A stretch of DNA of 64,000 nt, from positions 2,356,001 to 2,420,000 of the forward strand of contig OZ287069.1 in assembly GCA_965645245.1 (NCBI GenBank). The letters are read 5' to 3'. Made by a program: the position numbers and the translations under genes. Below are positions 1-64,000 of the stretch, in pieces. The stretch comes from Massalongia carnosa. Its lineage: Eukaryota. Numbering within the stretch: the stretch's first letter is position 1; every line of letters begins with the position of its first letter. The notes below the pieces were generated by a model, which was given only the letters and a program-made list of their open reading frames with translations, had not been told where the DNA came from and did no database searches.

Positions 1-2021
1 GAGCTTTCTTCATGAAATTCCTTCCAAGCTTGTCCAACCCATTGAGTAAGCATGATTCGACGATCCCCCACAGTGTATTTTCCCTGATTCCATTGCTCGA
101 AATGCATGTCGAAATGCATGTCGGCCAGCTCCTTTATTCGATTTTTAATGGGTTTGTTGACTGCTACGTCCAAAACTTGAACGTAGCCGGTGCAGCCCGA
201 GGGGATAAAGGAAGGGGTAATATTCAACTCTCGAAAAGCATCTCGAACCTACAAATCAGTCAGTTAATCAATTGTTATCTTATCAGATTAAAAGCATACC
301 TCGTCGGTTTTCTGTCCTCTGAATACGTCTAAAGTCAACAATCGAGGTGTAGCATCTCTGTCATGAAATGCCTCCGACCTCACCACGTGCCTCTATCACG
401 TGCCTTGATCTGATGACTACTCACGGACGTCGTGCCATGCCTTCGGGACCCTCATATCATTCTTCGAATTCGCCGATTACTGATCATTACTCAGCCTCGC
501 ATTGATGATTTATTCCCGTCTTTCGACTATTATCATGTCTAATAGCTTCGCATTGATGTTTGACATCTCCCGTCTCCTCGCTGACCCCATCGTGCTTATT
601 GCCGCTATAATGCCCCTCATTCATCATCGCACTGACTAGACATCATTCGCCGCCACCCTAGAAAGATGAATATGGGAGGACAAAGATATAAGAAAGAAGT
701 CGAATCATGGAAGTTCTGATTCTTTGTCGAACGTCTTGAATAGCCAACCTAGCCTAGCCTAGATTCATAGCTATAGACTCAATCAATAAGCTTGACCATC
801 AACCCACCTTGCCTTTGCCCTTGCCCTCGACCTGATTTCGTGACAATCTCGAGCATCTCGATTGACGAATCCGACGGTAGCGTACTTATATTGATGTTTT
901 AGCCATCGAATCATGACCGTGGTATTGCTCCATGCAGTATCATTCCATTGGACCGACACCCCTGTATGATACTGACTTATCTCCTTCTTTATACGACTGT
1001 TTTTGATTCCGTCTTTTCCCCTGAAGATAAGAAGCGGTTTGCAACGATTTATCCCATCAGCAGAGACGTATATCATTAGTGTAGCTTGTCTCTTATCCCA
1101 TCCCGATCTATGCGTCTTGGCCCATATCGTTTTAGCCCCCTTGAAGTCGTAGGTATGTCCGTCCAGAAATTCGTACGCAATTGGGGTTTGATCCATGTTA
1201 CCAATATCACAAAGACGATATCTTCCCCCTCCGTGCTGTGGAATTTGACCTATTAAGGGCTGAGAATTACGTCGATTGAATTGCAGCCAACTTTCAATAG
1301 TGGACCGCAAATTCTCGGAAACTATCTGTGATTTTTTGGTAACTGCTCGTGGAGAAATACCGACTCGATTCCTGAAGTTATTAAACCACCCAACAGAGAA
1401 TTTGAAGCCTAGATACTCATCTCTTTTCCCCGCTTTTCGAATAATTCGATGTGGATACAACTCGGCATATATATGTTTTGCCTGACGTATAATCCATCGT
1501 TTATCAACCTTCATTCCAGCTTCTCTTTTGTCTTTAAACAGCTCAATCAGCTGTCTTTCCAACTCCGGTTCCTGACAGCCAGTATTGAGAGGTCTGTTTT
1601 TTCTGATTCCAGTACTCATGTTTTCGATTACGGAGCTTGTTTTTAACCATCTACGAAGCATAGCTAGATCAATTCCTAGATTTTTTGCAGCTTCGTATTT
1701 ACTAATAAGCTTAAGAGTTCCGTCTTTTTGAGTCTTCCAAGTTGTTGTAGCATAGTTGATAGCAGCTAACTTATTCTCTCGTGTGTAGGATTTTCTTCGA
1801 CGAGTGATTTCATCATCCGAATTTCTATTAGACACGTCATCAGCCGATTCACGTATCAAACGAAACTGTTCAGTTATCTGAGTATTGTCTCCGAAAGATG
1901 TCTGAGATGACTGTGAATAGCCTGATTTTTTGACACTTGATGCCCATAAGCTTCTGGAAACAACTGATTTTGTACGAGGACCGGTACGAGTCTTTTTAGG
2001 AGATATATGTGGGGGGGCCAT
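1..2021 (-). pseudogene. pogo-family transposase gene (ATG 2021) disrupted by a solo LTR; 51-nt intron at 249-299; C-terminus outside window
   Basis: Removing 359-850 restores VNRDARDATPRLLTLDVFRGQKTDE. After a GTATGC...TAG intron the frame continues VRDAFRELNITPSFIPSGCTGYVQVLD...GKYTVGDRRIMLTQWVGQAW to position 1. Confidence 0.88.
359..845. mobile_element. solo LTR of an LTR retrotransposon (487 bp)
   Basis: TG...CA ends with short inverted repeats (TGTCATGAAAT / ATTTCGTGACA). A 5-bp TSD ATCTC lies at 354-358 and 846-850. Removing it restores the host transposase frame. Confidence 0.9.
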
Positions 2022-2030
2022 ATTGAGATG

Positions 2031-2126
2031 TATAGGAAGGGCAATGTATAGGAAGGGCAATGTATAGGGAGGGCAATGTATAGGAAGGGAAATGTATAGG
2101 AAGGGCAATGTATAGGAAGGGCAATG
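2031..2126. repeat. 16-bp tandem repeat x6 (TATAGGAAGGGCAATG) in the pogo 5' leader
   Basis: Six consecutive near-perfect units ending about 10 nt upstream of the transposase ATG. Confidence 0.95.
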
Positions 2127-3889
2127 ATCAAAAAAAGAGAAAATGTATTGGGGGGTGGCGGGAAATTTTTTTTTTCACCCGTTGTTATAAGCCCCTATTT
2201 GACTATAAAAATGATTTGGCTATTAACCCCTTTTGGCTATAAACCCCCGTTCAAAATCACCTCGGTTCAGTAATCTTAGCTATACGCCCCGAGGCTTATA
2301 TGGGAAATTATACGGTATCTAAAACGTAAATCATTCTCCAATCACCAAGAGCTTAGATCAATAAATCAAGCTCAATAAATATACATGTTAAATTCGTATT
2401 GAGTATGACGGTTAAAAGCTGCAATGCATATATGAGCATAATTATGACTCAAAGTTTTCCTTTTGCGATACGACATATTCTCCAAAGATTCAACAGAGAT
2501 TTGAAAATGCGGATAACGACCAAGCAGATTAATGGAGGTCTCAGCAAATAATAATATTAAGCTTTTCAGATAGAGTGTGTCAATTTTCCGTTTGTTCAGT
2601 TAGGAATCAACACTTTTGTCGTGAGCTTAACAGTAGGTCCACATAGAGCTGTTGGCCTTCAGATTGGGTCCATAAAAAGATAGAGTCGGATCAGCGGTTA
2701 TAATTAGAGCAAAAATGCCTATGGTGAATCAAAGACGAACTCATCGACTAATAGGAGCCATCGAACAAATTTTGGCAATGGTTCACTGACTACACTCAGC
2801 ATTTGCTCATAAAGATGAAACACCAGATGAACTTACCCCTTTGATGGTGCTCAATTTTTTCACAATGCTTTGCTAATAAAGGGCATCCTAACAAGGTTTG
2901 GTATAAGCTGAATAGTCTGCATCGCACCTTAAGCGTATATAGACAATCAGCTCACCGCTCAGAGGCTATGAAAGCTCCACAAAGAACTCAGTTCATGGCA
3001 GAGCCTCATGGGCTAATCAAGCCATGCCGAAGAGCACTAAGTCAAGCACAGCCATTTCCTAGGTATGACCTTCTTGTCGTCTGTGCCAAGCACATGCAAA
3101 GTTGATGAACTGTCAAGCCTGGGGTTCCTTGCCAAAGGCATGAAAACGAAAGCGCTTGCAAGTCTCCATTACCGTTGCTAATCTGCCCACCATACTATTA
3201 ACTAGATATGGCCTGGCAGTATTGAAGGGAAAACAGAAGCAAATCCAGACGGAGTTTAAGAAGTTGCAGAAGATGATGGACAAACGCGACCAGGCACGTG
3301 ACGCTCCCAGATGGAAGATTTTCCCGAGAGTTCCTTGATTCTTTTTTTACTGCACCCTTTCCGCCCCATTTCAGTACAGACGAGGCGGAAAGAGTTCTCC
3401 AAGACTCGGCGCTACCCATGGCGATGACGTGCTTGCACGTACGTTGTACGTTGTAACTTGCATAGTCGCTGGTGCCTTACAAATAACATAACCTTCCCAA
3501 AGGTCAGACATACGATATCAGGACTTTTGTGTTACCTATTGTTTACCCGATCATACAGTTCTGGCATGCGTATCCGTGGCGTAAAAATTTCAACCTCTTC
3601 CCAAAGCGTTGAGGATGGTAGGAGCAGGGCATAGAAATCTAGAGTTGATTAGTTGCAGAGAGGCCTAGTTTCTTTCCACAAAGGCGCCACAGCTTGACCT
3701 CATTCGGAGAACTGGCAGAATTTCCTATCCCCCCGTTCATACAAACAGGGCTAATCGCTCTTGGATCGTACGTAGCCTTGCGACCAACATCTCACGATAG
3801 TTGTGTGATACGCGCTGCGGTGTTGACATTGAATTCCAGGTCCTGAGAGACTTCAGGGTTTTCTAACTCCTCACACGTGCTGCTTCATC

Positions 3890-5035
3890 ATGATTACTTC
3901 GTTGTTAATGCTTTCGACACTGTGGAGGGCGCACGCGTTTGTTACTAAATCGGTTTTGCCGGCTACCCGAGTAATTGACCTCGTACCTTCTCTGATAACT
4001 CCAGGGCCTCAAGTTGACGATCAAGCAATCTTCGCCCGCGGGAATCTCGCAACTTGTGCCTACGTCAGTGGAAATGCGGGTGAGGAGGCACTCCCCTCTG
4101 ATTCGAACACTTCATACCTGATTCTCTCTTTCACGCAGCTTCTCCCTTGACTTGTCCCTCTGCCTACTCGTGCACCATGACGCAGAAGTTTTTTTTGGCC
4201 TGGGGATGTTGCGATCAGATCCAATGCAAGGGCCTTTACTTTACGTGCGTTGACTACGGGGCTCAGCTCTGCCCTGGGCTGGACAACTCTGTATGCTCAC
4301 AGATATACACATCAATCCTTTCCTGGTACGTCACCAATAACCCAGGCATTTCTTAGCCCCAAAAAATCAATCAGGCCTTCCAAGGCTAATGACTTGACCA
4401 GCTCGTCCGATGCCCCTTCTTGTTTCTCGTACGCACGATCCAAGAGCGTGGGTGATCCCGACGTTATATACTCATTAGGATGCGGCCAATCAGCTGGCTC
4501 CATCCTTGCTCTAATAACGCCCGTCACTGGGCAAGAAAAAGGTGGAAAAATCACGACAACATCTGGAGGTAACACCTCCCCGAGCGCAGGCACCGACGTG
4601 GTACAGTCAACTGATAACTCGGATGCCACTCCGTCCTCGGCTTCAGACAATAACCCCCCCTCATCCGCAAGCTCCTCGAACAGCAGCGGCGGCTCCTCCC
4701 AAAACAGCAAGTCCCTGTCCAAGGGTGAGATTGCCGCCATTGTGATCCCTTGCGTGGGCACGATCATCGCCATCATTCTTGCATGGTGGAAGCGGCATCA
4801 GGTGGTCTGGTTCTTCACCTGTGGCGCATATGGTTACAAATATTCCAAGAAGCCTTCGCGTGTCTTTGATGATGGCGGTCCTCATGCGATAGGAAACCCA
4901 TTGGTCCCGATGCCAACCCGGGGACCGATGGGGTACAACGCCCCGCCCCCGCCGCCACAGATGTATCATCCGATCAATCACACTCAGCAGAGTTTTCACT
5001 CATTTGGGCCGGCGCAACAGGGGTATTATCGGTAG
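3890..5035 (+). CDS. type I membrane/cell-surface protein (signal peptide, Cys-rich ectodomain, Ser/Thr stalk, one TM helix, Pro-rich tail); about 3 exons
   Basis: Hydrophobic N-terminus MITSLLMLSTLWRAHA. Introns at about 4080-4138 (GTGAGG...CAG) and about 4326-4401 (GTACGT...GCTAAT...CAG). TM segment LSKGEIAAIVIPCVGTIIAIILAWWKR. Confidence 0.75.
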
Positions 5036-6194
5036 TTTGTGGTGCATTTGTCTTCGACGGAGGGGCTTTTGGCTTGGGTGAAACATCCATTATTGTGGGG
5101 TTTAAAATTAAGAGTGCATCACCAATCATATCCTCTTTCTGGTTGCATTTTGTGGCAACTAAATTGCCTCGTGCGTATCTTGGACCGTGTCACGGAAGAA
5201 TCTAAAAAAGCTTTCAACCTTACTAACCTTCTTTCTCTATACCCATGAAAATCGCCCTTCTCTTCTTCTCTTGCAATGTACTATATAAATCTCGGCCTAA
5301 TCAGTACTGCCGTCTCATATTAACCTTCCGCACCAGCCAACTCCAAATCTCCAAACCTACGCCCTCTCTTTTCGTATAGCACCTCGAATCCCGCCAATGT
5401 TCGCACCGGAAAGGAACTCAGGAAACCGCCCGTTGGGCAAATCCGTCAGCCTCGAAATCCAGAGCGGTTGCTTTTACATTTACTTGCATCCCTTTCGGAA
5501 GTCCAAGTTTTCTTCCCCGCGGATTTATTCCCTAATGTCTCGGTATCTGTCCCTTGGTTTTGACGTTGAATGAAATGTCTCGTGTTACTTTCTTTATTTT
5601 TGGCTTTTTCTCTCTTTCGTCGTCTTGATATATATATCTCTCGATCCTCTATGATTCCTTGATGGAGACATATGTACTTCCCCATCACTCATCAATCCGC
5701 AGCCTCGACTTAACCAGAGGAGGCCACCCGAAAAAAACCCAAAATAAAAAAATCAACTCAACCTCACCCAATCAGCAGAAAACGACCACAACCATCCCCT
5801 TCCCTTACCAAATGAAAACCCCCTCACCCGCCACAAAATCAATACGTCGCCCATCATTTCCTCAAGACAAATAGCCAAACAACCAAACAAATCCAACCTG
5901 GGCCGAAACCAACGAAGTAGGCAAAGCAAGCAAAGCAAGACCGGATAAGACGATCATTGTCACGGGACGAAACTCCCAAGGTTCCGGGGAAGAGACGCCG
6001 AGGGAAGAGGGAAGGAAGGAGGATATATGGCAATCGTGCTTATGTTTTTTCCATAGCACATCTCCTACATGCGCAAATCAATCAACCGATGAATCGATCA
6101 ATCAGAGAGTCGGTCAAGTTGCGTTGCGTCGCCGCGCTGGCAACGTTCTCTTCGGTATCCGAACAAGGTGTTTGGTCGGTCAGTCGGTCAGCTA

Positions 6195-7527
6195 CAGTCC
6201 CGTGTCAAAAGTTTCCGACTCTACCCGTTGATTTCGCGTTTCAACCCCTCCAACCCATCAACTTTGACCTCATCATTTCACCATGCCACGCACTCCGTTG
6301 GCTTCAATTTCTGGTAATAAGCCTCGTAATACCGAATTGAATCAATGTCAAAGAGGTATGATTATTGGAGCCCAGGCGTTGGGTCATGCACCGGCCGAAA
6401 TTGCAAAGACATTAAATGTGCCTCGAACCACCGTCATTTACACTTTTCAAAAGCACTCAGAACGCAAAAACGAAAAGTCCAATCGCGATCGAGTCGGCCT
6501 GGAATATTTTCGGATCGCGATAGAAGACGTATCATCAAACTTGCACGAATCAATCCACGCATCATCTATGCGCAGCTGCGTACGGAGGCCGGGGTGCAAT
6601 GCAGTCGATCCACTCTCTATCGGACGCTCAAAGACTACGGTCTAACAAACTAGCTAGCTAAAAAGCGACCTTTATTGACGCTCGAGGTGGCAAAGAAAAG
6701 ATTGGAATGATGCTTGCTTCGGCGTGAGTGGACTTCTGAGCAATGGTCAAAAATTATATGGTCAGACAAGTGTTCGGTGGAAAAAGGGTCAGGAAAACAG
6801 CGTCAATGGATGTTCAGATTTCCGGAGGAAAAATGAAAAAAACCTATGATACAACCGTACGCCAAAGGCAAGAAGGTCAAGGTCATGATATGAGGGGCTT
6901 TTTCAAGGAGAGGAAGGTCAGATCTTTACAAATTGGCCCGCGATTTCGAAGCAAAGAAGATGAGGTACTCCGCGAATTCATATTTGGAATTATTGAACGA
7001 TAATCTGCTTGAAATTTGGAAACCGAGCCTCATTTTCATGCAGGATAATGCACCGATTCATACTGCCAAAAAGGTGAAGAAATGATTCAATGAAAACGGT
7101 ATAACAATCATCGATTGGCCTCCTTATTCTCCTGATTTGAACCTCATCGAGCACGTTTGATATGTGCTCAAACAACTCGTTTATCAAGTCAATCCGGATA
7201 TCGATTCGATGACTGATAGTGATGATAAGGTCCGCGAGGCACTTTGAAAAGCGTTGAAAGAAGCATGGGCCTTGATAGATGAGGAAATGTTGAGAAGTTT
7301 AATAGAGAGCATGGAAAAGGAGGATTGAAGCTTGCATTCACTCGAAAGGATGGTATACGAAATATTAAAAATATATTTCTCAGCCCAAATTCCTTGCTAG
7401 AAATGTATGTAATCATCGTACGAAGTTTCAAGGCATCAAAATAAAAACTTCATGGTTGATAATTCAAAGCAGTGGAGGGGGTAAAAAGTTGACTGGGGGG
7501 CTGTCGGAAACTTTTGACCTAGTACTG
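6195..7527 (+). mobile_element. decayed Tc1/mariner (DDE_3) transposon
   Basis: Flanked by TA on both sides. Imperfect TIRs CAGTCCCGTGTCAAAAGTTTCCGAC and CAGTACTAGGTCAAAAGTTTCCGAC (reverse complement). The transposase from ATG 6283 (MPRTPLASISGN...WSD...MQDNAPIH...WPPYSPDLN) has frameshifts and at least 7 in-frame stops. Confidence 0.92.
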
Positions 7528-8289
7528 TATAAGTAATGTAATAAGCGGTAGTTCTCCATAGGAGAACTACCATAGGAGAACTACCATAGTAGCCTTTTGG
7601 CTCAGTGGTCTAGGTGACTTTTAGTCTACTGACTATATATATTGTGCCTTATGGTCATTATCTCGCTTCGTCAAACAACTACCCGAGCATCCTAATTTTT
7701 GATGTTTGTCACCTGCCTTGTTTTTTATTATTATTAATTCATTAAGCGTATGCATCCTAAGGATATGACGTTATGACTGCTATTTATGTACATAAACAAA
7801 AGTCAGGAAATAGAAACCTGGCCCCCAGGGTAAAACCACTCCCTTGTTCCATATTAAACGCAACGAAATCGTTCTTCTACTACGCGGTGCATATACCCAG
7901 ATCTTCAAGCGCTAAGAATCCTGTAGACTCGATGAACTAGACAGTGTATCTCCACACGTTCGACGAACGTTCTCTCTCTTTAACCGTTTTGACTTAATGA
8001 AGGAAAGACTGGCCGTGATCGAGGGCATATCGTGGTGTCGTATAAATGAAGGTGTGGAAGTGTGGCCATTCCGAATGAAGGGGATTTGTATGCCTTTGAA
8101 GTGGTGAATGATTAGTAGAGACGTTGATCATTCAAACGGCCACCAAGGTGGGCTTCCGCGTCGGCGGTGATCAGATATTGGCCACCTCCGAGGAGGTGTT
8201 GATAGCCTGCACCACGTAGAGGTTTCTGACCTAGCAGGCCTCACCTGCCTTGTACTTCAGCTGATTTTCTAAGAACTTAGAACAAAATC

Positions 8290-8680
8290 AATCTGTGGAG
8301 TATATTGGATATTCTAATTATGATAATTTTACCAAAAAAAACAGATATTGTGAACAAAAACGAGTGAACAACATGGTGTGAAATCTAAAGTCCGAAGAAT
8401 TCAAAGTACTATTAATCAACGGAAGTTGATTTTAATCAAAGATATATTAATAAAAACAAGATTTTATAATAAGAGTATTTTTGAATAAAGATGAGTTTCA
8501 TCTATTATAATTGATTTAACCTTTCCAAAATTATATATATTCACGTAAAATTCCGTGTAAACCAACATTAAATAACGCGAATTTAATATTTCATGTTTCA
8601 TCAGAATTTATAATTAAATTCGTAAGTTTTACAAACTACACAATTTTAAAGTTTACATAACTGTTTAAATCTTCGAATGA
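8290..8680. repeat. AT-rich, heavily mutated repeat remnant
   Basis: Abrupt drop in GC with GG/CC depletion and no ORF. Confidence 0.45.
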
Positions 8681-8686
8681 TCCGTA

Positions 8687-11446
8687 ATGGACGGCAAACC
8701 CGAGCTGCTTCAGAAGACCTTGGATCAGCATGCACATCACCGAACTAACTATACCTCATCTTCAAATTCTGCTGCATCCCACTCACGCAGCTCGCATTCA
8801 TCTTCGCGATTGATCAATCGTGCTTCATCGCGAAGATCGTCTTGGCAACAAAGAGTGACGCCACGCAGAGCACCAACTTTGGCTCCTCCAACCTCATATC
8901 TAGCGAATCCAGTGGTAAGTCCTTGCTTGCCCTTCACCTTGATCAGTTAAAAAAACCAGCCTGCACGTCGACTGATTTTCTCCAAAATCTTATGTTATTA
9001 AATCATCTGTATCATAGGTACTTGTACCAGCACGCCCAATTTACATACCAAACCCTCATTGTCAACCTATTCTTCAGAACAAAAAACAGTCCGGCTCTTC
9101 CCACACCCAATCGAGCTTAAATCCACAAAGCCGGCCCCGTAGAAAGATAATCTCCAAGCGCATTCTTTCAGGCGGTTCAATATCCTTCCTTCTAGGGAGG
9201 CTGTCTCCGCTTCTAGGCACACAAGATGAGGACATAATTGAGGCATCGGCCGAAACCGTTGCGGATTATGTTGATTGGGAACAATTGCAGGCGTTCGAAC
9301 ATGACGCCTTTGAAGAAGAGCTGGCTAGAAAAGAGGATGAGGAGGAAGAGTATCGAAGGCGTGAAAGACTGCAGATGATGGATGAAGGCAAGAAGGGCCG
9401 AGGACGACCAAGCAAAATTAGGGTGGGAGGGTTGGGTTTATTAGCTTCTCAGGGCGGATTATTACGGGCTGTCATAACAGATAGCGAGGACGATTCATCA
9501 GGAGCCGACTCTGCAGATTCTTCGATTGAAAGCGAGGGTATGATTAAAGTTCCTCTAATTCTACCGTCTTTTTGTATAGGTCACTAACTGCAAACTTTAA
9601 AGATGAAAATCCGGAGCCACCAGTTAAAGCCATGTTGCCAAACCAGGGTGCAGACAGCCGTCACGTCCATTTCAGAATCGAGATTCAGTCACCGTGGCCC
9701 AAACAAAACCCGAAAGCGCCAATACCGCCAATACCGCCATCAATCCTCGATCGTGGGAAAGTAAAAATCAGGTCTGAATTCAGCAAAGTCTCAGAGAAGC
9801 CAAAAGGTAGACCGCGAGGCAGACCCAGGATCAAACGTGTTTTATCGGTTGCGAAGGTGCCGAACGCCATATTTGATGCTGTCAGCATAGATGTCAACAG
9901 CAAAGCCCTGTCCGCTGCGGATAGAGTTTCTCAGTCTTCTAAAAACAAATTAAGTGTGAAACCCTCTTCGGGACATGTTCAAGGTCTGCAACCAAGTTAT
10001 AGCCAAAATGGCGTTAATCCCTCTTTAATACAACGTGCTTTTGGCGTGAAAATGACCAATGGTGCCAATGGCGTCAAGAGGCCTATAGCGACAGCCGAAT
10101 TTCGAGAAGTCCCGATGTTTAGGGCGCACAGTTCAGTAGAAGAGCCTTGCCTTGAGGATATTGGCAGCCCGAATATCGCCAATATCAGCAAAGCCTTGCT
10201 ATGCCAGTTTGACGCTCAAATGAAATCTGTTCCTTCCCACAAACAAGATGATGGCCGGACTATTCAAAGCCTCATGTCTGGCCCGATGCATGAAACTGCT
10301 CTCCAAGAAACCGAAAGTACTGACAACGCTCTCCTTAAAGATCGCTCATTCCAAGAGCAAGGCAATATCCCACCCCAAAAAAAGAAAAGAACGCCCCATT
10401 CTCCTAAGTATATAGCTCATCGAAGTAGACGATTGCTGCATAACGTTAGATCGGTCGACCAACCCAACAATATGAGTGAGTTGGAGACTACCGACGTTGG
10501 CGGTAGCATTCAGGTCCGGGGAAAGAAAGACGACTCGGAGTCCGAAGAACGAGTTGTTCTTCTTCGTCAATTTCAGCACGAGACTCTGACAAATTCCGCT
10601 GCTCGAGCAACCCTAAATCTGAATTTAGTAGCTCAGGAGGTTCCAGGTGCTAAATCGGTAAACTGGAAATCTAGAACTCGGAATATTCCAGCTCTGCAAA
10701 CTCTCAAGTCACAGCTTCAAACTCCAAATCCTACAGTTCAAGAGACTTCAAACCAACGGCCGTTGGTTCATAATGTATCCTCTGGAAGATCGTTAAATTT
10801 GCATGCTCCGTGCACCTTGGCCTCGTCCTCATCCGAGTCAACAACCCCCGACATCGACCTAGAAACATTTACAAACACCATCAACCGACAACCTCCGCCA
10901 CAATATCAATCCCAATCCTACAAAAAAGCCTCACAAACCGTTTCAAACATTAGCTCCGACGATGACGATGAGCTCTCAAGAGCTGAACTTTTACTCCAGG
11001 AAATTCCACCTAAATCCACCAGCCAAAAGGCTATGTCCGCTAACTTACGCCCTTGGATTCAACCTTCAAACATCAAACCCCCGACCTCTTCTCTCCAGCC
11101 GCCAACACTTTCCAAAACCCCACCCTACTTCCCACAAAACCAGCTTTTTCCTATTCCCCCCCAATCCGTCGCGCACAGAAACCTCAAACCTATCCCCAGT
11201 CTTCGAAAATCAATCCTCAGTCCCAGCAAAAGGCTGAGCATGACGGCACCGTTCCCGTCACCGCATCTTTCGGTAACAAGCCCTACACAAAACGTATTAG
11301 CCGATATATCAGGGCGGCCTGGGAGCGACGCGGCTTCCTTCCCCTCAGATCGAACATCCTGCTCTGCGGCAGCAGATGGCCAATTTGGTGCTTTAAATAC
11401 AGGGGAAAGGGCGACGGGGTCTTGGGAACGAAAGGGGAAGGTGTAA
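8687..11446 (+). CDS. hypothetical low-complexity nuclear protein with AT-hook-like motifs; about 3 exons
   Basis: Introns at about 8915-9018 (GTAAGT...TAG) and about 9538-9602 (GTATGA...CACTAAC...AAG) join the ORFs. Motifs KKGRGRPSK and KPKGRPRGRPRIK, with a 624-codon terminal ORF. Confidence 0.7.
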
Positions 11447-11892
11447 GGAAGGGTTTCTTTAGAAGCCAAGATGGCAGGGGATTACTTGAGCATTGCTTTC
11501 ATTCCTTAGGACAGGCGAAATTCGACTGATTCTAGGGATCGGGAACTAAACTCTAACCCTGCCCACTTTTCGGCATCTAAGAAAGGCCAAATAGAGCTAG
11601 CAAAGTATGTTGCTAGTTAATGAAGAAGGCTAAATGAACTCTATCAATTCTTCAACATTCGTGTAACAAACATTTTGTGCAAGCGCAGCGATTTAGTGAC
11701 CTTCACTAAGACTTAAATGATGGACTACGCAGTTTGATTTGCAAATAGTGAGTCCACGGCGTAGGTACCAATAATATCTTGGGGTATTTATGCAATATCA
11801 GACAGAAAACCATCCTTATGAAAAAGGGGCGTTCTAGCTATAGCTGCCCCCTTCCACGATATACAGGGCCTACGGAGTACTCCCCGCACACC

Positions 11893-13486
11893 CTAATACT
11901 CCGGAAACCTTGGATCAACCTCCCTTCTCCACGCCTCCAAACCCCCGCGGATATCCTTCACCGCTCGCGCCTCCGGGCTTGCAAACTCAGGCAAGGATCT
12001 TAGGGCCTGTACTGCGAGTTGGGAGTCGTTGCCGAACCTGCAGACGAGATAGATTGGGCCTTTGTAGGCGTGGGCGTTGTCCAGAAGCTGCCGCAGCATC
12101 GAGTTTTCGAGCTTGTCTGGATAAGCGGAGGAGGAGAATTGAGAGAAGGGAATGTTGATGCTATGCTCCAAATGGCAAAGCTCGAATTGGGGAGGTTCTC
12201 GGACGTCGATCAAAGTGTGGGCGATGCCTGGAGTTTGAATGTTCTCCTTGTAGTCCTGAGCTGAGATGCGGGCATCGGAGGGGATGATGGCAGTTGCAGG
12301 GGCGGAAAGCATGCAGAAGGATGAGTAGTCGAAGGAACCGGAGGATAGAGTGTGGCGGCTTATGGTTGCGGACCCAGAGCAAGAGGGACATGCCGGGCGC
12401 TTGCCACGGAGGCGCATGCTCCGGAAGGGAGGGGAAGTATAAGCCGAATACAGAAGAAGGGAGGCAGACGTTTGTGGGTATATTTGAGTTACTGGGGGAG
12501 ATGATGCAGTGATGATCTTTATCGCTTCGACTGCCATTAAAACACCCATCACGCCAACCACAGGTCCAAGTATGCCACCTTCCCCACAGCTCATGACACT
12601 ATCGGCTGGCGTAGGTTTGGGGAACACGCATCGATAGCAGAACCCTCCATCGTCTTTCCCAGCCGAACGAGGAGGATTGTTTAGGACTAGCAGCTGGCCC
12701 TCTGTACGCAACGCCGAGGCCGAGATGAGCGGTTTGCCAGCTATGACTGCCGCATCGGAGATCAGATAGCGCGATGTTGGGCGATCGGTGCAGTCGAGGA
12801 TCAAACTGTACTGATCAATGATATCAAGCGCAGTCGTAGGCTCTAGGTACGAGGGATGGGCACGATACTGGACCTTTGCGTTGTGTCTTACTCCGTTAGG
12901 TAGCTCGGCTTTGAATTTATAGGGACGAACGTACTGTCTGAGACCGTCAATGGCACTAGTGACTTTAAGACAGCCTATCCTGTCGGATGTGTGTAGAATC
13001 TGCCGATGAAGGTTTGATGTCTCGATCATATCGCCATCCACAAGGCCTAGTATACCTATCCCAGCTCCGGCAAGATAACTTGCTGCAGGGCATCCTAGCC
13101 CGCCTGCTCCAACAATCAGGACGGAAGCATTCTTCAATTTCATTTGTCCTGCATGCGTTACACCAGGTTAGTGGTTCATCTCTGCTGATATGGTGAAATG
13201 CCTTAATCGAACCTTTGAGGCCAATTTCGGGCATTATCATCTGCCTTCCATATCTCTTGTACTCCTCTGCGTCCAATGGCCACCTCCAATCATCGTTCGC
13301 ACTTGACGCATTCGGCGGGCCTCGTGAGGTGTCTGAGTTGACAGAGCCCGCTTTGTCTTGGTTGGTGCAGTCTGCTGGTGTTAGGGAAGACTCGGCAAGG
13401 TTCTGTTTGAGATCGGCGAGTAGAATCTCGAGCGCATCAATCCGAGAGCGCAGATTCTCCTTATTCGCTTTACTTCTGTCATGCAT
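11893..13486 (-). CDS. UBA4: adenylyltransferase/sulfurtransferase Uba4/MOCS3 (Urm1 and molybdopterin synthase activating enzyme); 3 exons
   Basis: EEYKRYGRQMIMPEIG, VGAGGLGCPAA, SNLHRQ, CYRC, SCGEGGILGPVVG and the rhodanese motif CRFGNDS, ending FPEY. Introns near 13150-13212 and 12890-12935. Confidence 0.95.
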
Positions 13487-13818
13487 GGTAGCGATTTTGT
13501 TCTAGTTTGTAGGAGAATAGGGAGAGATTTCATAAATTACTCCATACTCGTAGAGAAAAGGTGGGTACAATACTAGTACTTCGGTACCTGACCAATTACT
13601 AGATCTAGACCAGGCCATAGGCGTTCATACCTAGTTACATAAGGTAGAACGGCCTGATGGATTCGGTACCTAACTTCAGGTAGGTCCTCTGCCCTACCGC
13701 CCTATGTACTATACCTAAAACTTACTTCTGCACACATACACTACACTATCGAACCCCTTTAAATCATTATCGACAAAGCTGAGCGTTTCTTTGGGCGTGA
13801 ACAACAACACGAAATATC

Positions 13819-14426
13819 ATGGTATGGCCCATGAAGTCTTGTTATTCTGTTCATGATATCAAGTCTAAAGGATAAAGGCGCCCACAATAGGCAGACGGTC
13901 TTCGATACGCTCTCGTACCTCCAGAATAGCCCCAAGTAGTACCAGATCTATAGCGGATACTTTCAAAGGCTTCAAGCCGTCATTCAGCAATACGAAGAAA
14001 CACAAGCGGGCATTCAGGCATTCAGCTCTAGTCTCTCGGATCGAGAAATCAAAATCCCAGTCCACGAAGCGAAGACGTCCATCTAAGAAACTAGTTACAA
14101 ATCTCGAAGATCTGGTAGAAGCTTTGCCGGTCTTGGGCCAGGAAGGGGATAAAGAAATGGTGATAGGTGATGCAAGGATCAAGCATAAGAGTTTGAAAAG
14201 TAAGCCAGGAGCGATGAGAAAGAAAGAGAACTTGATTGCTCGGGAAAGAGAGAGATTTAACAACAACATGGCTCAGATGATACAAACGAAAGCGGAAAAG
14301 GTCTCTAAAACCGCGACATCATATGCTAATGAAAGTACTGGATTGAGATGGGCAGCTATTAGGGAGTTTATTCAGCAAAGAGTAGAGCAACGACCAGGCA
14401 TAAGCATAGAACCTAAGGTTTACTGA
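13819..14426 (+). CDS. SLX9: ribosome biogenesis protein Slx9-like; micro first exon
   Basis: An ATG followed by a GTATGG intron, then TKKHKRAFRHSALVSRIEK...KRRRPSKKLVTNLEDLVEALP...SLKSKPGAMRKKE...ERERFNNNMAQM...RWAAIREFI. It is divergent from UBA4. Confidence 0.8.
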
Positions 14427-15649
14427 TTGGCCCATTTAAACTCACTCACACAGACCGCAAGCGTTGCTGTTCTCGATTTTACCTTTTCCCCGCAATAATA
14501 GTCTTACATGGATTTTACCTATATTATTATCCCACCTCCACAGTTTAGGCGCTCCCTTGAGTGGGAGTTTCATGAACAAGAGAAAACCATTGACCTGTTG
14601 TTCACGGGCGGCCAGGCTGACTGAGGCTTGCAAAAAGTGGTAGATCATCGTTCTCTTTGCGTAACGCCCACATGGAAGACCCCGGGGATTTAGTCTCAGA
14701 CAAGCTAAGATCTGCATGGCTGCCTATTTGACGCCTACGCTCTTAATTCTTCCGATTTGCGACGATTTGCTGAGACTCAAGCCCTTCCTTGAATTCTTGG
14801 AAGGTATACCCGACACCCTTTGCTATAGCCTTTTATACCTATTTTCTATGACTAGTTTGAAAATTCTAGTGATGTCTAACCGTAGTTTTCAAGATCATGT
14901 CCTTGCACTCTCACCAGAGCCTCATCGGACCTTACTCTACAAAAGGCTAGCATAAGATTATTGAACAAGGCTTAGGGTATCAACGTCGGGCAGATTGTAC
15001 GAAAAGGGGTAATTATTTTTTGTTGCTTTACTTTCACGCAATATCACTGTTAGCCAGACCTATCAGGCCAGTTGAATTGCATCACCACAATGCTTCTGCA
15101 TAATGAATATCTGTTCAGTTCCGAACACTCTGGCTACAGCTACCATTTGCCAATACCGACAATAGCAAGAAGCGTATCGCCCGGCTTTTTTTCAAGCCAG
15201 GCAATGCTCTGACATGGCTGAGGCCTGTATGACAACAAGCCCTTCTGCTTCGTTATACGCCTCCGAGCAAATATTGAATCATGAAGCGGCACTCTATTCC
15301 GATGAATAAATTTGGTCAGAAATCCGCATTTGGTATTAAAAGATTCTACCCATAACATTTAATACGTACGGTTTCTCTGCCAAACATGAGACCTGTCTAC
15401 GATTAAGCAGCCAAAGGGGCTTCGCGACGATTAAGCCATAAGATCCGGCCCCCGGATTCAAAGGCACGCCGCTTCGTACTTGCTTAGTCTGCCAAGCTCG
15501 CTACTTGCCCCTTTGACAATCTCTGCGTCTCATCGAACTCATATTGATGAACCATCCCTATCCACGGTTGCCTTTATTGTCCTGTGACTTCCTAGAGCAC
15601 ACATCACGCCACTGTACTGCCTATCGTAAATACAGTTTCCCGTTACAGA

Positions 15650-16607
15650 ATGGAAAACCTACCCCTAACGGACTGGTACGATGGTGAATCAAGAGCATCC
15701 TCATATGCTACTCCATCCACAGTTGAGCCGGAAAGAAACAGCCAAGAAAAAAGGCAGCAGCACGAAGCGCTACGAGAATACCATACACAACTTCTCGCAC
15801 ACCCTTTGACATTAGAACCGCCTGCAAGGCGCTCCGTGATATCCCTCAACGAGAATTTGAGCCAAGTCAGCGCAGGCGCAGGTAGGCTCCTAGCCCAAAG
15901 TACTCCTACTCAATATATCAACTTATATCCTAGAACTACTGCAAAGTGACGAGCAATCCTCTGAATCCTCTGGTTCGAAAGAGATCGATCAACCAGATCC
16001 GATCTGTATATAATTAGAGATTCCAAACATACCGTTCCGATCTCTATCGTCCCATTCTAATAGTCCAACTCAAGCCTCCTATTCCCCGCCTCAAAATGTC
16101 GATTCTACCCACAACTTAGCTCAACTCCCTGATGAGCTAAATGCCCATCCAACTAATGCACCACAAATCACCATTTCACCCCTTTCAAAAGCAGGAAACC
16201 CGTCTTACACTCCAGTTCCCGTAAAGGTCTCTCCTGGAAGCCTTCCATCTGCGTAACCCCCCCCTTCTCTTTCTCCTACTGTCTCAAAATCTATTGCTCA
16301 TCGAACTCTGGCCCCTACTCTTGCTTCTTCCGCCCCACCCTCTACTTATTCAGGCTTGTCCGCGTCTTATCCACAACAAATTGAGCCAACTCGCCATAGA
16401 AAAACGACCGCTCGATCTCCAATCTCTCGCTCCATATCGCCAACGCACCGCAAACGCAACCGGTATCGTCGCCGCTTTGCCCGCTGGGTGAAGAAGAAAT
16501 TCCGTATGCAGGGTCCGTGGTGGGCTGGGGGCTTGCACAGCGCAATGGAGGGCGAGAGGGCTATTAGGAGAGCGGAGAGCCAGGGCCTTTTGCGGCGAGA
16601 AGGTTGA
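15650..16607 (+). CDS. hypothetical Ser/Pro-rich protein, probably 3 exons
   Basis: ORF segments can be joined by candidate introns at about 15882-15933 and about 16253-16352. No recognisable domain. Confidence 0.45.
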
Positions 16608-19600
16608 TACGGGGTTTGCCGTAGCGTTGGGTGAGATAATGGATATAAATGCTGGACGTGATCCTGGATGCCGTGTTGGATATCGTGCTGTTTCCTAGCG
16701 TTGCGCGATCGGGCAAAAGTTCAGGAGCCAAGGAGTGCTTTGGGAGGTGTATGGCTCAACGTTCAAATCTTGTAGAGAGATGGTAGATAGACATAGTGTT
16801 AGCTTTCACCGAACACTCATGGCAATGCCCAGAAGCCCCGCCCTTGTCTGTTAAATGCTCAAAACTAAGTCAGCTAGTTAGCCAGCTAGCCCACAGATAC
16901 TCCAACTTTTTCTAAATCTTGAATCTTTTTTGACGAAGATAGATGTGATCGCGCTGGATTCATCTTCAATGAGACAATTTTTTCGCCATAAGATAAAACA
17001 AATCTGATGAGCCTTTTTTTGCCTGGTTTGTTAGTAAAACGACATGCCTCGCCACGAGGCGCTGCCCCTTTTTAGGCAGGTTGATAATGGTACATAGTTT
17101 GGATGATGCCTAACTAAGGAAGAACTCCTGTGTCCTGTGTCCTGTCTACTTACATACCTAGATACCTAGATACTTCTCCACAGCTTCCTTTGCCCACAAT
17201 TCCCCTATATTAGGTAAATATCAATTTTTTCTCTTCCTTTGAATTCTTCCACCGTTCATCATCCATTCATTGTTCGATTCCTATAAATTATCCTTACCCA
17301 GCTTCTAACCTTTGTTATCTATCTCTCTTTCAGCTTTGTTTGATTATATCCTCCTGGCATTGCTCCACGTTCCTCGCTCCATACCGAGGAACATGAAAAC
17401 ACGAAGGGTTTTATGCTTTATTAATTGGTATATTAGATGCTGTATTGGATGAAAGAATATGAGAAATAGTCGCGGAGGAAAAGGTTTTCGTAAGGAGGGG
17501 GAGTGGGTAGGATATTCCCTCCTTGATCCCCCCCATTCTTCCTCAACGCTTTTCTTGGAAATTAGGATAGTTTTGGCAAATAAGGAGAAATCCCGTAGGA
17601 CGGTCGGTGTTTATTGAATTGGTCGATTTTTCTCTTTGGGTTTTTTTGTTTGGAGCATCCTTCACTGAAACTGACTCTGGATCACATCCAAACTAGTTCT
17701 TGCAGCCGGCATTTCAACGGGAGTTAAGAAACCCTCGAATGTGGTTTAGCGTGGCTCGTCAGAAACATGGGAGACCTGACTACCTGCATCAACCTCTTAC
17801 ATACCTAGAGATTGGTGGACAACCTTCTCGATCAGTTGCGTACCAGTTGGTTTAAATTGAATCAAATGTCATGTAATTATGGCAGACTATGACAGGATAG
17901 ACGTAGCATATTTCTGTGCTTTTTGCGGGCTTTCCATAGAATCTTGCAATGAGAATTTTACAGTTTGAGGAAAAAGTAATACGAGTACCGTCTCTTTCGC
18001 ATACTCCCTAATCCATGTCTTTCAATTCTTTCGTACCATCATGTTATTTGATCGGTTTGTTACCTTCCAAGTATTTCCTGATCCACGTATGGTGTTCTGA
18101 ATTCTGACCAAAGAATAGCTAGAGAAATTTTGTTGAAGCGGATGCGAATAGGGAAAACCCGAATGATTATAAGTACCGATCAGCTATCAACGCGCATGGT
18201 AAGAAGGTATGGTTGCTGTTCGAACACTCTATGGACCGACATACGAAATCCTGCAAAACGGTGTATACAAAGGACATGATTATAATAACAAGCCTGTGGA
18301 AATGAGACATCACTAGACGCGGGCCCGGTAGTAACGATAGTAAAGATTTTCATGGCTTCTCGCTGCAGATCGCTGCAGCCAGTGAGCATTTTCAGATTTA
18401 TCGGCGGCTCGCAGTAAGGAGCATGGTGACGAGATTTAGAGAAAACGGAATGCCATGTTGAGGGCATGTATATCTCCATTCTTCCAGGAGATTGCTTATT
18501 AGTTGTTGTACGACAAAGCAACAGTCCGCCTTGAGAGCCCAAAGAGGAGTGATGTTGTTAGTGTACTCCCTAAGGGCACTGTTCCTATCTAGGTACAGAT
18601 TCTTTCCGCTCTGCTCGGGATTAAGAATATTCATTTTATATTTCCGAATAAGACCTTTCCGTTCACTAACAAAAAGCAGGTATAGCTTAGTGGTTTAAAT
18701 TGTTAAACTCGCTTCCCCCTCCTTCACAGGAGGACACCAGTTCGAGTCTCTTACTGACCGTAAATTTACGTAGAAACCTAGTTGTTCCCCCTCCGGGAAG
18801 ACCTCCTTCCTTTCATTAAAGGTGGAGGGCGAGCAGAGGCTGAGCGAGTGGAGGAAAGGGGGATTTCATATGTTCTAGTTAGCAGAGATGTACAACTCTA
18901 GGGTTCAAACCTAGGAGTTGGAACTCGTTTTGTTATTTTGTTTGGTTGAGGTTTTTTTTTGGTGGTGAGGTTGGATTTATAAATTGGTCAATCACCAGCA
19001 TCAATCGTCACAGTTCAACAGACTCTTTTTTCTTCTTCTAAATCTCTTTAGTATTGACAACCATACTCATTTCGAGTCGAGATTATTTTATTCTTGTTCA
19101 AGAGCAAAAAAATGATTAAACACCATTAGCATAACCAACCTCAGAATCAACCTTAACCAACCTAGTTCCCTTACTAAACCCAACCTAACCAAAGCATCAC
19201 CACCTTCACCCTCATCGTCCCCACAAAATCTATCAGCCTCCCTCGTGCGTCATTAGCTCCACCAACAACCAACCACTCGATCCCAACACAGCATCATCAA
19301 CAAGCATCACCACCACCCTAGGGAAAGGCGGATGTAGTTAAGAGAGAGTGAAAGCGTGTGAAGAGCTCCCGTCGAGTGTTTGGCTAGTTAGCTGGGGCGA
19401 ATAAGAGGCGGTTTCTTGGTGGCGGGGATGATTGAATGGATGGATGGATGGATGGATAGAGAGATGAGTAGGTAGGTAGATAGGCTAGCCTGCAGCAGCA
19501 GAAGGAGGAGAGCATTTAGAAAAGTACATATGCCTCTTTCTCTTCTACCTTCCTTCCTTCACCTCTTAACCACAACTCTTCGTCCCCCTTCCCCCCAAAA

Positions 19601-20609
19601 AGACTTCTGTTGTTTTCATCAAGAGATAGATCGGAAACAGATACACGGTCCATATTTACCATTCCTATTCTTTCCCTTCCGCGAAAAGTGTTTCTCTCTG
19701 TGTGTATCATAGGGAAAGGGGGAGATAGATAGGCACCTACATACCTACCTCCTAACCAGTGACCAAGCTAGCGAAAGGATCCTTCCTTTCCCTTTACCTT
19801 TCCCCGTTCGTTAGCGATAACTACCTACCTGGATAGGGAGATTTTAAACGTTTCTGTGAGTGAGTGGGCGGACGATGGAGCTATTGTTTCTAGAAAAAGA
19901 TATATATACACACAAATAATTGGGAGGTTCGGAAGTCTAGCTGTCTATCTGTTACCTGTTTGTTTACCGACTCGGAGGGGCGGACGAAGCTCACCTTGAC
20001 TTCTTTTCTATTTAAAAAAGAAAGAGATAGCATGAATCTTCATCCCTTCTCATTCCCCATTTGACCCTGTCCCTTTTTCCAAGCTACAAGATGGGCCAAG
20101 CGGGGGTGGGGAGTCTGGAAGGGGTATGAGAAACAGGAAGCTAGGTGAGGTCGTCACGGAGTGAGAAATAAAGATAACATTGCTATTGCAGGTTACAGGT
20201 GGGAGGGGAGGGTTCGGGACTTGATGGTCGGTGGTGGGTTTTTGGGGGGGGGAAACAGAAAGGGGGGTTTCTTGAGGGGGCGTGATATAGGGAAAGAGAT
20301 GGACGGATGAGTCGGAGAGAATTTGCAGTGAGCTTCAAGAGCACATGAGAAACGTTTTGACATATCTTGACGTCATCATCTTCTGCTTTTCAAATACAAC
20401 GCAGAATGGATTCTGTTGCTATTGATCTTGGGTCTGACAGGGCAGAATCGGACTCGACAACGGTTTCGAACTTGGAAAGTATATTTTCTTCTTCTAAAAG
20501 CCAGCGAATAAATACATCCCGACGCAACTGTACAGAAACACAACGTTCTTGAATTTCCCCTTAAATGGACTACAAACCATGCTTGGGATACAGTTAGAAA
20601 GAATTTAAT

Positions 20610-21868
20610 CTACCGTTTTCCCACAGGCGGGTTGTAGACCAGTTTCCGTGTCTTAATGGGCGACCATTTGTACCTACGTCTTAGAGTTAGCGAGAACAGA
20701 AAAGAGATAATTCATGAAAACAAAGATACCTCTTGACCCATATGCTCAGCGCGAGAAGCGCAGACGTAATGACGATTGTCGCAACGCCCATCTTTTTCCG
20801 GGCATCCATTTCTGGCTCGGCGGACCAGTTCAGGAACTCAACAACGTCTTTGGCCATTTGGGATGTTGTTGCGGGCGTGCCATCTTCGTATTCCACCAAA
20901 CCATCGTAAAGAACACGCGCCATTGCGATACCTGCGCCAATGTCAATAATCCCTTACGCTGACCGAACTGATGACCTGAGAGTAGTCGAAGCTCACCGGT
21001 TCCTGGAAAATATGGATTAAAGTTCAAACCCGGAGCAACGACCGCGCCAGGAGGTGGTTCCTCGGGATACCCCGTTAAAAGTGAAAAAATATAATTGCAA
21101 CCGCCATGTCTGGCCTTGACCATTAAACTAAGATCTGGCGGCAATGCCCCGTTGTTTGCCGCGCGAGCCGCTTCGTCGTTTTTGTAGGGAGAAGGAATGT
21201 AGTCGGAGAGCTTACCAGGGCGCTTCTCGATCTCACCTTCATCATTGGGTTCGGTATCGTATTCGTTTTCTTCGGCCATGGATTTTGCCTCGTCGACAGT
21301 GTGGGTGTTGCCAACAAGGGTTCGCCAGGGGATTCGTTTTAGCGAGTGGCAGGATGCGCATACTTCGCGGTAGACTTGAAAGCCGCGTCGTAGTCTAATG
21401 TGATGTGAGATTGTGGAGATAGAGGCTGAGAACGGGGGGAGACTGACGCTTGGTGATCGAATGTTTTAGTGAATTGCTCGTGCTCCCACGGGTATTTAGG
21501 GGGATGTAGCCTGTCGACGTTGGGTTTAGCTCGGCACAACGTCTGTATTGAGAGCGGCTCACCCTTCTTCTTGCGGCGTCATAGCATATAATGTCTGTCC
21601 AAAAAGGTGGTAGTACCACGCAATTGATCCAATCGCCATAATCGTGGCTGCCGTGCCAGCAGCTGTCAGTCTAGCCGGCGATGCTAAGGCTTCTGAAGTA
21701 GTGGCCGAGGAAGAAGAGGTTGAGGATCGCTAATATTAATCATGATTAGCCTAGCGCAGATGCTGTTGCAAGATCCATGGAAATAGCTACAATCGAGATC
21801 CGCCCCACAGGCCTACTCCTTGCTTTGCTAACCAGTCGCGCAGACCGGAGGGTTGACCGTGTCAACAT
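20610..21868 (-). CDS. CYT1: cytochrome c1, mitochondrial complex III heme protein; multi-exon
   Basis: Presequence [12 protein letters not shown], then [11 protein letters not shown], heme motif CASCH ([17 protein letters not shown]), [38 protein letters not shown] and C-terminal [16 protein letters not shown]. Confidence 0.97.
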
Positions 21869-22129
21869 GGTGGGGAGAAGGCTGGTAGCCAGATCAGAAG
21901 AGAAAAATATTCACAAGCAACTGAAAGACGGCGGATTGGAACCGCGTGTGTTGGGAGGTGGTGAGCTGAAGAGGTTATATCCTGCAAGTAACGTTTGTGG
22001 ATTTTGCATAGGTCGAGAGAGGACTGGCTTCGACTTGCATCTGATTGGGTAGACTCATTTCTCAAATGATGACTAATGGTTATGGCCTCTGTACGAGATT
22101 CGGGTGAAAAGTATTGACACCACCTTAAG

Positions 22130-22470
22130 TGAACATTTTTTAATAATTTACATTTTTACATCAACGTTTTGGAAAAATTAAATTTTGAAATAAATATTGT
22201 TTTAAATATCAAAATTTTTAATACAAAATTTTTTCAAGTTCAAGAATAACATTAAATTGAATTCGATATTGTTCAAAAAATCGAGAAAAGTTAAGGTTTT
22301 TAGCGGGGAAAATCAATATTTTCAAAATTCAAAAAATCATCGAACGTTCAAATTAACTTGCAATCATTCATAATTTTGATAATAAAATCATTTGAATATA
22401 AATAGTTAAGTGTCAAGTTATGATAAAATAGTAGTATTTTGAAGTGGGTGAAAAATTTGGCGCAAATCCG
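22130..22470. repeat. AT-rich, heavily mutated repeat remnant in the CYT1/ARO3 intergenic region
   Basis: Very low GC; GG/CC-poor while TCGA-type words remain; no ORF. Confidence 0.5.
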
Positions 22471-22487
22471 TCCGAGCTAACCTCGTA

Positions 22488-23812
22488 CAGTCGGGTCTAG
22501 GAAGTGACCGAACAGCGCACGTTCCACCCCCATTTTACCCCTCACCCCTAATGATGAAAATCACCCCAATCAATCAATTTCCAACTTGATGCTTTGAAAC
22601 CTACATATTTCGTCAAATACTGTATGCTGAAGAAGATTAAGTTATCAGTATTTAATAGAACCCCCTTTAGCCTTAATAAGAAAGCGAATACGCTCAGGCA
22701 TGCTCTCAATGCACCGTCTGAAGTCCTCCTCAGTCAACAGCTCCCATTCCTCCCGAATAGCCTGCTCCATGGCCTCAATTGTATGGATTTGGTGACGACG
22801 GGCACTGACCCGTATTTTGATAATACGCCAGAGATTCTCAATGGGATTCAAATCGGGTGACTGAGGTGGCCAATCCATGCGTAAAAGCCCGTTTCGTCTT
22901 CCCCAATCAATCACCTTTTTCGAAGTATGATAGCTGGCTCCGTCATCCATCCAGATCGTCAAACCTCGCCTAGTCAAGCATGCTTCATAAAACGAGAGCC
23001 CTAAAGGCCGTAGCACCTCGTCAATGTAGATATCTGAAGTCATTCGTCTCCCCTTATTCAAAACGAGCATAGGGCCTTTTTCACCCAATCGTATGCTAGC
23101 CCAGATGCCCAAAGTGCTTCGTCCGCTTTTGAATGTAGGCTTCAGATATCTAGACTCCATGGCCGTGCCTTTTCGTCTCGTGACGTAGCACGAGCGAGTG
23201 TCTAAACCAGTTTCAAACGTAGCTTCATCTGTCCATATAACTCGGCCCCAATCTTCTACCGTCCAATGCTTATGCTCCTTGCCCAATTTTAGCCTGATTG
23301 CTTTGTGACGTGCTGATAGAAACGGCTTTTTTCTAGCCCTGAAACGGAAATAGCCACCGAGCTTCAGATATTTTCGTACGGTGACGCGAGAGAGCTTTTG
23401 ACCCGATTTGGAAGGGGTAGTCAGGGCCAGCAAATTATCGTGTGGATTTTTCTCAACATGGCGAATCAATGCCCGTCTAGCACGGACATTTAGCTTGGTT
23501 GGCCGACCAGTACGTTTTTTGGGAACGGAAGAGGCGTCGGCTTGTCTCTTAGCTCTATGAACTATGGTGACTACGGTGGAACGGGCCAGCCGAACTTGAC
23601 GGGCTATTTCAGCATAGGATAAGTGGACTTCATGAAGGGCTACAACGATAGCAATGGTTTCAGACGAGTGTTCACGTCTGGCCGTCTTGGGTTTAGAAGG
23701 CATTTCGTTGATCAGATGAAAATTGATGTAGAAAGGGGGGGGTGAAGTAAGGGGGGAATTTAGATGAGGGGAAATTAAGCGAAGTGTTTGCTGACTTCCT
23801 AGACCCGATTTG
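22488..23812 (-). mobile_element. Tc1/mariner DD34E transposon, copy 1 (1325 bp, open ORF)
   Basis: TA TSD at 22486-22487 and 23813-23814. TIR core TCGGGTCTAGGAAGT at both ends. Near-identical to 34818-36142. Confidence 0.97.
22645..23703 (-). CDS. Tc1-family transposase (352 aa, DD34E)
   Basis: ATG 23703 (MPSKPKT), HTH region, WTDEATF, WMDDGASYH and SPDLNPIENLW, with 34 residues between the second D and E. Confidence 0.95.
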   Translation of the reverse strand: MPSKPKTARREHSSETIAIVVALHEVHLSYAEIARQVRLARSTVVTIVHRAKRQADASSVPKKRTGRPTKLNVRARRALIRHVEKNPHDNLLALTTPSKSGQKLSRVTVRKYLKLGGYFRFRARKKPFLSARHKAIRLKLGKEHKHWTVEDWGRVIWTDEATFETGLDTRSCYVTRRKGTAMESRYLKPTFKSGRSTLGIWASIRLGEKGPMLVLNKGRRMTSDIYIDEVLRPLGLSFYEACLTRRGLTIWMDDGASYHTSKKVIDWGRRNGLLRMDWPPQSPDLNPIENLWRIIKIRVSARRHQIHTIEAMEQAIREEWELLTEEDFRRCIESMPERIRFLIKAKGGSIKY

Positions 23813-23906
23813 TACATCCGAACTTCGAGTCATAAAGCAGCAACACAATAAATTTCTTCGTTTCGTTTCATTTCCTTGCTAATTCAGCAAATATTCTCAT
23901 ACAAAC

Positions 23907-25255
<1,349 letters not shown>

Positions 25256-26790
25256 CCAAGAGTTATCGGAGAAATCGAAAAGGTTGTTGTTTGAATGATA
25301 ATTTTTAGTTTCAATTCTTGGACAATATAATATGCATGCAAAGAATCTTAAGTAAAGCTGCTTTCATTTCCTCATACATAAACTGATTTTTGCAAATCAA
25401 GATAATCCCCATTTTCGTTCTTTGCATCATTTTTCTATTTGCACCATTCGCCAAAGCTGTTCCTGACCGGCAGACTAAAACCTATATTAAGATTCTCTAT
25501 TATCATATTTGCTTCATCTAATACCTATTATTCTTTGTTTTTTTTTACCTTCCTGAGACCTACCATTTTGGTTTTCATTTACTAATCACCGGATGCTCTC
25601 AACTACTAAACCTGCGACCGGACGCGCTTGATGAAAGGGAATCGCTCACAAGAGTAGGCATTTTGCTTAAAAGACATCAACGCTGGCCACGTTCTTCGCC
25701 TCTGCTGTGTATTGGAGGTTTTAGCTTGGATCGTGTCCTTGTTTTTATTTTGTGTCTATTCACTTCTTTAAGTTACTCTACGGTGGCAAAATGTGTTTTG
25801 ACAAACGCCCGGTATGCTGGAAAACGGAATTCTAGCTGAGTTGTGTCTAATCACTCATTCCCTTGTTCATGTACTATGAAACCACTTGCCACGAATTTTA
25901 TCGTTTGCCACCCGTCGCAACTGGACAGAAGTGCTTTGCGTTGCCAGCCCGCAACTTGTAAGCAGAAATATTTTCAGAACCTCAATCCAAAATGGGACCG
26001 AGGGAGAGTCCAAAATGATAGACTTAGGTGGTGAAATTTAGGATTACGATCTCAAGGGACAACTGCAATTAACAAAGCAAATGCTATGGAAGATTCCATA
26101 GTCGGAGGCTAGCAAAATAAATGATTGCAGTGGATTCAACAGGACCACAAGAAGAACAACTATAACCTACGGTCTTCCAAGCAGATTTGTGGCAAACCAA
26201 TAAAGCTGATCTAGGAGATTGTTGGTGAATGAGCCCAATTAAGATTAGGCAGGTTATGAAGCCTTTTGCAGCTAAGAGTCGCCGCTCGAGCGTGCTATAT
26301 TACAAATTCAAAGTAGATTCCTACTCTGATTCAGAGAAGGTTGAATTCACCAAATATAAGGATATCTTTCAATAAGCCGCAGTTCTGATTTCTCGGCATC
26401 TCACAACCTTTGCTTTTCCGTTTTCAGGCTTTATCTAGCCTATTCTTCACTGCTCTCGTAACTTTCGGTTTTCATTCACAATAACAGGTTAGGTGAGGAC
26501 TTGGAGTCAGCCGGTAGGATGTACAACTAGGGTGAAACTTAGAGAGGTAATTTCCTGAGATTCCATCTTCATTCTTCGCCTTATTTCATTGCATTCACAT
26601 CTCGGTATTCATGCAGTCTTGTTCCATTCACCTTTCGGCTCATGGTCTATAAGATCTTTGCAAGGTCGTTGATACATCAATTCTACTTGAGCAACTAGGA
26701 CAAATTTATATTTTTCTACTCAGCTATTAGAGAGTTTAACTAGATCCATCTTGCCCTATTATATCCCCCAACGCTCGACTATTAAGTATC

Positions 26791-28842
26791 ATGCCCAAAA
26801 TCTCCGGTGAACTAGCGAGAGGAGAAAACGTTTGTGTGGCTGTTGACAATGTTAGCAAGCATAAAGCCAAAAATAAGGATAAAGACTTCAGCCAACGGGA
26901 GGAGTTTGTTCCCCTTTACCCCATAGGGAAACTTAAACTATTTGTCTAAACTATTAATATATCCTACAGGAAGACTTATGAAGACATAACGGTTATTACG
27001 CAAACCATGCCCAACGGAAAGCGGTTTAAGCAAATGACCAGATCTCGAAATTCCTGCAAGGAAGGAAAAGTATTAGTAATGGACAAGAAAAAGACGCCTC
27101 GGCATCAGCCCATAGCATCCGAGGACGAGAGAAATCATCAGCAGGATGTTGAGAGCGAAGACGATTCTCGAACGTCAGGAGAACAAAAACGCCCGCCGCG
27201 TTCCTCTACCAGTGAGTCGTCTTTCGGGAAGCCTCCAGTAGCAGACATCCCCAGCAGGCATAGCTCTGCCCATCATCGAGTCGCACTTGGTAATCTATCG
27301 AGAGGTAGGGACAAAAAAGTCTCCTATCGTCAGAAGGAGCGCTTCAGCGATCCATTGTCAGAGAATAAGAAGCAACACCGCTCTCCTCATAGTTTTAGTT
27401 CTCGCCACAAGAGATTCTGCTACGATAATTCAAATCTTGACAGCAAGCACAAATCTCGCTTCTGTCATGATCACTGCTCTCGAGATGATAACTCGTCAAC
27501 AGAGAATAAGAAGCGCGGTCCATACAATTCTGAGCTTCGACTTACACGCAATGATTCAGCGAGAGATAAAAATAAACACGTTTCCTATAGTCAATGGGAG
27601 TGCTTCAGCAATTTATCGTCGGAGGATGAGAAGCGATATCGCTCTCGTCATAGTCCTTGTTCTCGTCATCAAAGATACTTCGGCGAGGATCCAACTCTCG
27701 ATAGCAAGCATAAACCTTGTGAGAGTCATCATCACTGCTTTCGAGACGATGGTTCGTCAACAGAGGATACGAAGCGCGGCTGTGAGCCTCGACTTACACG
27801 TGAAAAATCAACGCTTAAGAAGAATATAGAGAAAGTAAACGAGAAGCTTTCCAAACTTGATACGCTATTATCGCCCGTTGTGGAGCATTTTCCCTTAGCT
27901 CTTGATACGCTAAATGTGCCCCAGGCGGCTGTTAAAGGACAGAATCTCATCGAGGAGCCACTCCCGCTAGCACCCATGGCCGACGAGAAACAATCAATGA
28001 AGGGAAAAGCCACTAGTGACAAATCAAGCGCACCTACAGCATTGACAAAGAAACCCCTCCAGAACATGCCCGCCTCGCTTACTCTGCCACAACCGGCAAC
28101 AAAAGAACAAAAGCCCATAGAAGAGCCGTCCTCGTTGATACATACAGCCGATGAGAAACGATCGACTGAAAAATGCACATCGAGCCCCCCAAAGATTGCC
28201 GAGAAAGTCGCCATTGGTAAACCAGATGGACCCACAGTATCGTCGACGAAGGAGCAAAACCCCATTCACAACACGCCCACTTTGCCACCGGCGGCTACAA
28301 ACCCACACAATCCCATTAGCCAACCTCCTCCACCAGCATCCACGGTCGACCAGGAACGATCTAATGATAAGAGTGCACTCACATCCACCGTGGATGAGAA
28401 CCCATCTAACGACCAAAGCGCACCCGCACCCGCCCCCCCAACAACCGCTAAGAAAGCTGCCCGTGCTAAACCAACCGCACTTCTAGCCTCCCCGGAAAAA
28501 GACCAACCACCAAACAAAAACACGCCCACTTCAGCTCAGACAGTAGTAGAAGAACAAAATCCCATCAGCGAAGCGTCCTCATTAGCACCCTCAGTCGACG
28601 AGGAACCATCAAAAGGCAAAAATGCACCTGCATCCACATCCCCTCCAACCGCCAAGAAATCCCCCAGCGATAAACCGATCGCACCCTTAGCACGAAAGAA
28701 GCAGACATTACCACCCATCCAGGACCCGCCTATCCCGCCTCCCAGCGCAGAGAAAGCTCAAGGCCCAGCTTCGCCCAACCCACCGGAAAACAAGACCCCC
28801 GCTCTCCCTCCACAACCGCAACCTCAACCTCCCCAAGACTAG
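26791..28842 (+). CDS. hypothetical lineage-specific protein with internal repeats; probable short first exon
   Basis: A 611-codon ORF can be extended in phase by exon 26791-26903 and intron 26904-26969. It contains a duplicated ~80-aa His/Arg/Ser/Cys module and Pro-rich repeats. Confidence 0.65.
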
Positions 28843-29645
28843 CCTCCTGAAGATCCGCCTATACAAACTCCTAGCACTCCCCGCATATTGCCGCTATCAA
28901 CTGCGTTGCCTACCAGCTCTGGGGGCCCGAACGAGGTGTTGCCGGATGGGATTTACGAGGCTAAGTTGTTGGTTTGTTGGATGATTACCCGATACTTATC
29001 TAGGTAGAGCAGGGCTGGAGAGCTTGCTGGATTGATGGGTAGATTCTCGAGCACGTGCTGATAGGCGAGGGCTGAGTGATCGAGGTTTATGTAAGAAGTT
29101 GTGGGGGTTTGGAAGTCTAGCTTGTAGGCTGGGGGATGATCAAGGGGGATTTGGATGGTGATTAACTTTTTTTTTTTTTTTTTGGTGCCCTTGGAATGGG
29201 CTTGTTTGGGTATTCTGCTGTATGTATGTATACATGTACCTACCTATCCCTTTCTATATCTTATGAAGTTAAATGGATGTACTGTAAAAGTAAGCAAAGC
29301 AAGCAAGAAAGAAAATCCCAATCCAATCCAATCCTATTCCATCGCACTTAATCCATCCATCCATCGATTGGCTACGAAAACCGCCCTAGTTACCTACCTC
29401 CGAGAAACGAAACGAAAGTAAGAAAGAAGACAAATTGTCTCGAGACCCAGAAAGGGGAGGACAGAGAGAAAGACAGAGTCAAAATCGCTTCTGACAACAG
29501 CCAAGACGTGACTACCTGATTTGAAACTCAGACAGCAAGAACTGAATATACATTCCTAAGTGATTATTAGTATATCAATTCATTCCTCTTTATCGTCTAT
29601 TCAGGGCCCGTCGAATTGATAAGAAAGTCGCAGGCTTGAAATTTC

Positions 29646-29690
29646 CATTATTAGAACATTATTAGAACATTATTAGAACATTATTAGAAC
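29646..29690. repeat. 11-bp tandem repeat (CATTATTAGAA) x4
   Basis: Read directly from the sequence. Confidence 0.9.
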
Positions 29691-29956
29691 AACCAAATGA
29701 TGATGGATACATGAATCATTCGTCATTTAAAAACGGAACGGGGAAATCCCATGAATGGACGATACGCCGTTGGGAATATTGCCGCCGCCGTCTGTTTCCT
29801 AACATTGGGAAAGAAGAAAACACGGTGGAACGCCAGACACGCAAAGAATGTCGACAGGATCATTCCGTGACACGTCAAAACCATTCGATCCAGACTTTCC
29901 TCCCCTTCCCCTCTTCCCCCGTCCGACCCAAAACTCCCCTTAAAAACCAGCGCCTT

Positions 29957-32596
29957 TCACGCTCCCTCACTCCCTTCATCCTCTTCCTCCAGCAGCGCTG
30001 GCGTCCTCCTCTCCGTCCTCCTTCTTGGTCTCCGCACTCGACTCCTCGAAATATTACTCGCCGAATCATCCGGTGCCAACTCCGACCCTACATCATCGAT
30101 TCCGTCGTCCGTCTCGCTCTCCCACGTGTAACTGCCTTGCGCGGGCGTGCCAAGCCTGGCATCCAGGTTGCCCGATCCTCGCCTCGACTGAGACGCCATA
30201 GACAGGCCGGCGCCACGCTCGCGCAGGGCCCGTCGCACGATTTCCGCTTTGCCATGGAGAGCTTCGAACGCGTCTTCGAGCGCTTCCATGCCGAGGTAGA
30301 TTTCTCGCTCCACTTCCGCTAACACTGCGATCTCGGTTTCTTCATCAAGAGCCACAGGAGCACCAACAGAGGCCGGGGCCGGGGTTTGGTTACGCGAAAA
30401 TGGGGTGGGACCGCGCGAGAAGGGGGCGGAAGGTGTCATGCGGCCCGCGGGGGTAGGGCCGCGCGAGGGAGCTTGAGAGGATGTTGGGAAAGGATTAATG
30501 TGGTCTTCCGCGCCGCTGCGGAGGAAACCGTCGAAGCGGCCGGAAGTCAAGATTTCCCATTCGTGGTCGCTAATGGCGGCTAGGGTGGCAAGAACATTAT
30601 GCAGTTCTGGGTTGGTCAGAAGATAGATGGCAGACTCAGGATCACGAGGGGGGGTTTGTAGGCGGTAAAGTCGTTGAAGAGCAAGGCCTGTCTGTTCTAG
30701 CAAGTTTGACCTTGGAGCTATAAGTGGCGTTGCTACTGTAGATGGAGGCCTGCTTGGAGCTACTCCGACAAGAGACGAGAAAATTAGTCTTTGCTCCGGG
30801 TCGAGGCGAGTGAGCATCGCGAAGGTCAAAGTTTCAACATCGACATCGGGTGGGGCGCTGGTCGGGCTATCGGGCTGGCTTGCAAGCCATTTATCTACAG
30901 ATTGCTTTGTCTTTTTAGATTGTCGAACGTAATGAGCTCGCAACTCCTCAGGTACATCGATGTCCAGGTTTTGCATGGGTGTTTGAGTTTCCATAGTGGT
31001 GATACCGAGGCCACCTTGAGCAGAGTCGATAACGAACGGTGGCCATTGTGGTAACTCCTGTCTGCCGCACACAAACTCCAGGATCTCGCCCCAATTGAAC
31101 CCTTGTGTGTTTTCAAGCTTCTCATCGGTCAAGGGAGTTGACAAACACATGATACATGTACAGGTTTCTGATGATATATCCCGAGCAAAAACGGCCTCGA
31201 GACGGTCGAGCAACCGACGTGCGATTGATCGATAACCTGTCGCGACAGCAAGAGATCCGTTGCGAGCAATCACGTTGGTATAGTCATCCAACAAATTGTT
31301 GAAGGGAGCGAAAAACCTATCGACTTGAGCTGATATAGGTTGAGGTTGCACGGTATGTATTGATTGCCCTGCACCAAGTAAGGTCCTCGGGATACACTGG
31401 ATTAATCCTCCATTCAGCATAAGATAATCAACTCTAGGCATTTGAAATGGCATGGCAGGTGGAGGTGGGGGCGGCGGAGGTGCTGGTGAACTTTCAAATG
31501 GTCCAGGGGTTGCATGATCGTTGTTCACCATGAAAGCTGGGGTTTCCTTTCGACTGGAAAGGAAACCTGGTTCGGAAAGCGTTGGTGTTCTTGGCGAGGA
31601 GTCCGGATCTGTCGTTGGTGATGACCCGCTACCTCTTGGTAGCATAAATGGCTGTAAAAGATGAGGTTGGTTGGGAGCAATTGAGGTTGCATCTGAATCA
31701 ATGGTTGACTCAGTTGTCGTCTCGGTTCCTGTGATGGAAGAGGAAACTATAGATGCGGTTTTTGGGTATGTTGTTGATGAAGCAGCGTCATCAACAGTCA
31801 CCGACTGTGGCTTCAATTTTGATGGTGTCCCTGGCTTAGATGTTCTTTCCGGATATACGTTTTTCGCTTCCTGCTTGGATTCCCGGTGGCTATTTCTAGG
31901 CCTTGGTAATGGTGATTGACGATCTGACTTTCTATCGCTGAGCGTACTTGATTTTCCTTGCAGCCGCCTGGATGTTTCGTCTGCCTTCTTTTGCAAGTCC
32001 GTCCCCTTGCGCTCGGTCCTCACCCCCCGATCTTCCTTGAAAATTTTCGAACTCGATCTCTTTCGGGCCACCTTGATGCTGATTGGACTTGCCTTTTTGG
32101 AGTTGTCTTCCACGGCTGAGGCAGTTTCCGTCTCTTGATCCTCTTGTGCCACCTGTTCCACAGTTGTCAGGGGAGGGCTGGGTGGAGCAGCTCCGGTAGT
32201 ATTTGCTTTCTCGCCATCGTCACTTTCTGCTACAGCCTTGTCAAGATCTGTTGGGTCTGGCGTGAAGCAGCTCATCCTCTTACTCCCAACGTTCTCCCGA
32301 CTCTTTACTGCCTCTTTGCTGTGGGCTTTGGAGAACGGGGGGTATGGTAGGCTCGTCCTACTTCCATAAGGGGAGTTGGATGCGCTTCGTCCTAGTTCTG
32401 GGATGGACATCGACACTGTGCGTTTCACTGGGGGGAGGGTGTGGCTAGATCGGCGCTCTGGGGTTCTGGAGGATTTCTCTGGATCTTTTGACGACGACTT
32501 GCGCGAGGATCGTGACGATCTATGTCGGTGTTTTCCACTAGGTTTTGATGGGTCTGCATCGTAGTCCCGGTCTTTGTCACGGGGTTTAGATGGCAT
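29957..32596 (-). CDS. hypothetical protein (879 aa) with disordered N-half and structured C-half (CxCxxC, coiled coil)
   Basis: Long single-exon ORF with protein-like blocks PRVDYLMLNGGL, LAVATGYRSIARRLLDRLEAVFARDISSETCTCIMC and EVEREIYLGMEALEDAFEALH. Confidence 0.85.
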   Translation of the reverse strand: MPSKPRDKDRDYDADPSKPSGKHRHRSSRSSRKSSSKDPEKSSRTPERRSSHTLPPVKRTVSMSIPELGRSASNSPYGSRTSLPYPPFSKAHSKEAVKSRENVGSKRMSCFTPDPTDLDKAVAESDDGEKANTTGAAPPSPPLTTVEQVAQEDQETETASAVEDNSKKASPISIKVARKRSSSKIFKEDRGVRTERKGTDLQKKADETSRRLQGKSSTLSDRKSDRQSPLPRPRNSHRESKQEAKNVYPERTSKPGTPSKLKPQSVTVDDAASSTTYPKTASIVSSSITGTETTTESTIDSDATSIAPNQPHLLQPFMLPRGSGSSPTTDPDSSPRTPTLSEPGFLSSRKETPAFMVNNDHATPGPFESSPAPPPPPPPPAMPFQMPRVDYLMLNGGLIQCIPRTLLGAGQSIHTVQPQPISAQVDRFFAPFNNLLDDYTNVIARNGSLAVATGYRSIARRLLDRLEAVFARDISSETCTCIMCLSTPLTDEKLENTQGFNWGEILEFVCGRQELPQWPPFVIDSAQGGLGITTMETQTPMQNLDIDVPEELRAHYVRQSKKTKQSVDKWLASQPDSPTSAPPDVDVETLTFAMLTRLDPEQRLIFSSLVGVAPSRPPSTVATPLIAPRSNLLEQTGLALQRLYRLQTPPRDPESAIYLLTNPELHNVLATLAAISDHEWEILTSGRFDGFLRSGAEDHINPFPTSSQAPSRGPTPAGRMTPSAPFSRGPTPFSRNQTPAPASVGAPVALDEETEIAVLAEVEREIYLGMEALEDAFEALHGKAEIVRRALRERGAGLSMASQSRRGSGNLDARLGTPAQGSYTWESETDDGIDDVGSELAPDDSASNISRSRVRRPRRRTERRTPALLEEEDEGSEGA

Positions 32597-34817
32597 GATT
32601 TCCCTTCTAGAGAAATGAGCGTAGTGTTGAACTCAGTAGCTGCGACCAATGATCACCCCATGGCGTCAGTGATGTGTTCGTAGAGTTTTTGGATCAGAAT
32701 CGATGAACTGAATAAGACAAGAGGCATTTCAGGGGAGATGAGAAGCTTAGCATGCTTCGAACTCACGTCAAAACGGCTATCCACCAAGATGCAAAGATAG
32801 CATGGTTAAGGTAGGAAAGTGGAGACTAGGCATGCAACGAGATATTGCCTTCTGCACCAAGACTTCGAAGCATGGGCTCAGTGGATCCAACAAGAACAAG
32901 CTTTATTCCCTTATTGTCAGTAATCGTACGAGCAAAGCACTTATAGCTGTAAAAGCCATTATTGGGGCACAGTGTTTAGGTTGATTGATGAACTGTCTGA
33001 TAAGTGGATCAAGGTTGTGCTAAAGGGACTCGATGGAGGGGATAGTTGAGTGTATGCGATGTGATGCGATGCGTTGGATTTGCAGCTGTCGCTTTCGAAT
33101 GATTCGTCGCGTTCATACGTGACGAGCTTACCTAATTGAAGTCCGGCCATTTGCAACTGCTTATCACGTGATGCGGTCTCGACCTGCTCAGTACCTGAAC
33201 TCGTCATCCAAGAACTGTCAACATCCAGACTTTAAGCCTAGATCGACAAAAACAGTTTACTTGCGATTCACGAGATCAATGGGTGGTCAGTCGTCACGTT
33301 GCTCCTTGATTCTTCTTTACATTGCAGCACTCCTGGGAACATGATTTATAGATGGGTCTCAAATTGCTCAATCCAGGAAGAGGGTATGCTTAGCCTAGAG
33401 TTCTATTATGGCTTTCAAGAAGTCTTGTAGGACATATGTTGTTTCAGACATGATGCAGTAGCTGCCTTCCACGATGGATTCGTGTTTGTTACCTGTCGTA
33501 TTAATGAGCAGCAAATCCCAAAACGAAGCGAAGCTTATGGAGTTAGAGAACTTCAAAACAGTAACAGCCACAAAATACCAGGGCATCTGCACGAAATCAC
33601 CCCTGTCTTGGAGGTAGTTTAACTTGGATTCTCCACAAGCATTCTCTAAGGCCATAAAACGCCGTAGCCTTTCTAGAAGATATTCCTCGCCCAATCACAT
33701 CCAATGATCATTCAAGGCTCCTCTATGTTACCAGTCATGGATCTAATATCCTCGGCAAAGGTCCTAACGAGGAGTTTCAGCGCTCCATAGTGGTAAATAC
33801 TGCTAAGGCCTAGCGAAAAGCAGTCTCTTCTTATTTTAATATTCCTAGTAAACCCAAATCATCTAGACATATCCAAGACGATGATAACCTTGAGTCAGCT
33901 TTACAAGGCACTGCTTCTTGACTATTCGCAACATAGAAAGAAGGTTTTTTTTGGGATTTCACGGAAGTCTTCTGATAACTCTTTTCTGATCTTCGTCCAT
34001 GGTCGCATTCAGACGTTTACAGCCTTCCCTTCGTTCTTTTTTGGTATACGGACTATGTGCTAGCTACTGCTCGAAAATGGAAAGGCTTCTTTGCATGGTT
34101 TGTCCAGATGCCTAGAAATCTCCTACTGAATTTGTCCATAATAGCTTAAGATGGTTCTAGATTTCTGCCTTTCTCCAATCATTAGGGACTTGAATAGCGG
34201 GGAAGCTTCGGATTGAACCGCTGTCTTGGATATGCTGCAGATGATGCGTGTGCTTCTTGCGAGGATTTGCCTGCTCGGTTTCTGTGGAAACGACTCGAGC
34301 AGCTGGCGCGCTGTGCTTGTGTAATCTGTCTTTCTTCAGAGCTATAGTGGACTGATCTGCGAATTGCCCGTGTGGTTCATTTCCGTGGCTGCGGTAAACC
34401 ATCATTCTGAGTTATCAACGTGAGAACGAGAAGAAAGTTGTTAAGGTATGACTTACTGAGGTCGGTTCTTCGCTTGATCTATGATGGAGAGGCGTACGCT
34501 TGGTATTTCCATCATGGAAATAGCATACTTGCGCTTGTTTTGCTAGACAGTTGGTCATTAGAAAACACGGCAGGGATAGATGCAGCAGCGTTGCTCGGTA
34601 GAATAAGTTGAGACTTTGGGAACCAATTTTAGGACTTGTCATATGAAGATAAAGGGCTGGCAAATTTCTCGAGAGAAACTTGATTGATTATATTGTTAAA
34701 GGCTGAGCCATCGTAAAGGTTTATGGGGTTGGAAATCATTGAACTTCTAGAAATACAACCTAGAAAACCTCCTCACAGCTAGGACACATCCCACAAGGAC
34801 AAGGTACATCAGGTGTA

Positions 34818-36142
34818 CAGTCGGGTCTAGGAAGTGACCGAACAGCGCACGTTCCACCCCCATTTTACCCCTCACCCCTAATGATGAAAATCACCCCAAT
34901 CAATCAATTTCCAACTTGATGCTTTGAAACCTACATATTTCGTCAAATACTGTATGCTGAAGAAGATTAAGTTATCAGTATTTAATAGAACCCCCTTTAG
35001 CCTTAATAAGAAAGCGAATACGCTCAGGCATGCTCTCAATGCACCGTCTGAAGTCCTCCTCAGTCAACAGCTCCCATTCCTCCCGAATAGCCTGCTCCAT
35101 GGCCTCAATTGTATGGATTTGGTGACGACGGGCACTGACCCGTATTTTGATAATACGCCAGAGATTCTCAATGGGATTCAAATCGGGTGACTGAGGTGGC
35201 CAATCCATGCGTAAAAGCCCGTTTCGTCTTCCCCAATCAATCACCTTTTTCGAAGTATGATAGCTGGCTCCGTCATCCATCCAGATCGTCAAACCTCGCC
35301 TAGTCAAGCATGCTTCATAAAACGAGAGCCCTAAAGGCCGTAGCACCTCGTCAATGTAGATATCTGAATTCATTCGTCTCCCCTTATTCAAAACGAGCAT
35401 AGGGCCTTTTTCACCCAATCGTATGCTAGCCCAGATGCCCACAGTGCTTCGTCCGCTTTTGAATGTAGGCTTCAGATATCTAGACTCCATGGCCGTGCCT
35501 TTTCGTCTCGTGACGTAGCACGAGCGAGTGTCTAAACCAGTTTCAAACGTAGCTTCATCTGTCCATATAACTCGGCCCCAATCTTCTACCGTCCAATGCT
35601 TATGCTCCTTGCCCCATTTTAGCCTGATTGCTTTGTGACGTGCTGATAGAAACGGCTTTTTTCTAGCCCTGAAACGGAAATAGCCACCGAGCTTCAGATA
35701 TTTTCGTACGGTGACGCGAGAGAGCTTTTGACCCGATTTGGAAGGGGTAGTCAGGGCCAGCAAATTATCGTGTGGATTTTTCTCATCATGGCGAATCAAT
35801 GCCCGTCTGGCACGGACATTTAGCTTGGTTGGCCGACCAGTACGTTTTTTGGGAACGGAAGAGGCGTCGGCTTGTCTCTTAGCTCTATGAACTATGGTGA
35901 CTACGGTGGAACGGGCCAGCCGAACTTAACGGGCTATTTCAGCATAGGATAAGTGGACTTCATGAAGGGCTACAACGATAGCAATGGTTTCAGACGAGTG
36001 TTCACGTCTGGCCGTCTTGGGTTTAGAAGGCATTTCGTTGATCAGATGAAAATTGATGTAGAAAGGGGGGGGTGAAGTAAGGGGGGAATTTAGATGAGGG
36101 GAAATTAAGCGAAGTGTTTGCTGACTTCCTAGACCCGATTTG
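34818..36142 (-). mobile_element. Tc1/mariner DD34E transposon, copy 2 (1325 bp, nonsense mutation)
   Basis: TA TSD at 34816-34817 and 36143-36144. Same TIRs as copy 1. A CAA>TAA change at 35926-35928 truncates the transposase. Confidence 0.97.
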
Positions 36143-38160
36143 TACTCATACCTGGACCGCTTATCAGGTTTTAGTGGGTTCATCAACACGTCTTCTCTTG
36201 GCGTTTTTCATATCCGGACGAGTCAGTGGAGCTTAGGTCAACACTACCTTCCTTCTCTCTTTCCTAAGTTGGACGTCAAATAGCCCCTGAGTCGCTTTTG
36301 CTTCAAGATTCGTCTCATTGTCTTAGTCATTCTAGGAGTATTGAATCTGGTATCTGTGTAGTATTCATACAGGGGATAGTGATTGAAAGGATGATTAAGA
36401 TCATAGTTGTGATCGATGTCGAGAATCAAAAATAATGAAATGAGAAGATAGTAACGAGCCTCAACTTCTTTCCCCTCGCTCCCATAGAATAGCGCTCTTA
36501 GGAAGTATGCGCCTATCATTCAGCTCTCGTTGCGCTTCTGGAAGATGTCCACCGGGCAATTACCAGTCACAAGTTAGGCAATAGTTTGGAGCTCAAAAGA
36601 AGCCCTCTTGGTGTTTGGTGGAGAGGCATCGCCATGACCATATTGTGTCTTTCTATTCATCTTTAGCAGGCCTAATTAGATGTCGAATAACTTTCGCCAA
36701 TCTATGCTCGCACAGGAACCCAAGTCAATAGGACAATTTAGCCTGTCTTCCGGCGTTCTCCCGCCGCCGGCTTTGGGTTAACGCATCGTTGAAACTTTGT
36801 GTGGGCATTGGGGCCGCCAGGTGGCTCTAAGATTTCAGTCAGACAATCTCTTTTAGAGCTTTCTCGCGATTGAAGAATGATGCTCCCTTTAGGTGTGCTG
36901 GGTGGTCTAGTTTAGGCTTGTGGTAGTCGTGGAATAATATGGTCCTTTGATAGTTGACTTTTCCATCTACCTAGGCCAGTGGCTAAGACACCTCGAGATA
37001 TTCCGCGAGGAAGGCTTTTTGACGAAGATAGTTTCTTTCCATCTCCAACTGCTACTCCATTAACACTCAATAAGCCCCCACTCATCAGTTATTAAGGGTG
37101 GCTTCTATTAAAGCAAATTTTTGTGTTCTTTTTTCTGCTGATTTCTGTCCTGGTCTTTGATGAAGCGAGTGTCTATGCCGGTTTTGTCGCAGCGTGAGAC
37201 GAGTTCGGCAGTATAGTGCAAGGCTCTAGAGTCACGCCCCAGCAGGCTATGCTGTTAGTATCTCTTGTAACTAACTGAATCAGATCTCCCGATGCCTGTT
37301 CCAGGCTAGAATTAACGATTCTAGAAAGTGCGGTTCGTATCTCCTATAGCTTCCCTGCCACTTATTACGCATGTCGAATCTGGATGGCTAAATTATCTGG
37401 ATAGCCAACACTCTATAGTTGGCTCGAGGTATTATTATGGGCCGAGTATCAAAGAAGACAGAGATTTATAGTAAACGGGGGATCTAAAGAATGTGTAGGC
37501 TGATGAGCCCATTTGTTCAAGCTAAGGAAAGGCCTGAATTAGGCTAGGTCTAGCATTCGCAAAACGGGAGGTGATGAGGTTGAGAAATGGAATCGAGAAC
37601 GAGAGCAGCTACCGCTCTTGTTTATGACATTTTATATATACACCAACTTCCCTTTTTCACGGAGCGGCCAAGCCCTATCGCCTCATACGTCCAAAACTCT
37701 AAATAAAAAAACTCCTAATGTCTAGCCATGTGAGACTTCTGTAATGAGGCGGCAGCCCAAGATATCAAGAGCGTCATGATATTGGCTCTGATCCTGTGAA
37801 TTCTATCTGATAAATTCATGTAACGTCGATTCGAAGCCGGGGTTGGTCCGGGCATCATGGCGCTGGGTCTTGTCATGGCGAAGGTACTGCCATCGGCTTC
37901 CTTACTCGGTATGATTGGTCCAGTCCCCTCTCCGAAAGAGCGAGTCACACGCCACTATCCTATTGTGAAGCTTGGATTTCCCCCGCGTTGGGAAGGCTAT
38001 ATGACATAAGAGATCTTGCCTGTGATGACCCAACGTGTGCCCGATATGATAGCGTGCTTGCCTGCAGTTTATTGCTCTTTTTAACATGTAGTGGTTCTTC
38101 TTGAACCTTTGTAACAGGAATTGTGTAAGGGCCAATACAGCTGTCGAGCTCCAAATATTT

Positions 38161-39782
38161 CTAAGCCTCAGCAGATATCCCAGGAGTGCGAGGGGTAGCA
38201 AAATGCTCCAGAGGAACAATCTCTGTGTCGATGTCTTCAGTTTTAGTGAAGGCGGTGCCTCTGAGAGCAAAGAACAGCAAGACACTTGACGCGATGAAGT
38301 TCAACCCAGTCCAGAATCCAATAACGTTGAGCCCATATTGTTGTCTGAGTGCGCCCCCAATCAGCGATCCTATCATGGAAAATGGCGCACATGATGTCCA
38401 CATCATCCCCGTCCATGCACCTAAAGAATTTCTGTGTTCTCTTGGAATGATGGAGGCAATAGCAGATACAGGGAGGCCAAACATTGCACCTATCAGAATC
38501 CCTAGCAGCACACAAAAAGCTGTCACAGAGGCTTCGTTTGAAGATAGAGGCCAGAAAACCATGACCACTAGAGCGGCTAGAAGGTTGGTCGCGGCCTGGA
38601 TGGGGATTGGATTTTCCCATCTAAAACGAGTGAGTGCTTGTTCGTATACTGTTCTCCGTGGAACATCAAATACCTGCTGGCAACGATTCCAGTGCTGATC
38701 CGCCCCACACAGCCGCTGCTTGTAGACCATTAGTCATGGTCGGGTCAAGCCTCGTTACTCATAACTTACCCATTCAAAATTGCTATGAACCAATACGTTG
38801 AGAATCCATTTTTCTCTCTCTTGGGCTCAGCCCATTCGGCCACATGATAAGACAGGAGATAGTATCCCGCAAATGCAAACCACATCGAAGTGCAAAATAG
38901 CATATATGACTTGCTCTTCAAGGCGCTAGTGCTCATCCAAGTCTTCGCCTTTAGGATTGAACCGATTGCAGGTTTCCTGTCTGTGAACTTTGGGAATCCA
39001 AGAACACTAGCTACCACTACTACCCCACTAGTGATGCCTGCTAAGACTTGAATGCCGGTCGAAACTCCGAATTTACTTATGAGAGAACTAATGATAGGAG
39101 GATATATCACCCCACCTGCATGGTAGTCAGTATTGGAGCCAGATCTATGACGGTCAATGTTACCGAATCCAGCGCCCGCGCTGGTAACCCCCGTGGCAAA
39201 GTAAGCATTTGATGGAAACCACTTGCGCGCTATTAGCTACCGTCCGAAGAGTGGAAACAATCCTCGATGCTTACTCGGATGGCGTTGTGAGAGCTGTACA
39301 TGAAGAAACATGTCATCCCCAAGCTGGTGATCAAACCCGACGTGAGCCAAACAAGACCAACCTGTTGAGTTGCAAAACTCAAGCAGAAGATGCCTAGAAC
39401 GAGATAGAACACGCCGGTCCCCAATATCCAGCCATGCTGTTGAGCATCGAGTAGACGTCCAACAACAATCGAAAGCAGCAGTACCAGGAAAGACTGAGTC
39501 CCGCCGATTAAGCTGAGTTGGAGATCTGTTGCGTTGGGTAGGAGTTGTTCGTCGTAAAGCTCGAAGAACACGCCATATGACATGATCAATCCCCTGCTTC
39601 AAGTTACTGTACTGTCAAGGCATAGTTGAAAATAACTATTACCAGCTACAGGACATCATCAAGAAACCTGAAATCAGCACGGCGTAAGGTCGCCATCCTT
39701 GGGGCCACTTGCTAGGAGTACTTTCCAATTCGCCCGCTCGCGGCTGAGGTTTTAGAGGTAAGGAGGTAGCTACGACTTCCAT
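38161..39782 (-). CDS. MFS monocarboxylate-transporter-like (MCH family) permease; multi-exon
   Basis: ATG 39782, WPQGWRPYAVLISGFLMMSCSW, SYGVFFELY, LSLIGG, GRLLDA, QVVSIKCLL..GVTSAGAGFG, and multiple TM segments separated by GT-AG introns. Confidence 0.88.
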
Positions 39783-41942
39783 TGTAGACTCGGCCCTTGC
39801 GTCCTCGAGAGCTTGCTAACCTCCGTTGATAGGCATATTTCCGTCTCTAGATGTCGACCACTAGGTTTCCAAGGAAGCAAATATTTTGGTATTTATATAA
39901 TGAGATCAACTGCAGGCTCACAGCTGAGGATGAAGGAGAAATCGGAGTGGACACGAATGCAGGCAAATAGTCAAAGTAATATATATATAATTGAGAAACA
40001 CCAACTAGCTGGTAAATGCTTGCTGTATAGTACCGGATGTAAAAAGGTGTGATCAAAGAGCCAATACTGGTAGTGTACGAAAGACCACCAAACCAAGAAA
40101 GACGGTATATATGGGCAATGTAGGGACAGACGAGAACCACACGAGAATCCCCAAAAATTATATGAGATAAGAAGACGAGGGTGTAAAATATTACGATCCA
40201 GCATCGCTTTGCTCCAGCGTCTTCAAAAACCTCCTCCATGCCACCCCTGCAACCAGTACAGATACAACTCCCAAAGCCAGCGGCCATGGTACAGACCTTC
40301 GCTCTTCCGAGATAGGTATCATTTCAAGATTCCCATAAGAAATGTTAGGTTTCTACATTGTCTGCTTTAATGGAGGGTTTATTTATATATATTTGGGGGG
40401 GTTCAAGCCTGGGACCACCACCACCACCATATGTAGACATAATGCAAGAAAGTTCCTTGGGTTCGTTAGGATGAAGTTGTATATTTCCCCGGGAAAATAT
40501 AGCGCACCATGTTACAATCTCCCTTATCTCTCTTTCAGTTTTATTTCCCTGTTAGATCGCAATCGATAAAGCAAGCACCTCCCCCTTACTCAGTTCTTTT
40601 TAGCGTCCAGTTCGCGATCCTTAAGACCACGGAACCGGGGAAGAAAGACTTTGTGCAGAAAGAGCATTTGGTGAACATGAGAATGTGCGCTAAACCTATT
40701 CGGGCTGAGCATCTTTGTTGAACAGTTGGAAATCGTGATGGTGTCGTGCTCCAGGCAAGTGTCAACTTGTCATGACCGATGTACGCTCGTAACAAGCGGT
40801 TAGTTGTCCATACTTAACAGTCCTGTTATAGGGAGCCTTAGGATGGAAGAGGAGCTTGACGGGCAAGGCCCCAAACTTGAAGTCGCAACGGTATAGAGAT
40901 CTAGCCGATCCTTTACCGATTTTCAATATAAGACCAATCCATTCAGTTTTAGGTTCGACAATTGTCTGCTGAGATTGTTATCGCAGCTTGTGACTGACAG
41001 GTGGCATATCTTCACTACGCCCATCTTCTATTCCGCTAAAAGAGATTGATGTTAGCCTATGCGATTGCCCGATTAGGCTGGTTTGCATTCTTCGGAGTTG
41101 AGGTGAAATTTCTGCAGATAGTAAACAGGAGAACTATTCTAAATGTTCGTGTTATGCACCAAGTTATCAAATCACCTCAACAAAAGGAAGGGGATTAATC
41201 CTGCCACAATAGTGCCATTGTTCATACATAATCATCAGCCTGTCTATAATATGGTATTGTTAGTATTTATAATATCACGGGACAAGCCAGGTATGGGAAA
41301 AGAAGATATGAAGACGAACGTTATATTTGATACTCGTCCTTCATAAAGTTGCGTGAAAAGAACACATATCCGACTGGCTGAGGGCCTGGGAACTTATTTA
41401 GTACTCTGTTGCCAGACCTTGCTCTTGCAAAGTCTCGTTGCATGTTACGTATCGATTAAAGGTGGCAAGAAACAATATATCTCCTTTCATCCTCATGATA
41501 TTATGGGCATATCTGAGATTCTTCATGTTAGAAGCCATCGCCTAGCATTTGCTCGCTACAGCACGCAATAGATATTTTGATGCAAGGTGCGATTCCTGCC
41601 CAACTCTAGTTCATAGAAAGCCTGTTACTCCACTCCCCGAATGAGAATTATAGGTCGAAGTTAAAAGTATGATAGATATCAAGCAATGCCATTTTCTTTC
41701 AGTTTTAGGTCTTTCTCCTTCGCTGCCAATGATTCTAGGATATCAAAACACCTTGGTCGATGGACGCTAATGGCGTTGTGATGACCTAGTACATCCCAAA
41801 GGGCCGTCCTTAGACAGTTCCTTTTTGATGACGCATTAGCGAGCTTCTTCATCTCATTACTCATGAGATTCAGAGAACGACTCTGATATTTTGTACAGCG
41901 AAGTCGTCTCGGTCTCAGGATCTTATTATTTGATACCTCCAA

Positions 41943-42586
41943 ATGGCAGGTACGGAACCCAAGCTATCAGTAATACTTTCGCTTTCTCCAACATCCTATC
42001 ACTTCTCCGACCCCGCCCCCCGGTTCTTACACTAATCATTGAGTCTCACTCCAACCGACCCATCACCCTCTTCACCTGGAACACACCGCTCGATCCCGCT
42101 TCGGCACTGACGCAGGGCTGCTTCCCAATCACCGATAATGACCACAACGTCCCAATCGCCCAAATATCAGCACGCATCCAGCGCGCTCCTATCTCTCGCG
42201 CTCGGGGATCCAGCGACGAGAAGTACGGCTTGGCGCTGTCCCCTCGCACCCCTACTGTGGTGTCCACTGGGTTTAGCCGAGGGGGCGGCATGCAGCCTTA
42301 GCCTCGGGCTATTATGGAGCGGGGGTGGGAGCCGGACGGGGAAGGTAACGAGCGCAAGACTCATCGGAGTACTATAGGATGTGGGGTAGATGGCTTGGAA
42401 CGTGGACATCACTACAAGGTTGATGTTGCCCGGGGGGGCTTGATGGGTATTTGGTGGCGATGGGGGACGAAGGAGGAGATTTTGGTCGAGCAAGGGAGCC
42501 TGGATTAGAATTTGACTTCTATATCACCCGAGCAGGCGCCCTTGGAGATTGGAAAGATTGACGGGGTGAAATTTAGCGTGGAATAG
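41943..42586 (+). pseudogene. pseudogene of a small hypothetical fungal protein
   Basis: Continuous protein-like reading MAGTEPKLSVILSLSPTSYHFSDPAP / PVLTLIIESH...GVDGLERGHHY...WWRWGTKEE...VKFSVE. It has one frameshift in the C-run near 42020 and two in-frame TAG stops (42299-42301, 42506-42508). Confidence 0.65.
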
Positions 42587-43348
42587 ACTGCAAAATCAGT
42601 CACGAGATGTTTCCGCTCGTGACCTTAATCGGCCGACGGTCACGTAACTGGATGTTTCAATGTGGGGATACTGTATACAATATATACAAACCCTTCCGTG
42701 ATAAAGGAAGTACATAGTAAAAACCTCATACCACTACGTTATGTTAGTTAAGCGCTTCACACCGTCAACTGACGGAATACGTGCCTAGGCGAATGACAAC
42801 ACACAGTGGACAGGAACTCCTCAAAGTAAGAAATCCCTTCGCCAAACCCCCAACCCCCTCCTCAAAATAAAAAACCGACTTCATATCCAATCTCCCGAAC
42901 CCTCCCAGTCCAGTCTTCCTCCATCCCTTCCTCCCCTCCTTCCCCTATCTCGCTCGAACAAACACCTACCTAGAAGTTATCCCACGCAAGAGAGCAAATT
43001 CGTGAAAGGAAGGGGAAGAGAGAGGAGGGAGAAATGATGGACCGGAAACTCGCACAGAGCGGTGGGGGGGGGGGGGGGGGGAAACAGGAAAGAAGATGTG
43101 CATGTATGTACATATCAGACAAATGGAAAAGGGGAAGGAAGGAGACAAAACTCTTTTTCTTTTCTACATGTTTATGTACTTGCGGGACACGAAGGGCTGG
43201 GAACCAACAAAAACGACACGTTGAGATTATCCGGTGATTAGGGGTGGCGGGCGAGAAGGGGATTTCCGATGGCAGGGTTCTGCTAGGATGATAGGCGAGT
43301 AGACAGAAAAGGAATTGCTAACGGAAACCTGACTGCGTCCAGCCCGGG

Positions 43349-44869
43349 CTACGTTTCTAGCTCTGCCTCTTCCATCTCCGATGACGGATCCAGGGTGACT
43401 TCTTCACCATTTTCAAACGCTGGGACTTCAAGACCATTAGGATCGTTTAGGCAAAGTTGTGGTAGACCAGGAGCAATGCCCGGGGGAGTCTGGCCCCCTT
43501 CCATCATCCCTCGTGCCAGACCTACGCTTGTGCCCTCTAGTGACCCAACCCCCTCACCCTCGTAAATAACTCCTCCTCCAGCTGCCTCCTTCAAGATCTG
43601 CTCATCCGCGACCTTCCTCTCTCCGCTAATAGGATCCCATTCAAACCCAATCCTTAACCAGCGCCACCTTAGATACGCCCTCAACTCCTTATCCAAGGGC
43701 AGCACTCTCGTCCATTCCTTCGCCAATTCCAACTTCCTAATAGTAGAATCGCGCATCAATTCCCCTCTGTCCGGTAGACCTGTCGGAAGCCCGCGCAGTT
43801 CGTCGCGGCAGAAGATGCGCCAGCTATCGATGGCGTAGGCGCCAATGCCAGCCAAATGGCCGACTTCCCATGCGACGCGACCATCATCGTCGCCGATGGG
43901 GCCTTCGTTGATATCAATGTCCTTGCCGTCGTCTTTGGCAGGGTAATGTAGCCGTCGATAGCGCTTTCCTTTCACAGGCGGGGTTTCCAACCACGTCTTG
44001 GCGAGCCCGACGCATCTCAGCGCACGCTGATTCTGCAGTCCCAGCTGCTGGAACACTGAAACGATCTCATCGTGCTTAGCTGCTGCTAGAGCGGTAGGGG
44101 TAGGGTAGCGGGCAATGAGATTGTAGAAAACAGGCATAGCAACGGAGCCGCGAGTTTTGTTAAGGAAGATGACAGCGATGAGAAGGAGGAAGGGTGCGTG
44201 GCTAAGAGACTCCTGGACAAGGCCAAAGGAGATGGCGTCCAGGGGTGGAAAGGGGATGGATGAGATTTTTGCCCCTTTCACCCTTTTAGAAGGCGATTTG
44301 ATGAAGTAAGGGGATATTGTAAGTTTTCTTAGAGCTTTCGGCTTATGAGCTAGGCTGATGGGTTTAGAACGTTCTTTTTGCTGCAGCGATAGGTCTGGTT
44401 CAGTTTTGGGTTCTATGGGAAGGGTGGTGAATGGAAAAATAGGACTTGAAAGGCAGCTGGACAGAGAACTTATTGAGCAGCTTCGTACTCTACGGATATA
44501 TGCGCTGGAATCAAAGAGAGCATGGCCGCTTGATGGAGATGGCCCCTGTTTTTTAACCTTCTCAGTCACTGTCTCAGTCGGATCGAAAGGGAATTCGGGG
44601 TTTGACAAGGCGCTAGACAGGGGACTGCTGTCATCGCTATAAAAACCTGTATCGGAAGTTTTGGCTCTTTCCGGCGTCCAAAAAACATCATGGCGAGTTT
44701 CCCTTTGTTTCGGAGTTTTGGGAGGATCAACTATCGCTTCTCGATAGCCTTTTTTAACTTGTGGTTTATTCTCTCGCGACATCTCCTCATCAGCAGCGGT
44801 CACGCTTACTAAATCATTGGAGACTGAAAATCCAAACGTTGGGCAAAGTTTTCTGCAGAGTTTTGGGAT
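43349..44869 (-). CDS. MBD4-like HhH-GPD DNA glycosylase ORF (G:T/G:U mismatch family); frame open from 44869, in the -1 frame of the upstream ORF
   Basis: FGLVQESLSHAPFLLLIAVIFLNKTRG, RYPTP, LGLQNQRA, HhH motif HLAGIGAYAIDSWRIFC and catalytic-Asp region VLPLDKELRAYLRW, all typical of MBD4-type glycosylases. Confidence 0.9.
   Translation of the reverse strand: MPKLCRKLCPTFGFSVSNDLVSVTAADEEMSRENKPQVKKGYREAIVDPPKTPKQRETRHDVFWTPERAKTSDTGFYSDDSSPLSSALSNPEFPFDPTETVTEKVKKQGPSPSSGHALFDSSAYIRRVRSCSISSLSSCLSSPIFPFTTLPIEPKTEPDLSLQQKERSKPISLAHKPKALRKLTISPYFIKSPSKRVKGAKISSIPFPPLDAISFGLVQESLSHAPFLLLIAVIFLNKTRGSVAMPVFYNLIARYPTPTALAAAKHDEIVSVFQQLGLQNQRALRCVGLAKTWLETPPVKGKRYRRLHYPAKDDGKDIDINEGPIGDDDGRVAWEVGHLAGIGAYAIDSWRIFCRDELRGLPTGLPDRGELMRDSTIRKLELAKEWTRVLPLDKELRAYLRWRWLRIGFEWDPISGERKVADEQILKEAAGGGVIYEGEGVGSLEGTSVGLARGMMEGGQTPPGIAPGLPQLCLNDPNGLEVPAFENGEEVTLDPSSEMEEAELET
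44773..44833 (-). promoter_or_regulatory. candidate -1 programmed ribosomal frameshift signal (G_GAU_UUU plus downstream stem-loop/pseudoknot)
   Basis: The heptamer at 44833-44827 is in the correct X_XXY_YYZ phase. Downstream pairings are UCUCC/GGAGA, UUAGU/GCUGA and CGUGAC/GUCGCG. Confidence 0.55.
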
Positions 44870-46692
44870 TCAGATGCAGTACGATTCTCCTTGTTCTGAA
44901 TGGAGATCTCAGGGAGGCCTGAGTGAGTTGCCTTTGCTTTCTTCGTCTTTCCTTTTCTATTATTGCCTCCTTCCACTTCTGTACCTTTCTTCGGGTTTCT
45001 CTTCTCTCGCTTTCCACGTCCTGTTATGGCCGAACCATTTTGGCTTGCGGGAAGTTGCTCCTGGTTGGAATCTTTACTACAGCCTAATTTGACGATGTTT
45101 TCGCCCCATACAGACCTGTCTTTGGCCAAGTTCCGATCCGGAGTTGCTCCACCAACACCGACGACTTCGTTGCTAAGTGACACTTTCAACGTTCCTTTCT
45201 TCCATTCCAATTCCGAATACAAATTACGATGTTCTTGGCTCGTCCATACCACGCCACTTGGTTTTTGGGAGGTAGGGTCCTGGCCCTGGTTCCCATATAT
45301 ATGAAGACCTTCGTGGCTCCTTACTTTAGGGCCTGATATCTTTGGAATTTCAGATGCTGGTAGAATCAAGCTAGTGATAGAGTGGTCTTCTTTTGGATTC
45401 ACTTCCTGCTCCTTCGGCTTTTGAGATGTTTTCGTGCCCTTCAAAGTTTTAACTTGCTTTCGATTCCTTCTTTTTACCCTACTATTGAATTCCGGTGATA
45501 TTTTTTTCACGTCAGCACTAATCTTCTCTTCCTCACGCTCACAAGGTTGAGCGGCTAATGCCGGGCTTTGTGATGATACTAATGGCTCGTCAAGTAAAGC
45601 CGAATCTATGTTCAACAGCTCATCTACCACATCTAGGCTGCGTATCTGATGCGTAGGTATCTTAGCGATTACAATGCCTGCAAAAGCGACTTTGTCATTA
45701 CTATTCAACCCATTCGAGGTTAAAGTTGGTTTATTTGTACTCTGGACTAAGCCCGGCGGCTTTACATAGGGCACGACTTGCTCATCCCGGTATCCCTGGG
45801 CATATTGAACGCCTTTTTGCTGTCTCTTCTTCGCTGGATAGTCCTTGATCTTATCATTTGCCATGTCTGCCTCAAACGACTTCCGTTTCTTTCTTTTGAT
45901 CACTTCAATAGAGGCACCTTTCGCCACTGGAGGTACAGATATATGAGTTTTCTCTCCTGGATTCTTTTGCTTTTTATTGATTGTATTCTGCTGTTCCTGA
46001 GATCTGTCGTTCCTTCCTGCAGTGGATAGTTGGCACAAGTTCCTCGATTTATTTGACGTCGTTGATTGTGTCAAATCTTTGGCTTCAGCAGATTGCACCA
46101 CTCCATTGTTTGGAGACGTGGATTTTGAAGGACAGGAGAGTCTTTTCAAGACAGTCGATGAATCATCGATCTCGTCGGCCCAGGCAGAATGATCACTATC
46201 ATAGAACTCTTCTCCGCAAAAGCTCCTTGCCTTGACCAATTCTTCCTCTACTTTACTTTTCGACAGACCTAGAGACCGACCGAAATCATAAATATCTCGT
46301 TCAAACTTCCTTCGATGTGAGGTTGTAAAACGGGCAAGAGACAGTTTGGTGAAGAACTCATGTTTTCGAACGTAATGGTTCAGCTGTTTGAGCGTAGAAG
46401 GCTCGGTGTTCTCTGAATAAGGTCTAAGGCGCGTAGTAATATAAAATCCCGATGGAGACGGTTTACGAAGTGCAGGTTTCTTCGTGGGTGAATTGACATC
46501 CTCTAGCTTCTGGCCCTCGGGGGCAGTTTGAGACCAGCGATATAGATCCTCCTCCTTAGTGTCATCAACAACGTAGTCTTCAGACTGCGAAGGAGAATCT
46601 TCAAACTCAGACTCTTTGGGTAGAGCTTGAGATGACGGAGGCAGCCAATCGCTATCGCCCGGAGACCTGCTCGGGATCAAGGTTTGCGCCAT
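44809..46692 (-). CDS. 627-aa Lys/Ser-rich protein; probable N-terminal part of the glycosylase gene
   Basis: Long ORF with a structured N-terminal block (FTTSHRRKFERDIYDFGRSLGLSK...CGEEFYDSD) and NLS-like tracts. It ends LDFQSPMI* and overlaps the glycosylase frame by about 60 nt. Confidence 0.85.
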   Translation of the reverse strand: MAQTLIPSRSPGDSDWLPPSSQALPKESEFEDSPSQSEDYVVDDTKEEDLYRWSQTAPEGQKLEDVNSPTKKPALRKPSPSGFYITTRLRPYSENTEPSTLKQLNHYVRKHEFFTKLSLARFTTSHRRKFERDIYDFGRSLGLSKSKVEEELVKARSFCGEEFYDSDHSAWADEIDDSSTVLKRLSCPSKSTSPNNGVVQSAEAKDLTQSTTSNKSRNLCQLSTAGRNDRSQEQQNTINKKQKNPGEKTHISVPPVAKGASIEVIKRKKRKSFEADMANDKIKDYPAKKRQQKGVQYAQGYRDEQVVPYVKPPGLVQSTNKPTLTSNGLNSNDKVAFAGIVIAKIPTHQIRSLDVVDELLNIDSALLDEPLVSSQSPALAAQPCEREEEKISADVKKISPEFNSRVKRRNRKQVKTLKGTKTSQKPKEQEVNPKEDHSITSLILPASEIPKISGPKVRSHEGLHIYGNQGQDPTSQKPSGVVWTSQEHRNLYSELEWKKGTLKVSLSNEVVGVGGATPDRNLAKDRSVWGENIVKLGCSKDSNQEQLPASQNGSAITGRGKREKRNPKKGTEVEGGNNRKGKTKKAKATHSGLPEISIQNKENRTASESQNSAENFAQRLDFQSPMI

Positions 46693-47335
46693 TCTACCTG
46701 GCGTTTAAAGTCAGGCCGTCCCAGCTGCCTTGCTACTCCCTACTCGTAACGTGAGTAAAAGGAACTGGAGTAGTAGCTAGAAAGCCTCCCATAAGCTCGG
46801 AGTTCCAGCTAGTTTGAGTTCTTTTCGCTCTTGCGATGTCTTCCAAAAGTGAAAATCCACCAAACCATACATGGAGATGGTCAACCTTCATCAAAACTCG
46901 CCATTTTCAAGGAGTTTACAGATTTCCCTCGATTTTTCGGAGACAGCTGCACACTTCGGCTCGGCTAAATGGGTGGTTTTACCGTCAACGGAAAAACATT
47001 TTAGTAACCCTAACCACTTGTTGGTGCCTTTGCCCTTTGTTAGCCAGACTCTCGTCGTGATTGAGACCTAAGGCCTTCCATCAAGATACTTGAGCATTCA
47101 GTTCACCGTTTTCGCATAACCTTGTCAAGTTGGTCCGTGCTCATTCGCCAAGAGTGAGAAGCTACTTTAGCGCTTCCGCTAGATCGTTTTGGCCCCTCAC
47201 TATGCCTTGGTAGGACTTAGGAGTACCTAGTCAGTGCTAGTTCTAAGTAGATACGGTTTGTTGAGCAATTGGAACTTACTTAATGGCGATGAGCTTCTTG
47301 CCTCCCCCCTATTGTACCTCCTTGATAGCTACCAG

Positions 47336-48463
47336 ATGTTGGCGACCACCACGAAGTTTCCGCTCCTTTTCTCCGCTATCCTCTCAATCACCGCCAGCGC
47401 TGCAACTGCAAGCATCCCGCCCATTAACGCGCGATCGCCCCAAAAATGCAACGTCTCCTACGCCTCCTCGATCCTTAAGAGCCTTCCGACTGGCCGGCAA
47501 TTCTGCTCTTCCCTGATATACCCGTTTGGAATTCCCACGAAGACGAAGACAACTACCAAAGTTGTAGTTGTGACGGCCAAGGAATGTACGACTAAGATTG
47601 AGACAAAGGTGGTGCACGAGGTCTTCACTCAGACGTAAGGAAGCCTATTGAGGAACATCTAATGCTTTTCCTTTCTCTTTCGTGATCGTGATTTGTTGCT
47701 CAGGCGTCACGTAGTGAGTTTGCCACAACAGTATTACCGTCAATCACAGTCACACAATACGCATCTACAGTTCTCATCCCTAGGTACAAACCCCTAAATC
47801 CCCTTCAATTGACGAAAAGCACTGACAAGCACGTCCACTTGTCCCCGTAGCGGCCCCACTCCAATCATCAACAAACGAGCCCCTACTGCTGCACCCGCAA
47901 ATCAGCCGAAGAACCCAACTCCCACATTTCTAGCAACTTGCGACCCCCAAATGCTCTCATGCGCCTGTTCATCCCTTGTCTATCCATGCACTAAAACAAA
48001 AACTCAATCGTCCACATCAATAGCCCAATGTGCCATTACCACAATCGCTAGCAGTATTGCATTTGATCGCGGCGAAACCACAGTCACAGTTCCCTTCACT
48101 GCTTCGCCACCCAAATTTGTACTCACCACAAGCGCGACGCTCACAACTACTGTGCCCGCCGTCTGCGCAGGCGCTCTCTACGCTCCCCCCGGTGGGCCCA
48201 ACCCCGATGGCAGCCAGGCCTTCGATGTGCTGTATCCAGATTTCCCATCAACGGACGTCGAATGCTGTGTATATTGCGCCAAGCTGAAGAACTGCATCGC
48301 GAGCTACTTCGACACCGCTACCGATAGTTGTGAGTATCTGAGTCACGTAAGCGGGCAGCTTCCTGGCGTAACGGCACAGTGCCCGCTGGGCATTTTCGAT
48401 TACAATTTCGGAGCGCCGGGGGCGGCTAATGGGGTTTTACTTCCGGGTCCATGTGGGAGGTGA
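47336..48463 (+). CDS. secreted Cys/Thr-rich protein; 3 exons
   Basis: Signal-like N-terminus (FPLLFSAILSITASA). Introns at about 47636-47703 and about 47784-47850. Motifs FCSS, LSCACS and a C-terminal CCVYC...C...C...CPLG...GPC domain. Confidence 0.8.
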
Positions 48464-50221
48464 TGCTGTCGCCATTAGGATGTTTTGTATAGGCATTGAC
48501 TAGACCTGTTTAGCTAAGTTGTAACGCGAGAAATATTGGAAACTGCCATCGGTATTATTGCGGTCAAAGAAAGACCTAGATGATGAAAATTCCCACTCAT
48601 GCCAAGATGCTTGAATAGCTAGCGGCTTAGTATACCACTAGCCCGATGAAAGGGGATGAAGAGAAGGCTGGGCGAGTAGCTAGAATGATCTGGTATGATG
48701 TCCGGCGAAACCAAGGGTGAAGCGGTTGCAACAGTAATTCGAATTCAAACCCGGTTAGCATGGCTATCTACATCTTATATCTGGAGCCCCTTAGCAGGCG
48801 TATGCGGGTCTTTGAGAATACTAAAAGTTCAGTCTTGTGGATGGATTTTCGGGATACCAGAACAGAAAAAGAAAGAAGTTAAGGTACGAGGGAGTTGAGT
48901 TGTCACGTAGAGTACAAAGGTATATTTAGGTGAGGATCTAGAGAGTTGATGAGGAAGTAAAATTCCTGCGCTAGTGATGGTGAAATCTGTTATTTTTAAG
49001 CGTAGTTTTCTATCCTGTTACATATTCAAATCGAATCATCTCTATCTGTCAGTTTATATAATTACGTTTTGAGTAACAAGAATCAGATACTTGAGGCCTT
49101 GCACTATGAAATCTAGCGTTCTATATATTAAATCGATATACGAGACTCGGAAAGAGTTGAAGAGTTCGAGTTTTTGTTTATCCTCGTTATCGGATCCAGT
49201 TCATGGTAACCTATGCCTAACCTATAGTGCTTACGAGTATATAAAATCCTATCTATTAATGTTATCAAGGTCTCATGTAGGCTTGAAAGTGGCTTGTTTT
49301 TTTCTTGAGAACAGCGTTAATGGTTGTGATTTCTTGCAACATCGAACCATCGAGTTGACTACTTTCGCTTTGGCTAAAGAAAGGAAGGAGCAGCTTCGTG
49401 CATCTATTGCTTTAAACTTTGCGTTCGTCATTTGAAGGGGCTTTTGGCGTGCTCTTGAAGTATCCGCGATGATGGTTTTGCTCGTGGGTTCATATTTAAG
49501 TCCATCCATCAGCGGACCCAAGGAAAAACTACAACGATGCACTGCCCCTCTAACATGTCGAAAGTCACCAGAGCTATCTGCTCGGGCTAACTGGAAGCCA
49601 CTTTACCTGGGGTGAGGACGATGGTTAGAAACAAGGTTCCGATTGCGACATCGCGAAGGACATGAAGGTACATACATTGCGCACCCGTTTCTGAAGTAAG
49701 TTTTGGTTTTTGATGCGGAAATCGCCCTGTACCTTCCCCACGGGGTTCACCCCGTATCTTGGGGTATGGCTAAAAGGAGCTTCAAGCCCGAACCCTTACA
49801 CCAAGAGCAAAGGCTAGGGCAGTGGCCAACAAGGATGCTAGAGTTGTCGAGCTATTCGTGCTTTCCTGATAAACGTAAATATTTTCTGGAAATAGGGGGG
49901 CAGCTTCCCAGCAAAATACTAGGTTCTCCCTATAAAAAGGTGTCCTTGAACTGTGGGTCTCCATTTTTTCTCTCCATCATTCTCACACTTCACTCGTGAA
50001 CTTGGTACTCCTTGGACTCCTCGATTCCTTCATAAAGACTACTTTGTCTCTACTTCCATTTTATTGACTCATTGTTCTCTATATACTACACCTGTTTGAC
50101 TCCTCGAACCTTTGGAAGCCTCAGATATTCATATAGACCCATCTCCCATCCTTCTAACAATCTATCACAACCTCGTTTAAACAATCCATCCCAACTTCTC
50201 TCAACAAATCCTCCCGAAATC

Positions 50222-50893
50222 ATGCTTTCCTTCTACACCAAGGCATCCATTCTCCTCCTTAATCTCTCCTCTCTCTCCCTCCTGGCAACTGCTCGCGGAG
50301 ATGCCCTCAACCGCACAATGTGCTACTGTGGTACAGATGGGCGTAAGATGCCCCATAACGACAGACGGGACATCAGCCCAGTCCCAGCGGGCGTCGAAGC
50401 TAATAGTGTAGAGCCGCACGTGGCCAGACGAGCCAACACCCTTCAGGCATTTTGGTACCGCTTCGACTACTACAATGCCCATCTCGACCGGGTCTTCACC
50501 CTGGACAAGACCTGCCGATCCAGCCTGCGCCGACGAGATGAAGACAAGGACGAGGAGGATTGCTTGGACTACGTCCATGCGAAGGACACATACTGCAAGC
50601 ATTTCGGGCTTTCTCCGGGGGAAGTTTCGGCCAGGCATGGACGCCCAAGGCATCACTTCTGCTACAAGTTCAGGGCTAGGCCAAAACCGGACCAGTATAC
50701 CTTCGACGGGCAGAAAAGGAAGATTCCTTCAACAGACGCTCTAATCGAAGAGCTGAGAGATGATATCCGGGCGGTGTGCGAGCCGATCTGCAAGAAGGAA
50801 TACGGCCTACCGATGATGAAGGGTCATTGGTATTGGCGCAGTCGAATCGACTACGTCATCGACCAGGCCGACATGTGTAGCGACTGTGCTTAG
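50222..50893 (+). CDS. secreted Cys-rich protein (effector-like, 223 aa)
   Basis: ATG 50222, signal peptide MLSFYTKASILLLNLSSLSLLATA, 10 Cys, single exon, GC-rich codon usage relative to the flanks. Confidence 0.8.
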   Translation: MLSFYTKASILLLNLSSLSLLATARGDALNRTMCYCGTDGRKMPHNDRRDISPVPAGVEANSVEPHVARRANTLQAFWYRFDYYNAHLDRVFTLDKTCRSSLRRRDEDKDEEDCLDYVHAKDTYCKHFGLSPGEVSARHGRPRHHFCYKFRARPKPDQYTFDGQKRKIPSTDALIEELRDDIRAVCEPICKKEYGLPMMKGHWYWRSRIDYVIDQADMCSDCA

Positions 50894-53669
50894 GGAGCCC
50901 TAGGGGTGGTCAATGTGGCCAGCTCACTTCTTTCCAGATGGACTATGTTCTGCTTCCCTTGACATATCTATCAGATACACATCGGCAAATACCTTGAAAC
51001 ATCGATTCATTCCTATCGCCACAACTCCCGCTGGGCAGTTAGCCTCATCTAGGATCTCCCGTCGTCACTCTTCTCTCGTTCGCAATTCCCTTAGCTCGCT
51101 GCTGCATACACCCACTCTCTATGAGCCAAACCGCATAATTCCTCTCCCAACAAAGCAGGAAATGCCCATAGTACTCGAAACGTACGCGGAGTAATATCTT
51201 TATTGAACGTGAGGCTTCCAGAAGTCTTGGGTCTAGGAAGCATTATGCTAATATTAGACATAGGTAGATGATTTCCTCGACATAATCTGATTTGCTTCTT
51301 CTACTCATCAAATCCTCAGATCAAGAGTTTTGAGCCCCACGAGCTACTCTCTTAGAAAGGTTTTTCTAGGCAATTCACTCAAACGAAAGTCTAGCCCTTG
51401 GCCTCGAATTGTCGCCATTCCCATGCCAGTTTTCTTTTCGTGAATATCTCCTGCTCGGGCCAGGAGGATTCTGGAAGAGCTGAAGTGCTGTGCTGGTGGC
51501 GGTTGGGAAGCTGGGGGGAATTTTTCTTTGGTGAAGGCTGTATGGTGGAGGGGTTTTTAAAAAGAGGTGTTTTGGAAGCTATTTATGAAATTTTTTCCTT
51601 TTTTGGTTTCGGGGGCGTTAAGAGGCGTTTTGAAATTGGCTTATTTTCTTCATTTGGTATACGGGCTTGGTGGGAAGTAGAACCGAGCCGAGTTAGTAGA
51701 GGGGCTTTTCCTTTTGGGAGGTTGGTACGTGGAAAGGAAAAGGTAGATATATATCTGGGTATTTTTTTAAAAGCTTTTTGAGTTTTTGGTTCCGCGGATA
51801 CATATTTGTCCCAGCTCTAGCCGGATTTGAAATGTTTGAGACTAGCTAGGATGTTTGAGTTTTTTTAAAATACAGTAATCTTGCTTCCATCTTCTTGATT
51901 ACTTACACTCATGTTACCCCACAAACTTTGTTTTATTTCCATTCTTAGGCTGAAAGGTATTATTTACCCCTTTTCTCTTCACGATCTTCTCACTCTTGCC
52001 TTGTTCGCTGTCTCTCTTCTATTTACCCCCTCTACTCGCATAGTTACCTCTTCTCCCCTCACTTCGCTTTTCTGTCTTTCGTCACATAAATCTCTTCGCG
52101 TTCACCTTGTCTTTCTATCTTTTAACTCGAGTTTGCGTAACTTCTTATGTTCGTTTATTTGTTTTCTTGTCACTCTCTCTTTCTCGCTTTGATGGATATC
52201 TGTATGTACAAGCCACTAAGGCGGATATCGAGATCGAGACTGAAACTTAAACAGAGGAAAGGCAATAGGACAAAATGAGAGGCTTAGATAACTAGAGAAA
52301 GCTACGCGATCGGAAGATGAAGATAGGAAGATTCTGCATTCTGTAGATATGTAGTTGTTTATATATAGATAGATGCCTTGTCTTGTATGCGGCCTGGCGT
52401 TTTTAGGAAGAGAAGGACTCCCTCTCGCAGTAAATATGCGGGAGAAGTATTGCAGAGTTTCTTTCTTGGAAATTTTGGTAGTGAGTTTGCTGTGGACGGT
52501 AATTAGAGTCAAACGAGTAAAGAGAATGCCATGTCATTTTGACTGTTGGAATAATCAAGCTTAGCCCTGCAGGCTGCCATGACTGCTATTGCAGTCACCT
52601 CTGTCGTAATTTCAACATTATGCCGTCAACTGTTCATGTAACTTTGACTAAGTTGTGTTTGGACGGTCTCGTTTTAGAATAGAAAAGTTCTGCAGTGGGC
52701 ACGTGACCATCAACTACTCTGTATTGAGTGCAAAGGGCTTATTTCCTTCATCGCTACATCCTATCTGAAAACTCGTAATACCGGAGAACACTATTAGTCC
52801 ACACATTCAGCTATCGTTGCGGCATCGTGTCTACTATTTCTATTCTGCTTTGATTCTAGGAAACTTGGCACTCGCTCACGCTTGATCGAGCGAAACTACC
52901 TCCATGATCAGATAGAGGAAGCTGGTACTTAAGTCGACTAGTTCCACCTTCTGCTCCCATGCCACTAAGCATCTAGCGAGCGAAGATATCTGTTCATGCA
53001 GTGGATTTCTAAGTTCTCAGCCGCTGATACCTCGGAAAATAATTTGTGGAACGGGATCTACAGCTTTCGAGATTTTCTTAGCTTCTTGGCAAGGTGCGGG
53101 CGTTGTTTCATCTTTGGTTTCTACGTCTCATTCTTGAGCGGAAAGCTCGGAGATGGAGAAGAAGTACTTCCTTCGTACAATCTGAAGTGGATCGCCGGAA
53201 ATGGGGGTTTCAAGCGACGCGAAAATTGATAAACGCATCTTAGACCTTTATACATATGTTTTCTGCGGCTAGTTCTTGTTTTTCGATCATGAATAGCTTG
53301 GCACAGAGTATATATATAGAAATTCGCTTTATTCGTCCGGACCTTACCCTGGATCTTAAGGGTGGCTGTTCGCCTCTCAAGGACAGCGAGCTCATCTGAA
53401 ACTTTGAGGTCCTTCATGGTTCGGAGACATCCCGTTTTGGCATTTCAAGCCCACCCACTTAGTGAAAAATCGCAATGTTTCCTGGTTCAGGGACAAACTA
53501 ACCATGTTCAAACCCATGTGGACCAACATCTGATCATGTATCCAGAGCGCCTTGTTTCACCAACTCGTCAGGGGAAAGAAGCATTCATACAAAGTTGGAG
53601 ATATAAGAACCTATTTCTTTCTCATTTCCTTCAGGACCTTCACTTTAGTGTCCACTCATCTTCGTCACA

Positions 53670-54563
53670 ATGCGCCGGCTTTTCCTGTGCCAGGCATTTG
53701 TTCTTGCCTATGGCGTGGTTTTTGGAATGCCCACGGCTCAAGTTCCCGCACTTCCAGATCCCATAGAAGGTGGAGAATGTGGAGTGTGGCCCTACACGAC
53801 GGAGACGCGCAAAGGAGTATGGGTCAAAGCCGATTCCACGGAGTGCGACGAATACTCCACTGTAGCCGAGTCATCTATTCCAGACTCCTGTACGAGATTC
53901 CATTCATGCATATCTTAGCAAATGGTGTTGGCAACCTTCGACTTTGTTTTTGCTTCTTATGAAGCTGCGTTTGCTGATAGATGCCCAATCGTAGGGTTTG
54001 GAATTTCTTTAGCGCCTAAAACCATCACCCTTGGTTGCTGCGTGGCAATCCCCTGCCGTCACTTTCCAAACAACTTTTGCAGAAACTTTTGGAAAGGCGC
54101 TATCGACGATGGAGGAATGTGGTTCGAGTAAGCACATCTTCATACTTTTGGGCTATTGTCGAGAAACCTCAGAATGTTGATGTTGATGATCAGAAACGAG
54201 CCCGAAAACAAATACTGTCCCGACCCTTCTGATTCCACCCTAGGCAACGAGTTGATCTGTTGGAGAAAGCCTGGCGATAATTACAAGCATGAAAATAGCA
54301 TGATCGATACATCCAGTGTGAAAACAGCATATAATGCTCTAGGAACTAACCTCAAGGGGAACACTGATTCCGAAGAGACTGCAGCGACGGACACTCAAAA
54401 GTCGAATACTGTAGATAACACTCCAGGCAATATCATTTCTCAAACGGCTCCCCTCGGTTTTCTCCCGGGAAATATAGGCTTTCCAAGTATCGGTGAAGCT
54501 TTCCTTGCCCCAGGGGATACCACTCCAAATTGGCCGATACTTATACGTCGACGTAACGGGTAG
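53670..54563 (+). CDS. secreted Cys-containing protein; 3 exons
   Basis: Signal MRRLFLCQAFVLAYGVVFG. Candidate introns at about 53890-53993 and about 54128-54193 join three ORFs with about 8 Cys. Confidence 0.7.
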
Positions 54564-55849
54564 GCGGAAATGGGTTTCGGCGACTTCTCAAACAAACTGG
54601 GGCATGAGCGGCGATTAAGATAGCATACCGTAGAAAAAGGTGGGAGTGTGAAATATGGTATCTGGTACTAGATCGGAACCGGCACATAAATTCTCAACAT
54701 TTGTAGATTAGATTCCTGACGGTGGGGTTCGAGTGAAAACTTCTATAGCTGCCCCTCTCTCTGATCGACTCAGAGCAACCCGGGACCGAGGGCAACGCAG
54801 ATATAATATTCATTGGCTGAACTTGTTTAGAGAAAATCTTTGGCAACAAACCATGCTGCAGAGCTCGCAAAGTCTCAACATCTCATTATAATTACTTATT
54901 TTTCAAGATTTCGTTCGATCTTAATGTTGAAAAATCCCGAACTTTCATCTTCTTCTTCTTGTTTCCTTTGATGCTGTAGTTTCGCGAAAAAGGCAAAGAA
55001 ATGAAGGCGGAGAGATAGGCATAAGGGGGAAGAAGAACGGGGCAGGCGCGCAGACAGGTATGTGGAAATTCAGGCTGTAGAACGGATGATAGTTGAGAGG
55101 GAAAGTGAAAAGAGTAATCTTCCAAAGCAGAGAATGGTAGCAGGCGGGCCGATAGATTAGATATGTAGATATGCAAGCAGGCATGCAGATGAAGCGGCGC
55201 CGGCTCGCTGGATATGTAAATGGGTTTGGGTAGTACTCGTATCGTCTAGAAATGCTCGGTTTTTTTTAAATAGGGGGGGAAAATCGAGCACTTCAGGTCG
55301 ACACGAGTAGCTCGCTTAGTAGGTATGTATGTAGATATATACTCTGTACATACACGTTAGGTATACATAGAGAGTGGGAAAATCTTCGTAGAGGGGACGT
55401 GCGGGTAGCTAAGATGGGAGGAAAGAAACTGGTGCAGGGGAGCCGGCGGGAGTTTGAGCTATCGATGGGTTTGATAGTTGCGTCGATTACTAGCATCTGA
55501 ATAAAGGGTGGATGTGTATTCAGGAATACAGGACTTGAAGCTCGACAGGTTCTCTAGTAGGACGCTTAGGCATTCGAATCTCGTCACGTCTATTCAGTCT
55601 ACTAGGCACGATGGTGATGGGAAAGAGAAGAGTGGCGGATGAAAGGGCGCACGCGCCTCTATCTATTGAATTCGAGATGGTGGCTATCTAAAGACCACAC
55701 GACCAAGCTGCTCCAGCGGGCCTTTACCGATTCTCTTCGAAATTAAATTACTGGCTGCACGGGCTAAGGAAGAGATAGGAAGCCAGCTGGACCGGTCGGT
55801 TGGCCGCTGCGAGATCGGGGGGTCGTCCATGCTGCGATAGAGCTGAGAA

Positions 55850-56337
55850 TATCAGGCATACTTGTCACCATCCCAGCATTATAATAACATCCAGTTATTA
55901 CCAATCCCGGATCAGTTGGGCCACATTCTCCAGAAAGTGAGCCAAATAGTAATCCAGCAACCCGTTTCTCTACATCGATGATCAGTGCTCCAGAGTCTTC
56001 TAATTGGCAGAAGTCTTTCTGCTCATCAGCGAAAGCAGACTTGCTGTTCAGAATTATATATTCTTCTGTAAAAATCCACTTCTTTCGCTTCCGCTGCTAT
56101 TCCGTTATCATCATACTGGGTACGATGGGAGACATCAGGCATCTTGACATATGCTTCTGTGCCATGACAGACGCCGGTTGTGATATCAGTCGTCCGACCT
56201 ACTTTGAAGTACCACTGTCCCTTCTCTATTTTACCGAAGCCTTCAATCGACGCGCATGATGAAAAAGTGCTATAGTTGGTGAGATGCGGGTTGTAAGTAT
56301 TGGCGTTGTTTAGATAGAGGCCGGCTGCCATTTCCAA
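55850..56337 (-). pseudogene. fragment of a fungal trypsin-like (PA clan) serine protease gene
   Basis: WYFKVGRTTDITTGVCHG, then after a frameshift near 56070 FTEEYIILN...DFCQLEDSGALIIDVEKRVAGLLFG (a GDSG-like motif altered to EDSG). The N-terminal part is missing. Confidence 0.6.
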
Positions 56338-56734
56338 GATAAAGATAAGAATAAGAATTAGAATTTGAGTAGAAGTAAAAAGAGTAGGAATAAAAAGAAT
56401 TTAGAAGAAAGAAGCCGTTGGATAAGAAAAATATAAAAATATAAGTGAGACGATTAAAATGATATAGGATTCACGTAAAGATAATGATTTAAAAGAGAAA
56501 GAGAAGTATTAATCGCAAAGCTGGGAGAAAGGATAGGATTCGAGTTAAGGTATAATAAATAAGGAGAAATATGAGTATAATTGAGGCAAAATAAAGAGAA
56601 GAGTAAGGATAAGAGATAGGACAAGAAGAAAAAAGAGGGTAAGAATAAGAATGCAGGAAGGATGACAAAAAAGATAAAGAAGAATATGAGGAAAAATATG
56701 CGGATAAGAGCTCGGTTTAGAATTAAAATGAATG

Positions 56735-57541
56735 ATGATGATGATGATGATGATGTATTCATACTCCGATATGACACCGGCCGTAGGCCGGCCCATGCGG
56801 GCAAAGCTATCTAAGTTATGTTACATGGAAAACCTTTCACAGGTGTAAAAACCATGTCCCTTGATACCCGTCCGATGTGACTACGTGTCGACGTCGGGCG
56901 GGAGACGCAGTGCAAAAGACGTGTGGGAACTGTAATGCCTTGTGAAAAGAGAAGAAAGAAAGAAAGGTTCAACTATTGTTGATTTTACAATAATGTTGAT
57001 GCTAGTGAGAATTGATTCAATAAGCCTGTTTTCATTAGCCAAGCAGTTAGTATCTTCAGAGTTTTTGATGATTTGGTCAGCTGCTGATAGTCGCTCGTGC
57101 CGGCGGCGCGAAACATCTGTTCTCTATTGTCAATAAGTCTGCAGAACATGATTACATGTTCTGGAGTTTGTCTGTGCCAGCCACATGAGCAGGCCGGTGA
57201 GGTGACGGAGGGCACCCGTCGCTTGTAGAGGAAGTCAGCTAACCCGATCTTGCCAGTGCGGATTTGAGTTGTTAGAGCGCTTTCTGCCTTTTTTAGCTGC
57301 GTGTGTATTTTCAGCCGTTTTTTGCTCAGTGGGACTGATTGTGCTATGGAGGGTTCGATGACGCGAATTTGATATGCGCACCACGAGTCGTTCCAGACCT
57401 TCATTTGTCGTGCTTTGATTGTTTGCATCTGCTTGTGTCGGGCCGTTGCCGCAACGGTAGCTTCGCGGTGCCACGCCGGGTAGACTTCGAACCATGGTGG
57501 GTGTGCCTTTGGTGGTTGAACTATTTTTGAGTCGATCAGTA
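56735..57541 (-). mobile_element. 5'-truncated Tad1-like LINE (ORF2 C-terminus, 3' UTR, (ATC)n tail)
   Basis: 14-bp TSD AATTAAAATGAATG at 56721-56734 and 57542-57555. It contains QIRTGKIGLADFL...CSCGWHRQTPEHVIMFC zinc knuckle and a (GAT)n tail on the plus strand. Confidence 0.92.
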
Positions 57542-57651
57542 AATTAAAATGAATGGAAGTGTAAGGATAAGTGTAAAGAAAAAGGGTAAAAATGAGCGGG
57601 AGAAAGATAATTAGGATAAGTTTGAGAATTAGGAAGAGGAAGAGAGAGATG

Positions 57652-57936
57652 TTAAGGCATTTGAATGATTCCTTCGGCCTTGAGCATGAGAAGGCTCTGC
57701 TTTTCAACGTCAGCTCCGACTTTGGTAAAGATTTGTTCATCCTTGAGATTCGCCTCGGTGAAGCCCATCTCCAAGTACTTGCGCTTGACTGTCTGATACG
57801 TGATAGCGGGAATGTTGTCTTGAATAGCAAAGATACAATTCTTTTGCTTCAGAATGCCCTCGGTGTGCACAACCCATTGTGGATAATCTTCCGCATTTTC
57901 TAACAACTGAATCATGTCTTGAGTAGAACTAGACAT
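57652..57936 (-). mobile_element. copia-like gag N-terminal fragment
   Basis: MSSSTQDMIQLLENAEDYPQWVVHTEGILKQKNCIFAI fits the L.G.ENY..W......L pattern at the start of copia Gag. It is truncated, with no LTR recognised. Confidence 0.45.
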
Positions 57937-58199
57937 CTTATGAATTATTATTATTAAATTCATACTCGTTGTGACATCAGCTACAGCCGACCCATGCGAG
58001 AAAAGCTATCAAAGTTTCAAAGAAGGAAAACCCTCATCGAGGGGAAAAAACCTTCATCTGTATACCTACATGTGATCGCTCGACCTCACTTCGCGAATGC
58101 TACGTTTCGCCAGCGCCACGTCTACGACACACATGCGTATCAAGAGACTACCTTCTGCCTCTGTTATAACTAGAGTTTGTGACTATCACTACGCGACAG

Positions 58200-61100
58200 T
58201 CAGGGGGAGGAAGAAAGACACTCTACAGCTAGCGAAAACTGTGTCAGTAGATTAGTCCGCATAAGCCAGCGAGCGGAGGCTCGTAAGCCCTTTTCGGTGG
58301 TCAGAAGGCGGCGATAATCCGTCGTTCCGGCGTCTCTGCACATGTTGTCTTCGGCCGTTAACAAACCTGGGGCAGCTGAGTAGCACATGCTTGAGCGTCT
58401 GGCGTGCCCATCCACAGCTACACGCCGGCGAAGCGAACGTGGGAACTCGACGAGAGAAGAGATAATCCGCCAAGCCAATACGCTCAGTACGCATTTGAAT
58501 GATGAGGCTGCTTTCGGATTTGCTGAAGTTCTTATGTAATCCCAGTCTCTTTATCGAAAGACCCTCAGTAAGCGCAGCGCAGGGATGACGCTGATGAGCT
58601 GCCTGATACGCGCTCCAGGTCTGTTTCCACTGATTGTTGAAGATCTTGGCTAGCCCTCTGTCCGTCGGAGTGTCCTCTATCATGTCAGCAGGCCGGACTC
58701 GAGCAATCTGCCTCGTATACCAGTCACGCTTACGCTGAGCCGGCGTAGTGTTGAGGGCGCGCCGTCGTCTACCGCGCGAGGCAGTCAGCTTGCGCTTGAT
58801 CTTCTCACAGAAAGCGGAGATGCGTTGATCGTGTTCATATTCTTTAAGACGTCGTCGTGCCTTCGCCTGCAAGTGAGCTAGATGCAGCTGAATTGGAGAA
58901 ACGTGAGTTTCGGCTTCGATGATGATTTGCGGAGTAGCGCGAAATCCTCCGCTTATCACTCGCAGACACTCTCGCTGTATGTCACCGAGCTGTTTGTCGA
59001 TCCTCTGCGTGCCGTCGGGACGGCCATATGGCGAATGCCAGACGGTAGAGCCGAAGGTAATCGCCGATCGCACGACGGCGCTATAAACGTGTCTCGCCTT
59101 CGAAAAGCACGCTCCCCACGTAGAAGCCGTAAGCCTGGATAATGCCAAGGTCTGTGTAGCCATTTTGCCCTGTATGAACTTTAGATGAGGGCCCCATTTA
59201 AGCTTGGAGTCGATCTGAATTCCAAGCACTCGCACCGACGGCGAAGGCGTCTTGTCCACGCCTCCTATGCACACGGCAGCCGTCATGTCGAAGCGACGAT
59301 CATTTCTGGCGAAATGTAGGAGCTCGTATTTAGCAGGCGCGAAGTGCGCTCCATGACGTCTAGCCCACAGCTCGCACATCTCGTGAGCACGTTCTAAAGC
59401 TCGACAGTTACTCGCAGTCGAGGTGCCGTATGCCAGTATATTGATGTCGTCAATAAACCCCAACGCGGTGACTTTGAGTCGAGATCGCTCTAGCTCCTCC
59501 AAAATATCTGCGTTGTAAAAAATGTAGAGAATGGGCGACACTGGCGACCCCTGCGGTATACCGGCATGAACAAGGCGCATCGAAGACGTCTGACCGCCGA
59601 TTGTCAGTGTGGACCTTCTTTGCTGTAAAAAGCTGCCGACCCATGCTACGATCCATTCAGGAATTTTTCTCTTGCGCAGATTGTGCAGCATTCTCTCCGC
59701 CGAGACGTGATCAAAGGCACCGGCCAAATCAATGCTCAAAAGTGTGGCCACTTTGTCTGACCCCATGTTCCACACCGTGTGTATCTGTTCGGTGAGGAGT
59801 TCAAGCGCCGTTTCACAGGATCTTTGTCGTCGTCCTCCCATCTGAGACTCAGGAAGCAGATTGTGGGTCTCCGCAATAGCGGCGATGCGTTTAGCTATGA
59901 TCGATTCCAAGACCTTCCCAAGCGTATTCAGAAGCGCGATAGGTCTATAGGCCTTAGCGAGAGTGTAGTTCGGCTTGTTCGGCTTCTTGATTGCAATAGT
60001 GTGAGCCTCGCGAAAGCAGAGTGGGTGATACCCCTGCTCTGCGCAGGCGCGAAACAGAAGGACCAACGTGGGCAGTATCGACTTGATCAGAAGCTTGAGT
60101 ATTCTATTCGGTATTCCGTCGGGGCCCGGAGCAGAGTCCGGCTTACAACGCTTGATTGCTGCCTCTATCTCCTCGCCTGTGATAAGAGACTCCGTTTCTG
60201 CGACAGCGGGAGGGTAGCGATACGTCGTCGTGTCGCTGAGGTCTGCCGCGGTTGCATTGGGGAAGAACATATCAGAGAGAAGAGACGTCTTTTCGTCGAA
60301 TGTGGACGCAGTGACTGCTGTGCCGTCCGCAAGCGTGTGCGTCAGATCGGGCACCTTGGGAATGTCTCGCGGTAAGTGACTGCGCGTACGAGCCCATCAA
60401 GCAAGACGCCATATGCCTTCGGACGCAGACGTCATCTCTACTAAGGTTCTTCTGAAGTCGAGCTTCTTCTCCTTGGTGATGATCTTCTCCTTTTCATCCG
60501 CCGATTTGAGATACCTGCGCCACGTTGCCTCTGTCTTCCACCTCGTCCACTCGCGTCTTCGACGTCGAGTCTCCGTCACAGCGACAGCGCAACGCTCGTT
60601 CCAGAAGGGTTTGGAGACGGGGCAGGGAGCCGTCCAGGGAATGGTCTCATTTATCGCGTCAATAATGGCGGACTGTAGTCGATTCGCTAAGTCGTCTATG
60701 GCTTGCGGGGTACGCGGCCACTCCGTGACTACAGGTAGACGAAGACTTTTCGCCAGATTTTCTTCGTCGGCTCGCTTCCATGCTCTCTTGCGACGTTCCA
60801 CGCTCAGCTCCACCTCTAGCGTCAGCTTGGTAGAGACGGGTATGTGATCGGACGATTGGTTCATCTCCGGACGGGTGTGACAGTGCAGCAGACTGTGTCT
60901 CAGGGAGTCGGTCATGAACACTAGGTCTATCGTGCTCGTGGATCTGCGTGCCTCCCAAGTGACAGAGCCACTAGGTAGAGTGAGCTGCATAGACGCCGCA
61001 CGAACGACGTCGAGAAGCTGGTCGGCCGCTTGATGTTGTGTAGGCCTGGAGGGGCCACTCCACAGAGGGTGATGCAGATTAAAGTCTCCCAGCAAGATGT

Positions 61101-61536
61101 GTTCCTCTTCATCCCGCTCATGAATCTTTCGTCTCACCGCCTCCACGCTTTCGAGTAGCTGGCGAGAAGAATGCGAGTCGGGTGATTGACTGTAGACGTT
61201 ATGTATATTGATGTATCGTGGCTCATTACTCGCAGATATTCTTAGTCTCATTGTACACACGTCCGGCGTGAGGAAGTCCACAGCCCAAGAATTGACATCC
61301 AATCTTTTATTAATATAGAAACACGCACGTACATTCTCATTCGACATAAACGCAAGATGAAAGCCGGAATTGAATGGATTGTGCGACGTGCAAATGCTGG
61401 GGTTGCGCCATGGTTCCTGAATGGCTAAGACGTCATACTCCTCTATTCTCTTGTCCGCCAGTAGAGGGGTCATGACCCCGTTCTTGCTCTTTCTGATGTT
61501 ATACTGTAATATTGAAAGAGATGTTTGTCCCGCCAT
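58200..61536 (-). pseudogene. LINE ORF2: APE endonuclease, reverse transcriptase and C-terminal CCHC; one nonsense and one frameshift
   Basis: LQYNI, AIQEPW, LLGDFNLHHPLW, TIDL and SDH (APE). YRPIALLNTLGK, GIPQGSPVSP and FIDD (RT). An in-frame TGA at 60397-60399 is followed by WAR, and there is a frameshift near 58350. Confidence 0.93.
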
Positions 61537-63210
61537 TACTGGGTATTTCGGGAGACTTTGCCGCTGATTCTGTGAAGCGGCGGGCGGCCGCGCTTCGGCT
61601 TCGGCTGTGGCTGCGTCTGCGAATGCGCCTTCGGCGCCGGAGGAGGCATGGGGTAACGAAGGAGTGCAAGGGCGCTGTCAGACCTATGAGAAGACGAGGC
61701 CGGCTGTGAGTCAGGTACAACCGACATGCTGGCTCTGCGCCTAGTAGGAGATGGCGAGGAGCTTTCTCCAGGTCCCTGCGAGTGTGCCCTCTTGCCGTGT
61801 GTAGAGGGGAGAGCCGGAAAGCTGTTGGTGACTGTATTAATGTCGATGCTCATAATCGTGGAGCCGTCCTGAGTGAACTCGTTCGGCTCCTCGGCCTCGG
61901 GGGTTGGCGAGCGGCTTCGCTCACGCACTGCCTGATGACGTGTTGGCGCAGGTGTATGAGACGTCGTGTCGCCGGCGTTATTGCGTCGTTCTACTGTCTG
62001 ACTTTGTCGAGGAAGGACAACCGGCTCCGTCTCGACATGCCACGTTGGTCGGTTCTTCCAGATGCCATTCAGACGCTCCTTCTCCTCTTTTCGGACGGGG
62101 CAGAGGTGAGACCACGCCGGATGATTCCCGCCGCACACGGCGCACTTGCGTCGATCCGCAGGCGCTTTGCATGCTTGCGAGCGATGTCCTTGAGCGCAGC
62201 CTGCGCATCGAAGGGCGTTCTTGCATGCGGTGCCCGTATGTCCGTACTTCTGGCAGTGAAAGCACTGTTTTAGACGACAGTTCTTATCGAAGTACTCACA
62301 TATTCTATGCGAGTAATCCTGCAGAAGACCCTCTTTAATCAGTCTGTTTGCCGTCTCTGCGGTGGCTACTTCAACTATTAGCGAGGAGTGAATCTTGGCT
62401 TCTGAAACTGCCCTTTTGGTCCATGCAATGCGGCAGATCTGCAGTCCCGGATGAAGCTGCTCATTCTGTTTCTCTAGACTCTTGATGGTAGCTTGTGCGT
62501 TAACTGTGTCGACGCTGTCTACGCGCACCCCATGCGCTAACACAGCGAATGTGCGTCGCACTACATACGCTGAGTCCGCAAGCCCTTTATGTAGCTGTTG
62601 ATCCATCTCCATTCTAGCCTTAGCTTCCATCTTGCACGCCAGCAGCTCCAAGTCGCCGCTTGGGAGACGTCGCACCGCCAGTACATCGCCGGTCTTCTCC
62701 TCGATAGTCTTGATTCTGTCCATAAGTGCCTTGTTCGACAAGGCTTTGATTCCGACTTTCTCTGCGTCGTTCCTGAACTTGATCAGAACGGACTTTCTTC
62801 TCTTTATCTCCTCCAGCTGTCGTTGCTGCTCCATTACGGAGTTGCGCGTCGCCGTCGTGTTGCTGTCGTTTCTGCTACTTCCCGCGGACGCTACCGCGGC
62901 GTAGCTCTTGACTGCTGCCGTCGTCTTGGTCGTGTTCGCTTCTATGCGCGTTAATTGCTGTTGAATCAGCTGCATATCATTGCGTAGCTCGCTCTCCGGA
63001 AGCGCGAGAAAGTGAATCAACTCCTTTGCTTCTTGTAGCAGTGTCAAGATCTCTGATCCCTTAATTATCTCTCTGGATTTGTCGCGTAGCTGTTTTTCAA
63101 TGTCAGCTACATATTGCGCGTACTGCTCGGCTCGTAAGGTTTGCGCTGCTTTTCTTCTCTTGTAGCGCCCGCGCAGCGATGTCGCCACGCCGCCTACTCG
63201 GCGTCGACAT
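61536..63210 (-). CDS. LINE ORF1 (gag-like, three zinc knuckles); likely ATG 63210 with a 1-nt frameshift near 63150
   Basis: CFHCQKYGH..C, CAGCAQGH..C and CAVCGGNH..C, plus HGV and SSLIVE motifs. Its stop overlaps the ORF2 start (TAATG). Confidence 0.88.
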
Positions 63211-63533
63211 AACGTCGGTACGCGTTACAAGGGAAACGTGTTGAGAGAATAGATAGATGTGAGAGTCAAATCAATAATAGTAGCCTAGATTGTGCTTGTC
63301 GATTGTTATCGCGATGATGATCCGTTTACGATTAATGACATCTTATGAATGAAGAGTAGAAAGCTTGTGAATGAAGAACTTGATTTTTATATCTTAGAGT
63401 TCTATAATACAATGTGTGAGGGATAAAGTAGGAGGATGATGTGTTGACTTCTCCTTTTGAGAAAAACAAGCAGCATTCCTTTTATTTATCATCATGCACC
63501 TCATTGTCCTAGCAATATTTGCTCCAAGCCCAT

Positions 63534-63783
63534 ATCCTAGTGAAATTTTGTCTAACACTTGGTGGCTTGATTGTAGTCTGATGAACTTTGATCTGTCATC
63601 GGCTTGTATCCTAGTGAACTTTTACCTATCACTTGGTGGCTTGATTGTAACCTGATGAACTTTGATCTATCATCGGCTTGTATCCTAGTGAACTTTTATC
63701 TATCACTTGGTGGCTTAATTGTAACCTGATGAACTTTGATCTATCATCGGCTTGTATCCTCGTGAACTTTTATCTATCACTTG
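63534..63783. repeat. 74-bp minisatellite (about 3.4 units, each with two related sub-repeats)
   Basis: ATCCT(A/C)GTGAA recurs at 63534, 63608, 63682 and 63756. The sub-units are TGAACTTTTATCTATCA and TGAACTTTGATCTATCA. Confidence 0.92.
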
Positions 63784-64000
63784 ACGACAAGGAAAAACAG
63801 AGTCTGAACAGGGATATACCGTTTTCATTTAACAGGCACAGGGCCTATTAAATGAAACAGGGTTCTTCCACTTTCACTACTTCCATGTTTTCCCTTCTGT
63901 GGCATTCAAAAAATCTCTTTTGGCAAGGAAGGACTACTTTTCCAAGATGGGTCTGTATCTCTTCCTGCTCCCTGAACCTAGTTGACATAGTGGTATCCTT

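Follow-up and report, generated by a model that had tools for sequence, protein, structure and literature searches.

Two overlapping reading frames on the minus strand

The window analysed here, a 64,000-nucleotide stretch of the Massalongia carnosa genome (assembly GCA_965645245.1, contig OZ287069.1, positions 2,356,001 to 2,420,000), carries on its minus strand two overlapping open reading frames, and all coordinates below are those of the window. ORF1 (44809..46692), which defines the 0 frame, runs from an ATG at 46692 to a TAG at 44811-44809 and comprises 627 codons plus the stop; its product, identical to the database protein P0263, consists of an N-terminal domain and a long K/S-rich linker and ends in ...LDFQSPMI*. 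ORF2 (43349..44869) lies in the -1 frame, opens just after a TGA at 44872-44870 and spans 506 codons from stop to stop, ending at 43349; homologues of it were found, and its residues 15-506 are the would-be C-terminal part of a fusion. Both frames are open over 44812..44869, and the first AUG of the -1 frame (MSREN, 44780..44782), a possible independent start, lies 26 nt past the ORF1 stop. An earlier note on this DNA had described the 627-codon ORF, a -1-frame glycosylase ORF open from 44869, an overlap of about 60 nt and the internal ATG, and all of these were recovered.

The conserved N-terminal domain (46138..46407; ...NHYVRKHEFF...RRKFERDIYDF...CGEEFYDSD...) corresponds to ORF1 residues ~96-185, the segment matched by the profile of its relatives. 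Neither ORF1 nor the N-terminal part of ORF2 matched any Pfam family, a methyl-CpG-binding domain included, and the best score of an atlas search with the N-terminal domain, 0.84, is one that the tool's figures assign to chance. ORF2 contains a helix-hairpin-helix (HhH) glycosylase domain (43658..44230), and its likeness to MBD4, proposed in the earlier note, is supported by a phmmer search of PDB, in which 15 distinct MBD4 sequences matched over three aligned stretches (E = 2e-15 to 1e-14). The score for Pfam HhH-GPD (PF00730) is 21.7 bits, under the cutoff of 26.2, and many relatives carry PF00730. The alignment of the C-terminal domain includes the HhH segment and, after it, the Asp of G-x-D-S-[YW]-R-I-F, with HLAGIGAYAIDSWRIFC aligning to ELHGIGKYGNDSYRIFC; the catalytic-type Asp codon is GAT at 43828-43826 (AIDSWRIF), and the Asp to which it aligns we take to be the catalytic residue of MBD4. 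By these alignments the glycosylase is MBD4-like in its catalytic domain only, since the lichen protein, unlike MBD4, has no methyl-CpG-binding domain, carries an insertion of ~40 aa in the glycosylase domain and begins with a different, fungus-specific N-terminal domain.

Within the overlap, the sole in-phase heptamer of its kind is GGATTTT (44827..44833), which reads G_GAT_TTT in the ORF1 phase, where it encodes Asp-Phe; its -1-frame reading is Gly-Phe. The candidate -1 shift site of the earlier note therefore stands as to position and phase, and G_GAU_UUU is a documented variant, not a strict X_XXY_YYZ. A slip at this heptamer would join 622 and 492 residues into a protein of 1114 aa with the junction ...LDF-SVSNDLVSV.... 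GGATTTT by itself is common, occurring 19 times in the window where 15.1 occurrences would be expected. What the locus displays of programmed -1 ribosomal frameshifting is a slippery heptamer in phase, an overlapping -1-frame ORF and a 0-frame stop soon after the site; this TAG (44809..44811) lies five codons on and overlaps the Leu-Val codons that the -1 frame contributes to a conserved motif. The corresponding distance from site to stop is 5-17 codons in relatives. The G_GAU part is imperfect, with poor P-site re-pairing, an observation that was counted against frameshifting.

A spacer of 5-9 nt usually separates a slippery heptamer from its stimulatory structure. The pairings named in the earlier note exist (GUCUCC 44824-19 with GGAGAU 44786-81 and CGUGAC 44804-799 with GUCGCG 44780-75, together 44775..44824), but they are weak helices, and the H-type pseudoknot built on them was not upheld: four folds of the region gave z-scores of -0.57 to -1.04, with 27-53 of 200 shuffles folding at least equally well. 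The outer helix begins 2 nt past the heptamer, in agreement with the short spacer already conceded in that note, and the inner helices lie at 14-22 nt; the 3' arm of the second helix adjoins the first, leaving a loop 3 of 0 nt, which makes a poor H-type geometry. In these four folds of the window sequence, compared with the 200 shuffles, no stimulatory structure was detected 5-9 nt downstream of the heptamer.

A conserved motif at the junction and its counterparts in relatives

The glycosylase is preceded by a 17-residue motif, GFxxS[ND]DSxS[MV]TAADE[EG], which in the window straddles the shift site as GF-SV-SNDLVSVTAADEE-MS (44777..44833), the alignment drawing [DG]F from the 0 frame and the remainder from the -1 frame. 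The motif stands out as conserved against flanking sequences that do not align, and 11 of its residues in the window (SNDLVSVTAAD..), which follow the shift site beyond the end of ORF1 and precede the first AUG of the -1 frame, are conserved. Because motif residues there stay conserved between unaligned flanks, we argue that the -1 frame is probably translated upstream of its first AUG, as frameshifting would have it.

Read in the wrong frame, the S[ND]D of the motif gives the 0-frame signature [DG]Fx[STN]P[MV]I, which was found at the protein level in eight taxa belonging to two classes and five orders (Peltigerales, Teloschistales, Pertusariales, Baeomycetales and Candelariales); in three of the eight it lies inside gene models, where the break is putative, and the Candelina gene model may simply continue in the signature frame. 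Among the 120 best near-length glycosylase matches, 89 begin inside the motif and none reaches GF. Taken at the level of aligned proteins, these comparisons indicate that the frame break and its place inside the motif are conserved across orders of lichen fungi. Of the features that the earlier note listed for an orthologue check, a DFxxPMI-like signature and the break recur at the protein level, and GGATTTT itself was confirmed only in the window and in Seirophora lacunosa. In the latter, a raw ORF of the 0 frame and a gene model in the -1 frame are compatible over 58 codons, and the two frames together yield ...GGG GAT TTT CAG..., with heptamer and phase as in the window, so that nucleotide-level support for the heptamer comes from two taxa only, one read directly and one by this two-frame deduction. 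Three of the eight signature taxa read G-F, not D-F, at the site, and our guess is that they carry G_GGU_UUU. Glycosylase identity reaches 78% across Peltigerales, with the catalytic-type Asp kept.

Three relatives, P0137 (1513 aa), P0161 (800 aa) and P0150 (950 aa), encoded on contigs of 15-24 kb, hold the N-terminal domain, the motif and the glycosylase in a single continuous ORF, and for the N-terminal domain BLASTP against them gave E = 1e-22 for P0137 and E = 5e-10 for P0161. Alignment with these proteins shows ORF1 and ORF2 to be the two halves of one ancestral protein and, because continuous-ORF relatives exist, the comparison also shows the fused protein to be a natural product. In a 45-row tree all three fall inside a 36-row clade (100/99) that holds all Lecanoromycetes rows, with P0137 as sister to Lambiella (98/88). 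P0161 (DFPHPNDS) and P0150 (GFQNPNDS) display 0-frame-like residues followed by NDS, junction sequences that a 1-nt re-fusion of the split form would yield, and we claim from this pattern that the halves were probably re-fused at the break in at least two or three lineages. The earlier note had counted orthologues with one continuous ORF against its model; three were found, but the break recurs elsewhere, and we take them as support for a fused protein.

Other comparisons contributed less. For Diplocarpon (Leotiomycetes), annotations of this family include a single gene as well as a gene pair, yet the motif and the signature are absent, and it was set aside as evidence on the break. A degenerate junction pattern gave six chance matches and no related ones in metagenome contigs, and 60 matches in prokaryote genomes, bacterial and due to chance; tblastn of ORF1 and ORF2 against 66 loci gave zero matches, and two insensitive searches for ORF1 homologues returned three and two matches, each counting the window's own protein. 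Every public lichen-fungus gene model compared treats the junction differently, either as two genes or by bridging the frames with predicted introns that delete the conserved motif or, in one model, a zinc finger.

Splicing, gene fission and artefact as alternatives

A short intron could join the two frames in M. carnosa, and among short spans just one is phase-compatible, 44882-44824 (59 nt, GTACTG...TTTTCAG); its removal would leave ...NKEN-LSNDLVSV.... The length of this candidate is typical of fungal introns, its pyrimidine-CAG acceptor is good, a near-consensus CCAAC lies 15 nt upstream of the acceptor, and the other abutting same-strand ORFs of the window probably reflect introns. However, the donor is without the conserved G at +5, a CTRAY branch site is absent, and the conserved GF would be lost; moreover, the equivalent span in a Lobaria-like ORF and in Pseudocyphellaria aurata is ~20-30 nt, below intron size, the distance from a shared 0-frame element (NKENR / NKGSR) to [DG]F being 6 and 2 codons, respectively. 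The gene models that bridge the frames by introns also conflict with one another. There are 78 phase-compatible splice-site pairs in all, GC-donor pairs being counted only; among the 39 GT pairs listed, none has a CTRAY branch site and all remove conserved residues. Before GF, the -1 frame (open only from 44869) has a single AG; this acceptor, at 44854-53, was rejected, its phase-compatible donors lying at least 263 nt upstream, being non-consensus and removing sequence that aligns with relatives. An intron from 44809 (GTAAGC) to 44637 was also rejected, because the GTAAGC bases encode V-S of the motif, and the span encodes in addition the conserved IVDPPKTP; the donor caveat of the earlier note is thereby settled against splicing. 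From these alignments there is no credible intron linking the frames, and we consider splicing at this junction very improbable.

The main rival to frameshifting is gene fission, in which an old 1-nt deletion would have left two independently expressed genes and no fusion: an N-terminal protein of ~70 kDa ending in ...SPMI*, and a glycosylase of ~53 kDa with its promoter inside the 3' part of ORF1 and its start at AUG 44782 in the window or, in most relatives, at the MTAA.. Met. Genes commonly undergo fission, NCBI annotators called two adjacent genes in P. aurata (MMC07_007756/7) and glycosylase-only genes starting at MTA.. in several Teloschistaceae, and folding of the window region failed to detect a structure that would stimulate frameshifting. 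The Met of MTAADEG is also the first residue in 80 of the 120 best ORF calls, with 9 further calls beginning 2-7 residues upstream, but calls are forced to start at Met and the counts thus partly reflect the caller; the same position is V, L or K in the window, P0137, P0161 and Eurotiales, and S[ND]DSxS, which lies upstream of that Met and, in the window, outside ORF1, is conserved as amino acids. Split genes known from other cases likewise present two abutting ORFs, each matching half of a protein that relatives encode in one piece, whereas the lichen junction keeps a zero-length spacer or an overlap across orders, has a slip-prone heptamer inside a conserved motif, and was apparently re-fused at exactly the break point in at least two or three lineages. 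Because the ORFs abut or overlap, there is no room for a promoter and a 5' UTR outside coding sequence. We hold fission with independent initiation to be possible but unlikely. Still less would we credit a gene that is dead or in decay, or an error of assembly, with a biologically meaningless frameshift, even though sequencing errors and mutations classically produce single-base breaks within T runs: the sequence is identical, with zero indels, in the contigs of three DNA runs (word depths 148-853), which cover two samples of a single study and may include the source of the window itself. The contigs of four runs over the locus are all DNA-like and without joints, those of run X4 leaving 44470-44723 uncovered. 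Because the three DNA runs give identical sequence, the assembly indel for which the earlier note proposed a check of reads is unlikely; in addition, both ORFs are open and conserved in many species, and other orders have the same break. This explanation is very unlikely, the least probable of those considered.

Proposed decoding and relation to known frameshift systems

We therefore favour a conserved programmed -1 frameshift at this locus, with a probability of roughly 0.6 on comparative grounds. The model put forward in the earlier note, in which one mRNA yields a 627-aa protein and a ~1114-aa fusion, has gained considerably in support from the comparisons, which cover the break, the position of the motif, the heptamer where it could be read and the continuous-ORF relatives, but loses its pseudoknot; the rationing of an enzyme against C-to-T mutagenesis is a hypothesis of that note. 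One gene would encode an N-terminal domain, a disordered linker, the short conserved motif and an MBD4-like DNA glycosylase, and an ancient 1-nt break inside the motif would interrupt the frame of this two-domain protein. Most ribosomes would stay in the 0 frame and terminate five codons on, giving the 627-aa product, and some would move back by one base at G_GAU_UUU, where tRNA-Phe would re-pair perfectly on the run of four U. The slipped ribosomes would continue in the -1 frame and produce the 1114-aa fusion ...RLDF-SVSNDLVSVTAADEE...glycosylase, of ~123 kDa, with the peptide LDFSVSNDLVSVTAADEEMSR. The occurrence of the slip, its rate and its regulatory meaning are what we infer here. A broader proposal, about which we are evenly divided, is that -1 frameshifting at G_GAU_UUU would have been maintained in this nuclear repair gene from a time that predates the divergence of the Lecanoromycetes orders and perhaps the separation of Candelariomycetes, with the fusion dosed against an excess of N-terminal protein and standard decoding restored by 1-nt re-fusion in at least two or three lineages.

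Dianthoviruses shift to the -1 frame at G_GAU_UUU. Pea enation mosaic virus 2 uses the same heptamer as its shift site (PMC5009743), and reports on Fusarium mycoviruses describe GGAUUUU as a typical -1 slippery motif, a -1 shift at G_GAU_UUU being predicted for Fusarium oxysporum virus 1 and F. culmorum virus 1 (PMC11050907, PMC7290986). The viral systems share with the lichen gene the heptamer and its phase, an overlapping -1-frame ORF, a 0-frame stop soon after and a short product with a C-terminally extended fusion, here predicted from sequence. They differ in that the lichen case is a chromosomal cellular gene and not a viral polymerase, in that a hairpin or pseudoknot is unsupported there, and in the distance to the 0-frame stop, which is 15 nt in the lichen gene and 3 nt in the virus.

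To our knowledge, the cellular eukaryotic genes with good support for -1 frameshifting derive almost exclusively from retroelements. Mammalian PEG10 and PNMA/Ma3, in which a conserved chromosomal -1 frameshift gives an ORF1 product and an ORF1-ORF2 fusion, descend from retroelements, whose gag-pol signal they retain. The lichen gene has the same predicted layout but is a DNA-repair gene with continuous-ORF relatives, so that the signal would have arisen, or been co-opted, inside an ordinary gene.

All fungal chromosomal frameshift cases that we know of are +1, and -1 frameshifting in fungi is known to us only from viruses; the literature searched gave no precedent for a chromosomal -1 frameshift in fungi. 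The +1 genes OAZ1, EST3, ABP140 and YPL034W (PMC1874602, PMC12719033) likewise keep a frame break in a nuclear gene over long evolution and rely on recoding, which is proposed for the lichen gene. The lichen gene differs in its -1 direction and in having a tandem-slippage heptamer, not a hungry-codon or stop-codon site.

The locus exposes an annotation problem in public lichen-fungus gene models. If the frameshift is real, the lichen gene would be the first fungal gene without mobile-element origin to have a conserved -1 frameshift, one that apparently works without a classical downstream structure. The locus would offer a case spanning a fungal class, in an ordinary repair gene and with natural fused 'revertants' as controls, and would show how a frameshift mutation turns into a fixed decoding signal.

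Two overlapping frames on the minus strand

ORF1 (minus strand) runs from an ATG at 46692 to a TAG at 44811-44809 and comprises 627 codons, with the C-terminus ...AQRLDFQSPMI*, and ORF2, also on the minus strand, opens directly after a TGA at 44872-44870 and extends from 44869 to a stop at 43349 (506 codons). As proposed in the earlier note, ORF2 lies in the -1 frame of ORF1, with an overlap spanning 44869-44812, and GGATTTT is present at 44833-44827, phased G_GAT_TTT in ORF1. A slip at this heptamer would join 622 and 492 residues into a product of 1114, with the junction LDF-SVSNDLVSV. The heptamer by itself is not special in the window, which contains 19 matches versus 15.1 expected.

Contigs of three sequencing runs fully cover the 3.8-kb stretch with no differences or indels and word depths of 148-853, and an assembly indel is therefore unlikely as the cause of the frame break; these runs represent two samples of one study, and the window's own source is possibly among them. 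In run X4, which belongs to another study and is labelled as another organism, identical sequence was found over 43200-47000 in short low-depth contigs (24 of 30 bins), and Massalongia carnosa or a near-identical fungus seems to be present in that sample. Runs X1 and X3 each contain one contig of depth 2-3 whose match to the window is confined to 56 nt of the glycosylase domain (43788-43843, 7 differences), the rest being unlike it, probably a homologous gene from another organism in the same samples. Elsewhere in the window, three same-strand ORFs of 714, 426 and 562 codons, abutting or overlapping at 58252-63224 on the minus strand, resemble exons of a single, large multi-exon gene.

An N-terminal domain, a short motif and a glycosylase

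The description of ORF2 as MBD4-like was borne out by a phmmer search against PDB, which retrieved MBD4 catalytic domains (E = 2e-15) and aligned AIDSWRIF of ORF2 with GNDSYRIF of MBD4, the Asp of which we take to be the catalytic residue. The Pfam HhH-GPD score of the window copy is 21.7 bits, under the cutoff of 26.2. The Pfam search detected no MBD in either ORF and no family match in ORF1, whose N-terminus is a conserved domain of ~90 residues (N-domain). Relative to solved MBD4 domains, ORF2 has an insertion of ~40 aa (43829-43957, minus strand; ORF2 residues ~295-337; ETPPVKGKRYRRLHYPAKDDGKDIDINEGPIGDDDGRVAWEVG) that is strongly conserved among relatives. The relatives of ORF2 are lichen-forming fungi, and a glycosylase-domain tree of 45 rows places the window together with Lobaria and Pseudocyphellaria (Peltigerales), with support of 100/100.

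An exhaustive homologue search gave 1322 matches, and architecture was read from the best 150 of these. Many relatives among the matches listed are 900-1500 aa long, with the N-domain first and the glycosylase last, and between the two lies a conserved island, GFxx[ST][ND]D[SL]x[SG][MVL]T[AT]x[DV]E[EG]. The -1 frame of the window over the overlap, FGFSVSNDLVSVTAADEEMS, fits this motif exactly, and the bases 3' of 44809 encode IVDPPKTP and SSPLSSALSNPEFP, both alignable with relatives. Reading must pass from the 0 to the -1 frame between position 44869 and the codons for S-N-D at 44821. In Seirophora, the 0-frame ORFs P0270 and P0271 have a C2H2-type zinc-finger pair ~45-90 residues before the C-terminus, just upstream of the break; ORF1 of the window has nothing like it at that place, and linker content therefore varies between orders.

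The frame break in relatives

ORF1-type proteins of relatives stop at, or read through, an identical wrong-frame version of the motif, [DG]Fx[STN]P[MV]I. The window DNA gives LDFQSPMI*, and Logan ORFs give PDFQSPVI* in the relative P0266, SDFSTPMIQLARPLLMRRCL* in the Lobaria-like P0265 and GDFQNPMIQKA* in two strains of Seirophora lacunosa, which have a 447-aa glycosylase ORF on the same contigs. The NCBI model of Pseudocyphellaria aurata ends in EGFHSPMI* and its adjoining next gene is the glycosylase, while PDFQSPMI, TGFSSPMI and GGFHSPMI occur within the NCBI models of Circinaria calcarea, Lambiella insularis and Candelina mexicana, respectively. The bases TCC-AAT-GAT-T (S-N-D), shifted one base later, give P-M-I, and in every one of these taxa 5 nt separate the 0-frame [DG]F from the -1-frame S[ND]D, where continuous relatives have two codons. 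Of the DFxxPMI* ending singled out by the earlier note, the PMI-type signature recurs in relatives, but DF is not universal (GF in three taxa) and P0266 has PVI. The signature taxa cover Peltigerales, Teloschistales, Pertusariales, Baeomycetales and Candelariales, and on these ORFs and models the frame break is conserved across lichen-fungus orders. Among the best 120 near-length glycosylase matches, 89 start within the motif, 80 of these at the Met of MTAA, and none of the 120 reaches upstream to GF.

The long 'fused' NCBI proteins are gene models of metagenome-assembled genomes that cross frames by predicted introns, and they were left out of the evidence for a continuous frame. The models of two Seirophora strains (P0123/P0267) join the frames at different points, one of them omitting the second C2H2 finger present in the raw 0-frame ORF, and those of Lobaria immixta (P0273), Circinaria (P0107) and Lambiella (P0139) leave out the motif partly or wholly. 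The locus tags concerned are LQ344_003963 and LQ348_002983 in S. lacunosa, MMC22_009749 in L. immixta, Q9187_001883 in C. calcarea, MMC13_003263 in L. insularis and M1836_006130 in C. mexicana. Public annotation of the locus in lichen fungi is inconsistent, with two genes in some (P. aurata MMC07_007756/7, P0264+P0010) and intron-built fusions in others. Diplocarpon (Leotiomycetes), a distant family member, appears as one 1255-aa protein (P0245/P0288) in one assembly versus two adjacent genes of 641 and 425 aa (P0287+P0290) in another; the motif and the PMI signature are absent there, and we therefore regard it as a separate annotation discrepancy.

The N-domain, motif and glycosylase share a single frame in three ORF calls, from contigs 15-24 kb long: P0137 (1513 aa, GFPISNDS), P0161 (800 aa, DFPHPNDS) and P0150 (950 aa, GFQNPNDS). 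In the glycosylase tree, rooted at the midpoint only, all three fall within a 36-row clade (100/99) that contains every Lecanoromycetes row. The sister of P0137 is Lambiella (98/88), a carrier of the break signature; P0150, on a long branch (1.37), has an uncertain placement, and P0161 lies in a group without resolution. P0150 (QNP) and P0161 (PHP) have 0-frame-type residues followed by NDS, exactly what a one-base insertion into the split, two-frame form would yield. We read these two as secondary re-fusions, and the fused protein would therefore be tolerated, and probably normal, in species with the split form. In Eurotiales, the models read GFL[RK]T[DS]DL, which is consistent with an unsplit ancestor.

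Conservation of GGATTTT was approached by two-frame deduction, in which nucleotides are kept only if compatible with both overlapping proteins. In Seirophora, the raw 0-frame ORF P0271 and the -1 part of the NCBI model P0267 are mutually consistent over 58 codons and give ...GGG GAT TTT CAG..., that is, G_GAT_TTT in the window's phase, as deduced from this protein pair. Applied to the window and the Lobaria-like ORF, the same deduction shows identity over 24 nt downstream (TAADEEMS). We conjecture that G_GGU_UUU would fit the three taxa with G-F, and it would be silent in the -1 frame.

How the two frames may be joined

The most economical reading is one gene read by a -1 slip on G_GAU_UUU, where re-pairing of tRNA-Phe would be perfect on the run of four U and the predicted fusion junction peptide is LDFSVSNDLVSVTAADEEMSR; we give a conserved -1 programmed frameshift a probability of about 0.6. 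Pea enation mosaic virus 2 uses G_GAU_UUU as its shift site (PMC5009743), and for two Fusarium mycoviruses the heptamer is referred to as a typical -1 motif. Between the shift site and the first -1-frame AUG (44782), which lies beyond the ORF1 stop, there are 11 motif residues that are conserved at the amino-acid level, with unalignable flanks, which points to translation of the -1 frame from a position upstream of any AUG. An old gene fission, in which the glycosylase is made separately from its own start, is a possible but less likely explanation: the Met of MTAA is retained very widely and may serve as a true start codon, although this position is V or L in the window, P0137, P0161 and Eurotiales, which weakens the point without removing it.

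Splicing was considered as another way of joining the frames. The GTAAGC donor at 44809, noted earlier as a caveat, did not stand, and an intron from there was rejected because these bases encode V-S of the motif and the downstream sequence aligns with relatives. Between the -1-frame opening and GF, the window has a single AG (44854-53), and acceptor 44853 was likewise discarded, its donors being at least 263 nt upstream and their use removing sequence alignable with relatives. Screening for phase-compatible GT/GC..AG pairs over lengths of 35-1500 nt gave 78, of which the 39 GT pairs listed were inspected; none had a CTRAY branch site at 8-60 nt from its acceptor. A species-specific intron seems improbable; its sole short candidate, 44882-44824 (59 nt), has a weak donor (GTACTG) and would lose GF. 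The candidate would be impossible in the Lobaria-like ORF and P. aurata, where NKENR and NKGSR are only 6 and 2 codons from [DG]F, a suggestive rather than strict argument, this shared 0-frame element lying in low-complexity sequence. That the break is an artefact or the locus a pseudogene is hardly credible, and other recoding or initiation routes take up the remainder.

As to RNA elements that might assist a -1 slip, both helices of the pseudoknot proposed earlier exist, but the first begins 2 nt past the heptamer and is abutted by the second, and a classical H-type pseudoknot is thus unlikely. A stimulatory RNA structure found no support either, since the RNA 3' of the site folded no better than shuffles in four folds (z = -0.57, -1.04, -0.86 and -1.00), with 53, 27, 41 and 27 of 200 shuffles folding equally well.

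A search of the literature outside subscription journals returned no report of frameshifting in this gene or in lichen fungi, nor of any -1 frameshift in a fungal chromosomal gene; the cases found in fungal chromosomes are +1, namely antizyme (PMC1874602) and YPL034W (PMC12719033). If true, the -1 frameshift proposed here would be an unusual setting for a mechanism of a known kind.
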